This document shows, piece after piece, positions 1-59,625 of a stretch of 59,625 bases of DNA. The notes beneath the pieces are model-generated. The model searched no databases. It saw only the letters and a program-made list of their open reading frames with translations, and had not been told where the DNA came from. Numbering within the stretch: the stretch's first letter is position 1; each line of letters opens with the position of its first letter. This DNA is from Promethearchaeota archaeon (lineage in GTDB: Archaea > Asgardarchaeota > Lokiarchaeia > Sigyniarchaeales > SOKP01): contig JBHLLT010000006.1 of the NCBI GenBank assembly GCA_048938855.1, positions 106,086-165,710 on the forward strand, written 5' to 3'. A program made the position numbers and the translations under genes.

Positions 1-161
1 ATTTCAGGACTCATATGATATTTTCCCTATATTATTTTTTTTTGAAAAAATTACAGAAGTGTATTTTCTATTTTATATAAATCTTTTCAAAGACTAAATA
101 AATCCCTCAGATAGGAAACTAAAAGATGAAATGATATAGAAAAAAAGAAATAATGAAAGAG

Positions 162-272
162 TTAGAGTTTTTCTAATATGGATGAGGTGAAATTCCTTAC
201 ATTTTCAAGATCCTGTACGTCGGGATGTCCTTTACCAAGATTTATATTAAGTAAGAGATTGCGCCCTCCCAA
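162..272 (-). pseudogene. 36-codon remnant resembling a flavodoxin-family C-terminus
   Basis: Manual translation gives LGGRNLLLNINLGKGHPDVQDLENVRNFTSSILEKL*. KGHPDxxDLxxxxxF resembles the flavodoxin-like C-terminal motif. An in-frame stop lies just upstream. Confidence 0.5.
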
Positions 273-315
273 TCCTTAATTGGTAAAAAAAAGAAATGGA
301 AAAGAAAAATCTAGC

Positions 316-1215
316 TTAATGTAGATTAACGTTAAAATTAAAGGTAATATTTTGTAAAAATTCTTTATAGCGAGAGCGAAGTGTTACTTCTGTTACACCG
401 ATGATCCGAGAAATGTCTTTTTGGCTTACTTTATGGTTCTTTAGCTTTGATACCAAATATATCGCTCCTGCGCACAATCCTTTTGGGTCTTTACCACAAA
501 TTGATGTGTTTTCGATAAAATTCTTTAAGACTTTTATCGCTTCTTTCTCTACATTAATATCTAACCCTAAATCAGCACAATAGCGCGGTATTAGAGATAC
601 AGGATCAATATGAGGTGATTTTAAATTCAATTCTCTTACTAAGATCTTATAACACTTTTTTACAATATTATCATTGATTGATGCTTCATCTAAGATTTCT
701 TGAAGAGTAATAGGAACTTTCTCTTGCTTACATACATAATATGCGCATGCAGCAATCATACCATTTATAGATCTACCCCGTAAAAGGTTCTTTTTAAAGA
801 CTTCTTTATAAAGCCGAACGGCAGATTTTTTTACTCTCTCTGGAAAGTTTAAGTTGCCTCCAATCCTCTTTAATTCGGTAATGGCAATTAACATATTTCT
901 TTTCTCCCACGACAAGTGGGTATTCCATTTTGCGGCCCTTCTTAAATCAGGATTTTTAATTTTTGTTCTATCGATAATAGTACTCAATCCTATATCAGGC
1001 ATTAAAATGGAAATTGGGCATCCAGTTCGTTCTTTTCTATCCTTCTCCTGCTTCGAATAAGCCCTTATACCACTGTGAGTGATATCAACTGTTTTTTCAG
1101 ATACAACCAAACCACACTGCTGGCAAACAATCTCCCCTCTTTGATGAATATCGATAGTGGTTCCACCGCATTCAGGACAGAAACCACCAATCTGAGGTGT
1201 AATTTCAACAACCAT
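316..1215 (-). CDS. tfb: Transcription initiation factor IIB (TFB), probably an alternative paralog
   Basis: Zn ribbon CPECGG..CQQCG, two cyclin repeats (LLRGRS, GKDPKGLCAGAIY) and C-terminal GVTEVTLRSRYKE. Confidence 0.95.
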   Translation of the reverse strand: MVVEITPQIGGFCPECGGTTIDIHQRGEIVCQQCGLVVSEKTVDITHSGIRAYSKQEKDRKERTGCPISILMPDIGLSTIIDRTKIKNPDLRRAAKWNTHLSWEKRNMLIAITELKRIGGNLNFPERVKKSAVRLYKEVFKKNLLRGRSINGMIAACAYYVCKQEKVPITLQEILDEASINDNIVKKCYKILVRELNLKSPHIDPVSLIPRYCADLGLDINVEKEAIKVLKNFIENTSICGKDPKGLCAGAIYLVSKLKNHKVSQKDISRIIGVTEVTLRSRYKEFLQNITFNFNVNLH

Positions 1216-1275
1216 AAGTTTTAACCCTAATTATTAGTTTTTTTTATCGTTTTTTACGACAAATACTTCCTTTGA

Positions 1276-1772
1276 ACACACAACTAATACAAAAATATTT
1301 CTTTTTTACAACAAATAATTTTTTTGTATATTATTATAGATCCCTTTTTAGTATTTAAATGTTTTGTGTGATAACAAATCCTTTATAAATGCAAACATTA
1401 TTTGTACACAAAAAAATTTGTTAGTAGAAATTATTAATCTTGTATTATAAAATATGTATAATATCTACATTATATTCTATTTGTTATAAAATATAATAAT
1501 GAATTCAATAGAATTCCTAATTTTGTCGGTTTAATTTGCTTTTATAAATCGAAATCAATTTCTTTGAGTACAAAATTAAAAATTGCATAGGCTTTTACTT
1601 ACATTTGTTTTTTCAGATATTATTTATTTTTTTTTTTACACACAACATTCCGTTTTAGAACGAGTAAAAAAAATAAAATAAAACGTTAAATAATAATTCT
1701 TTTATTATGTTTTAAAGTAGAATTTATAAAGAACCTTGTGGTACAAAAATAATTGATCCGAATATAACACAA
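1276..1772. promoter_or_regulatory. Divergent control region with repeated ACACAA/TTGT motifs
   Basis: ACACACAAC at 1276-1284 and 1638-1646; TTGTGTG at 1364-1370; TTGTACACAA at 1402-1411; TTGTGGTACAA at 1736-1746; ACACAA at 1767-1772. Confidence 0.4.
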
Positions 1773-1808
1773 GAAATACAGGGTAAAAAAGATACCGAGG
1801 CTTTTACT

Positions 1809-2681
1809 ATGAGCAATAATGACGAAGCGATCAAAAAAACAGAGGAAATGAAGAGATACGAGAAAATCACTGGTAGATATGCCATTTGGCGCGGTGTAAT
1901 AACAGAGGGATTTAGAAAGTGGCAAAGAGGCGAAAAAATTTACCAAAGAGAAAAAGAGAGAATTTCATTATATGTATCTGATGATACAAAGCAAAAATGG
2001 CTAAATTACACTAAAAGTAATAGAGATCTTACAATTTCTAAGCTTATTCGAGAAGCAGTTTCTCATTTTATTGACAGTAAATCAAATAACTCGGGACATA
2101 ACTTATCAAGACTAAATCCTCAATCAATCTCTAATATCTCTCACACCTTAAAGGAACCTCTGACCTCGATAAAAGGATATTCTCAATTACTTCTCGAAAA
2201 TTATAAAGAAAAGTTAAATGAACAAGTCTTAGAGACCGTAAAAAATATTTTTGAACAATCTATTTTACTCGAGAAGAAAATAATAAATATTTTAGATAAT
2301 ATGAAAGTAGAATCAAAATATGACGTATTATTAGTTGAAGATGATCTTGCGACAATTCGATTGATAACAAGTTATTTCGATAGTAAAGGTTATAAATGTA
2401 AAGGAGTTGTAAGCGGTTCAAGAAGTTTAGAAGAACTGGGAAATACCATTCCAAAAGTGATTTTGTTAGATATTATTTTACCTGATCTAAGTGGATACGA
2501 TATCTGTAAAACAATTAAATCAGATAAAGAGTGGTCAAGTATTCCATTATTCTTCTTAACTGCTATAGCTGGGAGTGAAGTGGAGAAGAACCTAAAAGAC
2601 ACTAAGGCAGATGGCTACATATTAAAACCGTTTAATTTTTCTGATTTTGAAGTGATTTTTGATATTCTAAAGCAAAACTAA
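1809..2681 (+). CDS. RHH-HisKA(DHp)-REC response regulator without HATPase domain, copy 1
   Basis: RHH-like RISLYVSDDTK...TISKLIREAV; H-box ISHTLKEPLTSIKGYSQLL; REC motifs VEDD, LLDIILP, LTA and KPF. Confidence 0.85.
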   Translation: MSNNDEAIKKTEEMKRYEKITGRYAIWRGVITEGFRKWQRGEKIYQREKERISLYVSDDTKQKWLNYTKSNRDLTISKLIREAVSHFIDSKSNNSGHNLSRLNPQSISNISHTLKEPLTSIKGYSQLLLENYKEKLNEQVLETVKNIFEQSILLEKKIINILDNMKVESKYDVLLVEDDLATIRLITSYFDSKGYKCKGVVSGSRSLEELGNTIPKVILLDIILPDLSGYDICKTIKSDKEWSSIPLFFLTAIAGSEVEKNLKDTKADGYILKPFNFSDFEVIFDILKQN

Positions 2682-2961
2682 GAAATTTTTTCTGTTTCTT
2701 ATCTAATTCTCAAAAATTTGATCATAATCACGATAATACATAAACTTTATAATAAAAAAGATTTATAAATGGATAAAAAATTACACTTCATTGTATAATA
2801 TTATTAAATGAAATCTTATGTAAAGATGATATTTGGTATAATTTAAGAATAATTTATACAAAATAATAAAAATATGATAAAAAACGAGGGATCAAATAAT
2901 TTCAGACAAAAAAAAAACAACTAAAGAGGATGACAAGAGGGAAGAAACTAAAAAAAGACCT

Positions 2962-3852
2962 ATGTCAGATGAGGAAATTGAAAATCTCGACCTTGAAAGT
3001 AAAGAAGCAAAAGAATTAATGGAAGAATATGAAAAAGGAACTGATAAGTATGCGATTTGGCGTGGATCCACAACAGAAGGCTTTAAAAAGTGGTTAAAAG
3101 GGGAAAAGATATATGATAGAGATAAAGAAAGAATCTCATTATATGTGTCCGATGAAACTAAACAACAATGGCAAGAATTTAAAGAAAAAATGGACTACTC
3201 CACTATTTCAGCGTTGATTAGAGAGAGTGTTGATTATTATATTGAACAAAAATCTGATCTACTTAGTGATAAATTACAAAGAATGGATGAAAAAACAATT
3301 TCTAATATTTCTCATGCTTTAAAGGAACCACTTACTACAATAAAGGGATTTAGTCAGCTCCTTTTGGAAAATTATGCAGATGAGTTAAGTGAAGATATAT
3401 TACTTACAATTAAAAATATTTTTGATCAAAGCTTACTTCTTGAAAATAAAATCATTAACATCTTAGATAATATTGCAACTGAAGAACCTCACCCTCAATA
3501 TGATATACTCCTTATTGAAGACGATTTAGCAACAATTCGCTTGCTTACTAGTTATTTCGAAAGTAAGGGATATAAATGCAAAGGAGTAGTAAGTGGAACA
3601 AAAGGTATAGAAGAAATCAGAGGTGGACTTCCTAAGCTTATTTTGCTGGATATCATCTTACCCGACATTTCCGGATATGAAATATGTAAAATGATTAAAG
3701 AGCATGAAAGATATAAAAGCATTCCCGTTTACTTGCTCACCGCCATTCCTGGGAGTGAAGTAGAAAAGAAAATGGTCGATATTAAAGCTGATGGTTATAT
3801 CTTGAAACCTTTTGATTTTTCGGACTTTGAAGTAGTTTTTCAATATTTATAA
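2962..3852 (+). CDS. RHH-HisKA(DHp)-REC response regulator without HATPase domain, copy 2
   Basis: Same architecture, with clear full-length similarity to 1809..2681 (ISHALKEPLTTIKGF; IEDD/LLDIILP/KPF). Confidence 0.85.
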   Translation: MSDEEIENLDLESKEAKELMEEYEKGTDKYAIWRGSTTEGFKKWLKGEKIYDRDKERISLYVSDETKQQWQEFKEKMDYSTISALIRESVDYYIEQKSDLLSDKLQRMDEKTISNISHALKEPLTTIKGFSQLLLENYADELSEDILLTIKNIFDQSLLLENKIINILDNIATEEPHPQYDILLIEDDLATIRLLTSYFESKGYKCKGVVSGTKGIEEIRGGLPKLILLDIILPDISGYEICKMIKEHERYKSIPVYLLTAIPGSEVEKKMVDIKADGYILKPFDFSDFEVVFQYL

Positions 3853-3950
3853 AATATTTTTATATATTCTACTGAATTGATAGAAAATGAAATATCTGAA
3901 TTAATTCATCAATTAATCTAAAATATCATAAGTATAGGTTTTTTCATAAT

Positions 3951-4805
3951 ATGAGCTATAATAGGATAATAATAGAACAGAAAATTAGAGATTTTTTGAA
4001 AGAAGATAGTACTTTCATTGATGTAAGCTCAAAAATAATTCCAGAAAATACAAAAGTTTCAGCAAAGATCTTTTCGAAGACTTTTGGTTATGTATCAGGC
4101 TTGGAAGAATTAAAAATATTATATAACATTTTAAAAGTCTCTACAATTTTTAAGAAAAAAGACGGTGAAGAAGTCAATAATGGAGATGTACTCGTAGATT
4201 TAGAAGGAAATGCTCGAGATATCCTATTAGGAGAACGAGTAGGATTAAATTTAATTACTCACATGAGTGCTATAACGACAACAGCTAGAAAATATGTTAA
4301 CATTATCAAAGATTCAGGTAAGAATGTTAAAATTGCTTGTACTAGGAAAACCACACCGGGAATTCGTATATTTGAGAAAAAAGCTGCGGAGTTAGGATTT
4401 GCTGACACTCATAGATTTTCTCTAGATGATATGGTTCTCCTGAAAGATACTCATTTAAAGTTTTATGAGGGGAATATTGAAAGGATGTTGAGTGATATCA
4501 AAAGAGCTAGTAGTTTTTCAAAAAAGATTGAGATAGAAGTCGAAAAAGTCGAAGATGTTTTAACCGCAGCTAAGAACGGAGCGGATATTGTGATGTTAGA
4601 CAATATGGAACCAGATCAGGTTGAAGACGCAATTAATACGTTAAAAGAACATCATCTTCGGGATAAAATAATAATTGAGATTTCTGGAGGAATAACTCAG
4701 GATAATATTATAGATTATTTATTATCTGAACCTGATGTAATAAGTCTAGGTTTGATTACTCAATTCCCTTCTGAACAGGTCGATTTTTCACTTCGATTTG
4801 ATTAG
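3951..4805 (+). CDS. nadC: Quinolinate phosphoribosyltransferase
   Basis: ERVGLN, TRKTTPG, HRFSLDDMVLLKDTH, IEIEVE, MLDN and ISGGI motifs. Confidence 0.93.
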   Translation: MSYNRIIIEQKIRDFLKEDSTFIDVSSKIIPENTKVSAKIFSKTFGYVSGLEELKILYNILKVSTIFKKKDGEEVNNGDVLVDLEGNARDILLGERVGLNLITHMSAITTTARKYVNIIKDSGKNVKIACTRKTTPGIRIFEKKAAELGFADTHRFSLDDMVLLKDTHLKFYEGNIERMLSDIKRASSFSKKIEIEVEKVEDVLTAAKNGADIVMLDNMEPDQVEDAINTLKEHHLRDKIIIEISGGITQDNIIDYLLSEPDVISLGLITQFPSEQVDFSLRFD

Positions 4806-4813
4806 TATATAAA

Positions 4814-5212
4814 TTAGTCAATAACAATTTCACGCATAGAACAAATTACATCCTTTATCTTAGCTAATTCTTTATAAAGATCTTTTATAATATAGAACTC
4901 TCCCACAACTAAAAGTAACTCAATTTTTTTTTCAGCTATCCGCCAATCGGTAATAGTTTTAATAATTTGATGGAATCGTGAATATAATTCAGTTATTTGA
5001 TCAATTATTATTTCTTTAAAGGGATATACCAGACTTATAGATATGATTAATATTTCATTTTCTAAATTCTCATATTTTTCATGCTTTTCAATAAAACTAA
5101 AGATAGAATCCCTTAAAGCTTCACTTTTAGATGTAAAACCACTGATTCTTCTCACTTTTTCGAATCTTTCTAATAATTCGTCGTTAACTTGCAAAGAGAT
5201 TATTGGAGGCAT
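4814..5212 (-). CDS. NikR-like RHH-ACT transcriptional regulator
   Basis: N-terminal RHH (IISLQVNDELL...SKSEALRDSI) plus an ACT-like C-domain; the Ni-binding His/Cys set is not evident. Confidence 0.75.
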   Translation of the reverse strand: MPPIISLQVNDELLERFEKVRRISGFTSKSEALRDSIFSFIEKHEKYENLENEILIISISLVYPFKEIIIDQITELYSRFHQIIKTITDWRIAEKKIELLLVVGEFYIIKDLYKELAKIKDVICSMREIVID

Positions 5213-5260
5213 TATTCATAACCTAATTATTTTAATATCTAAAATAAAAATAAGAGTGTA

Positions 5261-6100
5261 TTATAAAAATTTGTTTATATAATTTATACTTTGATTTAAT
5301 GAATTCGCTGAAGATAATTCGATAATCATTGGTCCTTTATAAGTATACTTTCTTATTACTTCAAAAATTTCTTTAAAATCTATCTTTCCTGACCCTATTG
5401 GGGGATGCGTATCAGAAACTTTACTAAAATTATCTACTAAGTGAACATTTTTTATAATTTGATGATATTTCTTCCATAAATCCTTTACATTTCCATCACA
5501 TGTATAGAAATGGCTTGTATCAAATGTTAAATTGAGATCTTCTCGAGCGATATTTGTATATATTTCATCAATATTTATGTTATCAGTCATGATATGGGCT
5601 TTCTGAGGCATATTCTCTAAACAAATTAAGAAATGCCGATTATTTGTAAAATCCAATAACTTATGAATAGCTTTTTTCAACTGGTCTTTGTTCAACTCTC
5701 TTATTGATGTCAACATAAAATTAGCTAATCCTGGATGGATTGTCAATAGAATAACATCAATTTGATAGCATATTTTAATTACTTCTATATACGATTCAAC
5801 TGATGCATTTGATATGCGAGTATTATGAGAACAAAGACTCAAATCAATATATGGTCCATGTACTTGTTTCTTTATAGAATAAGAATTTACTAGGTCGATA
5901 AATTTTTCCCTATATTCGTCATTAAATATTTGTGGCGGTTCAATAACTATTTCTACTATTTTAATATTATTTTTTTCAGCAAAATTAAGGCATTGTTCTG
6001 TTGCATCAAATAATAAATCTTTAAGGGTATTAAGTGTAGCTGTACGCGCTATATCAATAATATGCCCTAAACTGCTAATCCCTAACTCCATAATTTGCAT
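5261..6100 (-). CDS. Sugar phosphate isomerase/epimerase (xylose isomerase-like TIM barrel)
   Basis: VHGPYIDL, TIHPG, LENM, FDTSH, VHLVDN, DTHPPIGSG and IIE metal motifs. Confidence 0.88.
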   Translation of the reverse strand: MQIMELGISSLGHIIDIARTATLNTLKDLLFDATEQCLNFAEKNNIKIVEIVIEPPQIFNDEYREKFIDLVNSYSIKKQVHGPYIDLSLCSHNTRISNASVESYIEVIKICYQIDVILLTIHPGLANFMLTSIRELNKDQLKKAIHKLLDFTNNRHFLICLENMPQKAHIMTDNINIDEIYTNIAREDLNLTFDTSHFYTCDGNVKDLWKKYHQIIKNVHLVDNFSKVSDTHPPIGSGKIDFKEIFEVIRKYTYKGPMIIELSSANSLNQSINYINKFL

Positions 6101-6118
6101 ATCAACTAGAAAAGTAAT

Positions 6119-6799
6119 TTATTTCTTTTTCCGCATACTGCGAGGATAATTAGCAAAAAGACTATCAAAGATCTTTTGAAATCGATCCAGATTCTCTTCA
6201 GAGATTAGATTTGGTTTCCCTATTTGTAAAGCACCCCAATACATTTTTGCTAGCTTTTCGACTAGTTCAGCGAACTTAATAGCATGATCTAAGGATTTTC
6301 CACACACGATAACACCATGATTAGCTAATAAAGCAGCATTCTTTATACCTAGAGCTTTAAGAGCCACTTCCCCAATTTCTTTTGTATGAGCCTCCCCATA
6401 TTCAGAAATATCTACTGATCCACCCAAAAATGCATACATTTCTTCCATTATAATTGGAATGCCCTTCCCTACGATTGAGAGCATTGTTGCGAAGGGTGAA
6501 TGTGTGTGGATTACTGCTTGTACTTTTGGTCTTGATTTATAGATCGCAATATGCATTTTTGCTTCTGTTGAAGGTAATTTCCCAGCACTTAATAGATTTC
6601 CTTCAAAATCCAGATATACAATTTCATCATTTTTAAGTGTATCATATTGATTGAAGGAAGGAGTAATAAATAGTTCTTCTTTCTTACCATTTCTAATACT
6701 AACATTACCTTCTCCAACATCTACCAAACCCTTTGAGAAAATTTTCTTTGCTCCCTGAACGACTTCCTTTCGAATTTGATCTTCTTTATTTAATTCCAT
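6119..6799 (-). CDS. Class II aldolase/adducin family (FucA-like)
   Basis: GNVSIR, ITPS, PSTEAKMH, HTHS and LLANHG. Confidence 0.9.
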   Translation of the reverse strand: MELNKEDQIRKEVVQGAKKIFSKGLVDVGEGNVSIRNGKKEELFITPSFNQYDTLKNDEIVYLDFEGNLLSAGKLPSTEAKMHIAIYKSRPKVQAVIHTHSPFATMLSIVGKGIPIIMEEMYAFLGGSVDISEYGEAHTKEIGEVALKALGIKNAALLANHGVIVCGKSLDHAIKFAELVEKLAKMYWGALQIGKPNLISEENLDRFQKIFDSLFANYPRSMRKKK

Positions 6800-6981
6800 A
6801 CTTAAAATAATTAAAACTCAATTAAAAATATACTTTGAATGATTTTTTCCTTGTTTGGCTTTTAACAAAAACAATTAAGTTAATTATATTAATTCAAGAA
6901 AGTCTATTTTTTTAAATAATAATTATATCTATCCTTTTTATACACCAAATTTGAATTTGATTGACTCTACTTTGTTAAACA

Positions 6982-8076
6982 ATGACTCGCATTATTTTAC
7001 ATTGTGATTTAGATTGTTTTTTTGCTGCTGTAGAAATAAGAGATAATCCACAATATAAAAATAAACCAGTTGTAATTGGAGCAGATCCAAAAGAGGGTAA
7101 GGGAAGAGGTGTTATAGCAACTTGTAATTATGAAGCACGAAAGTATGGCTTACATTCAGCTATGCCTATATCCCAAGCATATAGAAGATGTCCTCATGGA
7201 ATTTACTTAAAACCTAATGGAAATAAGTACTATGAGGTATCTAAAGAAGTAATGGAGATATTAGAAACATATACTGATGAATTCCAGAAAGTTGGAGCAG
7301 ATGAAGCGTATTTAGAACTAACAGAAAAAATCCATGATTATTCTGATGCTGAAAGAATAGCAAAACAAATTCAAGAGGAAATAATGGAAAAAATCGGCAT
7401 TACAATCTCAATAGGAATTGCTCCTACAAAATCATTAGCAAAAATCGCCTCCGATGAAAATAAACCTAATGGAATTACAGTTGTAAATCCTGACAATATT
7501 ACTCATTTCCTGAATGATATGGATATCACCCGCATTCCAGGTATTGGTAAAAAGACGAAGGTTCATTTCTATAAAAATGGCTTAAAAAAAATAGGAGATA
7601 TAATAAATACACCGTTATCTAAAATGATAGAGTTATTTGGGAAACACGGTAGATGGATCTGGAATGTTGCTAATGGGATAGATAATCGAAAAGTAAAGGA
7701 ATTTCATGAACAAAGAAAATCAATTAGCGCGGAAAGGACTTTTTATGAAGATACTAATGATTTTTCAGAAATATTGAAAAAATTAGAAGATATTAATAAG
7801 AAAATTCATAAGACTGTTATTAAGCACCATATTTCTTATAGAACTATAACTTTAAAAATTCGATTAACTGGATTTGAAACTTTTACTCGCTCAAAATCCT
7901 ATGATCTCCCAATTCAGGATCAATCCACAGTTTTAAAGACGGTATTGGATTTATATAAAGAGTTCAAAGATAACAAAAAGAAGATCAGATTATTAGGAAT
8001 TAAATTATCTAATCTTGATAGGAATATAAAAATAAAACAAACGAATTTATTAAAATTTGCAAGCATTAAAATCTAA
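6982..8076 (+). CDS. dinB: DNA polymerase IV (Y family)
   Basis: HCDLDCFFAAVE, YEARKYG, DEAYL, AKIASD..KPNG; C-terminal PIP-like QTNLLKF. Confidence 0.95.
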   Translation: MTRIILHCDLDCFFAAVEIRDNPQYKNKPVVIGADPKEGKGRGVIATCNYEARKYGLHSAMPISQAYRRCPHGIYLKPNGNKYYEVSKEVMEILETYTDEFQKVGADEAYLELTEKIHDYSDAERIAKQIQEEIMEKIGITISIGIAPTKSLAKIASDENKPNGITVVNPDNITHFLNDMDITRIPGIGKKTKVHFYKNGLKKIGDIINTPLSKMIELFGKHGRWIWNVANGIDNRKVKEFHEQRKSISAERTFYEDTNDFSEILKKLEDINKKIHKTVIKHHISYRTITLKIRLTGFETFTRSKSYDLPIQDQSTVLKTVLDLYKEFKDNKKKIRLLGIKLSNLDRNIKIKQTNLLKFASIKI

Positions 8077-8082
8077 CCTAAT

Positions 8083-9000
8083 TTAAAGATAATTTTTATA
8101 TAAATCCAAAATTCTTTTATGAAGAATTTTATTTGAAGCAATTATTCCAGGTGCATTCCATACACATTTTTCTTTTTTAAATTTTAACTGTTCACCCTTT
8201 AAATCTGTAACTTTTCCTCCAGCTTCAGTTACTATTAAATTTCCTGGCATAAAGTCCCATGTAAATGAATGTTTTGTATCCAAAGGTTTTAAATAAAGAT
8301 CGGCAGCACCATCAGCCACCATACAAAATTTTGCCATACTATCGATTTGAATAAAGTTGTTTATTCCAATTTTTCGCGCAAATTTAAGGACCCATGGTTG
8401 ATCATAATGCAATGAGTGACATAATCGAATATTGTTTAAATTTTCAGTTTGACTAACTCGAATAGGATTAAAATTCCTATTATCATATGAAACTAGAGAT
8501 CCTTGACCTTTTTCTGCTGCAAAAATAGCTAAGGGGTTAGTTTTATAATTTGGTACCGCAATTGCACATATTTTTGGGTCTGATTTTTCCATAAAACCAA
8601 GACCTACAGCATAAGTTAATCCCATTTGGAATCCAATTGTTCCATCAATTGGATCCACTGTCCATTGACGATTAGAATGTTTACCTCGAAATTGTATATA
8701 GTTTTTTACATCTTTTGATGTATTTAAATTTAAATCATTAAAACATTTATTAATCAGATTTTCTGCCTTGATACTAATAAATTCAACATTCTCCTCTTCT
8801 GCTATTATTTCATCCTCTGAGAATTGATCTTTTATTTGAGAAATAATATAAATTTGAGAAGCTAAATCTGCTAAAGTTACTGGAGATTCATCCGATTTTA
8901 TGAAAGATTCGAATCCTTTACTTTTAAACCATTCTGTTATCAGGGATGCTTTTCTAACCAGATCAATTGCGAAGTCTAATTCTTTATTGTATTCTACCAT
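8083..9000 (-). CDS. Inositol monophosphatase / PAP phosphatase family
   Basis: SPVTLAD, AEE, WTVDPIDGT and WD..G..IVTEAGG. Confidence 0.9.
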   Translation of the reverse strand: MVEYNKELDFAIDLVRKASLITEWFKSKGFESFIKSDESPVTLADLASQIYIISQIKDQFSEDEIIAEEENVEFISIKAENLINKCFNDLNLNTSKDVKNYIQFRGKHSNRQWTVDPIDGTIGFQMGLTYAVGLGFMEKSDPKICAIAVPNYKTNPLAIFAAEKGQGSLVSYDNRNFNPIRVSQTENLNNIRLCHSLHYDQPWVLKFARKIGINNFIQIDSMAKFCMVADGAADLYLKPLDTKHSFTWDFMPGNLIVTEAGGKVTDLKGEQLKFKKEKCVWNAPGIIASNKILHKRILDLYKNYL

Positions 9001-9065
9001 GTTTTTTATTAATACCCAATTTTAAATTATTCTAATATTTAGTATAATAAAAATTAAAAAAAAAA

Positions 9066-9833
9066 TTACTCTTTTATATTATATTTTTTTTTAATCCTGT
9101 TAACTAACCATTCAGGCATAATTAATGATAAATAAGAAAGGACTATAAAAATTAATCCAAAAATCCAAGCAATATAAGTAAACTCAGAATATCCAGGATG
9201 GTTAAAGAAAGCTATCATCAAGGTATCCATAATTAGCATTAAAAAGAGTAAAATGAGGCTTATCATGGAGTAAAATAATAGTTTTAAACCAATTTGCATA
9301 ATTTTATCATCGACATTAGGTTTGATCTTTTGACAAATTAAAGCAATGTAAATATATATTACAAATGAAAATAATACAAGTCCACCAGTTGTATACAGTC
9401 TTATGTTTAATTCTCCTGCATAATCTACTTGAGGTACACCCCACCAATTCCATGGTAGAAAGAGTACGATTATTAATATTATTCCAATAATTATTATTGC
9501 AGGAAAAGCTTTTCGCCCCTTATTTGTCATATAACTCGCAAATATAAATAAAAAAATATCTGCACAAACCACCATGCTATATGCTAATGGGAGAGATATT
9601 CGATAAATTTCTTTATAAAAACCTGTAATCACAGCTTCAGCTAATCCTATAGATAATACGACTAAAGCAGCTGTAAGAAAAGAAAAAACTAAAGTCAAAT
9701 AGAGTGGGGGTGGAACATTTCGTTCTCTCCATTTTTTATACATTTTAATTGATACTATTATGCCAAAAATAGAAACAAGGATGTAGTATACAAAGATTGG
9801 AAACACACGAAATTCGAACGGTGAATAAGTCAT
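9066..9833 (-). CDS. Stand-alone ~7-TM membrane protein of unknown function
   Basis: Seven hydrophobic segments, a WNWWG loop and a C-terminal PEW motif. Confidence 0.75.
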   Translation of the reverse strand: MTYSPFEFRVFPIFVYYILVSIFGIIVSIKMYKKWRERNVPPPLYLTLVFSFLTAALVVLSIGLAEAVITGFYKEIYRISLPLAYSMVVCADIFLFIFASYMTNKGRKAFPAIIIIGIILIIVLFLPWNWWGVPQVDYAGELNIRLYTTGGLVLFSFVIYIYIALICQKIKPNVDDKIMQIGLKLLFYSMISLILLFLMLIMDTLMIAFFNHPGYSEFTYIAWIFGLIFIVLSYLSLIMPEWLVNRIKKKYNIKE

Positions 9834-9877
9834 ACAAAAATGATAAAACTTTAACTATAAAAATTTTTACCTAAGTT

Positions 9878-11956
9878 TTACCTAATTATCGCTTGAATTT
9901 CGAATAAATAATTTTCTAAGGATAAGGATGGCTTACTTATGAGATCCAAATTATTTGTCTTTCGAATAAGTTCAGATTCAAGATTATATTCATTTAAAAG
10001 CCATAGGAGTTTATAAAGTTCGATTTTTTTTTTAAATTCTTTATCTATTTGATAAAATTTTGAATAAGCAGTATAAAAGGAGCTATAAAACGAAGGATTA
10101 TTCAAGGGTTTTAAAATCCAATAGTCAATTTTAATGAAATCTTGAGCACGACTACCGACGATCCAATTATCAAAACCTACAACCCCATTAATTTTTATTA
10201 TTCCTGATTCCTCTTTAACAATAATATTTTGACTTTTAAAATCATTGTGTAAAAGAACAAAATGATTTTCTTCCTCTATTAATGAAATGTTATCTTTATA
10301 AAAAGCTCTAATCTCATCACAATAATCAATTTTATTCTTTTTTGCTCCTAGAAGGGTTTGATCAAATTCACTTTCTATATATTCTGAATAAGAAATTTTA
10401 GTTGTTTTACCAATATTACTAATATTCTTAAAATATGATTGAAATTCTATCATATGTAATCTCCCCAAAAGTTCACCTAGATTACTAAATAGATTTAAGA
10501 ATTTTTTAGCGTAAACATTCTTTCCTTCACTGATATATTGACTAATTATCTGAAAAAGAGGTTTTCCCCGAATATATTCATTTACTGAAAAAAGGTAAGG
10601 GACTGTTTCCTTGGTTTCATCATAATATATTAAGTTACTTACAGGAATAATAGGCGGCTTTTCTTTATTAAAAAGATATGAACCTGTTTTAGTATCAATA
10701 ATTTTTTGCACTTTTTGTCTTAGATTAATATCATCTGAGTTTAAGGTTTTATCTAAAAAGGGATAAAATAATTTTTCTTTAATTATATCTTCAATTCGGA
10801 AGTGTTGACTTGTACGAAATCTGAAAACTAGTTGATTATTTTCAAAATTAACCCTATAAATAGTATTATTATCAGCAATATAGGGCCCTTTAATCTTCTT
10901 TACTTTACCCTGCTTAACTAAGACTTCAATATTGGAAAATGCATTAATTATTTCATCAAATTGGTAGAGATCTTTATTACCAATAAAATATAATTTATAG
11001 ATCTGTTTATTATTAAGTAAATAATTCACTGTCGCCTCAATTCTTCCTTTACTTATTGGATCAATTTGATTTTCTAATTCTTCATATACATTATTAATAT
11101 CAAAATCAGTTCTTTGGATTGAATCTTTATATAGATATAAAAACGCATATTTTAATCCAAGATTCTCATTTATTTCATTAGTTTTTATTTCATATATTTT
11201 ATTTCTAATGTCGTTAATCTGTTCTTGTATCTGCAAAATTTCTAGCAAATTGTCTTCTTTTGCAAAATTGAACAATTTTGAGTACATATTAACTAGATTA
11301 CTCAGATTAGAGAGGATTCCACTGTGCTTCCTCTTATTTAATGGAATTAATTGGAGAAATGTTTGCGAATTCTCTTCCATTCCACAAATAATAGAAAATT
11401 CATCACTTAAATTTTGAATATATGCTTTACAATTTTTAATATTATAAAAGGCATCAATTATTCCTTTTAAATTAGGGGAACTCATTAAAAATTTTAATAG
11501 ATTTGGATCTATTTCATTTCCCGCGAATAAAAGGGGATTATTTATTAAAAAAATATGATTCTTAGTTGTGATCGAACTTAAAATATTCTCAAAAAAAACC
11601 TGTATATCTTCTATTGTTCTTTTTTCAGTTATAGGTGGAGAGATCATAAAATTTAAATCTCCAAATTTTTTTCCCATATTTTCAATTTGATCTAATATTT
11701 TATCAGCATAGTTATCATATAGTCCAACCATGATAGGAATTTTGTTCTCAGTAGCTTTATATACAAGTTCAATCAATTTTGTTTTTTCTGCGATAGAATA
11801 TTTATTATTTTTATCCATCCTTCCAAAAAGTAGTATTGAATCTGCCTCGTTAGTAAGAATATGGCGCAAAAGAATTGAATTAAGACTGTCAATAATTTTA
11901 AAATTTTTATTATAAAATGTTAGAGTATTACAAATCACGCCGTTAATCGTTGCTAT
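9878..11956 (-). CDS. Fusion of a degenerate DHDPS/NanA TIM barrel and an APH/choline-kinase-like domain
   Basis: N-terminal DHDPS-like pattern; C-terminal LHNDFKSQNI Brenner motif. The ORF track starts at GTG 11938; the ATA at 11956 is the proposed start. Confidence 0.75.
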   Translation of the reverse strand: MATINGVICNTLTFYNKNFKIIDSLNSILLRHILTNEADSILLFGRMDKNNKYSIAEKTKLIELVYKATENKIPIMVGLYDNYADKILDQIENMGKKFGDLNFMISPPITEKRTIEDIQVFFENILSSITTKNHIFLINNPLLFAGNEIDPNLLKFLMSSPNLKGIIDAFYNIKNCKAYIQNLSDEFSIICGMEENSQTFLQLIPLNKRKHSGILSNLSNLVNMYSKLFNFAKEDNLLEILQIQEQINDIRNKIYEIKTNEINENLGLKYAFLYLYKDSIQRTDFDINNVYEELENQIDPISKGRIEATVNYLLNNKQIYKLYFIGNKDLYQFDEIINAFSNIEVLVKQGKVKKIKGPYIADNNTIYRVNFENNQLVFRFRTSQHFRIEDIIKEKLFYPFLDKTLNSDDINLRQKVQKIIDTKTGSYLFNKEKPPIIPVSNLIYYDETKETVPYLFSVNEYIRGKPLFQIISQYISEGKNVYAKKFLNLFSNLGELLGRLHMIEFQSYFKNISNIGKTTKISYSEYIESEFDQTLLGAKKNKIDYCDEIRAFYKDNISLIEEENHFVLLHNDFKSQNIIVKEESGIIKINGVVGFDNWIVGSRAQDFIKIDYWILKPLNNPSFYSSFYTAYSKFYQIDKEFKKKIELYKLLWLLNEYNLESELIRKTNNLDLISKPSLSLENYLFEIQAIIR

Positions 11957-12118
11957 TCTTATCTCCTCATCAATGAATAAAGCCCTAAATTGAATTTCAA
12001 TTATATTTTATGTATAATATTCTTTATGTATTTATATTATTCTTGACTTAAAATTTTATAATTCTTTTAATAATAATTATTATTCTAATCTAAATCTACT
12101 CGCCAAATTTATAACAAA

Positions 12119-12850
12119 GTGATTAAAATTTTTTGTAAAATAGATGATATTGACATTCCACTGGTTTCAGTAGGAACATCTCCTTTTATTGGAGCCGGTC
12201 AGTTCGGTTATAAAGCATTAGAATGGCGTAATAAATTTTTAAATAATACAAAAGCGATCTTAGAGATTTTAGAAGCGAGTTATGCGAAAGGCTCTCGAGG
12301 GATTGAAGTAATACCTATTGGTAAAATTATGGAAGCTGCTCAAGTAATGATCGAATGTCATAATGATTACGTAATTATTGGTTCCACTTATCCTGGCTCA
12401 AATCCAAAAATTAAAGCCCTAATCGAAATAGGAGCAAAAATAATATTTGTTCATGGAATGATTTCTGATAATAAAGGAAGGGAAATGCTATCTCTGTTAG
12501 ATGAGATTTCAAGCATTGGGATTATTCCTGGAATCGCAACCCATGATCCAATATCTACAATAAAATATTGTATTAAAAAATCATTAAGAGTTAGAGTTTT
12601 TTTAGTTCCATTTAATTCAATCGGTTTTTTAATGGGAAATGCAAAAGAGTTAGAAGATATTGTTGATAAATCAAATAGGTATTATTATATTGGCATGAAA
12701 ACTCTCGCAGCAGGACAGATTAAACCAAAAATAGCATTTCAATATATTTCTAAACATAATATATGTGCTGTAGCCATAGGAATGGTAACTAAAAAACAAG
12801 CAGAAGAATCTACTGAATTAGCTTTAGAATTATTGAGTAATAAAAAGTAG
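12119..12850 (+). CDS. Aldo/keto-reductase-like TIM barrel protein
   Basis: GTSPFIG, GIATH, PFN..GFLM, MKTLAAG and AIGM motifs. Confidence 0.6.
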   Translation: MIKIFCKIDDIDIPLVSVGTSPFIGAGQFGYKALEWRNKFLNNTKAILEILEASYAKGSRGIEVIPIGKIMEAAQVMIECHNDYVIIGSTYPGSNPKIKALIEIGAKIIFVHGMISDNKGREMLSLLDEISSIGIIPGIATHDPISTIKYCIKKSLRVRVFLVPFNSIGFLMGNAKELEDIVDKSNRYYYIGMKTLAAGQIKPKIAFQYISKHNICAVAIGMVTKKQAEESTELALELLSNKK

Positions 12851-12862
12851 AAATAAACAATC

Positions 12863-14554
12863 TTAAATTTTTTTGGATTCTTTAAAGATTTCAAATATCT
12901 CCGTTTCATAATCAATAGTATCTTCAGGAAGTAAATTTGGATCTTTTATTAGTTTCGCTAGATAATATATCTTTGCACCTCGCTCTAGATATTTTAAAAC
13001 TGTATAAGCACCATCCAAATGACTACCACAACATAAATTTCCGTGATTTGCTAATAAAACGGCGTTTCTTTCTTCTAAGGCATTCAATACACCTTCTGCT
13101 AATTCTTCTGTACCTGCTTCGCCATACTTAGCACATAACACTTCACCCCCAATATAAGGAACAAATTCTTCAAATACAGGTGGGATTGATAGATTTAAAG
13201 CACTAAGGATAGTAGAATATACACTATGGGCATGAATAATTGCATTTACATCTTCTCTGTTTTGATATATACTTAAGTGCATTTGTTTCTCAACAGAGGG
13301 ATTCCTATTTCCTTCTATAACCTTACCTTCCATATCAATTGTAAGAATATCTTCTGGTGCCATTTCATCATAACGCACATTGCTAGGTGTTATTAATACA
13401 TATTCCTTATTATTTTCATTGATCCTTACACTAACATTACCAGCAGACCCTATTACGTGTTTTTCCTTTAATAATTCTTGACATAAATCTACAATTTCTT
13501 TTTTTAGAGAATAAAGTTTACCAGTCTTTCCACTATCTTGTATTGATTTATCTTGAAATATTTCGGGGTTCATTACATTTTGAGGTCTTTCACTTTTCAA
13601 CCATTTATTAATATCTTTTAATAAAATTTCGGATTGTCTTCTGATTACTTCCTCAGTATTCCCCCCAATATGAGGAGTGATTATGGCATTTTTTAATTCA
13701 ATAAATTCATTATCTTCATCAATTGGTTCAAGCGGAAAAACGTCCAATGCTGCACCTCCAATCTTATCTTCTTTTAGCGCGTTTTGTAATGCTTCATAAT
13801 CAATAATGCTACCTTTTGATGTATTGATCAAATATGCTGTCTTTTTCATTTTTCGAATTAATTCTTCACTAATTAGATTTTCGTTTTCGTCAGTTGCTAT
13901 AGCATGGATTGTAATAAAATCAGATTCCATCATTAAATATTCAATGTCAACTTTCTTTCCATATTCCTTTATTATCGTTTCATCTACATAGGGATCATAA
14001 ATTAAAAAATTCACATCAAAGGGTTTGAGCCTATCAGCAACTCTTCTACCTATATGTCCTAAACCTACTATTCCGATTGATTTTCCTTTTAACTCAGTAC
14101 CTTGAAATTTATTTAAATATTCAACATAATCTTCAAATTCTATTATTTCAAACTCGTCAGAATGGATTATTCTATCGGCACTATGTAATTTTCGCGCAAG
14201 CATCAACATTAAACCAATAGTTAATTCTGCTACAGCATCAACGTTTCTAAGTGGTGTATAAAGGACAGGAATTTTATTTTCAGTTGCGGCCTTTAAATTA
14301 ACATTAAATGGATCGCCTCTACATGCAACTATAAGTTTTAAATTAGAATTTTTGAATACATCTTCTTTCTTTAAATCATCTGCTTCTGTAATAAAAATAT
14401 CATAATTCCTAAGTTTTTCAGTAAGTTCTTTTCCATCAAAATAAATAATTCCTGTCTCTCTCCATGGCTCATAGGTTATTTCCATTAATTTTTCTAACTT
14501 ATTTAAGACTTCACTTGTGATTTTTGCTGTTATTAATGCTTTCATTATACTCAC
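12863..14554 (-). CDS. D-2-hydroxyacid dehydrogenase (SerA-like) fused to a class II aldolase
   Basis: GIVGLGHIG, LDVFPLEP and TPHIGG, followed by GNVSVR, PSVEKQMH, HAHS and LLANHG. Confidence 0.9.
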   Translation of the reverse strand: MSIMKALITAKITSEVLNKLEKLMEITYEPWRETGIIYFDGKELTEKLRNYDIFITEADDLKKEDVFKNSNLKLIVACRGDPFNVNLKAATENKIPVLYTPLRNVDAVAELTIGLMLMLARKLHSADRIIHSDEFEIIEFEDYVEYLNKFQGTELKGKSIGIVGLGHIGRRVADRLKPFDVNFLIYDPYVDETIIKEYGKKVDIEYLMMESDFITIHAIATDENENLISEELIRKMKKTAYLINTSKGSIIDYEALQNALKEDKIGGAALDVFPLEPIDEDNEFIELKNAIITPHIGGNTEEVIRRQSEILLKDINKWLKSERPQNVMNPEIFQDKSIQDSGKTGKLYSLKKEIVDLCQELLKEKHVIGSAGNVSVRINENNKEYVLITPSNVRYDEMAPEDILTIDMEGKVIEGNRNPSVEKQMHLSIYQNREDVNAIIHAHSVYSTILSALNLSIPPVFEEFVPYIGGEVLCAKYGEAGTEELAEGVLNALEERNAVLLANHGNLCCGSHLDGAYTVLKYLERGAKIYYLAKLIKDPNLLPEDTIDYETEIFEIFKESKKI

Positions 14555-14624
14555 TTAATTAAAATAATAAACATGTAATTATAAACAATATTAATAATAT
14601 AAATTATAGATGAAAAAAGCTTAG

Positions 14625-14984
14625 TTAAAACATTAAACTACGAAGTTTCATTAAACTTCTCATATTTCCCTCAATAACTTTTATTTTCCCATCGGAATAT
14701 GCTTTAACAGCACCTAATTCTTTATTAAATAAATCGATCATCACATGTTCTCCAGCAAAATCGATTTTTACGGGCGCAGTGTCATCACCGGTATTATCTT
14801 TAATTTCAATTCCTTCATCCTTATTAATCAGAAGTAAAACTCTTCTATCAGTATCTAGAAACCTTATTTGAATTGGCTCATCATACTTAGCTAACTTTTT
14901 CTTTACCTTCTCATTAGTATTATATCTCTCTTTTATTTCTTCCAAACATTCATCAATCTCTTTGAATTTTATCACTCTTTTCAC
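14625..14984 (-). CDS. SCP2 sterol/lipid-binding domain protein
   Basis: C-terminal AVKAYSDGKIKVIEGNMRSLMKL resembles the SCP2 signature. Confidence 0.75.
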   Translation of the reverse strand: MKRVIKFKEIDECLEEIKERYNTNEKVKKKLAKYDEPIQIRFLDTDRRVLLLINKDEGIEIKDNTGDDTAPVKIDFAGEHVMIDLFNKELGAVKAYSDGKIKVIEGNMRSLMKLRSLMF

Positions 14985-15202
14985 TTTATCGCTTTTCTAA
15001 TTAAAATATATTTATCATTTCTTAAGTTCATTATAAAAAGATATTAAAATGTAATAAATAATCCCTATAGTGCCTCTAAAAACAATTTTTTCAATAGAAA
15101 AGAATTTTGAATGATAAAAATAATTTTTAATGAATCTAAATTCATATACTATTAAAGAATTCAATTTATCATATTAAAACATAGAAAATAAGCTGAAATA
15201 TC

Positions 15203-15985
15203 TTGAGAATTAATGATTTGTTTTTTGAATTTTCTAATGAAGGTCGATTTGAAGTTTTTAAAAGTTTATATAAAGGAAAAAAAAGACACAGCCAATTAGA
15301 AAAAGATTTAGATATTCGAGGCTCTGAAATCTCTCGACACCTAAAAAGACTAATAGAAAAAAACTTGGTCAAAAAATCGACTGACAATAAATATGCTATT
15401 ACAAATATTGGGAAATTATTTTTAGATGTATTAGATCTATTTGAAGTTTCTTTAAAGTTCGAATCTTTTTTTAATACTCATAATATCGATATTTTCCCAC
15501 TTAATTTAATATTACAGTTAGGAAATTTAAAATCAATAAAAATTAGTAGTGGAACAATGCAAAATATAGAATTATGGGCTGATATGATTAAAAATTCAGA
15601 AAAATATATCTTAGCAATTTCAGATCAATTCCAAGATTCAATATTACCAGCTGTGGAGAGAAAAATCAATAATATTTCAATAGATATTAGAGCATTAATA
15701 GATAAAAATGTACTAAATTCAAGAGGATATGAAAAACTTCATGATCGTCATACTTTTTACCAAAAAATAAATATTACTCAAAATATTCGAATGTTAAAGC
15801 AAATTGAATTTTCGCTTCTTGTTACTGATAAAGGAGCGATACTATTTTTAGGTGAAGAAGGAAAAATAGATTATAGTGAATGTTTATTTGACGAAAATGA
15901 AATTTTCATTGAATGGTCAAAAGAATTATTTGAATGGTATTGGAAAAAAGGAACCAATATTAAATCTATTATTAGAAATAGATAA
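15203..15985 (+). CDS. ArsR-like wHTH regulator with archaeal C-terminal domain (DUF1724/FilR1-like)
   Basis: EISRHLKRL..NLVKK...YAITNIG; C-terminal WSKELFEWYWKK. Confidence 0.75.
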   Translation: MRINDLFFEFSNEGRFEVFKSLYKGKKRHSQLEKDLDIRGSEISRHLKRLIEKNLVKKSTDNKYAITNIGKLFLDVLDLFEVSLKFESFFNTHNIDIFPLNLILQLGNLKSIKISSGTMQNIELWADMIKNSEKYILAISDQFQDSILPAVERKINNISIDIRALIDKNVLNSRGYEKLHDRHTFYQKINITQNIRMLKQIEFSLLVTDKGAILFLGEEGKIDYSECLFDENEIFIEWSKELFEWYWKKGTNIKSIIRNR

Positions 15986-16007
15986 ATCAAAAAATAGAAT
16001 AATATAT

Positions 16008-17519
16008 TTACAAATCATTTACTTGTTTCTTAAGATTTTTCCACTCCGTGAATACTTTCGTATATTCATTTGAGAGGGTTTCTTCTGTAGGGAATTCTCT
16101 GAATTCTATAAAATCATCAATAATCTTTCTATAGTTTTTATATCTGTTTAATCCAATTAATGTATTTATTGCACATCCAATAAAAGCTGAATCTTTATAT
16201 TTAGGAACATTGATCTCTTGGTTAAGTACATTTGCTAATATTTTACAAAATTCTGTAGATTTGGCCATTCCCCCTGCAGAATATAATTTTATTTTCATAC
16301 TGGAGAATTTTTGTAGACCTTTAAAATTTTCATTAATACCAAAACATATATTTTCAATTACACTACGAGCTAAATTACTAATTTTAGGCAATGCCTCAGT
16401 AACTAGTGTTGGTGGAGGAAAAATAAAAACACCTCTCTTAAGCGAAGTTTGGTCTTTAATATTCATTAACTCTGGACCTAAGAATGCAAAAGTTGAACCA
16501 GAACCAGGTTTGCCTTCCTTTAAATAATCTTCTATGAGCGCATCTTTACTCCCCATTTCGTCTGATAAAATGTCATTTTTTAACCAATCATAAACTATCC
16601 CAGTATTCCCAGAATTTCCCTCCATCAACCATTTACCTTTAATAGAATGATAAGTTGTCCAGAAATTATATTTTGGGTCTAACTTAGGCTCATTTATAAC
16701 TAAATGAACGGGAGCTGTCGTCCCCAAGCTTATTCCAATATTTCCATCTTCTATCACACCCATTCCTAATAAAGTTGCCTGAGTATCTCCCCCTGTTTTA
16801 ATAACAGGAATTGAATTCTGCTTTATGTTGAAAAAACTTTTTAATTCTGAAGATAACTCTCCTACAATAGCCCCAGTATCTACAAAATCTGGAAATAAAT
16901 TTGGATTAAAATCAAAAGATTCAATGATTTCCAAACTCCAATTACCTTTTTTTATATCAAGTAATTGAGATTCTCCTGCAGAGCTTAAATCAGAACACAC
17001 TTCTCCAGTAAGTCGATTAACGATCCAATCATCTAACATAAAGATCTTATCAATTTTTTCATATAATTTTTCCTCTTCTTCTTTGAACCATAAAAGTCGT
17101 GAAAGACAAAACAATATTGAAGGGTTATGTCCTGTGATTTGAAATAATTCCTCTTCTGTGAATTCATCTTCTATTAAATAAGCACTATCTATACCACGTA
17201 TATCAGTGTTTGGCCCTCCATATATCACTTCTCCGTTCTTATCACAAAAAACTACAGCCATTCTCTGAGCACAAGATGATATACCAATAATGTTGGTCTT
17301 TTGAGTCCTTCTTTTTAATATTTCACAGACAAGTAGTTTCAGATTACGCCACATGTCTTCCATATCAAATCTTTTAGCAAACCCATCGACATCCTCATTT
17401 ATTATTGTTAAATTTCGAGCTAAAGAGGAATCTAGCTTTAAATCTTCAGTTATTAGAGCAACTTTGATCTTATTCGATGAGATATCGATCGTTAGAATAA
17501 TATCTTCTGGAGTGGTCAT
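16008..17519 (-). CDS. FGGY carbohydrate kinase (LsrK/XylB-like)
   Basis: LTIDISS, AQR, RLLWF, GGDTQ, SLGTT and AGGMAKS. Confidence 0.88.
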   Translation of the reverse strand: MTTPEDIILTIDISSNKIKVALITEDLKLDSSLARNLTIINEDVDGFAKRFDMEDMWRNLKLLVCEILKRRTQKTNIIGISSCAQRMAVVFCDKNGEVIYGGPNTDIRGIDSAYLIEDEFTEEELFQITGHNPSILFCLSRLLWFKEEEEKLYEKIDKIFMLDDWIVNRLTGEVCSDLSSAGESQLLDIKKGNWSLEIIESFDFNPNLFPDFVDTGAIVGELSSELKSFFNIKQNSIPVIKTGGDTQATLLGMGVIEDGNIGISLGTTAPVHLVINEPKLDPKYNFWTTYHSIKGKWLMEGNSGNTGIVYDWLKNDILSDEMGSKDALIEDYLKEGKPGSGSTFAFLGPELMNIKDQTSLKRGVFIFPPPTLVTEALPKISNLARSVIENICFGINENFKGLQKFSSMKIKLYSAGGMAKSTEFCKILANVLNQEINVPKYKDSAFIGCAINTLIGLNRYKNYRKIIDDFIEFREFPTEETLSNEYTKVFTEWKNLKKQVNDL

Positions 17520-17595
17520 TTTGGGTTTCCTTTAAATAGATTGTCTTTTACTTATACAATAGATTCTATAAACTTTTAATAGAAAAGAAGGGTAA

Positions 17596-18228
17596 TTAAT
17601 TGAGATATTTTCTTACTACTTCTCCACGAGGTACTTTTTCCTCAAAAAGAATAGCTTGAAAAGAATAGATTTTTGTACTTTTTTCTTTCCATGCATTACT
17701 ATCTAGCCAAGCTTTTGAACATGTCTGCGAAAGAAATGTCTCTACATCCCAATTTCTGCCATGATCTACAGGAACTTGAGGGAGAAGCAAACCTCTTCTC
17801 GCACCTTTTTCAGCTATAAGTCCATCTCTTCCAATTATTATTTTATTAATGTAATCTTTTGGATTATCAACTTCTAGCAATTTCGGAGGAGTTAAAATCG
17901 AGAGTTCAATAACTATGTTATCCATTTCTTCAAGCGATACTGAAGAAAATCGAGGATCTTCAGTAGCAGAACTAATTGAAACCCTATGAATCACGTCATA
18001 TAATGAATAACTAGGCTCTATATAACCAATACATCCTCTTAACGGGTTTCCTGAAACGTTAAATCTATTTAATGTGACAAAAGCTCCGTACTTATCTGAA
18101 AATTTTTCTTTTATTTTATCTGGAACGGGGATACGTCTTCTATTTCTTAAATAATATTCGATGTTCTCCCTAGCAAATTTTATTAATATTTTGCCTTCCT
18201 CTTGGCTAAATTCTTCTTCATTAGGCAT
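17596..18228 (-). CDS. AMMECR1-domain protein
   Basis: GAFVTL, LRGCIG, DPRF and GLLLPQV. Confidence 0.93.
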   Translation of the reverse strand: MPNEEEFSQEEGKILIKFARENIEYYLRNRRRIPVPDKIKEKFSDKYGAFVTLNRFNVSGNPLRGCIGYIEPSYSLYDVIHRVSISSATEDPRFSSVSLEEMDNIVIELSILTPPKLLEVDNPKDYINKIIIGRDGLIAEKGARRGLLLPQVPVDHGRNWDVETFLSQTCSKAWLDSNAWKEKSTKIYSFQAILFEEKVPRGEVVRKYLN

Positions 18229-18287
18229 TTTAATGTTATAATAATCAAGTTTTTTAAATAATACTATATCATTTTGACATAAATACT

Positions 18288-19673
18288 TTATATCATTTTC
18301 TTGATAATTTTCCCAGTTGGTAAAGAATCTTTTTTGTTAATTTCGACTCCTCTCAGGAATACTCTCCAAATTTGAACATTAGTGTTAAAGTGTTCAAAAG
18401 GAGAGAATTTTGCTTTTGTTTTAAAATTCAAGGGATTAATCTTATAATCTTCTACCTTATCAACAATTATTAAATCTGCATCATAACCTTCTTTAATAAA
18501 ACCTTTATTTCTTAAATTAAATATTTTTACCGGGTTTTCTGAGGCTACCTTCACAAATCTTTCTAACGAGAGTTGAAAATTAAATACTTTGCTAAGAAAT
18601 AATAATGGATATGTTTCAAAACCTGGAAATCCTGAAGGAGTCTGAAAATATTCTTGAGATTTCTCTTCTAATGTATGTGGTGCATGATCAGTCCCTATTA
18701 ATTCAATTTTACCTTCCTTTAATTCATTAAATAAAAATTTAGGATGTTCTTCTTGTCTTAAAGGAGGTAAAACCTTCCCAAAATTCTCATTACTTAAATT
18801 AATTTTATTAGAAAGAAGTAAATGATGTGGAGTAACTTCAAAGCTAATTTTTAGGTTATGATTTGATAATTGTGTTCTTTTAATTGCTAAATAGCTTTCA
18901 ATACAACTTATATGACAAAAATGAATTTTTGGATAAAAATTGGGCTTTAGTTCATTAGCAATTATAAATTTTTTATAGTTTTCAATTACAAAATTGACAT
19001 ATTTTTCTTCTGATTGAATTGGATCAACTTTATTGTGGTATTGTAGAGATGTTTTTTTAGTTGGTTGACTTATTGCTTCTTTTTCTTCTTGACTTAGGGG
19101 ATAAGAGGCATGTATAAAAATAGGAATTTGAAATTTTGAAGAGATACTAAGAAGCTTTTGAAGGTTTTTTGAATCCTTCCAATCAACATCATTAATAGAG
19201 TTGAGAGGGTAAATTTTAAATCCATGAACTCCTAATTTTAGGATTTTCATAATCTCATCTTCATTAAAATCCTTAGGAACCCCAGCTATAAATCCAACAT
19301 CAACATAAATGTTATTATTGGCTGTTTCCATCCATAATTTTATTTGTTCTGACGTGATCGCAGGAGGTTTTGTATTAGGCATATTGAAAACTGTTGTTAT
19401 TCCCGAATAAGCAGCTGCTTGGGTTCCAGTCAGAAAAGTCTCTTTTTCGCTTTGACCCATATCTCGCAAATGTGAATGAATGTCTATTATCCCAGGTAAA
19501 ATTAATTTATTTTCACAGTTGATTTCACTTCCATCTTGATTTTTTTTAGAAAACTTCTTTAAATCTTTATCCTTTGGATCGAATTTAATATCAGTTATAA
19601 CACCCTTAGTAATGCGTATAATTCCTTTATGTATTAATCCTTCAGAATAAATTTTAGCGTTTTTTAAAATCAT
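18288..19673 (-). CDS. pyrC: Dihydroorotase
   Basis: PGIIDIHSHLR, MPNTKP, EVTPHHL, PPLR and GTDHAPH. Confidence 0.88.
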   Translation of the reverse strand: MILKNAKIYSEGLIHKGIIRITKGVITDIKFDPKDKDLKKFSKKNQDGSEINCENKLILPGIIDIHSHLRDMGQSEKETFLTGTQAAAYSGITTVFNMPNTKPPAITSEQIKLWMETANNNIYVDVGFIAGVPKDFNEDEIMKILKLGVHGFKIYPLNSINDVDWKDSKNLQKLLSISSKFQIPIFIHASYPLSQEEKEAISQPTKKTSLQYHNKVDPIQSEEKYVNFVIENYKKFIIANELKPNFYPKIHFCHISCIESYLAIKRTQLSNHNLKISFEVTPHHLLLSNKINLSNENFGKVLPPLRQEEHPKFLFNELKEGKIELIGTDHAPHTLEEKSQEYFQTPSGFPGFETYPLLFLSKVFNFQLSLERFVKVASENPVKIFNLRNKGFIKEGYDADLIIVDKVEDYKINPLNFKTKAKFSPFEHFNTNVQIWRVFLRGVEINKKDSLPTGKIIKKMI

Positions 19674-20323
19674 AAGGATCCTTGTTGATCTTTTCGAAAA
19701 TTAATATATAAAATTTTATCTTCTATTGTTTTAACAATTGAAAGTTGAATAATTCTAATTTTTTCTAATCCTTTGAATAGTTTAATGATGTTCTTAATTC
19801 CATTATGAATACTACACAATGGAATGATATAAAAATCCAATTCATCGATAGGACAGGTTAATTTATCAATGTAAATTAAATCATTATCCTTTTCAATATT
19901 TTGCCAATCATCGAGTAAAAGGTTATTCTTCCCATTAGATATTGAATTAAAGAAGTTAATGAATTCATTATTGCTTGAAAATGTTTTACCGTAAATTCCG
20001 GGAGTTGATTTTGTCCAATTGTCTTGGTAACTTTTTTTTTCATTCAATTTATTTAATGCTTTTTCCAGTAATAATGCCTGAGATCTCTCATCAGGACCTA
20101 AAAAGCGTAAGGATTCACCTTCAAATTTAATTAAAAGATGCTCTTTTTGAAAATATAGATAACAGTTGTTTTCTTTTCTTATCGTATAGGATAAACAAAA
20201 TGCTTCTCTTAGAGATGAACATATTTTATAAACTATAGGTGGGGTATTACCTCTATCAATATCTTTTTTTGAGTAATGAACGATATTTTCCAAAAGCATT
20301 AAGAAATTAACCAATATACTCAA
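19670..20323 (-). CDS. Degenerate TrmY-like SPOUT protein (tRNA m1Psi54 methyltransferase homolog)
   Basis: AFCLSYTIRK, LGPDERS and STPGIY motifs; lies next to srp54, as trmY commonly does in archaea. Confidence 0.65.
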   Translation of the reverse strand: MSILVNFLMLLENIVHYSKKDIDRGNTPPIVYKICSSLREAFCLSYTIRKENNCYLYFQKEHLLIKFEGESLRFLGPDERSQALLLEKALNKLNEKKSYQDNWTKSTPGIYGKTFSSNNEFINFFNSISNGKNNLLLDDWQNIEKDNDLIYIDKLTCPIDELDFYIIPLCSIHNGIKNIIKLFKGLEKIRIIQLSIVKTIEDKILYINFRKDQQGSL

Positions 20324-20347
20324 TTTTTGTTATATTGGAAAGTTAAT

Positions 20348-21721
20348 TTAAAATTTGCCTAATCTTTTCATAAAATCCGCTGCTGCTTTTCCGCCCGGAA
20401 GTCCTGGCATTCCTGGCATCCCCTTTCCTTTTTTCTGCATTTGAAGAAATCGCTTCATAAATTTCTTCATTTGATTGTACTGATCGAGCATTTTATTAAT
20501 AATTGAGTATTGGGTACCACTTCCAATAGCTATTCGTCTTTTTCGAGCTTTTTTAATGATTTTTGGATTATCTTTTTCTTCCTGTGTCATTGAATTAAGA
20601 ACGACTTCCCATTTTGCTAAATTAGACTCAGCATCTTCTTTTAAAGCGTCTGGGATGTTACCACCACCCATCATTGATAAAATTTGCTTAAATTTTCCCA
20701 CTTTTTTAATACTTTTCAATTGCAAATATAAATCATCGAGAGTAAATTTCCCATGCATCATTCTTTTAACCATTTCTGGTTCAATATCAACTTCAGCTTC
20801 TTGTACCTTCTGCACTAAGGATTCAATATCGGGAATACCTAGTAATGTACCTACAAATTTAGATGATTGAAATTCTTCAAAATCATCAATTTTCTCACCA
20901 ACTCCTATAAATCTAATTCCCACACCAGAAGCAGCACACGCAGATAATGCACCACCACCTTTTGCTGTACCATCTAATTTCGTGACAATAATGGACCCCA
21001 GAGTAGTGGTTTGAGCAAATGCTTCAGCTTGATTAAATGCTTGTTGACCAAGAGTACCATCAATTACTAGAATTATCTCATTTGGTTTTAATTTCTGCTC
21101 AAGAACCGCCATTTCTTTCATCAATTCTTTTTCTTCTTTATGCCTTCCAGCTGTATCTACAATGATAATATCATTTCCATCATTCATTGCCTTTTTAGTT
21201 TCTTGAATTGCTATCTTAATTGCATTTTTTTCATTAGGATTTCCATAACATTTGACACCTACTTGTTCTGATAATTGTTCCAATTGTTCATAAGCGCCAG
21301 GACGCCAAGTATCAGTTGTTAAAGCTGCGATTTTATATCCTTTACTTTTATAATATTTTGCTAATTTTGCGATTGTTGTTGTTTTACCCGAACCTTGGAT
21401 CCCTACGAGTAATATTACATTTTTTTTTCCTGGTTTTATTCTTATTGGTGCTGGTTTACCTCCAAGTAATTTAATAAGTTCATCGTGAATTAATTTTATC
21501 ACAAAATCTTTTCTTCGTGCTTTCTGAAGTTTTGTATTCATTGCTTCTTTTCTGATATTTTCTGTCATCTCAAACACTAGTTCCACTTTTACATCAGATC
21601 CTAGCAGAGCTCTTTGTAATTCTTGGATCAGAGCATTAATCGCTTCTTTATCTACTGATGGAAGGCGTCTAATCTTTCTAAGTGCACTATCTAATGACCG
21701 TCCTAGCTTCTCTAAAACCAT
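20348..21721 (-). CDS. srp54: Signal recognition particle protein SRP54
   Basis: GIQGSGKTTT, DTAGRH, TKLDGTAKGGGALS and a Met-rich M domain. Confidence 0.97.
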   Translation of the reverse strand: MVLEKLGRSLDSALRKIRRLPSVDKEAINALIQELQRALLGSDVKVELVFEMTENIRKEAMNTKLQKARRKDFVIKLIHDELIKLLGGKPAPIRIKPGKKNVILLVGIQGSGKTTTIAKLAKYYKSKGYKIAALTTDTWRPGAYEQLEQLSEQVGVKCYGNPNEKNAIKIAIQETKKAMNDGNDIIIVDTAGRHKEEKELMKEMAVLEQKLKPNEIILVIDGTLGQQAFNQAEAFAQTTTLGSIIVTKLDGTAKGGGALSACAASGVGIRFIGVGEKIDDFEEFQSSKFVGTLLGIPDIESLVQKVQEAEVDIEPEMVKRMMHGKFTLDDLYLQLKSIKKVGKFKQILSMMGGGNIPDALKEDAESNLAKWEVVLNSMTQEEKDNPKIIKKARKRRIAIGSGTQYSIINKMLDQYNQMKKFMKRFLQMQKKGKGMPGMPGLPGGKAAADFMKRLGKF

Positions 21722-21873
21722 AATAAAACAGTATTAAATTTTTCTAAAATATTTGAAATAGTAGGTAAAAACTAATATTTTTTTTGGAAAAAATATAATA
21801 TATCATAAATTAAAAGAAATGTCAAAATTAAAAATATTTGGATTGAAAAATACAAACAAAGGTGTAAATGTAA

Positions 21874-22302
21874 TTGTCTATAAGAAGAACAGAGATACAA
21901 AAATTAAAAACTGGACAATATATCATGGTTGATGATGAACCATGTGTTATAAAAAGTACAGAACGATCTAAAAGTGGAAAACATGGCCATGCTAAAGTGA
22001 GAGTAGTGTGTGTTGGTATGTTTGACAATAACAAACGCTCACTCACAATACCGAGTGGTCACATGGTTGATATTCCCGATATTATCAAAGGGAACGCTCA
22101 AATAAACTTTATTGAAGATATCTCAATCAATATCATGGATTTAGAAACATACGAATCTATAGATGTTGATTGGCCTCAAGATGAGGACTTAAGAAAAAAA
22201 TTAAAGGAACTTCAAGGTAATCCGAGTCAAATCTCAGCAACACAAGTAGAATATTGGCAACTTGCTGGAAAAACTCTTATTAACAGAGTTTTCGGCAGTT
22301 AA
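21874..22302 (+). CDS. eif5a: Translation factor aIF5A
   Basis: Hypusine motif SKSGKHGHAK. Confidence 0.96.
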   Translation: MSIRRTEIQKLKTGQYIMVDDEPCVIKSTERSKSGKHGHAKVRVVCVGMFDNNKRSLTIPSGHMVDIPDIIKGNAQINFIEDISINIMDLETYESIDVDWPQDEDLRKKLKELQGNPSQISATQVEYWQLAGKTLINRVFGS

Positions 22303-22388
22303 TCTTCGTAGTTCAGTTCAATCATCAATTTTAATATCCATTATTTTTTTAGATTATTTCAAATGTATATTAAGTAAATCATTGGGTT

Positions 22389-23288
22389 ATGGAAAAAAAA
22401 CCAATAGCTTTAGCTTGTAGGTTGGATTCAGAAAGAGCAATTAAACTAACAAGAAGACTTTTTGAATTTTTAGTTCAAAAGGGGGAGATAGTTTATTTGG
22501 AAACAAGAATCGCTCCAAAAATTTTTCCACATAATAGTATGGATTTAGGTGAAATGAATTCTGATAATATTAAGTTCATAATAATTGTTGGAGGGGACGG
22601 TTCAATCTTACGCGTCGCAAGTACATTACCTCAACAAAATCCTCCTCCTATTTTAGGAGTTAATGTAGGTTCTATAGGATTTCTAGATGAATCAAGTGGG
22701 AGAACAATATTTAAAGATTTAACAAAGATTCTAAATGGGGAATTTGAACTTGAAACTTGTTCTAAAATTACTGCTTTTATTGCTAAAAATTCAGGAGAAA
22801 TTAAACTGAGTAATGCTTTGAATGAAGTCTTAATTGTATCTACAAAAAGTTCCAAGGTTTTACAAGTTTCAATTAGAATAGATGGAGTATTTCTAAATAG
22901 GAGTTATTTAGATGGAGTGATAATTTCAACACCAACTGGATCTACAGCGTACAACTTAAGTGCCGGCGGAGCAATTATAAATCCTAATATCGAAACAATG
23001 CAAATAACTCCTTTAAACAGTTTTGCAAGATCTGGTTTAAAGCCGTTAATCGTACCAATTGATTCCGAAATTGAAATTCAGTTATTAAGACCACGATTAG
23101 ATGCAAAAATCGTAATAGATGGACAACAAATTATTAGGAGAATTGCACCTAATACTAAGATAAGAATTCGTAAAGCTAATTCTCAAAATCAATTTATTCG
23201 GTTTTCTGGAAGCTATTATACTCGGTTGAAAAAGAAAATTATTGGTACACTAAAACGAGTGCCTCTTGATGATTCTCCTGAATTATAA
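22389..23288 (+). CDS. nadK: NAD(+) kinase
   Basis: GGDGS, GFL, NE and STPTGSTAYNLSAGG. Confidence 0.95.
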   Translation: MEKKPIALACRLDSERAIKLTRRLFEFLVQKGEIVYLETRIAPKIFPHNSMDLGEMNSDNIKFIIIVGGDGSILRVASTLPQQNPPPILGVNVGSIGFLDESSGRTIFKDLTKILNGEFELETCSKITAFIAKNSGEIKLSNALNEVLIVSTKSSKVLQVSIRIDGVFLNRSYLDGVIISTPTGSTAYNLSAGGAIINPNIETMQITPLNSFARSGLKPLIVPIDSEIEIQLLRPRLDAKIVIDGQQIIRRIAPNTKIRIRKANSQNQFIRFSGSYYTRLKKKIIGTLKRVPLDDSPEL

Positions 23289-23346
23289 TGTTTAAAGATA
23301 AAAATTATAGGAGCTTTCTAATAATTTCAATTCGAAGAAAAATCCC

Positions 23347-23883
23347 ATGAATGAAAAAGCAGCGATTTATATTTTTGATACTAATATCTTCTTATCTGGA
23401 ATAGATTTTAATCTGATCGAAGGGATAATTTATACTACGAATTCTATAATTGAAGAAGTAAATTTAAGGAAATTTAAAGAAAAAAATAGAAATATTTTAA
23501 ATAAAATCAATGCTGCAATTGAAACAAAAAAATTAAAAATAGAAGTTCCTAAAGAAAGATTTATTGATAGAGTAAAAAAGGTATCAAAACTTACAGGAGA
23601 TTATAATGCGTTATCAGATGCAGATAAGGAGCTTTTAGCTATAAGCTTGGAGTTATTTGAGAAACGAGGAGAAGATATGATACTTTATAGTAATGATTAT
23701 TCTATTGAAAATGTCTGTTCAGAGCTTCACATACCATTTTCATCTTTATTTAAAAAAGGTATTGAGTCTAAGATTATTTGGGAAATTTATTGCCCTTATT
23801 GCAAAAAACTCTATAGAGCTGAAGACTTGAATAAAACTTGTGAAATTTGCGGAAAAAAACTAAAAAGACGACCAAAGAAATAA
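23347..23883 (+). CDS. nob1: Nob1 endonuclease (PIN domain plus Zn ribbon)
   Basis: IFDT, LSDAD, SNDYSIEN and CPYC..CEICG. Confidence 0.9.
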   Translation: MNEKAAIYIFDTNIFLSGIDFNLIEGIIYTTNSIIEEVNLRKFKEKNRNILNKINAAIETKKLKIEVPKERFIDRVKKVSKLTGDYNALSDADKELLAISLELFEKRGEDMILYSNDYSIENVCSELHIPFSSLFKKGIESKIIWEIYCPYCKKLYRAEDLNKTCEICGKKLKRRPKK

Positions 23884-23952
23884 TATAATATAATAGTGGT
23901 AATTATATAATTTGTATCAAAAATATTTGTAGTCAATAGGGAATAAAAAAGA

Positions 23953-25002
23953 ATGGGCGTTAAAATTAATGAATTAGTAAATGAAGTTAAGAGAACTATC
24001 ACGTTTGAAAGTCTGTTTAAAAAAAGTATTGCGATCGACAGTTTCAACACTATTTATCAATTTTTAGCAATCATTAGACAAAGAGATGGAACACCCTTGA
24101 AAGATTATCAAGGAAATGTCACATCACATCTCTCTGGACTTTTTTATAGGTCTATCAACTTTCTAGAACATAATATCAAACCAATTTATGTTTTTGATGG
24201 TACTCCCTCTGAGTTAAAAATGGATACAATAATGGAAAGGAAGAAAATAAAAGTTGAAGCTAAAGAAAAAATGATTAAAGCCCAAGATGACGAGGATTTT
24301 CAACAAGCTAAAAAGTTTGCTCAATTTACATCTACATTAGATTCGGGAATGATTGAAGAGAGTAAAAAATTAATTGAATTTATGGGAATGCCAATAGTTC
24401 AAGCAAACTCTGAAGGAGAAGCTCAATCTGCCTTTTTAGTAGAACAAGGAGATGCATGGGCTTGTGCTTCTCAAGATTATGATACTTTATTATTTGGGGG
24501 AGAGAGATTAATAAGAAATTTCGCCGTAAGTCGAAGTAGAAAGGTTAGAGATACCACTGTTACATTAGATATAGAATATGTGTCACTACAGAAATTTTTA
24601 GATAATCTGGGAATAACAAGAGAACAATTAATTGAAATGGGAATATTGATTGGGACTGATTTTTTTCAAGGCATTAAAGGAATTGGCCAAAAAACAGCAT
24701 TAGATTTGATTCGAAAATATAATACTATAGAAAACATACTAAAAAATCGAGTTAAGATAGGGGGAAATGAGATCACATTAAACTTAGATCTAGCTACCCA
24801 AATTAAAGAAATTTTTTTAAACCCTGATGTTAAAAAAGATTATAAAATACCAAAACCAAAAAAAATCGATTTTGAAAACCTGGAAGAATTATTAATTGAA
24901 CAACATAATTTTTCACGCCAGAGGGTTGAGAATGCTTTAGAAAGGTTGAGAAAATTGGATTCTTCAAAAGTTCAAGTTTCATTAGATGATTTTTTTAAAT
25001 AA
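23953..25002 (+). CDS. fen: Flap endonuclease 1
   Basis: MGV start, YQFL..IR..DG, EGEAQ, SQDYD, GTDF and PIP box QVSLDDFF. Confidence 0.97.
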   Translation: MGVKINELVNEVKRTITFESLFKKSIAIDSFNTIYQFLAIIRQRDGTPLKDYQGNVTSHLSGLFYRSINFLEHNIKPIYVFDGTPSELKMDTIMERKKIKVEAKEKMIKAQDDEDFQQAKKFAQFTSTLDSGMIEESKKLIEFMGMPIVQANSEGEAQSAFLVEQGDAWACASQDYDTLLFGGERLIRNFAVSRSRKVRDTTVTLDIEYVSLQKFLDNLGITREQLIEMGILIGTDFFQGIKGIGQKTALDLIRKYNTIENILKNRVKIGGNEITLNLDLATQIKEIFLNPDVKKDYKIPKPKKIDFENLEELLIEQHNFSRQRVENALERLRKLDSSKVQVSLDDFFK

Positions 25003-25088
25003 ATGCTTTATCAAAAAAAGTAAAAATTTTTACGAAATCAATATTTCAATATATTTGAATTATAAAATTATGAAAAAATCGATATATC

Positions 25089-27320
25089 ATGTCATCAAAA
25101 GGGAATAATAGTGAGGAGAATGATGATGAAACACCAAGCGTAACCCTACGTGTTCAAAAGGCCAAGAAAAGGGATATAGGACGCAATATTATACGGATTG
25201 ACCCAAAAACAATGGAAAAACTAAATATTCAGACTGGAGATGTAATATCTGTTGTTGGTAAGAAGGAAAGCGCCGGAATAGCATGGCCCAGTTATCCTCA
25301 AGATAACGGATTAGGAATTGTGCGTGTTGATTCTAGACTGCAAAAAAATACAGGCTCTAGAATAGATGATACTATTGAAATTCGAAAGGTGAAAGCGGAG
25401 ACTGCGCAACACGTTGTATTAGCTCCCTCAAACTTTTCAATAAAAATTGATCCTCGACTTGAAAGTTTTGTAAAAAGAAAATTAAATAATTATCCTATTA
25501 CGATGGACGATTATATTTTTATTTCCATTGGAATTAGCAGAGAAATTACTTTTAAAGTTATAAGTATAAGGCCTAAAGGAATTTGTGTAATTAAACAAGA
25601 TACAATTCTCAATTTAAGCGATAGGATTATTGAAGAAGAAGAAAAAGGGCTTACATATATTACATATGAAGATGTAGGGGGATTAGATAAAGAAATCCAA
25701 AGAGTAAGAGAAATGGTGGAGCTTCCTCTACGACATCCCTCATTATTTAAACGTTTGGGAATTGATCCTCCAAAAGGAGTGCTTTTAAGAGGACCACCTG
25801 GTTGTGGAAAAACTTTATTAGCAAGGGCAGTGGCTAATGAAAGTGAGGCTCATTTTATCTCGATAAATGGTCCAGAAATTATGAGTAAATTTTATGGGGA
25901 ATCCGAAAAGAAATTAAGGAAAATATTTATTGAAGCTGAAGAAAAGAGTCCTGCTATAATTTTTATAGATGAAATAGATGCTATTGCCCCAAAAAGAGAG
26001 ACAGTTACAGGAGAAGTAGAACGTAGGGTTGTAGCTCAGTTATTAGCGTTAATGGATGGTTTACATGGTAGAGGAAAAGTAATAGTAATAGGAGCAACTA
26101 ATAGACCGAATAGTCTAGATTCCGCATTGAGACGCCCAGGAAGGTTCGATCGAGAAATAGAGATAAAAGTCCCAAATGAAAAAGGTAGAAGAGAAATATT
26201 TCAGATACATACGCGAAATATGCCACTTGATAAGAAAATATCTTTAAAAGAATTTTCCGTAATAACTCACGGATTCGTAGGAGCAGACATTTCAGCAGTT
26301 TGTCGAGAAGCAGCAATGTCAGCTTTGAGGAGATATCTACCTAAAATAGATCTAGAGTCTGAGATTATTGATCCAGAATTATTAGAACAAATTGAAGTTA
26401 CTCAAGAAGATTTTGAAGATGCTTTAAAAGAAGTTTTGCCTTCTGGAATACGAGAGGTGTTTGTCGAGGTTCCAAATGTCCCCTGGGATAAAGTAGGTGG
26501 TTTGGATGCTTTAAAACAACAATTAATCGAGGCAGTAGAATGGCCAATATCAAATCCATCAATATTTAGTCGTATGGGAATAACACCTCCAAAGGGAATT
26601 CTTCTTTATGGTCCACCTGGCTGTGGTAAGACTTTATTAGCGAGAGCTGTGGCAACCGAAAGTAAAGCCAATTTTATATCAATAAAAGGTCCAGAACTCC
26701 TATCTAAATGGGTAGGAGAATCAGAGAAAGCAATTAGGGAGATCTTCCGTAAAGCTAAAATGGCATCTCCTTGTATAATCTTTTTTGATGAATTTGATTC
26801 AATTGCTCCAAGTAGAGGAAGACATACATCAGATTCAGGTGTTACGGAAAAGGTTTTATCTCAATTTTTAACGGAACTAGATGGACTTGAAGTAATGAAA
26901 GATATTGTTGTAATTGCAGCTACTAATAGACCTGACATCTTAGATCCCGCACTAATTAGGCCTGGGAGAATTGATCGATTATTGTTAGTGCCCCAACCAG
27001 ATAAACAAGGAAGGTTTGAAATTTTAAAAATCTTCACTAAAGAAATGCCATTGGCAAGTAATATAACTTTAGAGAATCTAAATAATATGATAGATGGATT
27101 CTCTGGAGCTGATATTGAAACATGGTGCCGTGAAGCAGCTATGATTGCTTTAAGAGAAAATATGAGAGCCCGAAAAGTATCACTAGACCATTTTAAAGAA
27201 GCGAGAAAAATAGTTAATCCAACATTAACGGATGAAATATTAGAATGGTACGAAAAATTTGGCGCGAAATTGAAAAGTAGGAGAATTGAAGAATCTAAGG
27301 AAGATAGATTGTTTGTATAA
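25089..27320 (+). CDS. cdc48: CDC48/VCP-family AAA+ ATPase
   Basis: N-domain plus two AAA modules, each with GPPGCGKT, Walker B and SRH. Confidence 0.97.
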
Positions 27321-27383
27321 AATTCATAAACTTAATTACATATTACAGATAATATAAATTAAATCCATTTAAGGTGAATAATT

Positions 27384-27656
27384 ATAGAGAGTCATAGATG
27401 GAACCAGAAGCCAATATTGAATTCGGTCATTGATATACTGATCAAAAACAAAGGAGAAATTTTAGATAAAAGGCTTGAAGAACTTCTTAAAAAAGAATTC
27501 CCATTTGTAAATTCATTATTATTAGAGGAACTCTTTATGAAATTAGAGAGTATAGGAGTTATAAACGTTTTCCGTGTTTCTAAAAATAAAAAAATGATAG
27601 TTCTTAATAAGAATAATTCTACAATCAGAGAAGAATTAACCTCTGAACTACTTTAA
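27384..27656 (+). CDS. Small winged-helix-like hypothetical protein downstream of cdc48
   Basis: The ORF track starts at TTG 27417. An SD AAGGTGA at 27371-27377 precedes an in-frame ATA at 27384. LMKLESIGVI-like wHTH pattern. Confidence 0.55.
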   Translation: MESHRWNQKPILNSVIDILIKNKGEILDKRLEELLKKEFPFVNSLLLEELFMKLESIGVINVFRVSKNKKMIVLNKNNSTIREELTSELL

Positions 27657-29174
27657 TTCTTTATTTTGCCAATTTAAGCAAATTTGTGCTAATGATACTT
27701 CTTCACTTTTAGATTTGAAATTTCTTTCTCTAACATCAATAAAAATTGGGTAATTTATAGCATTCCCCATTAGTAACATTTCTCCTACTCCTAAACTAGA
27801 GATCATACTCGTATATTCCTTAGTAATTGCTTCGGAACTATCCATTAAATGTTTTAAATCATAAGGATTTTTTATGTTTAAGACTAGTTTAGAATTGCAT
27901 TGTGATAAAGCAGTAGTACTTAATTTCTTTGGTCTCTGACTAATTAAGCATAAACAAGCCATAAATTTCCTTCCTTCTCTAGCAATCATTTCAATTACAG
28001 ATTTTGAAATTGCATTAGCGTGGGCGGCTTCCGGACAAAATTGATGTGCTTCCTCTACAATAAGCAAAAATGGGGGTACATTATTCATTCTCCGAAGGTC
28101 AAACAATCGATTACATATGTAATCAACAATAATTTGTTTTTTTCGAATACTAATCTCTTTTTGAAAGTTAAAAATAGTTAATTGCTGTTTATTAACGATA
28201 TTGTTTAAGATTGGATTTTCTTGAGAGCCAAATAAAGTAAGTCGTTTTAATTCTGATAACCAACCAACCAAAGCTTGTTTTGTACTACGATTACCCTCTG
28301 TATCATTTTCGATCTGTTCAATTATATCATTTAAAGTATAATTGTTCTTTAGATTTTTATCCCTTTTCAATTTCTTTATATATTTCGTTAGTTCTCTTAT
28401 TTGAACATATGAAATTTGCTCTTGGTATTTCTTAAAGGAATAAACTGACAATTTAGGAATTCCAATTTGGAAATACGAAATATCATGTATATTTATTTTT
28501 TTCTTAAATTCAGGAATATCTTTTAAATAGGTATATTCCCCATGTACATCGAATAATATAATAGCTGGAGTCCCAAGATCCATATTTCGAGATAATAATT
28601 CTTCAATAAGAACGGAAGTAAGATAACTCTTACCACCCCCAGAAATTGAAAGAATAGCAAAATGTTTATTTAGCAATCTGTTCATGTTAATTTTCGCTTT
28701 GGAACTAGTAACTTTTACCTGACCAAGATCTAATCCATAATTAACGTCAAATCCAAGAAATTTAAAAAGGATATCCTCCTCCACCATATATACGCCCTTT
28801 CCAGGGCTTGCTGGATATGTCATTCGTTGAACTTTATCAATTTCTTTAGAATCTTTCTCTGTGAATTTAATTAGTCCCAAGCATTTCACAATAGCTATTG
28901 CAAATTCAAAATCTTCACTTGGAAAGAGTCCTTTTAAGATATTTGGATTATTATTGTTATTATATGCTTTGATTGTTAAAGCATCAGTAAAGTACTCGTT
29001 CAATAAAATAATTTCTTCAATAATACCAATTAAATAACCTTCATTAGATTTTGTATAGACAAATAATCCTTTTTGAATAAAAATATTATCTTGTCTTTTA
29101 TTTATTACAAAAGGGAACTTAGATACATTAGGTAATTGTAAATAATTAAAAACAGTTCCAACTTTAATAGCCAT
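27648..29174 (-). CDS. HerA/FtsK-family ATPase
   Basis: HAS-barrel-like N-terminus, KHFAILSISGGGKS, FDVHGEY, EEAHQF, EGRKF and SQRP. Confidence 0.9.
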   Translation of the reverse strand: MAIKVGTVFNYLQLPNVSKFPFVINKRQDNIFIQKGLFVYTKSNEGYLIGIIEEIILLNEYFTDALTIKAYNNNNNPNILKGLFPSEDFEFAIAIVKCLGLIKFTEKDSKEIDKVQRMTYPASPGKGVYMVEEDILFKFLGFDVNYGLDLGQVKVTSSKAKINMNRLLNKHFAILSISGGGKSYLTSVLIEELLSRNMDLGTPAIILFDVHGEYTYLKDIPEFKKKINIHDISYFQIGIPKLSVYSFKKYQEQISYVQIRELTKYIKKLKRDKNLKNNYTLNDIIEQIENDTEGNRSTKQALVGWLSELKRLTLFGSQENPILNNIVNKQQLTIFNFQKEISIRKKQIIVDYICNRLFDLRRMNNVPPFLLIVEEAHQFCPEAAHANAISKSVIEMIAREGRKFMACLCLISQRPKKLSTTALSQCNSKLVLNIKNPYDLKHLMDSSEAITKEYTSMISSLGVGEMLLMGNAINYPIFIDVRERNFKSKSEEVSLAQICLNWQNKELK

Positions 29175-29310
29175 AATTTCAAATTGGCGTTATAGGATCG
29201 ATTAAAATATTGATTTGAATTTATTAGAGAAAATAATTATATAAAAAAAATAGAAGAGCTTAAGATTTCTAATTTAATCAATAAAGATTAAAGAAAATCT
29301 TCAAGAATTA

Positions 29311-29928
29311 TTATTTCTGCTTTTCTTTCTCTAATCCACCCAGTAATTTTAATATAAGGTAATAACCATTACGCCAGAAGTAAATAAGTCCTAACGTTAT
29401 TCCAACCAACATAAACAGTCCTATCCCCATAAATAGCACTCGAGGGCCTGTACTTCCTAATAAAGTAAGAATAAATGAGGGGTCTCCAGTACCACTAGTA
29501 AAAATGTCCCACAAAATTGCAAAAATCGCACCCCCAATAATGCCAATTAAACTGATTAATAACCCCCATGCTGCAATTTTAACATTTATACGATTTTTAT
29601 ATCGTTCTTCAAGCTCCCTCTTTTTATATATAAAATGGATCAAGGACCTTGAAGTCTTTTTGAATAATCCAAAGAAGAAAACTAGCAAAAAAAACAAACC
29701 TGCTAAAAGCCCCCCAACGATAGCTATCTGCCATCCTAGATTGAGTGCTAAAAATTGTTCCAATTTACCAGTTGTTCCGATAAAAAAATCCGCAATAGTC
29801 CAAACAACTCCTCCTAGTGAAACTATGGTTGCAATAACTATTATAATAAAGAATACTAAAGCTATAATTTTCTGACTTTTTCTATACTCACTAGTTATAC
29901 TTGAAGATTCACTTTCCATTTCATTCAC
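29311..29928 (-). CDS. Four-TM membrane protein of unknown function
   Basis: Four hydrophobic segments arranged as two similar hairpins. Confidence 0.7.
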   Translation of the reverse strand: MNEMESESSSITSEYRKSQKIIALVFFIIIVIATIVSLGGVVWTIADFFIGTTGKLEQFLALNLGWQIAIVGGLLAGLFFLLVFFFGLFKKTSRSLIHFIYKKRELEERYKNRINVKIAAWGLLISLIGIIGGAIFAILWDIFTSGTGDPSFILTLLGSTGPRVLFMGIGLFMLVGITLGLIYFWRNGYYLILKLLGGLEKEKQK

Positions 29929-30021
29929 TTTGTTGTTTTTATTCTCTGTAAGTTGTTTTAATTATAGAAAAAATAACATTTAAACTATATAAAATTGTTT
30001 ATTACTAAATATTTTCTTCAT

Positions 30022-31557
30022 TTAAGCCGAATCTTTGTTTTGATTTAACATATCGAGTTTCTTATACATATTTCTTGAATTAATCATTTCATACATATCA
30101 TAAGAGAATCTATAATACTTTTCATATAAATTGTGCCGTTCGTTGTTAGGAAGCCATTTCTTATCAACTTTACATAAATTTTCTGCGGCTTTTGCAATAT
30201 CAGGAAAAATTCCTGCTCCTGACGCAGCTAAAATAGCAACTCCTAAAGAAGTTGCTTCTTCTACAATATTTCTGACACATGTTATTCCTAGAACATCAGC
30301 ATAAATTTGATTCCATAAATCAGAGCGTGCACCTCCACCCGTTAACATTAACTCTTTTGGTTCAATGCCTAATTCCTCGAAAACTTCTACATTTTTTCTT
30401 ATCTCATAGGCTACACCCTCAAGTACCGCTCTATAAAGATCCTTACGTTCATGTCCTAAAGCTAATCCGAATATAATCCCCTTTGCATGCGGATTCCAGT
30501 GTGGAGCTCCCGCCCCAATAAAGTGCGGTATCAATAGTAATCCATTGGCCCCAATAGTGGATTTTTTTGCTTCAGCTGTTATTATGTCATAAGGATCTTG
30601 ACCTTCTTGTGCCATACTACATTCTTCATGTCCTATTTGATCTCTAAACCACCTTAATACAGCCCCACTTGTAAAAATACTTGCTTCTTGTACCCATACA
30701 CCTGGAACAGCATGACAACTGCATAATACTCGTTTCATTGGGTCAAAATTTGGTTGAGATAAATATGCTAAAATAAAACTTCCAGTTCCAGTTGTGCATT
30801 TAATGTCACCTGGAGATACTACTCCAACTCCTAATGCAGCAGATTGCTGATCTCCAGCACCTGTTATAACTAAAGTTTTTTTATCAAATAATGTGTCTTC
30901 TGTTTCAATTTCTCCAATATCTACACCACTTTTCAAGGCATCTGGCATTTTATCTAAATCTATTTCCAATTCAGAAGCAATATCTTCAGAATATTTTAAA
31001 GTATTAATATCAAATAACATTGTTCGGGAAGCATTTGAAAAATCAGTGATAAAATTACCTGTTAATTTGTGAATAATAAAATCAGAAACAAGCAAAAACT
31101 TATGAGTTTTCTGATAAATCTCTGGTTTTTCATCTTTAAACCAAAGAATTTTTGTTGCTGAGAAATAAGGATCAATGGTTAATCCTGTTGTTTTGTATAT
31201 TTTATCTATACCAATTTTGTTTTTGATATATTCGACTTGATCTATAGTACGCCTATCTTGCCAAACTAATGCATTATGAAGTGGATTACCTTCTTTATCA
31301 ACTGGTACAATTGTCTCTCTTTGATTAGTCACTGATAGACTTACAATATCCGCTTTATCAATACCACTCTTTTTTATTGCGTTTTCTATAGTTATTTTAA
31401 TTGAATTCCACCAAATATTAGCATCTTGCTCTACAAATGATGGAGAAGGGTAAAAACTTTGCCATTCTTGATAGTCACTAGCGATTATCGTACCGGATAA
31501 ATCAAAAATAAAGGTTCTGCACCCAGTAGTTCCTAAATCTAGTGCTGCTACATACAT
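30022..31557 (-). CDS. FGGY kinase (xylulokinase/glycerol kinase-like)
   Basis: DLGTTG, TNQRET, WQDRR, YFSATK, GDQQ, TGT and GGGARS. Confidence 0.92.
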   Translation of the reverse strand: MYVAALDLGTTGCRTFIFDLSGTIIASDYQEWQSFYPSPSFVEQDANIWWNSIKITIENAIKKSGIDKADIVSLSVTNQRETIVPVDKEGNPLHNALVWQDRRTIDQVEYIKNKIGIDKIYKTTGLTIDPYFSATKILWFKDEKPEIYQKTHKFLLVSDFIIHKLTGNFITDFSNASRTMLFDINTLKYSEDIASELEIDLDKMPDALKSGVDIGEIETEDTLFDKKTLVITGAGDQQSAALGVGVVSPGDIKCTTGTGSFILAYLSQPNFDPMKRVLCSCHAVPGVWVQEASIFTSGAVLRWFRDQIGHEECSMAQEGQDPYDIITAEAKKSTIGANGLLLIPHFIGAGAPHWNPHAKGIIFGLALGHERKDLYRAVLEGVAYEIRKNVEVFEELGIEPKELMLTGGGARSDLWNQIYADVLGITCVRNIVEEATSLGVAILAASGAGIFPDIAKAAENLCKVDKKWLPNNERHNLYEKYYRFSYDMYEMINSRNMYKKLDMLNQNKDSA

Positions 31558-31660
31558 AATTGAGATATATTCTTTTATTTTTAATATTAATATTATGATA
31601 TATATCCAATAATCTAATAAAAATCATTATAAAGGATTTTAATAAAAATTTCAGATTTAA

Positions 31661-32329
31661 CTATTTTTTTTTATACCCACAGAATGGGCATGTAAATTCC
31701 AGAAATGCTAAATTAAAACCTTTTATTTGTTTAATTACCCTATTACAGTTAGGGCAACGAGGTGAATACTCGGGAAACCATTGTCCTTTAATATTTGGCA
31801 TCTGTTTAAGTATATTTTGAAATTTCAATTTATCTAAATCACTTTTATTTACTTGGAATAACTGGGGTTCTTCAGCAATAGAATTTCCTTTCGGTGCTAG
31901 TATTGTCAAAAATCTCATCATGCTAGGAGTATTTAGTAAGGATAATATTTTTATTATAGCCTTTTTCTTATATTGAATAAACAACTTCGCTAATTCTGGA
32001 GGTGCTATAGCAACTAAAATAGCTTTTTCTTCTGTTTTTTGCATTAGGAGTTGGTAGATTCTTCTATCAGTATCCATCCCCCAAAGGAAATTCCATGGTT
32101 TTATATCATAATCTTCAGCATTAGGGCCAATTATTCTTTTTATGCTTTCAACCCATGAATAATGCTTATTTTTATAGAGATTTGAAAGTATATCATCAAA
32201 AAACTCTGGCTCAACTACGGGAAATGTGTTAAAAATATTTTTCAAGGAAAGCAATTTCACTTCTGTAAGCTTATCTGAATTTAATGAATCCCAAGGAGTT
32301 AAAGTATAGATTTTGAAAAAATTACTCAT
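31661..32329 (-). CDS. Hypothetical protein with a C-terminal Zn ribbon
   Basis: CPNC...CPFCGY at the C-terminus. Confidence 0.7.
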   Translation of the reverse strand: MSNFFKIYTLTPWDSLNSDKLTEVKLLSLKNIFNTFPVVEPEFFDDILSNLYKNKHYSWVESIKRIIGPNAEDYDIKPWNFLWGMDTDRRIYQLLMQKTEEKAILVAIAPPELAKLFIQYKKKAIIKILSLLNTPSMMRFLTILAPKGNSIAEEPQLFQVNKSDLDKLKFQNILKQMPNIKGQWFPEYSPRCPNCNRVIKQIKGFNLAFLEFTCPFCGYKKK

Positions 32330-32416
32330 ATACTACCAATAGTGTCGATGTTTAAATACTATTTTTATATTTTAAATTAATAATTTTTAAAAGTTGCTCT
32401 CTATATATATTCTCGT

Positions 32417-33568
32417 ATGACCTCTATATGGGACATAAAAGCTGATGCAATACAAAAAGGAGATAATCTAAGGAATGTATCTCCATTGGTTGAAAAAAGT
32501 AAAATTGATGAAAATAGTTTTACTCATTATGTATTTACTAAACTTATGTTCACTAATCCTTGGTACCAGATACCTAATGATGATTTAGAGTTATTTGAAA
32601 AGTATTTAGATGGAGGATCAAGAAATTATCCTTCTGATGGAAAAATTCCTTGTGATATTGTTGCAGGTGAAGCTAGGAAAGTGTTAAACCATATTAATAG
32701 TTGTTCTAAAGATTCCAATAATCCATATTGTAGTAGTGCTAAAAAGGCGTTAAGAAATGGAAAAAAAGCAATAATACGAGGCACTCTCAAATTGTACCTA
32801 AGTAAATATACTTCAAGAGATTGGAGAAGAAAACGTTTTACTGATGATATTGATTTTTGGTGCTTCGAAGTAGGTGTTTTAGATCATGCATTGAAAGAAT
32901 GTGGTTGGATAAAAAACAAAGAAACTGGTGAATTTGAAAAACAAGTTCAATGGAATAATCCTAATACTGGTGAGGTAAGATATGAAGCACTATGTGCTGC
33001 TAATAATTTAAATCAGTTACTTGACTTTGGGGCGGGAAGCTATCTTGAAGGAACTGGGTTAAAGGAAATATTTAATAAAAAGCTAAAAAGAGGTCATGAT
33101 GTTGATCTTAGTGATATCATGAATGTAGCCTTACATAATGCTGATCTTGTAGACGGAAAAAGCGAAGAATGGAGTGATACTTGGGAATCTTTTGAGGCAG
33201 CAACGAATACAAGAAATTCAAGAATTACTTCGAATCTAATTAGTTTATGTAGATATTCAGTAGGTACTGCAGATTACTTGGAAAGAGTTAGTAATGCCAT
33301 TAATAAATATCATGAAAGAATATTTAATGATAATGAGTATCCTGTTGAGAGAATAGAAAGAATATGTAAAATGTCAATTCATTGGATGAAATATCTGAAA
33401 GAAAATGGACCTAATGATACAAGAAATATGATTCATGAATTTTTACTTGAACAGGTAGATGAAAAGCAAATTCAAGCAGAAAACCTCAGAAGATTTGCTC
33501 AAAAAGTATTGAAATTACTTAATTCAAAATACGAGTATCTCAAAATTATATTTGAAATTGAATCTTAA
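32417..33568 (+). CDS. Putative nucleotidyltransferase (AbiEii/MenT/DUF2204-like)
   Basis: AIIRGTL...RFTDDIDFW and KLKRGHDVDLSD resemble the hhGG..R.T.DID and K..R.KD..D motifs. Confidence 0.55.
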   Translation: MTSIWDIKADAIQKGDNLRNVSPLVEKSKIDENSFTHYVFTKLMFTNPWYQIPNDDLELFEKYLDGGSRNYPSDGKIPCDIVAGEARKVLNHINSCSKDSNNPYCSSAKKALRNGKKAIIRGTLKLYLSKYTSRDWRRKRFTDDIDFWCFEVGVLDHALKECGWIKNKETGEFEKQVQWNNPNTGEVRYEALCAANNLNQLLDFGAGSYLEGTGLKEIFNKKLKRGHDVDLSDIMNVALHNADLVDGKSEEWSDTWESFEAATNTRNSRITSNLISLCRYSVGTADYLERVSNAINKYHERIFNDNEYPVERIERICKMSIHWMKYLKENGPNDTRNMIHEFLLEQVDEKQIQAENLRRFAQKVLKLLNSKYEYLKIIFEIES

Positions 33569-33648
33569 TTATCACTATTCTGTTATTTCAATTCAAACAC
33601 ATATTATATAGTAAAAATGTTTAAAAATTAATTTAAACAAATTTGTTT

Positions 33649-33945
33649 ATGGCAAAATTTAAGATAATCACTAAAAAAGATTGCTTTTTCTGCAATAAAC
33701 TTAAGGAATGGCTTGATGATAAAGATATTGACTATATTATCCTAGATTATCAAGATCCTGAGGATTTTAATGATCCCATTATGGAAAATCCAACTTTCAA
33801 TGCACTCTATTGTGATATGAGTGCATGTGTTGAAGGGATTCCTATAATCGTCAAAAATGATAAAGATTTTTATTATGCAGAAATATGGGATTTAGTTTCA
33901 AACGAAATTATTGAGCAAAAAGCAAAAGAAATTTTTGAAATTTAA
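33649..33945 (+). CDS. Glutaredoxin-like protein
   Basis: CFFC motif near the N-terminus, cis-Pro motif GIP and an extra CDMSAC. Confidence 0.8.
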   Translation: MAKFKIITKKDCFFCNKLKEWLDDKDIDYIILDYQDPEDFNDPIMENPTFNALYCDMSACVEGIPIIVKNDKDFYYAEIWDLVSNEIIEQKAKEIFEI

Positions 33946-33998
33946 CTACAATTTTTTATTTTTTTATTAGATTGTAATATTCTTATATATATAGTATG

Positions 33999-34020
33999 TC
34001 GTGAAAGAGGTGTTTCACGA
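33999..34020. repeat. Perfect 8-bp inverted repeat between convergent genes (possible terminator or binding site)
   Basis: TCGTGAAA-GAGGTG-TTTCACGA. Confidence 0.5.
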
Positions 34021-34092
34021 TCTTTAGCCAAAATTTTTGATTTAAATTAGTTATTACCCATTTAATTATTAAATATTAAAAAAAACTGTTTC

Positions 34093-35361
34093 TCATTCGA
34101 GCGAAGAGACACTATATTCAAGTACTTCTTCTTCAATAGGCACTTTCTCTTCTTTGAACAAATCCTTGGTAATTCCATGGAGTGACCAAAATCCAAATGT
34201 TGAAATTAAAGAAAGAATTCCAGCGATATACCATACCCAATTTGGTCCAATATGCACCATAATAACTCCAGCACCTAAAGCTCCAAACATATTCGGGATC
34301 ATCCATTGAAAACCATAGATTGCCATATAACGCCCTCGTTTATCTTCTGTTGCAAAAGATGCAGCAGAACTTTGTCCAGTAGGAAAAACAATCATTTCTC
34401 CTACTGTGATTATAGCCATAGCAATGAAAAATAAGTATACTTGACTAATAAAACCGTACATCCCAAAACCTATCATAAGAAAAATGGTTCCAAAAGCCAT
34501 CACTTTCATCGGAGAATATTTTGAAATCCTTCTAGTTATCCAAAATTGAAAAAATACTACCATAGCAGCATTCATACTTAACAATAAACCCCAACCTAGC
34601 TCAGAAAATCCAAAAACAGTCTGTAAGAATACAGCCAGAGTACTATTCATTTGCATATACACTAATACTGTTATTGCAGATATAGAAAGAAATAATATAT
34701 ATTTCCAATCTTTTAGAACATCTCTATATCCAATGAGAGTTTTCATAATTGTATCTTCTGATTCAGCTTTTTTTAATTGAGGTTTTGTCTCGGGAATAAC
34801 ATAATATACAATAAAAGCAGTAATAATACTACTAACAGCATCCAAAATAAATAGTAACATAAAGGATCTAGTAGCTAAAAATCCACCAAGAAGAGGACCT
34901 ATCACTGCTGAAAGATTAAACGCAACTCGTAAAATTCCAAATCCTTCTGCTTGCTTTTCTTTTGGAAGTAAATCTGCTACCATTGCTTGTCGTGCAGGAC
35001 CTCCAAAACTGCCAATAAAACCTAAAAACCCCGCAATAATATAAAAAATGTATAGACTGTTAACTAAACCTAGCATAATGTTTCCTATCCCACTTACAAT
35101 TAAACCAAGAAGGATCATTGCTCGACGACCATATTTATCAGCTAAGGCTCCTCCAATTAGACCACCAAAAATATTTCCTACGGAGTTGATTGCGAGTAAA
35201 TATCCTACTTCTACCATTGTAACTCCAAAATGAGAAATTATATACAATGAATAAAATGGAAACAATAAGAAGCTTCCCAACATATCAATGAAAGTAGCTA
35301 AAGTAAGCACTTTAAATGCATTTGGATATTCCTTATATAAATTTTTAAATTTAGCAAACAT
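34093..35361 (-). CDS. MFS transporter (DHA1-like)
   Basis: GALADKYGRR motif A, about 12 TM and RGRYM. Confidence 0.92.
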   Translation of the reverse strand: MFAKFKNLYKEYPNAFKVLTLATFIDMLGSFLLFPFYSLYIISHFGVTMVEVGYLLAINSVGNIFGGLIGGALADKYGRRAMILLGLIVSGIGNIMLGLVNSLYIFYIIAGFLGFIGSFGGPARQAMVADLLPKEKQAEGFGILRVAFNLSAVIGPLLGGFLATRSFMLLFILDAVSSIITAFIVYYVIPETKPQLKKAESEDTIMKTLIGYRDVLKDWKYILFLSISAITVLVYMQMNSTLAVFLQTVFGFSELGWGLLLSMNAAMVVFFQFWITRRISKYSPMKVMAFGTIFLMIGFGMYGFISQVYLFFIAMAIITVGEMIVFPTGQSSAASFATEDKRGRYMAIYGFQWMIPNMFGALGAGVIMVHIGPNWVWYIAGILSLISTFGFWSLHGITKDLFKEEKVPIEEEVLEYSVSSLE

Positions 35362-35372
35362 AAGAGATTTAT

Positions 35373-35448
35373 TACAATGTTTAAGATATTAATAGAGAGA
35401 GTGTTGATTTCAAAAATATCATATAACTGCTATACAACGTTTAAGATA
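35373..35448. promoter_or_regulatory. 16-bp direct repeat in a divergent promoter region
   Basis: TACAATGTTTAAGATA at 35373 and TACAACGTTTAAGATA at 35433. Confidence 0.5.
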
Positions 35449-35602
35449 AATAAATTCGTACTTTTATAGTTTTTATTGTTGAACTTCAATGGAACTATGA
35501 ATTTTGTTAAAAAGTAGATGAATTAAATTTAAATCAAATTATGATTTTTATTGAATCTATTATTATTTAAATTCAAAAACAATTAATATTTGAGTTTTTA
35601 AA

Positions 35603-36847
35603 ATGTATGATTATTTACTAACTGATGAAAACAAAAAGTTTAGAGAAGAGGTTCGAACATTTGTAAAAAATGCAGTTACACCTTCATTATTAAAAAAGAT
35701 GGATAAAGATGAGATACAATATCCTTCTGAATGGCTTCATGCATTAGCTGAACAAAATTTAATAGGAATAAGATTCCCAAGAAAATACGGAGGACGAGGT
35801 TTGAATTGGGAAAGTGAAGTTATAGCTCAGGAAGAAATAGGGGTATTAGGCAGTTCACTTGCTTGTTTATTCTCTTTACCTAGTATTTGCGGAGAGGCAT
35901 TAAATATATTTGGTACAGAAGAACAAAAGCAAAATTATCTTAAACCAATGTGTGAGGGAAAAAAATTTACGGCTGAAGCATTAACCGAACCAAGAGGAGG
36001 CTCAGACTTCTTTGGAGCTACTTGTACAGCTATTAGAGAGGGGGATCATTATATTTTGAATGGAGAGAAACGATTTGTTGTTGGGGCTGAAGGAGCTGAT
36101 TTCTTTTTAGTGTATGCAAAAACTGATTCAGATCCAAAAGCAGATCCTCACAAAACCTTAAGTTTATTCATTGTCGATAGAACTGAAGGTGTTAATACTG
36201 AATATATCTATGGAATTCTTGGAACTAGAGGGGGTGGTGCTGGAAGAATAAAGTTTAATAATGTTAAAGTTCCAAAAGAAAATATAATTTCAGAAGTGGG
36301 AGCGGGGGGAAGAATTTTTTATCAAATGATGGTTCCAGAACGATTAACTACCGCTTCAGGATTTTTAGGACTAGCTCGTGCTTGTTTAAGAATTGCAACA
36401 AAATATAGTTCTAAAAGAAAAGCATTTGGTCAAACTATAAGAAATTTTGAAGGAGTGAATTTTTTGATTGCAGACAGCATAACATTACTTGATGCCACAC
36501 GAGCGATAGTGTATAATACAGCAAAAAGTATTGATGCTAGTGCACCACCAGCGCTACAACGAAGGTTTGTATCTGAATCGAAAAAGTTTTCAACTAAGTC
36601 ATGTTGGAAAATTATTAATAATTCAATGCAGATTTTAGGAGGAATTGGTTATACAAATGTCTATCCTATTGAAAGATTATTAAGAGATGCCAGAATTGGA
36701 GAAATCTGGACGGGAACAACAGAAATCATGAATTTAATAATCCAACATGAATATTATAAAGAAATTTTGAGTGAAAAATGGGAAGGGCGGGATATTGAAA
36801 AGGATGCTATTGAGAGTGAAGCAGAAGAAGAAAAACATTATGGTTAA
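35603..36847 (+). CDS. Acyl-CoA dehydrogenase
   Basis: [29 protein letters not shown] and [12 protein letters not shown]. Confidence 0.93.
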
Positions 36848-36927
36848 ATATTTCAATGAATATTAAAGAATAAAATTTTTTTACTAAATATCTATTTCAT
36901 AAATATTTACCATAAAAGGAGATATTA

Positions 36928-38136
36928 ATAAAAAAAGACATAATTACCACGTTAAATCTTTCGGTCGTTACATTTCTTGTGTTATTGGGATTGAGTGTTA
37001 TAGCTCCAATATTACCTTCTTATGCTGAAACATTTAATGTTAATTATACGCTCGTTGGACTTGTTGTAGCAGCTTTTGGTATAGCTCGTATGCTTATTGA
37101 TTTACCTGCAGGATTTTTAGCTCAAAAATATGATAAAAAGAGCTTAATGATAATGGGATTACTGCTTGTATCAATATCATCAATCATGGCGGGATTAGCT
37201 CAAAATTATTGGGTATTACTAATTGCTCGAATTATTGAGGGATTTGGTTCTGCGATTTATGTAACAACTGCAACTATATTTATTGCATTGGTAGCAAGCC
37301 CCGAAAGAAGGGGATTTTTAATGAGTATTTATTCCGGATTTTTATTATTAGGAGCAATTTTTGGACCGAGTTTTGGAGGATACATCGCAAATAATTATGG
37401 GATTACTGCTCCATTCTTTGCATATGCTATTATATCCGCTAGTGGGATCATACCTACACTTATTTTACCCCATGTAAATGATAAGAATAATGATAAGCAC
37501 ATTAAAATGCAAGAACTTTATCACCAAGCATGGTATAGTTTAAAAGATTTGAAATTTATTCCCGTTCTTCCATCAATTTTTTCATTATTCTTTATACGAA
37601 CAGGAGTTAGAAGTACTCTTGTGCCTCTTTTTTCAGGAAATAATCTTGGTCTAAATGAGTTCGATATTGGAATGTTACTAACTATCGCAGGTATAGCAAC
37701 AGCTATCACAATGGTACCAATAGGTATAGTTTCAGATAAAATAGGACGACGCACTCCACTTTTATTATCTCTTATCATATCTGCTCCATTAACCATATGG
37801 ATTGCCTTTACAACAAATTTTATTCATATATCGTTAATTATGTTTATTTACGGTGCTGTAATTGGATTATCGGGACCAATAGCGGCTTATGTTACTGATA
37901 TTGCTCCTAAGGATAAACTTGAGATTTATATGGGAGTATATAGGACTATTGGAGATATAGGTTTTGTTTGCGGCCCAATTTTAATGGGATTCATTGTAGA
38001 TCTTACAAGCGTTTCCGTTATTAGGGGAGGTTCTCTAATAGAATTAGTAGGGTGGCCACCTTTCGCCGTTGCTGCTTGTATAATGCTTATAACTGGGTTG
38101 ATTCTTCTTAAAGCACCTGATATTAGGCAACAGTAA
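36928..38136 (+). CDS. MFS transporter
   Basis: About 12 TM and GIVSDKIGRR. The ORF track start GTG 36979 falls inside TM1; the ATA at 36928 is the proposed start. Confidence 0.88.
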   Translation: MKKDIITTLNLSVVTFLVLLGLSVIAPILPSYAETFNVNYTLVGLVVAAFGIARMLIDLPAGFLAQKYDKKSLMIMGLLLVSISSIMAGLAQNYWVLLIARIIEGFGSAIYVTTATIFIALVASPERRGFLMSIYSGFLLLGAIFGPSFGGYIANNYGITAPFFAYAIISASGIIPTLILPHVNDKNNDKHIKMQELYHQAWYSLKDLKFIPVLPSIFSLFFIRTGVRSTLVPLFSGNNLGLNEFDIGMLLTIAGIATAITMVPIGIVSDKIGRRTPLLLSLIISAPLTIWIAFTTNFIHISLIMFIYGAVIGLSGPIAAYVTDIAPKDKLEIYMGVYRTIGDIGFVCGPILMGFIVDLTSVSVIRGGSLIELVGWPPFAVAACIMLITGLILLKAPDIRQQ

Positions 38137-38153
38137 TAAATAATAATTTGTGA

Positions 38154-39311
38154 TCATTGGGACTGTTTTGATAAATATCTTATTTTAACAAGTAAATCAC
38201 GTAATTCCATTTTATCATTTTCCTTAGTAATATATTTCTTTTTTACTCCTTCTGATAATGAAACAGTTTTGATTTTATTTCCTTGGAGTGAAACCATATC
38301 ACCAAATTTACCTTCCAATACTAATTTCATAGCAGCTAATCCAAATCTTAAACCAAGGATTCTGTCAAAAGAGTTAGGATGTCCAGCACGCATTGTATGT
38401 CCAAGAACCACACTACGGCATTCGAAATCTATATCATTTTTTTGAAATTCCTTTTTTAAATCCTCTCTTAAATTTAATTCGTCAACAATTATTTTAGACA
38501 TGCTCAAATTAGCCAATAATGGATTTCCATATACATCTTTGGGCAATTTCTCTATTGTTTCTTTAGATATTGTCTTAAAATCTCGATTTAGAGACTCTAA
38601 ACTTGGATAAGCTCCTTCTGATGTAGCAATTATATGATATTTGTATCCTGCATTAACTCTTTTTATCAAAATATCTATTACATCCCTTTCTAAATCGAAA
38701 GGAGTTTCTGGAATTAAAATTATATCCGCACCAGCAGAAATCCCACTATACATTGTTAAAAAACCTGCATCTCTTCCCATGATCTCAACTATAAATACTC
38801 TTTGATGGGAGCGGGCTGTAGTTGTTAAGTTATCTAGTGTGTCTGAAGCTAATTGTACAGCACTCCAAAAGCCAAATGTATAGTGTGTTCCTGCTAAATC
38901 ATTATCAATGGTTTTTGGGACACCTACTACTTTCGCATCAGCATGTTTATACATAGTATCTGCCACACCTAGTGTGTCGTCACCTCCTATCGCAATTAGA
39001 GCATCTATACCCAATTCTTCATATTTTTTTGCTAATTCTTTTGCTTTTTCTTCTTTGGACTTTACACCTTTAAAGGGATTAGTTCTACTTGTATATAAGA
39101 TAGTTCCACCAACGGTATGTAAATCATCGTGTTCAGCTATATTGAGTGGAATTTTTAAATTTTCGATAAATCCTTTCCAACCTTTAAGAATTCCAACACA
39201 TTCAATTCCTGCATCATATGCTTTAAGCATAATACCATATAGTACAGAATTTAAACCAGGGCAGTCACCACCTCCTGTTAAAATTCCAACCTTTTTTATT
39301 TGATTTCCCAT
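38154..39311 (-). CDS. pfkA: 6-phosphofructokinase (PfkA family, PPi-type signature)
   Basis: TGGGDCPGLN, GGDDT, PKTIDND, MGR and LGHTMR. Confidence 0.93.
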   Translation of the reverse strand: MGNQIKKVGILTGGGDCPGLNSVLYGIMLKAYDAGIECVGILKGWKGFIENLKIPLNIAEHDDLHTVGGTILYTSRTNPFKGVKSKEEKAKELAKKYEELGIDALIAIGGDDTLGVADTMYKHADAKVVGVPKTIDNDLAGTHYTFGFWSAVQLASDTLDNLTTTARSHQRVFIVEIMGRDAGFLTMYSGISAGADIILIPETPFDLERDVIDILIKRVNAGYKYHIIATSEGAYPSLESLNRDFKTISKETIEKLPKDVYGNPLLANLSMSKIIVDELNLREDLKKEFQKNDIDFECRSVVLGHTMRAGHPNSFDRILGLRFGLAAMKLVLEGKFGDMVSLQGNKIKTVSLSEGVKKKYITKENDKMELRDLLVKIRYLSKQSQ

Positions 39312-39383
39312 CTCATTACACACCTTTATTCTCATGAATTAATAATTTATTATTAAGAATCGCAATTATTTTATGTTTTAGAT

Positions 39384-39953
39384 TTAATTTGAATCCATCT
39401 TCTCAATTTTCGTAAATTTATATTTTAACTTATCTTGCGGAATAATATAGCTTCCTCCTTGTGTATCAGTAATCTTCAAAGTAAATTTGAACTTACCGTC
39501 TATTGCATGTTTTAGTTTGTTTGAAAGCTCATCAATTTCTTTTTTTTCTGGATCATTTTCATCAAGATTATTTCTATAAATTGAAACAGCATTTTCGAAT
39601 CTAAAGAGAATGCCTTGTACATTAGTATAATAAAAATCCGCTCTTGGACCTGGTTCTACTACTAATTCCAACTCTGGTATTTCTAATTTGCCTGTAGGAG
39701 AGCGATATATTTTAGATTTAAGGTCTTCTTCACTTTTTATTTGTAATGTCATTATTCCAGGTTCCATATTAGTAGTCAACGGGATTAAGTCATTTTTATG
39801 AAAATTACATGAATTACATTCAAATTTTAAAATGAGCATTTTATCTCCATCAGGGAGATCATAAATACTTCTTGTGATGTCAATATTTCCCGCTTGACAT
39901 GAAGGACATTTAAAAGAGTAAATGATCTCGTTATTTCTGTTCTTTTCAGGCAT
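39384..39953 (-). CDS. ZPR1-type zinc-finger protein
   Basis: CPSC...CNSCNF, EIPELELVVEPG and FTLKITDTQGGSYI. Confidence 0.88.
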   Translation of the reverse strand: MPEKNRNNEIIYSFKCPSCQAGNIDITRSIYDLPDGDKMLILKFECNSCNFHKNDLIPLTTNMEPGIMTLQIKSEEDLKSKIYRSPTGKLEIPELELVVEPGPRADFYYTNVQGILFRFENAVSIYRNNLDENDPEKKEIDELSNKLKHAIDGKFKFTLKITDTQGGSYIIPQDKLKYKFTKIEKMDSN

Positions 39954-40035
39954 TTTAAAATATACTAAAGTTCAATAATTTATATTTAAACAACATTCTT
40001 ACAATTTTTTTCTAAATCAATGTAAAATAATAGTT

Positions 40036-40067
40036 TTGTTGATACAAATTAATTGTTATAACAATTA
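40036..40067. promoter_or_regulatory. Tandem TTGT-N4-ACAA sites, including a perfect 18-bp palindrome, upstream of porG
   Basis: TTGTTGATACAA at 40036-40047; TAATTGTTATAACAATTA at 40050-40067. Confidence 0.6.
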
Positions 40068-40194
40068 TTATTATAAATTCTATATTATTGTTGCATATTG
40101 CAGTTATTTAAGTAAAATTAATAGAACTTTTATTCATTGTGCCTTTATTGGACATATTGCAATAATACAAACATACTAAGTTAAGGTGAATAAA

Positions 40195-40773
40195 TTGTCG
40201 GACAATGAAAAAATTGTAGAAATATCCATGCACTGTAGAGGAGGTCAAACATGTATTACAGCAAGCCAATTATTAGCAGAAATGGCATATGAAGAAGGAT
40301 TCCGAGATACAATTGCTATTCCGATAATCGGTGCTGAGCGTAGGGGTGCTCCAATACAAGCTTTTTCAAAAATTTCTAAGATTAAGTCAATTAAAACTTA
40401 TGATAGTGTAGTAAATCCAGATTATATCCTTATGTTTGATACCTCATTATTAGATATACCAACTATAAAGGCTTCTATAAAGGAGGGTGTAAATCTTATA
40501 ATTAACAGCGCGGACCCAATCGATACTAGTGATCTTCCAAAAAAGATAAAGATTTTTATTGTAGACGCGACTGGGATTTGTATTCAGAAGAATTTTATGC
40601 ATGCAAGTGGTCCAATTCTTAACATTCCTATGTTAGGGGCTTTTGCGAAGGTTACTGGCTATTATAATCTTGACACAATGGAAAAAGTAATTAAAAAAGA
40701 ATTTGGTGAAAAAAGACTGGAAAGTAATATGAGCGTTGCTAAAGACGCTTATGAATCAGTAAGAGAGATGTAA
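40195..40773 (+). CDS. porG: 2-oxoacid (pyruvate):ferredoxin oxidoreductase gamma subunit
   Basis: [18 protein letters not shown] and N..MLGA; SD AAGGTGA precedes TTG 40195. Confidence 0.9.
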
Positions 40774-40775
40774 TT

Positions 40776-41123
40776 ATGTCAGATACTGAAAAATGGAAAA
40801 AAATCAACAAATCAGTAAAAGAACGTCCCAAAGTTCAAGAATACAAAAATTGGAAAGAACTGCCACCAATTCCAGTTTCATTACCAATTGATGGAAATAT
40901 CGGAACGACAGGAGATTGGAGAACTTTCAGGCCGATCATTAAAGAGGGCTGTAATAAATGTGGAATATGTTGGATGTATTGCCCAGAGGGAGTAATAAAA
41001 AGGAAAGAAGATGGGACATTTGAAATTGATTTAAGATATTGTAAAGGTTGCGGTATATGCGCAAAAGAATGTCCAACAAATAAAATAGAAATGGTTAGAG
41101 AGAGTGATATAAAAGATGACTGA
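40776..41123 (+). CDS. porD: 2-oxoacid:ferredoxin oxidoreductase delta subunit
   Basis: TGDWRTFRP and two 4Fe-4S motifs ([24 protein letters not shown]). Confidence 0.92.
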
Positions 41124-42372
41124 AACTCAAGAAGATTTTATTCAAAAAAGAGAATCAATTATCATAAAAGGAAATGTTGCAGCAGCTTATGCGGCAAAAT
41201 CCGCTCGAGTCCAAGTGATTAGTGCCTATCCTATAACTCCACAGACAACGGTTGTTGAGAAGCTTTCTGAGTTCGTGGACAACGGACTAATGCCAGGAAC
41301 GCAATACATAAAAATGGAGTCAGAACATAGCGTTTTTGCTGCTGTGATCGGAGCAAGTAAAGCGGGAACTAGAACATTTACCGCTACTTCTGGACAGGGT
41401 ATATTTTATGCTCATGAAATGATTCATTGGGCTGCAGGAGCAAGATTGCCTGTCGTTGTTGCGATTGCATCAAGAGGTCCTGCCCCTCCATGGAATATTT
41501 GGGCAGATTTCACCGATGTAATAAGTCAGCGGGATACAGGTTGGATGAGTTGCTTTTGTGCAGAACATCAAGAAATTTATGATGAAATTTTAATGGCATA
41601 TAAGGTTTGTGAAGATCATGATATCCTTTTACCTAAATTTGTATCTTATGGAGGTTTTATTCTTTCTCATACTTCAAAACCAGTTATCCTTGAAGATCAA
41701 GATCTAGTAGATAGTTTTTTACCACCCTTGCCAAGCGAGGAAGGTTGGCCACATATTTGGATGGATCCAAAAAGACCAATGATGTTTGGTAATCTTATCA
41801 TGCCTTCAAGTTTTTATTATGAATTCAGATTAAAAATTCACGATGCTCTTATAAGGGCAAAAGAAAAAATCAAATCGGTAGCTAAAGAATTTGAGAAGAC
41901 ATTTGGTAGGAATTATGGTAATGGGTTAATCCAAGAATATAAAATGGATGGTGCCGACGTAGGTATAATCATTTATGGAGATTTAGCTTTGCAAATGGAA
42001 CAAGCTGTAGAAGACTTGCGAGAAGAAGGTTATAAAGTTGGAATGGTAAAACTAAGACATTTCAGACCTTTTCCAACTGAAGATATCGTTGAAGCTGCTA
42101 AAAAAGTGAAAGTACTCGGTGTGGTTGATAGAGCTACTGCTTTTGGTTGTCAAACTGGAGGACCCGTTAGTTGTGAAGTTAAAGCTGCTCTCCATGAAAC
42201 TAAAGGCACAGCAACAATTTTACCGATTATTAATGGATTGGGAGGAAGAGAAGTCACTCTCGACCAGCAAAAAAATCAACTGTTAAAACTAGTTAAATAT
42301 AATGAAACTGGAGAATTTCCAAAGGATATGATACATGGAACTCTCTGGGACGGATTGTTGGAGGTTGAATAA
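41116..42372 (+). CDS. porA: 2-oxoacid:ferredoxin oxidoreductase alpha subunit
   Basis: [25 protein letters not shown] and GLGGRE. Confidence 0.93.
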
Positions 42373-42376
42373 TAAA

Positions 42377-43318
42377 ATGGTTAAATTAAAAGAAGCATTA
42401 GAATCTTGTCAGGATGAGTATTTCCTTCCAGGAAATTCTTGTTGCGCAGGATGTGGTTTGGAAGTTGCTCTAAGGTGGGCAATTAAAGCGTTAGGACCTA
42501 ATACGGCTCTTGTTACCCCTGCTTCATGTTTAAATGTAGTGGTAGGATTATGGCCTAAGACTGCACCGAATTTTCCATTTACAAATATGGCTTTCGCTGC
42601 AGGAGCAGCTGCAGCAACAGGTATGTCTGCTGCCTTTAAAGCCAAAGCTTATCGATTCCCTGGGAAAGAATGGAATGAAATAACTACAATCACATTTGCG
42701 GGAGATGGTGGTACTGCAGATATTGGGATTCAAGGTCTAAGTGGAGCAGCAGAAAGAAATTCTGATCAAATTTATGTATGTTATGATAATGAGGCATATA
42801 TGAATACAGGTATTCAAAGATCCTCAAGTACACCACATGGTGCTTGGACAACTACAACTACAAAAGGAAAGGATCGATTTAAAAAGAATCTTCCTGCAAT
42901 TATGGCCGCTCATGATATACCTTATGTAGCAACTTGCTCTATTAGTGAACCACTTGACTTATATGATAAATTTAAAAAAGCTAAATCGATTGAGGGTTGT
43001 AGATATATCCATATTATGGCTCCATGTTGTACTGGATGGGGATTTAACTCTGAGGATACCATCGAAATTGCTCGATTAGCTGTAAAAACAGGCTCATGGA
43101 TTCTATATGAAGTAGAAAATGGTATTATGACAATATCAAAAGCAAGCAAATCATTATTAGATGCTTCTAAAAGAACTCCTCTGATAGATTATATTTCAAA
43201 ACAGAAAAGATTTGCTAATATTTCAGAGAGAGATTTAATTGAGCTTCAAGAATATTTGGATCATACTTGGACTCGTTTAGAAGCAGATTTGAGCTGCCAA
43301 GAACAATATCCCAAATAA
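42377..43318 (+). CDS. porB: 2-oxoacid:ferredoxin oxidoreductase beta subunit
   Basis: CAGCG, GDGG..DIG, YDNEAYMNTGIQRS and APCCTGW. Confidence 0.93.
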   Translation: MVKLKEALESCQDEYFLPGNSCCAGCGLEVALRWAIKALGPNTALVTPASCLNVVVGLWPKTAPNFPFTNMAFAAGAAAATGMSAAFKAKAYRFPGKEWNEITTITFAGDGGTADIGIQGLSGAAERNSDQIYVCYDNEAYMNTGIQRSSSTPHGAWTTTTTKGKDRFKKNLPAIMAAHDIPYVATCSISEPLDLYDKFKKAKSIEGCRYIHIMAPCCTGWGFNSEDTIEIARLAVKTGSWILYEVENGIMTISKASKSLLDASKRTPLIDYISKQKRFANISERDLIELQEYLDHTWTRLEADLSCQEQYPK

Positions 43319-43560
43319 CTTTTATATTATAACTCATCCTATTTTTATTTAATTTTTTAAAGAGATTAAGAAATATCCTGAAACTGTGATTTTTACTAAA
43401 TTTGCAGCCATATTGGTTATATATGGAAAAAGAATTATAGGGATATTTTCAAGTAAGTATAAAAAATTAGATTCTTTTTTTAATTCATTTACTTTCTATA
43501 TGAAATATTATAATAAAAAAAACTTATAGTAGTTTAAAGAATAAAAGATAAATTGTATTT

Positions 43561-44220
43561 ATGGGATTTTTAGTAAAATTAGCTGGAAAGGAATTAAAAG
43601 ATATTAAAATTTATTTAGATAATGCCGTCGATAACATAATTGAAGGGAAGGTTATTGCTTTTCCAACAAACTCAGTCTATGGAATTGGGGGAGATCCGCA
43701 AAACTTAGATGTAATTAATAGAATTTATGAAATTAAATTTCGAGATAGATCAAAAGGATTACTTTTATTAGTTTCAGATTTTGAGGAAGCTAATAAAATA
43801 GCCGAATTCAATGCAACCGCAAAAAAATTAGCAGATAAATATTGGCCAGGCCAATTGTCATTAATTGTAAAAAGAAAAGAACCGAATATTATCCCTCCAC
43901 AAGTAACTGCTTTTCAAAAAACAATAGGTTTACGAATTCCTGAAAATAAAATAATTTTGACCATTTTAGAGCTTTTAAAGGAAAGAGGTCATTTTGGAGG
44001 GATTATTGGTACTTCAGCTAATTATTCTGGAGAACCCCCCTCATTAAGCGGAGAAGAAGTCACAAAAAAATTATTAAGTCCTATTGATTTAATTATTGAT
44101 GGTGGTAAGTCAGAAACTAAATTACCAACTACGATTATAGACTGTACTGCTGAGGAGATAAGATTTTTACGAATTGGTAAAATAACAGATGAAGAAATAC
44201 TAGAATATTTATCAAAATAG
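43561..44220 (+). CDS. sua5: L-threonylcarbamoyladenylate synthase (short Sua5/TsaC form)
   Basis: AFPTNSVYG, KFR, WPG, GLRIP and TSANYSG. Confidence 0.92.
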   Translation: MGFLVKLAGKELKDIKIYLDNAVDNIIEGKVIAFPTNSVYGIGGDPQNLDVINRIYEIKFRDRSKGLLLLVSDFEEANKIAEFNATAKKLADKYWPGQLSLIVKRKEPNIIPPQVTAFQKTIGLRIPENKIILTILELLKERGHFGGIIGTSANYSGEPPSLSGEEVTKKLLSPIDLIIDGGKSETKLPTTIIDCTAEEIRFLRIGKITDEEILEYLSK

Positions 44221-44224
44221 AAGA

Positions 44225-44749
44225 GTGAGCATTACGAAAAATTTTAATCTTTTAGTGTCAACTTCGCGGTATAATAAAACAAATGCAATGTCAGAATTAT
44301 GGTTTACATTACTGATGTGTGATGATTCATACCCCATCATCTCAAGGATTCAGTTTCCTGGTTTAATTTCTGCATTTACAAATATAAATCAAAAAGAAGT
44401 AATTTCTAAAATCAAAACAATTCAGGATAAGAATCCTGACTATTTTCAATTTATATTAAAAATTGTCCCCATAGACTTCATCTGTGAAACTAAAATTAAA
44501 ACAATAGAAAAAATAATCGAGCAAAATTATAAAAACTATATCGACGAAAAAGAATCTTTTAAAATTACATTAAAACGCAGACATCACCAAAAAATAGAAA
44601 GAGAAAATTTTATTGAGATAATTGCTAATTTAATTAATAATTCTGTCGATTTAGAAGATCCAGACAAAAATATTAGATTTGAAGTTTTAGGAAATATAAC
44701 TGGGATATCATTTTTGAAAAAAAACGAAATAATTACAATTAAGAAATGA
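44225..44749 (+). CDS. Stand-alone THUMP-domain protein
   Basis: FKITLKRR and VDLEDPD..IRFEVLG. Confidence 0.85.
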   Translation: MSITKNFNLLVSTSRYNKTNAMSELWFTLLMCDDSYPIISRIQFPGLISAFTNINQKEVISKIKTIQDKNPDYFQFILKIVPIDFICETKIKTIEKIIEQNYKNYIDEKESFKITLKRRHHQKIERENFIEIIANLINNSVDLEDPDKNIRFEVLGNITGISFLKKNEIITIKK

Positions 44750-44759
44750 TTCACTGAGT

Positions 44760-45452
44760 TTATACGTTTCTTCCTTTCTCAACACATAACAGAGCCATTT
44801 TTTCGAAAATTAAATCGCATATTGCCGATGTTATTGAATTTAAACTTAAATCTGAATAACTTGAAGTGATCCCATAAGTTTTCAGAACGATACTAATCTG
44901 ATTGTCAGAAATTTCAAAATAATCTTTAATTAAATCAATCTTTTTAGTCGTTTGGTCATTAATTGTCAATTTCGCTTCTTTAAGAGATAAAACGCTTGAT
45001 AATTCATCATAAATTTCATTTAGATTATTTTTTGGAGAAACTATACATAATGTCAATTGTTTGTTTAAATCGGAAAAATCAATTCCAAAACCATCAATAC
45101 TCTTATTTATTTGGCGGTTGGCTGCTAAATATAGTAGAAGTTCAACATTTTTTTTGTTGGAAATGTTTATTTTATGCAGAAACGCTTTTTCTACATAATA
45201 ACATGCTGTGAAAATATGGTCCTCATTTAAGATATATTTTTCTTTAATAAACTGGACTAATGAGCTCTTATACTTCTCTTGGATATTATTGAGTAGCTCA
45301 AAAAAATTGATTAAGACTTTTTGTTCATGCTCTATTCTATTTGAATCAAGTATTCTATTCAGAGTAACTTTAACTTGATTTATTCCAACAAAAAAATGTA
45401 AATTTATGTCAGGAATTTTAAATTCTCTTAAAATCAAACTGGCAAACTCCAC
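44760..45452 (-). CDS. cgi121: KEOPS subunit Cgi121
   Basis: ELLLYLAANRQINKSI..FGI and C-terminal EKMALL. Confidence 0.8.
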   Translation of the reverse strand: MEFASLILREFKIPDINLHFFVGINQVKVTLNRILDSNRIEHEQKVLINFFELLNNIQEKYKSSLVQFIKEKYILNEDHIFTACYYVEKAFLHKINISNKKNVELLLYLAANRQINKSIDGFGIDFSDLNKQLTLCIVSPKNNLNEIYDELSSVLSLKEAKLTINDQTTKKIDLIKDYFEISDNQISIVLKTYGITSSYSDLSLNSITSAICDLIFEKMALLCVEKGRNV

Positions 45453-46201
45453 GTTAAAAATATTGGCATTATATTGAAATTGATTCTTATGAAAACTGTA
45501 AAAATTAAAAAGGATAACATATATAACGTAAAAATCCAGTCTTTTAAAGAGTATCTAATAGTGTAATAATATGTACGATCTTTTTTGCTACCAAAAGCTC
45601 TTGATTCAAGAGCTTCGGCAACATTAAAAGCTCTCCTAATAGAACAAATTATTAATGGAATTAAAAGTGGAAAGAGGTTTTTTATTTGACTTATAAGCCC
45701 TCTTTTTTGCATCTCATAACCTCTACTCTGTTGAGCATCCAAAATGTTTTGAGCTTCGGTTGCAATAGTGGGGACAAAACGAAAAGCAAGTGAAAACGAA
45801 AAAGCAAACTCATAAGGTAATTTCATTGAAATTAAGGAAAGTGCCAAATCATTTGGATCTACTGTTAAAAAGAAAATTGAGAAAGCAGATATCATTATAT
45901 AAATTCTTAAGATCATTGCAATCGCAAATGACAAAGAAATAAATAAGGTATTTAAAACAATTATGAAAATAATTAAGAATGATAACCCGCGAATACTTTT
46001 AATCCACTGTTTAAATAATCTTCCTATTAGAATTAACGGAACTAAACTCAAAAAAATAAGAAGGAGTGGAATAATTTCAGTAAACAACAACGCACATATT
46101 GTATAAACTACCGAAAAAACTAATTTTGCCCTTGGATCTAATTTATGTAGAAAAGTTTTTTTTTTCATAAACCTAAAGGCATTTAAAAAGTCTAATGACA
46201 T
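45434..46201 (-). CDS. ecfT: ECF transporter transmembrane T component
   Basis: LHKLDPRAKL, AFRFVP, AQQSRG and ALESRAF. Confidence 0.92.
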   Translation of the reverse strand: MSLDFLNAFRFMKKKTFLHKLDPRAKLVFSVVYTICALLFTEIIPLLLIFLSLVPLILIGRLFKQWIKSIRGLSFLIIFIIVLNTLFISLSFAIAMILRIYIMISAFSIFFLTVDPNDLALSLISMKLPYEFAFSFSLAFRFVPTIATEAQNILDAQQSRGYEMQKRGLISQIKNLFPLLIPLIICSIRRAFNVAEALESRAFGSKKDRTYYYTIRYSLKDWIFTLYMLSFLIFTVFIRINFNIMPIFLTWSLPV

Positions 46202-46216
46202 GTGTATGCATTCCTC

Positions 46217-47071
46217 CTAAATTTTTAAAGGTTTATTTTTTAGAAAGTTCCTTAAATAATTGACCAGAGCTTCTTTAGACATTATATCTTCTATTTTCGG
46301 AAAACCACTCTCTTTTAATGTAGTACAGAATTGCCAAATTTGCGGCTGAATTAATGAAGTTTGTTTTATTAATATTTCATTGTTTAATATCGCTTTTGTT
46401 GGCCCATCAGCAACTATTTGTCCATCTGCCATTAATATAGTACGTGGTAAATATTCATAGGTAAATTCAATATTATGAGTAATGATAATTATAGTTTTTC
46501 CCCTTCTTCTCTCATTTTCAATTAAGTTAATAAAAAAACCAATTTCTTTTGCATCTTGACCTAATGTTGGTTCATCGAAAACCAAAATATCAGGATCTCG
46601 ACAAATAATTGATGCTATTGCAAGCTTCTTTGATTCTCCACCAGACAAATTAAGAGGAGATCGACTTTTGTATTTATCAAGCTTAAAATCATGTAGGATC
46701 TTATCAATTCTATCTTGAACTTCTTCCTTATCTAAACCAAAGCTTTTGAGGGAAAATCTTATTTCTTCTTCTACTGAATTAGAAAACAATTGATGAAGGG
46801 GATTTTGAAATATTATTCCGACTTTTTCAGATAAAGTGGCAATGCTTTTGGAATTAATATTTTCTTTTTCAATAAAAATATTACCCTTTGTTGGTCTTAT
46901 TAATCCATTTAAAGTTCTAATAAGGCTAGTCTTACCTGCTCCATTTTTCCCCATAATAGCTATTAATTCTCCCTTGTAAATGTTTAAATTTATATCTTTC
47001 AAAGCTTGAGTCCCATTTGGATAAGTATAACCAATATCTCTAAGCATAATCAAGGGACTTTCTTTAGACAT
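46217..47071 (-). CDS. ECF transporter ATPase
   Basis: GKNGAGKT, FQNP, LSGGE and DEPT. Confidence 0.92.
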   Translation of the reverse strand: MSKESPLIMLRDIGYTYPNGTQALKDINLNIYKGELIAIMGKNGAGKTSLIRTLNGLIRPTKGNIFIEKENINSKSIATLSEKVGIIFQNPLHQLFSNSVEEEIRFSLKSFGLDKEEVQDRIDKILHDFKLDKYKSRSPLNLSGGESKKLAIASIICRDPDILVFDEPTLGQDAKEIGFFINLIENERRRGKTIIIITHNIEFTYEYLPRTILMADGQIVADGPTKAILNNEILIKQTSLIQPQIWQFCTTLKESGFPKIEDIMSKEALVNYLRNFLKNKPLKI

Positions 47072-47096
47072 TTGTATCGCTTCTTTTAGATTTTTT

Positions 47097-47930
47097 TTAC
47101 TTTAAAGATCGAACTGCTTCAGGAATGGAGATAGGAATATTTTTATCATATAAATTTTCATTTTTTAAAATACTAAAAATTGAGTAAATAACTGGTTTAT
47201 TTAACTGTAGAATTTGAAAATTAGTACTATTAATTACATGGTCACTTTGCCCATGTTCAAGTATACTTCCATTCTTCATCAAAATCATTTGTTGGGAGTA
47301 AGGTAAAATTAGATCTAACCTATGCTCACTAATCAAAATTGAAATATTTTTCTCTTCTTTTATCTCATTTAATAAATTTATAATTTTTTTAGCCATATAT
47401 GGATCTAATAAAGCAGTTGGCTCATCTAAGATTAAAATTTTTGGTTCTAAGACCAAAATAGATGCTATCGCAACTCTTTGTTGTTCTCCACCACTTAATT
47501 CAAATGGAGCTTTGTCTAATATATGTTCAATTTCCGTCATTGATACGCTTTCTTGTATTCGTTTTGAAATTTCTTTAGCAGGTATCCCTATATTCTCTAA
47601 ACCGAACGCAATTTCATGTTCTACATTCATCGCTACTAATTGATTTTCAGGATTCTGAAACACAATGCCAATTTCAGTAGACAAGTCTGCTATAGGAGTA
47701 TCAATTGTGCTTTTACCATTCCACAGTTCAACATTTCCTTTATAATAACCAGCATAGAATTGAGGGATTAAACCATTCATACACCTGATGAGTGTAGTTT
47801 TTCCACTTCCAGTTTCTCCACATAATAATATAAAATTATTATCTTCAATGTTTAAATTGATGTTATTTAAAGCGTATTCTTCGTTTCCTTTATATCGATA
47901 ATAAAAATTTTTAAATTTTACTAAATCCAT
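47097..47930 (-). CDS. ECF transporter ATPase
   Basis: GETGSGKT, FQNPENQ, LSGGEQQR and LDEPT. Confidence 0.92.
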   Translation of the reverse strand: MDLVKFKNFYYRYKGNEEYALNNINLNIEDNNFILLCGETGSGKTTLIRCMNGLIPQFYAGYYKGNVELWNGKSTIDTPIADLSTEIGIVFQNPENQLVAMNVEHEIAFGLENIGIPAKEISKRIQESVSMTEIEHILDKAPFELSGGEQQRVAIASILVLEPKILILDEPTALLDPYMAKKIINLLNEIKEEKNISILISEHRLDLILPYSQQMILMKNGSILEHGQSDHVINSTNFQILQLNKPVIYSIFSILKNENLYDKNIPISIPEAVRSLK

Positions 47931-47992
47931 ATCAAAGATAATTCCAATACAGTCTATTTTCTTTGATAATTTTTGATAGTTTAAAACTTGAA

Positions 47993-49018
47993 TTATAAAA
48001 ATAGTTTGATTTTTTCAATAATTTCTTGTAGAATGTTTTCAAAATCTTTATTAATTGTTAAAGATGCTGCTCCATCATGCCCTCCCCCACTACCATTGTA
48101 TATTAGGGAAATTTCCTCTAAAATCTTCCCTAAATTCAATCCATTTTTTAAACAAACTGCTTTTTTAGCTCTTGTATTAATTATATATTGATTTTTTTCT
48201 TTTGATATAACAATTCCAATATCAAATCCTAATTTTATTAACATTGAGGCTACGCTTGCTCCAAAACTGCTTACGTTTGTCAGGCCAATTAAAAATTCTC
48301 CTGCTTTAATCAACTCAACTCTTTGCAATCCTTTTATTTTTGCAATTTTTTCTGAGATGCCGATTTCATTTTGAAGAATTTGATAAATATCCTGTATCTC
48401 TAATTCTTCACATAATAAATTGCTTACATTTTGGATGGATTTATTATTACCATGCTTAAAAAAGCCGGTATCTGTCAATATTGCTGAAATAATGAGATTT
48501 TTTAAAGGTACAGTCAATGTTTTTTTATAGAATTCAATTAATTCCAAAATAATTTCTGAAGTAGAAGAATAATCTTCACTTACTAAATCTAACGAATTTT
48601 CATTACGATCCTCTGAGTTTAGTCCATAATAATGATGATCTATAAAAATGTAAGGAATATTAATATTGGATACGCCAATTTCATCATCAATTTTGATTTG
48701 ATTTAAATTATTTGTGTCCACAATTATGAGGATCTCTATATTAGTAAGATCGAACTGTTCCTCATAAGAAAAATCAAATTCAGGGAAGTTATTATTAAAA
48801 TTTTTAATAAAATTTTTAGTTGATTTCGAAAGTTCTGAGAAATATATTGATATTTCTGGATTTTTAGAGTTTAGAAATTCACAATTTATTAAGGTTAATA
48901 GATATTTTAAGGTAAAACAAGAGGCCAGTCCATCAATATCTACTAAATTGTGAGTAGTAATTAAGATATTTTTATTTTTTATGAAAGCTAAAAATTGTTC
49001 GAATTTAGATTTCAACAT
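47993..49018 (-). CDS. DHH/DHHA1 phosphoesterase (NrnA-like)
   Basis: THNLVDIDG, IVDT, IDHH, DTG and GGGHDGAA. Confidence 0.9.
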   Translation of the reverse strand: MLKSKFEQFLAFIKNKNILITTHNLVDIDGLASCFTLKYLLTLINCEFLNSKNPEISIYFSELSKSTKNFIKNFNNNFPEFDFSYEEQFDLTNIEILIIVDTNNLNQIKIDDEIGVSNINIPYIFIDHHYYGLNSEDRNENSLDLVSEDYSSTSEIILELIEFYKKTLTVPLKNLIISAILTDTGFFKHGNNKSIQNVSNLLCEELEIQDIYQILQNEIGISEKIAKIKGLQRVELIKAGEFLIGLTNVSSFGASVASMLIKLGFDIGIVISKEKNQYIINTRAKKAVCLKNGLNLGKILEEISLIYNGSGGGHDGAASLTINKDFENILQEIIEKIKLFL

Positions 49019-49034
49019 AAAAGTTCATGAGAAT

Positions 49035-49391
49035 TTATTTTTGAAAATCTGCTTGAAGTGTTTTACTCATCGTTTCTAATTGATTTTTTACTCGTTCCTC
49101 TTTTTGTTTTAATGTTTTTAAACGCATCTCTAATGAGACTTTTAGGCTTTTCTTTTCATCCAATAGCTTATTCCGATCGCTTTTCACGAATATTCCCCCG
49201 ATTGTCTTATATACTGTGTCTTCAGGTTGAATTTTTTCTAATTCCTCTATTGCTGATTCTGTTTCTCTTTGTGAACTTTCAAATTGTAATCTTTGTGAAG
49301 TTATAAATTCAAGAGATTGCCGCAGATTATTCAGTTCAATAATCTTTTTCTTTTGTTCCTCGGTTAAATTATCGAAATTAATTTGTGACAT
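49035..49391 (-). CDS. pfdB: Prefoldin beta subunit
   Basis: Coiled coils flanking VYKTIGGIFVK; superoperon context; ATG at 49391 preferred as start. Confidence 0.9.
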   Translation of the reverse strand: MSQINFDNLTEEQKKKIIELNNLRQSLEFITSQRLQFESSQRETESAIEELEKIQPEDTVYKTIGGIFVKSDRNKLLDEKKSLKVSLEMRLKTLKQKEERVKNQLETMSKTLQADFQK

Positions 49392-49440
49392 TTTTTTTCC
49401 TTCTTGTAAATATATTAATTTATTTATTTTTCTATATATT

Positions 49441-49722
49441 TTATTTATTTTTTGAATTATCAACTATCTTGATCGAATCTGACACTATTTTCCCAAAATT
49501 GGTAATTTCGTTAACTGAAGCACGAAAAGCTATGATGTCCGTACTTCTTATCTCGAAAATTATACTTAAGTTATCCTTTTTTTCCATTGAAACTTCAGAT
49601 CGGTTGGTTTTTAGCCTTTTAAATTCAGGTGAAAAAGAATTGAATGATAAATCCCGTATTTGAGAAGTCTTGAAATTAAATTCTATAGTAGATTTGATTG
49701 TGAAGTAATTATTTTTACTCAT
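49441..49722 (-). CDS. pcc1: KEOPS subunit Pcc1
   Basis: SPE..RSEV..EIRSTDIIAFRASVN pattern and position next to pfdB. Confidence 0.8.
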   Translation of the reverse strand: MSKNNYFTIKSTIEFNFKTSQIRDLSFNSFSPEFKRLKTNRSEVSMEKKDNLSIIFEIRSTDIIAFRASVNEITNFGKIVSDSIKIVDNSKNK

Positions 49723-50009
49723 TATTCTTCAGTGATTTCTAATTCTCTTTGTTTCCTCTTTGCAATACGGAAAGATTCGGCACCTCTCGGGGTTTCTATG
49801 TAATATGCCCCTCCTGTAAATTTAGCATCACATTTTTTACAATGCCAGATACCAGTTGAAATTCTATGAATAGAACCCTTAGTTATACATCTGGGACACT
49901 TTACATCTCCTTTCATCTTTTCTAATATTAAACGAGTTCTTTTTCTTAACGTGCTTCCATATCTTGCACCGTATTTTCCTGTTATTCCAACCTTACGAGT
50001 GTTGCCCAT
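49722..50009 (-). CDS. rpl37ae: 50S ribosomal protein L37Ae (eL43)
   Basis: TRKVGITGKYGARYG, CPRC..GIWHCKKC and FTGGAY. Confidence 0.96.
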   Translation of the reverse strand: MGNTRKVGITGKYGARYGSTLRKRTRLILEKMKGDVKCPRCITKGSIHRISTGIWHCKKCDAKFTGGAYYIETPRGAESFRIAKRKQRELEITEE

Positions 50010-50183
50010 TTTAATCAAGTTTAGTGTTGAATAGTTGATAATAAATAAAAATTACTATAAACTATAAATTTTTCTAAAATAGAGTAAATTCCAATAATAT
50101 TTATTTCTTTAATATTTGATTTTTAAAATGGACTCAATACCAATAAAGAACAAATAAAATAAAGATTTAAAAAAATTTAAAAA

Positions 50184-51017
50184 TTATTTAATTTCACTGT
50201 GATATTGTAATAAATTTAAGTCTTTTCTTATTTTTTTACCGATTTCTAAAGATTTTTTTGCGAGCATTTTAATTTCATCAATTGAAAATGTAGCAGCTCC
50301 ACTTTTTTGGATTGAAGTTATTTTATCTTCTGTAACAGAAATAGATATTTTACCATCACTCACTAATTCTTCTGGTAAACTTGGGTCCAAAAATATTATA
50401 TCTTCAATTTTTCCGTAAGTAACAGCAAAAGGTAATTCATTTACGATATCCTTTCCCGTCAAATACTTTCCAGTCCATTCAGCTTCACCCTTTTCTTCAT
50501 TCCAAGTACCTTCAGGAATATGAGCGGATAATAATGAGGTTAATGCACTTACCGCACCTGCATCAATTAAATTTCCTTGGTAATTCATCACATACATATC
50601 AACGAAAAGAATATAGACTAAAACTCCTTCTTTAATGCAAAGTTTTTTGGTTTGTACACAATCTGCATGTCTAATTCCCCGATCTACTACTCGTGCTAGT
50701 TCAATTGATTGTTCATCTGGAGGACCTCTCTCAAATAAAGGAGATGCTATAGGAAGTAGTTCTGCCATAATAGTACACACACCTTCATTAGGAAGATCAG
50801 GAAAAGGTTCACCTACTTCATATTTTAATCCAGTAATGATTCGAGTTTTTCCTAAAGAAACATCTGATGAACCTTCAGCAGACGCGATAACATCACTTTT
50901 TACTTGGAAATCACGATATTCAAACAAACCTCTATTATCAATTCTTTCTTCTTTCTTAAGATTAGAAATAATATAATCTCTTTCAATTTTTGAGATAATA
51001 CGCTTTACATCCATCAT
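50184..51017 (-). CDS. rrp42: Exosome subunit Rrp42
   Basis: RIDNR, AEGS, PFPDLPNEG, ELARVVDRGIR and IQKSG. Confidence 0.95.
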   Translation of the reverse strand: MMDVKRIISKIERDYIISNLKKEERIDNRGLFEYRDFQVKSDVIASAEGSSDVSLGKTRIITGLKYEVGEPFPDLPNEGVCTIMAELLPIASPLFERGPPDEQSIELARVVDRGIRHADCVQTKKLCIKEGVLVYILFVDMYVMNYQGNLIDAGAVSALTSLLSAHIPEGTWNEEKGEAEWTGKYLTGKDIVNELPFAVTYGKIEDIIFLDPSLPEELVSDGKISISVTEDKITSIQKSGAATFSIDEIKMLAKKSLEIGKKIRKDLNLLQYHSEIK

Positions 51018-51799
51018 TTTTGTTTATCACCTTTATTAACTTCTTTTTCTTTCGTAGTCTCTTCTTGTAATTTAATATATTTACTCTTTAATGCATTTAA
51101 TTGGATTTGATGGATTTTCTCTAATGCGATTTTAGCAAGATCCAAAAATTCATTCATCTCCTCCAAGTTCATATCTCCGTCAAACTGCAAGAGGGAAATC
51201 TCATCATTATACCAAGTAATTGCGATTGGAAAGTCAGCTTCTCCCGCTTTATCTTCAATACCAGAAAGATCAACCACTTTTTTTCCATTAATTTTACCCA
51301 CGGCAATAGCTGATACTAAGCTTTTCATGGGAACTCCTGCATCAGCCAATGCTAATGCTGCTACAGTAGTACTTGCACACCTAGTGCCACCGTCGGCATC
51401 CAATACTTCAATAAAAACTTCGAAACTTGTACCAGGATAAAGCTCGAGAAATAATAAAGGTTCTATGCAATCTGCTACGATCATAGATATCTCTTTTTCT
51501 CGACGTCCAGGCGCAGGTCTCTTTCTATCAAATACAGAAAATGTAGCCATCCTATAAAAAACTCGCAATATTCCCTTATCTGGTTTTGATAAGTGATGTG
51601 GGTGTACTTCTCTAGGACCATAAACTGCCGCATATATTTTATTGTTTCCCCATTCTAAATATGCTGAACCATCTGCATTTTCAATAACACCAACTTCCAT
51701 TTTTATTGGTCTTAATTCATTAACATCTCGACCATCTAGTCTTTTTCCATCTTTACGAAATAAATTCTCTGGATATTCATCTTTTATTATTAATGGCAT
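51014..51799 (-). CDS. rrp41: Exosome exonuclease Rrp41
   Basis: RLDGR..ELRP, ADGSAYLE, YGPRE and DADGGTR. Confidence 0.96.
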   Translation of the reverse strand: MPLIIKDEYPENLFRKDGKRLDGRDVNELRPIKMEVGVIENADGSAYLEWGNNKIYAAVYGPREVHPHHLSKPDKGILRVFYRMATFSVFDRKRPAPGRREKEISMIVADCIEPLLFLELYPGTSFEVFIEVLDADGGTRCASTTVAALALADAGVPMKSLVSAIAVGKINGKKVVDLSGIEDKAGEADFPIAITWYNDEISLLQFDGDMNLEEMNEFLDLAKIALEKIHQIQLNALKSKYIKLQEETTKEKEVNKGDKQK

Positions 51800-52596
51800 T
51801 ATTCAATACCTCTTTTCTTTTTTTCATTAATTATATATTCTTGCATTCTATCAGTTAACCCAACAGTATGAGCTTCCGAAGCAATTTTATGAATTGATTC
51901 AATTAATAGCCTTTCATGTGCGATATCTACTCCTTTCAACCAAATCCGACCATTTTGTGTTACAAAAATATTACAATTTGTTAAATTTTTTAACATTGTA
52001 ATCATTGATCCATTTCTACCAATTACTCTTGGAATTTTAGGAGGATCAATAGTAATTACAATTCCTCCAGTTTTTTTCCCTAAATATTTTCCGACGGTAG
52101 TCAATTCTGGTGTATTTAAACGATCAGCAGAAAGAACTTTTACTACTAAAATGTCTCCTATTTCGAATTTCTCAGTACTAGCTTCCTCACGTACCGAACC
52201 ACCTCCTCCTCTAAAACCTCTTGTTCTTCCCTTCTTGATTGTATTTTTTGGTTTCAATTGACCAAAGTCTTTAGCATTAATATCACATTTGTATTTAACA
52301 GGATTTTTATCAATTACTAAAGCTATAACCTTATCTCCAGGCCGAGGTGTATAAAAACCCCTAAGAGGGATTACATTTACATAATTCTTTTTTATTTGTT
52401 TTAAACCAATATTTAAAGAAATAATTTTATTTCTCTCTTTATTTAATATTGTTCCTCTTCCTGGTAAAAAATTAGTAACATCTTCCGTTAAAACTTCTCC
52501 AGGCACAACTACTTCTCTTGTATCTTCCTCTTCTTCAAAATCTTCGTACTCATCATCTAAAGGTTCTTCTTCATTATTTTCCATTATAGTACTCAC
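51799..52596 (-). CDS. rrp4: Exosome RNA-binding cap Rrp4
   Basis: VVVPGE, YTPRPGD (S1 domain) and KIPRVIGRNGSM (KH domain). Confidence 0.94.
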   Translation of the reverse strand: MSTIMENNEEEPLDDEYEDFEEEEDTREVVVPGEVLTEDVTNFLPGRGTILNKERNKIISLNIGLKQIKKNYVNVIPLRGFYTPRPGDKVIALVIDKNPVKYKCDINAKDFGQLKPKNTIKKGRTRGFRGGGGSVREEASTEKFEIGDILVVKVLSADRLNTPELTTVGKYLGKKTGGIVITIDPPKIPRVIGRNGSMITMLKNLTNCNIFVTQNGRIWLKGVDIAHERLLIESIHKIASEAHTVGLTDRMQEYIINEKKKRGIE

Positions 52597-52673
52597 GTTT
52601 TTCTATAATTTTGTTATTCTCCTAACCTATGCTAAAAAATAATATAAATTAAAGTCAATCAAAAACCTTTAGG

Positions 52674-53465
52674 CTAGGCTTTCAAAATTTTAGTCTGAAC
52701 TCTTCCATGAGTTAATTTATTCAATTTATCAATTAACTCCATTTGTAATCCAGCAGGTAAACCTACTACAGCAACCCAGGATCCATCAGATTGCCATTCT
52801 TCTTTCTTAATTTGCACATATTGGGCAACAATATTATAACCCTTAGCTGTAAACGCTGTTGGAATTTTAATTGCCATTTCAACTTGTTCAATTCTTATAG
52901 GAATAATGGCTCGAATACTCTTAACAACATCATCAACCTGTTCTTCCGCACTCCTCATTAAATCAATTTTAACTTTTGCTTCTTCAATAGCTTTTTCAAT
53001 TCGTTGGTATGGATGAGGTTTTTTATTTTGTGGATTTATTGCATTTTTACTTATAATTGTTATAATTTGTTTCAATTTCTTCTGGCGCTCTTCTTCTCTT
53101 TGGACTTGTGTCCAATGAATTTCTCCATCTAATAGGATATGCGCCCCAATTCTCATCCCATCTGTTGTATTAAAAACTACTTCCATGTCTCCATCTGTTG
53201 CTTTTTTTCCTCTTCTTAAATCTTCGAAAACACTAAAACTCTCAAAAACAAGTTCTAAATCGATACTTTGATGATTAAGTATCTCTTCAACAGTAAGACG
53301 AGATTTTTCTTTACCTTCTTTTAATCTATTATTGATTTCTTCACGAATTAGTTTTTTGGCTTCCCAAGCTTTCTCAGGATCCATTAACATTTCAAAAACT
53401 CTTCCAGAATTCTCGATTCGCCCTATGATATAACCGCCTAAATCAATTCTTGCTCGATCAATCAT
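52674..53465 (-). CDS. Ribosome maturation factor SBDS/Sdo1
   Basis: GRVFE...DP, AINPQNKKPHP..RIE and superoperon context. Confidence 0.93.
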   Translation of the reverse strand: MIDRARIDLGGYIIGRIENSGRVFEMLMDPEKAWEAKKLIREEINNRLKEGKEKSRLTVEEILNHQSIDLELVFESFSVFEDLRRGKKATDGDMEVVFNTTDGMRIGAHILLDGEIHWTQVQREEERQKKLKQIITIISKNAINPQNKKPHPYQRIEKAIEEAKVKIDLMRSAEEQVDDVVKSIRAIIPIRIEQVEMAIKIPTAFTAKGYNIVAQYVQIKKEEWQSDGSWVAVVGLPAGLQMELIDKLNKLTHGRVQTKILKA

Positions 53466-53566
53466 GTTACAGTTTCACAATTTAACTGATTGAATAATCT
53501 CAATTTGTTCTTACAATATTTTCTGTCTTTCTGTTAAGAGATAAATATAAATGGGTGTAACCTTGA

Positions 53567-54286
53567 TTATATTTTAGTTAATAATCCTTCTTTTTCTTCC
53601 AAACTAAGTAGCTTAAAGGTTTTATCTTCCTTTAATATAAAAGCTACATCACATGTATTATTATTTAAATTATCGCCCATCAATTCTTTCAATGCTTTTA
53701 AAGGCAATAATTTCAAATCCTCATCACTCATATCTTCTTTATAATGCTCTTCAAGGTAAGCTCTTGCTTCCGCTGCTCCGGAGCCAATAGCAAAAGCTTT
53801 ATACCCCCACATTGCTCCACTTGGGTCCGTTAAATATAAGGAAGGCTGATCATTAGAATCGATCCCAGCAATTAGAAAGGAAACACCAAAAGGGCGTACT
53901 CCTGCGTTTTGGGTAAATACTTGTTTGTATTCACATATATTTAGAGTGCTATCTTTAACAGAAATCCTTTCATCATAATTTAATAAATTAACCTGAGCTT
54001 GAACTCGAGCTCGGTCAATAAGCACTCTAGCATCAGCAGTAAGTCCCGCAATTGCTACTCCTATATGGTCATCAATTTTAAATATTTTTTCTGAACCTTT
54101 AGTTTGCTCTTGAAGTTCAGTACTTTTCTTTTCAACAGCAAAAACCACGGAGGTCTTATTCCTGCATACAATTGCCGTGGTCCCCCTTCGTACAGCTTCA
54201 ATAGCATATTCAACTTGAAAAAGCCGACCTTCGGGTGAAAATTGGGTTATCGCCATATCATAACCTCTTCCTGCTTGCTGGAACAC
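53567..54286 (-). CDS. psmA: Proteasome alpha subunit
   Basis: YDMAITQFSPEGRLFQVEYA, RPFGVS and TDPSG. Confidence 0.97.
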   Translation of the reverse strand: MFQQAGRGYDMAITQFSPEGRLFQVEYAIEAVRRGTTAIVCRNKTSVVFAVEKKSTELQEQTKGSEKIFKIDDHIGVAIAGLTADARVLIDRARVQAQVNLLNYDERISVKDSTLNICEYKQVFTQNAGVRPFGVSFLIAGIDSNDQPSLYLTDPSGAMWGYKAFAIGSGAAEARAYLEEHYKEDMSDEDLKLLPLKALKELMGDNLNNNTCDVAFILKEDKTFKLLSLEEKEGLLTKI

Positions 54287-54758
54287 TTAGATTCACCTTA
54301 AAAGTTTTTAATATTTATCTATTTATATTATTTTTTGTATTTATTTTCTATAGTTAAAAAGTAGTAATAATTACTATAATAAATATTTTTTTTAAATATT
54401 TTAAAAAAAGAAAGTGTTTCGGGCATAGACCGTATCATAACTGAAGAATTTTAATACTTCTTCATCCTATTTTTCTCCCATTTTTTACAATTTTTGGGCA
54501 TTGGTTTAAATATTTAATATTTATTTAATTGAATTTGGAATTTTAATTTTTTGATTGGAAGGATTATTTTTTTTATTTCAGTATTTTTTTCAACCCCAAT
54601 TGCCCTTAAGAATCATAGATAAAACATATATCCTACGTATAACTTGTTTACAGCTATATTTTATAAAGAAGTTAATTAAATAAAGAAGCAATTCATAAAA
54701 AAAGAATGTTAAAAATTGAATCAAGAAGGCTTTAACGGATAATCTTCATAATATATTT

Positions 54759-55130
54759 CTACGACCAAGCAACTTTATTTATAAATATTGACCACTCCAA
54801 CAATATCATACCTTCATCCCTCGTATGAGCAACAAGGTAATCTCCTTCTTTCGTGATAGATCCAACAATATTTCCTTTTCCTGCACCAATATTTTTAGCA
54901 GCTAATTGGATATCATCATTTTTTAATATTGCAAATCGGTAGTTTTGATAAGAAAGAGCAGGTTCTTTTGTTTTCCAGGCATTTAATATTCCTTTAGCTT
55001 CTTCACTTGGTAGTGGAAAATCTCCAGATTTAAAAACAATATTTCCTTCCTTATTTAAAAGGAAAACTTCCTCTACACCGTCATATTCATGTAGTGCTTC
55101 AACCAAATCATTAAATCTTTGTTCTTCCAT
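54759..55130 (-). CDS. Profilin-like protein (Asgard type)
   Basis: 123 aa with a helix-beta-helix layout; RFAILKND..QLAAKN..GKGNIVG resembles the Asgard profilin core. Confidence 0.7.
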   Translation of the reverse strand: MEEQRFNDLVEALHEYDGVEEVFLLNKEGNIVFKSGDFPLPSEEAKGILNAWKTKEPALSYQNYRFAILKNDDIQLAAKNIGAGKGNIVGSITKEGDYLVAHTRDEGMILLEWSIFINKVAWS

Positions 55131-55307
55131 AATTCTCCATCTTTCACATAATTCTATTTTGCGTTTATTGAAAGAATGATAAAAATTTTTGAATTTAAAT
55201 CTTTTTAGAACAAACTATTCTATCATTCAAATTAAGGGAAAGTATTTTACACAAAAGAGATTAGTTTATTTAATAGTATATCGAAATTACCCTTTGTGTT
55301 TTATTTT

Positions 55308-56102
55308 ATGGTCCAAAAATTAGTTTTATTTGATAAAATCTATAATATTTCAGATCAAGGAAAGAAGGAAGACATTTATCTTCGATATCTCAAGTATTTG
55401 AAGGAGCGGGTTAAAGGATTTAGGGATACTTCTATTCAGATAAAAAAGCTAAGGAAATTTGATAAAAGATTCGAGATTTCCATCAGTGGTTCTGAAGAAT
55501 CATTCATCCTTAATATTTTAAAAAAAGAAATTGGAAGTATTGAAAATTTTAAAGACATTAGTGTTGGAAAGATATATCGAGGTACTCTTGTTGATGTAGG
55601 AAAAGTTGGATTCGGACTTTTTGCAGATTGTGCGATCTCTAATCCCCATGCTGATGTTTTAATTAATTTACACTCACTAAGAGAACAATTATGTAAAGGT
55701 TATCAGAGATCATTGAATGAAATTATTGATGCATATGATTTTATTGATCATTTTCCTGTATATGTTAAAATCACCGAAATAGATTCTACTAAAAATAAAA
55801 TTCTTGGTGAGTTAGCCTCACAGACTTTAGAGTTCTTTAACAAAATCTTAAAAGAAAATCTTGAGGGAGTCTTTTTAAGTGGAGAAACTAAAGGTCAATT
55901 TAAGAAGATCTTGAATAAAAAAGGCCATTACCGAGATATTATTTCAGTGAAAAGATTTGGGTTTTTAGAAAATTTAGTTCTTTTAAAAGAAGGGTCAAAT
56001 GCTCCAGGAATTATTGCTCATATTGGTAAAGAACTCAGAAATTGTAAATTAAGCGCTATAAGACCTCAGAAAATAAAACAACTTTTTGAATTAAATGAGT
56101 AA
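55308..56102 (+). CDS. Archaeal OB-fold protein (DUF2110-like)
   Basis: GKIYRGTLVDVGKVGFGLFAD, GHYRDI...RFG..E and APGII..IG. Confidence 0.75.
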   Translation: MVQKLVLFDKIYNISDQGKKEDIYLRYLKYLKERVKGFRDTSIQIKKLRKFDKRFEISISGSEESFILNILKKEIGSIENFKDISVGKIYRGTLVDVGKVGFGLFADCAISNPHADVLINLHSLREQLCKGYQRSLNEIIDAYDFIDHFPVYVKITEIDSTKNKILGELASQTLEFFNKILKENLEGVFLSGETKGQFKKILNKKGHYRDIISVKRFGFLENLVLLKEGSNAPGIIAHIGKELRNCKLSAIRPQKIKQLFELNE

Positions 56103-56103
56103 A

Positions 56104-56269
56104 TGGTGGGCCAGGAGAGGTTTTCAAGAAAAAAGGATATCTTCTTTCCAATTGAACTCCCGACCTTCGCGGTGTATTCGCGATATAATATATTTAATGT
56201 TATATTAGCGCGACGTCTATTATTCAATTTTTTAAAAAAATTGAACCATAACCACTAGACCACTGGCCC
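56104..56269 (-). tRNA. tRNA-Val(UAC) with three introns (56217-56246, 56177-56206, 56121-56150); CCA encoded
   Basis: Removing three 30-nt inserts gives a 76-nt cloverleaf: GGGCCAG TG GTCTAGTGGTTATGAC G TCGCG CT TAC AC CGCGA AGGTC GGGAG TTCAATC CTCTC CTGGCCC A CCA. Confidence 0.92.
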
Positions 56270-56590
56270 AGTCTAACAAATTTTAATTAAGTTTAATACC
56301 AGATACAATTAAAATTTTTGTGTAAATATGATTTCATTAATATATAATCAAGGACGAAAAATGAGAGGACCTTTTTAGTTTTGATCTTCCTGATTAGATA
56401 GATCCTAAGAAATTATTTTATTTTTTTTAAATCTGTTCTATATAATGGTTAAAACGTGATAGAATAAAGAATTTTCGGAGAGAAATGAGACAGATGGAGT
56501 ATGTTTTAGAGTATTATTTTTATACTACTTTTTCTTATTTAGTAGTATTGTTTAAAATCCAGCATGGTATAGGATAAGAGGTATTTAAAA

Positions 56591-57148
56591 ATGGAAGGAA
56601 GTGGACGAGAAGGAGTAGAATTATCATACAAGATTTGTATTTTCGGGGATCCTGGTGTTGGAAAGACAACATTGGTAAATCATTATCTCACAAATGAATT
56701 TCATGAAAATATACAAGCGACTCTAGGAGCCTCAGTACATATTAAATATGTAGAGCTAGAAAATGGAAGAATAACAGTTCAGGTATGGGATTTTGGTGGT
56801 CATAAAAGGTTTAAATTCTTGATTTCATCTTATGCGCGAGGTTCATCTGGAGCAATTTTTATGTTTGATCTTACTAATCATGAGAGTTTAATTGCGTTAA
56901 AGGAATGGCTTCCCGAATTTGGGAAGACAGTTAGATATGTACCACTTATCATGGTTGGTGGTAAACTAGATCTTGAAGAACTAAGGGTTTGTAACAAAGA
57001 AGAAGTGTATGAGATGATGAAATCCTATAAATTCTATAACTATATTGAATGTTCCTCAAAAACGGGAGAGAATGTCGAATTAGTATTTAGAGTTTTATTA
57101 GCTAAAATTCTTGAAGATAAAGGATATACATACCTAAAATTTAAGTGA
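56591..57148 (+). CDS. Rab/Ras-like small GTPase
   Basis: G1 GDPGVGKT, G2 ATLG, G3 WDFGG, G4 GKLD and G5 CSSK. Confidence 0.92.
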   Translation: MEGSGREGVELSYKICIFGDPGVGKTTLVNHYLTNEFHENIQATLGASVHIKYVELENGRITVQVWDFGGHKRFKFLISSYARGSSGAIFMFDLTNHESLIALKEWLPEFGKTVRYVPLIMVGGKLDLEELRVCNKEEVYEMMKSYKFYNYIECSSKTGENVELVFRVLLAKILEDKGYTYLKFK

Positions 57149-57223
57149 ATTGATAATATTCTTCTCAACAGTAATTTTTGGTTAAAAAACTAAATATTTA
57201 AAATCTTCATTAGATAATTTGAG

Positions 57224-57306
57224 CGCAATCGGTGGGATTCGAACCCACGAGTCCACTGGACACCGGTTTAGCAGACCGGCGCTCTACCAGGCTAAGCGAC
57301 GATTGC
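57224..57306 (-). tRNA. tRNA-Ser(GCU)
   Basis: GCAATCG/CGATTGC acceptor, CCGGT-CTGCTAA-ACCGG anticodon arm, long variable arm, TTCGAAT and G73. Confidence 0.95.
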
Positions 57307-57455
57307 TTATTAAATTAAGATTCGTTCAGTTACAATTTCAATATAACAATTCACAATTTTAATATTTTATTATATAATTTAGACGTCCACCTAGAAAGAA
57401 AAAAAGAAAAAAATTTATAATTAATATTTCAAAATCTTCTGTCTTAGCAAATTGA

Positions 57456-58661
57456 TTATAATTTCTTCCTTGAGCGCCGTAGTTGTCTTATCCTATTTTC
57501 TCCATAATACCATAAAGTACCAATTGGAATACATATCATCCAATTTATCAGTAGATATAAAAAGACTATTAAGGGATCATATCCAAAATCAATTCCAAAA
57601 ATACTCGCACCGTAATGACCTCCGTATAGACTAATAACTATTCCGAAATATAATATCTGAGTTAGCAGAATATGATAAGTCGACCTACTAATTAGCCTAA
57701 TTCCCTTTACTAAAATATTATTATCTTTAACCTTTTTTGGAAATATTTTTAATGCAAGCAAAACAAGGAATGCCGAATATGGAAAAATGAGAAAATGATA
57801 ATCACCAAGTTCAAACCCAAAAGAGAAATTAAAGAACTGATAGGCAATGATATATGCCAAACTTAAAGGAAACAGTATCCACATGAAATAATTTTTTTTA
57901 GAAAAGATGTCATGATCCCGAGAAAACCACAACCCTAATCCAACAACAGATAACATAAAAGGTAAGCTTGTAACAGTGAATCGGTAATAAAATTGCCACT
58001 CAGCAGGGGAGGAAACATATAAAGGCACAACAAATCTAAAAAGGGAAATAATTCCTAATTCGATAATATAACATAAGCACAGAGAAATAATACTCCATTT
58101 TAATTTCCCAGAAAATCCTTTGTATAATAAAGGCATTATTAAAATCGACCAAAAAATAACAGGTATAAACCAATTACCAGGCCCATAGAAGGGTAAAATA
58201 CCAATTAATAAATGTGCTACATCCCATCTCCAGTAACCATGTACTATATCATAATGTTGTCCATACCACATAGCCTCAAGATCAAAATTATATCTGATCA
58301 ATCCTGTAATAGTAGAGACGATATAAAGGATAAAGAAAGGAAAAATGTATCTCCAAAACTTCTTTTTAAAGTAATTCCATGAATATAATTTTCTTAATGA
58401 AGTTTCACCCGTTTGTTTGAATGAAAGTCCCATATTAAAGCCCATAATTACTAAGAACACAGGAATTGAGATTCTTTCCCATAAAGCAACTCCCATGAAA
58501 TTTTTTAAGTCCCAAGGATATGTATGATCAAAAATAACTAGAAAAATCATAACAGCTTTTAAAATATCTATTTGAAAAAAACGGTGATTTTTTTTATCAA
58601 ACTCCTCAAATTTTTCAATGGAAAAATCATCTTCTTTCATATTTATGTCTCCAAATTTCAT
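57456..58661 (-). CDS. Acyltransferase family 3 membrane protein
   Basis: IDILKAVMIFLVIFDH, IPVFLVIMGF, NWFI and STYHILLTQ. Confidence 0.85.
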   Translation of the reverse strand: MKFGDINMKEDDFSIEKFEEFDKKNHRFFQIDILKAVMIFLVIFDHTYPWDLKNFMGVALWERISIPVFLVIMGFNMGLSFKQTGETSLRKLYSWNYFKKKFWRYIFPFFILYIVSTITGLIRYNFDLEAMWYGQHYDIVHGYWRWDVAHLLIGILPFYGPGNWFIPVIFWSILIMPLLYKGFSGKLKWSIISLCLCYIIELGIISLFRFVVPLYVSSPAEWQFYYRFTVTSLPFMLSVVGLGLWFSRDHDIFSKKNYFMWILFPLSLAYIIAYQFFNFSFGFELGDYHFLIFPYSAFLVLLALKIFPKKVKDNNILVKGIRLISRSTYHILLTQILYFGIVISLYGGHYGASIFGIDFGYDPLIVFLYLLINWMICIPIGTLWYYGENRIRQLRRSRKKL

Positions 58662-58784
58662 ACAATACTTTTGATAAAATATAATTTTATCTTTAAAATT
58701 TGATGGACAGATATAAACTTTATTTGACTAGAATGTATAAATCAAAGAATTGAAAAAAAAGAAGAGGAGGAATAAATGTATGAT

Positions 58785-59273
58785 CTATTCCGAAATTATC
58801 TCAAATACCATTTTTTCTATAATTGGTTTTTTAGTGTACCTTTTATCGTAATACCAACCTACTAGATGAGCATTTTGCTCGGGTGTTTTATCAGCTACTG
58901 GTGGAATAACAATAATCATAACTCCATTTGATAAATATTTTAATATACGCTTATCTATTGTATGAAGTTTTTCATTCCCGCTAGGATGAGAGTGCCACAT
59001 CCATACAATATCAACTCCTAGCTCAGCTTTAAATTTACGCATATTATAGATTTTAGATTTCTTGTATCGCATCCAACTTCTTGGTTTAACATGAACTTTG
59101 CTTTTTCGTAAGTCAGTATTCATAATAAATTTGGTACAGATTCCAAAATTTTCTTTACGATCAGCAAAGAGCCAACCATGTATAATATTGGGATATTCTT
59201 CAGCTGCTTTTTGAGTAATCTCTTTAAATAAGCTTTCTGGTATTAAATAACGAAAATCCTTTGCCCCACTCAT
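58785..59273 (-). CDS. JAB/MPN-domain protein with an atypical JAMM motif
   Basis: YPNIIHGWL and WHSHPSGNEKLHTID. Confidence 0.8.
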   Translation of the reverse strand: MSGAKDFRYLIPESLFKEITQKAAEEYPNIIHGWLFADRKENFGICTKFIMNTDLRKSKVHVKPRSWMRYKKSKIYNMRKFKAELGVDIVWMWHSHPSGNEKLHTIDKRILKYLSNGVMIIVIPPVADKTPEQNAHLVGWYYDKRYTKKPIIEKMVFEIISE

Positions 59274-59421
59274 ATTTTCATCAATGTAGCATAAAATTTA
59301 TATTTTTCCTAAAGTCATGGTAAAGCTCGGGTAGAGCAAACCAAAAATAATAAAAAATTTATTCTTTTGACTATAAAGTATTTATAACATCAGTTCAATT
59401 GTTTGTAAAATTTCTAAATAC

Positions 59422-59526
59422 GCAGACGTAGCCTAGCTGGTAAGACGCCGGCCTTGAGTTGTTTAATATTTAGACAAGAAAGCCGGTGCGCGTAAGCGCT
59501 CGGGGGTTCGAATCCCTCCGTCTGCG
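59422..59526 (+). tRNA. tRNA-Ser(UGA) with a canonical 37/38 intron (59459-59480)
   Basis: GCAGACG/CGTCTGC acceptor; CCGGC CT TGA G[intron]A GCCGG; exon CTTG pairs with intron CAAG; long variable arm; G73. Confidence 0.92.
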
Positions 59527-59551
59527 TTTTTTAGGAATCTTTATAAATTAT

Positions 59552-59625
59552 GGGCTATTGGCGCAGGCAGGTAGCGCAGCAGGCTCTTAACCTGACGGTC
59601 GGGGGTTCGAATCCCTCATAGCCCG
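59552..59625 (+). tRNA. tRNA-Lys(CUU)
   Basis: GGGCTAT/ATAGCCC acceptor, GCAGG-CTCTTAA-CCTGA anticodon arm and TTCGAAT; ends at the window edge. Confidence 0.95.

Follow-up and report, generated by a model that had tools for sequence, protein, structure and literature searches.

The window analysed here, a 59,625-nucleotide stretch of DNA, carries on its minus strand (56269-56104) a tRNA-Val(UAC) gene with three bulge-helix-bulge (BHB) introns of 30 nt each. The spliced tRNA is 76 nt long and is composed of exons of 23, 10, 26 and 17 nt, the intron sites being 23/24, 33/34 and 59/60. Exon 1 (56247..56269; all parts of the gene lie on the minus strand) covers tRNA positions 1-23, with the 5' strand of the acceptor stem and the D-arm. 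Intron 1 (56217..56246), in the D-arm, is 87% A+T and has the central helix GUUA/UAAU and a 10-bp inner hairpin. Exon 2 (56207..56216) is a 10-nt micro-exon holding positions 24-33; as read from the sequence, its G26-U27 are common to the outer helices of introns 1 and 2. Intron 2 (56177..56206) interrupts the anticodon loop directly 5' of the wobble U and has the central helix CGCG/CGCG. Exon 3 (56151..56176, positions 34-59) holds the anticodon UAC, and intron 3 (56121..56150), in the T-loop, combines the central helix UUCA/UGAA with a 9-bp inner hairpin and uses the T-stem as its outer helix. Exon 4 (56104..56120, positions 60-76) includes a genomically encoded CCA and ends 1 nt from the stop codon of a convergent DUF2110-domain gene (55296..56102, plus strand). 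Through this conserved neighbour, which lies outside the tRNA, the host was placed in Promethearchaeota/Lokiarchaeia, in agreement with an earlier sequence-only reading that had called the lineage Asgard-like.

When exons 56269-56247, 56216-56207, 56176-56151 and 56120-56104 were joined, ARAGORN called Val(tac) of 76 nt with the encoded CCA. The call was clean only with all three inserts removed, partial removal giving either no call or the wrong anticodon, and the unspliced gene was called by neither ARAGORN nor Rfam. The coordinates, the three 30-nt introns and the 76-nt product proposed in the sequence-only reading are therefore exact, and its suspicion that standard annotation may miss such a gene is borne out.

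The spliced product regains a canonical cloverleaf and is identical to that of the intron-free orthologs L011, L028 and L034. A search of the 97%-complete assembly turned up no other Val(UAC) gene, nor the intron-less copy that the same reading had considered. A contig from another study (X5, 55758-56298), differing by three substitutions, runs across the gene, which overlapping contigs from a further study (X7) also cover. Since independent contigs carry the gene, it is no assembly artefact, a possibility that the reading had raised. We read the locus as a single-copy tRNA gene that is functional and probably essential.

Elsewhere in the window, a cluster encoding proteasome alpha, SBDS and the exosome subunits Rrp4, Rrp41 and Rrp42 (50184-54286) has the usual archaeal arrangement. 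Three further tRNA genes are present: tRNA-Ser(GCU) (57223-57306) is intron-free, tRNA-Ser(UGA) (59422-59526) has a canonical 22-nt intron, and tRNA-Lys(CUU) (59552-59625) lies at the contig end and overlaps the start of contig C79. A search for a mobile-element attachment remnant at the Val gene found no duplicated tRNA fragment nearby and no viral match. The remark that the introns interrupt a tRNA 3' half favoured by mobile elements gained no support; of the three introns, two are located in the 5' half or in the anticodon loop.

Structure of the Val introns

Each insert is built in the same way, as 1 nt, a 23-nt hairpin, 4 nt and 2 nt. The central helices, predicted earlier as 4-bp exon/intron pairings within a BHB layout, are paired 4/4 in all three introns and flanked on opposite strands by two 3-nt bulges with predicted cuts after the second base; the outer helices of introns 1, 2 and 3 have 3, 2 and 4 bp and the inner helices 10, 6 and 9 bp. 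Shuffled inserts gave an equally good BHB in only 2, 0 and 0 of 20,000 trials, and an alignment to the intron-free form that made no use of the BHB also yielded lengths of 30, 30 and 30 nt. Identity among the three introns is 27-40%, so they are unrelated, in line with the earlier reading, which saw no obvious sequence shared by them. The BHB is kept in their homologues, and the two strands of the exon/intron helix match across orthologs: exon TTCA occurs with intron TG.. in 13/13 and exon TTCG with intron CG.. in 11/11, counts drawn from related, non-independent lineages.

In the ViennaRNA ensemble, the central helix has a probability of about 0.03 at the D-arm, 0.98 at the anticodon and 0.74 at the T-loop. 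The D-arm helix is seldom formed in the predicted ensemble, so refolding would be needed at that site. Together with the sharing of G26-U27 between introns 1 and 2, the modelled D-arm helix makes either refolding or a set order of splicing likely.

Splicing machinery

The host genome encodes two EndA paralogues. The best match of the first, a 197-aa alpha subunit on contig C93, is the alpha subunit of Aeropyrum pernix, and its Y138/H146/K177 and loop lysine K55 align to A. pernix Y125/H133/K164 and K44. The second, of 202 aa, on contig C34, lacks the catalytic His. RtcB is also encoded, on the same contig as one of the EndA paralogues. By these alignments, the host EndA is predicted to be of the two-subunit type with a broad-specificity loop, in line with the relaxed EndA that had been postulated. 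An (alpha-beta)2 EndA with an L1 loop has been reported for Asgard archaea (Kaneta 2018, PMC5829648); the host enzyme resembles it in having two paralogues, with the catalytic triad and the loop lysine in the alpha subunit, and at the sequence level we found no difference between them. By analogy with that enzyme (PMC5829648), the two subunits would form a heterotetramer that cleaves relaxed motifs. The Val(UAC) precursor would then be cut by EndA and ligated by RtcB.

The host tRNA-Lys(UUU) gene (G000:C81:43489-43592, locus L098) has a 30-nt intron near 44/45 with a poor central helix (2/4), as in relative G023, and the gene is the only Lys(UUU) copy detected in the host genome (G000). Judged from its pairing, this intron is apparently a very relaxed substrate.

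tRNA introns in the host genome

We took a census of the host tRNA genes by an intron-aware profile search with our own script, in which at least two misparses were found; the census excludes the short contig C35, an apparent second strain. Among 43 tRNA types, 33 have introns, 53 introns in total. Seven genes contain three introns, namely Val(UAC), Leu(GAG), Leu(UAA), Asn, Ser(GGA), Trp and Ile(UAU), and in this respect the Val(UAC) gene is unexceptional. Non-canonical introns are exactly 30 nt long in 17/44 cases and 28-32 nt in 34/44. In contrast, none of the nine canonical 37/38 introns is 30 nt long (14, 17, 22, 22, 25, 29, 32, 47 and 49 nt). The Leu(GAG) introns measure 30, 30 and 28 nt, the 28-nt one, in the variable arm, being judged from orthologs. 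Leaving the Val gene aside, 14/41 non-canonical introns are 30 nt long, so the chance of three introns at 30 nt is about 4% per triple-intron gene, which makes the Val gene mildly lucky and nothing extraordinary.

The assembly yielded no Cys(GCA), Gln(CUG), Pro(CGG) or Arg(CCG) tRNA, and an anticodon-loop 10-mer on contig C4 was ruled out as a tRNA. A further copy of a Leu/Glu/Asn cluster, on contig C35, has other introns and represents either a second strain or a paralogue. The short contigs C11, C18, C19, C29, C30 and C37, with 53-67% G+C, look like contamination. A tRNA-Ile gene (G000:C49:43788-43962, L101; orthologs L178-L186 and L218) has the anticodon UAU. Neither an Ile(CAU) gene in G000 nor the agmatidine enzyme TiaS (PF08489) in any of 31 genomes of the order could be found, which suggests that AUA is decoded unlike in most archaea.

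Intron length among relatives

Orthologous loci were fetched via neighbouring proteins, the DUF2110 gene being one anchor, so that sampling was unbiased by intron content, and were scanned in the same way as the host genome; two of the neighbour-protein searches returned few loci. In the family to which the window belongs, the length is 30 nt in about 108 of 255 distinct non-canonical introns, compared to 1/43 canonical introns. The length constraint that had been put forward as a possibility thus exists. T-loop introns, pooled over all families and some ten isotypes, are exactly 30 nt in 61/93 cases and 29-31 nt in 79/93, and they hold this length despite a low core identity (median 0.44), a constancy that also fits selection. 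After clustering, 30 of 105 non-canonical sequence families have a median of 30 nt, the next class having 13; at this level, the contrast for 29-31 nt is 49/105 non-canonical against 5/21 canonical families (p=0.058).

The Val introns follow the same pattern. Homologues of intron 1 at 23/24 are 27-30 nt long, all 17 distinct homologues of intron 2 at 33/34 are 30-31 nt, and 20/22 distinct Val introns at 59/60, the site of intron 3, are 30 nt. Introns at the same three sites occur in six other sampled genomes, four of them with 30/30/30, and Val introns at other sites (22/23, 44/45, 53/54 and 58/59) measure 30-33 nt as well. The equal lengths in the host gene, pointed out in the earlier reading, thus follow from the family-wide mode at 30 nt and need no special property of the Val gene.

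Other lengths are also found. Non-canonical introns of 14-49 nt occur, and some families are stable at another length: Ser-TGA 37/38 at 19 nt (15/21), Ser-GCT 22/23 at 19-20 nt (15/18) and Ile 38/39 at 45-48 nt. The few introns sampled from other families of the order show no mode at 30 nt (0/8 and 1/9, both small samples). In tables published in 2024 for Atabeyarchaeia and Freyarchaeia, which use annotator boundaries and include canonical introns, 0/60, 3/58 and 7/62 introns (10/180) are 30 nt long, with medians of 28. Our literature search found no paper describing a 30-nt mode. We conclude that the 30-nt length is a habit of non-canonical tRNA introns across one Lokiarchaeia family. Two tRNA genes of relatives contain four introns, Asn in G014 (L157) and Ile-UAU in G037 (L184).

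Turnover and copying of introns

On an 80-row DUF2110 gene tree, intron presence changed state at least 14 times at the D-arm, 15 times at the anticodon and 17 times at the T-loop site. Seven of the eight possible combinations of the three Val introns were seen, and near-identical sisters (L010 and L019) differ. Identical intron-free Val interiors, which differ from that of the host's spliced product, recur in distant branches, in L001 (the sister of the host genome), L026, L037 and L040. On sequence grounds, this recurrence suggests lateral swapping of tRNA alleles by recombination. Intron-free interiors also recur in this way in loci L002, L013 and L021.

Within genomes, four pairs of introns from different isotypes have at least 70% core identity, against 0.02 expected by shuffling, and all of them lie at 58/59 or 59/60. 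T-loop introns are common to Ile and Thr tRNAs in G031 and G035 and to Ser, Lys and Thr tRNAs in G037; the three Val introns themselves fall outside such pairs. Between positions, 26 pairs reached at least 65% identity against 11 in the null and three reached at least 70% against 0, among 19,123 non-independent pairs. This cross-position homology is too weak to establish a single mobile founder. Target-site or exon duplication was rejected as a general origin, since intron cores are no more similar to their own host tRNA (4.64) than to other tRNAs (4.60) and the terminal sequences of exons are not repeated at the ends of introns. When intron donors were sought, the genome offered nothing beyond low-complexity stretches, the best an A+T-rich match of 21/22 nt, and viral contigs yielded no match. 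With the queries used, we found no reverse transcriptase in the 97%-complete genome and no Y1 (HUH) transposase (PF01797) in G000. No sequence is conserved at the ends or hairpin feet of the introns, and the cores are unrelated.

Inserts in protein-coding genes

The AMP phosphorylase gene of the host (G000:C74:52176-52205, minus strand) contains a 30-nt BHB insert with a central helix paired 4/4 that places an in-frame stop inside the HSTGG motif, and removal of the insert restores the reading frame. The 30-nt build is therefore not specific to tRNAs, and conversion from one tRNA to another cannot be the full account. In an ORF-rescue scan, a CaiB/BaiF-like gene (G000:C55 near 34900, minus strand) was also seen to contain a BHB insert, here of 31 nt. 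A strict genome-wide BHB scan outside tRNAs showed no excess at 30 nt (40 against 40 in the control), and the ORF-rescue scan gave no length peak above shifted nulls, so these scans are too blunt for counting mRNA introns.

Other irregularities were noted in coding regions. The gene for ribosomal protein uL11 (G000:C49 near 57326-57476, minus strand) has two inserts around the ASGGPPI segment, which the BHB check did not confirm. Stops lie inside matches to the DUF2110 gene or to a 341-aa gene beside tRNA-Lys(UUU) in L281 (G014), L275 (G027), L253 (G013) and L257 (G027); these are possibly further mRNA mini-introns or end effects. In another family, a 455-aa gene beside tRNA-Sec matched in two pieces within one open frame (L201/L205 in G016, L203/L204 in G022 and L202 in G028), reflecting either an in-frame insertion or a divergent linker.

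Discussion

The Val(UAC) gene is a known kind of object, and a triple-intron gene alone is not new. Multi-intron Asgard tRNAs have been published (Valentin-Alvarado 2024, PMC11291895; Goswami 2026, bioRxiv 10.64898/2026.10.13.758758), with up to five introns per gene in the latter. The arrangement is thus already catalogued, a circumstance that the sequence-only reading had named as lowering the novelty, and its view that triple introns belong mainly to Thermoproteales gives way to these reports and to the seven such genes found here. The published tRNAs of Atabeyarchaeia and Freyarchaeia/Jordiarchaeia (PMC11291895; bioRxiv 10.64898/2026.10.13.758758) resemble ours in being Asgard genes with several non-canonical BHB introns each, at D-arm and T-arm sites, in being overlooked by standard annotation and in repeated gains. 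These hosts belong to another class than the Lokiarchaeia host, and no word starting with Loki or Prometheo occurs in the main text of the preprint (bioRxiv 10.64898/2026.10.13.758758). Their burden is 2.2 introns per gene compared to 53 in 43 genes here, and their lengths are broad (median 22-23 in the preprint), whereas the Loki family has a sharp 30-nt mode. Cross-isotype copying is rare there (1.5%), while the Loki family offers clear T-loop cases.

As summarized in PMC4090602, Thermoproteales (Sugahara 2008, Fujishima 2010) likewise have up to three introns per gene at BHB-constrained sites, an (alpha-beta)2 EndA and related introns across tRNA types, and archaeal intron medians are mostly 12-25 nt, unlike the 30-nt mode described here. 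The Thermoproteales-type trait of closely related introns in different tRNAs of one genome was also found in relatives G031, G035 and G037. A 31-nt T-loop intron in a Lokiarchaeota tRNA-Sec (Mariotti 2016, PMC4989117) agrees with our introns in lineage, arm and size class, but it is a single case, reported with neither a census nor a statement on length uniformity. In our host genome tRNA-Sec has no intron; in relative G013, its 59/60 site holds one of 30 nt.

We favour, with moderate confidence, an explanation in which splicing is of the known kind and introns of this Lokiarchaeia family are born near 30 nt and keep their length by descent. New non-canonical introns would appear as hairpin units of about 30 nt (1+23+4+2) and would then hold their length with slow drift. 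Once established, introns pass from one tRNA type to another at a given site and come and go between lineages, a pattern that recombination or gene conversion would explain. The main rival holds that 30 nt is kept by selection, EndA or RtcB favouring an inner hairpin of 9-10 bp as a molecular ruler, above all in the T-loop, so that inserts of any origin converge. The concentration of T-loop introns at 30 nt across some ten isotypes would fit such a ruler, as would the off-centre lengths of canonical introns and the persistence of 30-31 nt at Val 33/34 across deep branches, although A/T runs invite slippage there. However, non-canonical introns of 22, 24, 26, 37, 43 and 46 nt in the host genome must all be cut by this one enzyme, and the families at 19-20 and 45-48 nt are equally length-stable. 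From these two facts it follows that length is inherited. That so many unrelated families gather at 30 nt is then best read as a birth size; selection by a ruler, above all at the T-loop, we consider less likely but a serious rival.

A fixed unit might also arise at the DNA level. Archaeal histones have a 30-bp step, and excision of IS200/IS605 elements is seamless. The introns could be hairpins moved by an HUH/REP-like transposase in trans, or captured 30-bp fragments protected by a histone dimer, of which the BHB-formers survive. The fixed size, strong hairpins (median z = -3.2), precise loss and presence in mRNA genes agree with such an origin, but it is improbable: the genome yielded no Y1 transposase, neither it nor the viral contigs contained a donor, the introns have no conserved end sequence, the cores are no nearer to their own host tRNA than to others, and hairpins are not expected from random DNA fragments. 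That the Val locus is an artefact or an unspliced pseudogene is highly improbable. The poorly populated D-arm helix in the predicted ensemble would suit a pseudogene, but independent contigs carry the locus, its exons are intact and equal to those of intron-free orthologs, it is the sole Val(UAC) gene found, and the BHB is kept in homologues.

If introns are indeed born near 30 nt, our preferred guess, held tentatively, is that excised introns are re-inserted by EndA/RtcB into RNAs that pair with the 4-nt helix strand of the intron and are then copied into DNA. In the furthest-reaching reading, which we regard as doubtful, this Lokiarchaeia family would host actively spreading, non-coding mobile mini-introns with a fixed 30-nt birth size, a ready-made BHB, targets in tRNA and protein genes, precise loss and an undescribed insertion mechanism, and the Val gene would have taken three independent hits.

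How BHB introns enter genes is called an open question in the preprint (bioRxiv 10.64898/2026.10.13.758758), which would gain concrete handles from a narrow birth size, from rapid turnover between close relatives and from copying at the same site. Many tRNAs of this Lokiarchaeia family are missed or mislabelled by standard tools. The occurrence of the 30-nt build in a protein-coding gene ties the tRNA introns to mRNA splicing that may take place in Asgard archaea, and the family-wide, fixed-size intron build is a variant that deserves follow-up.
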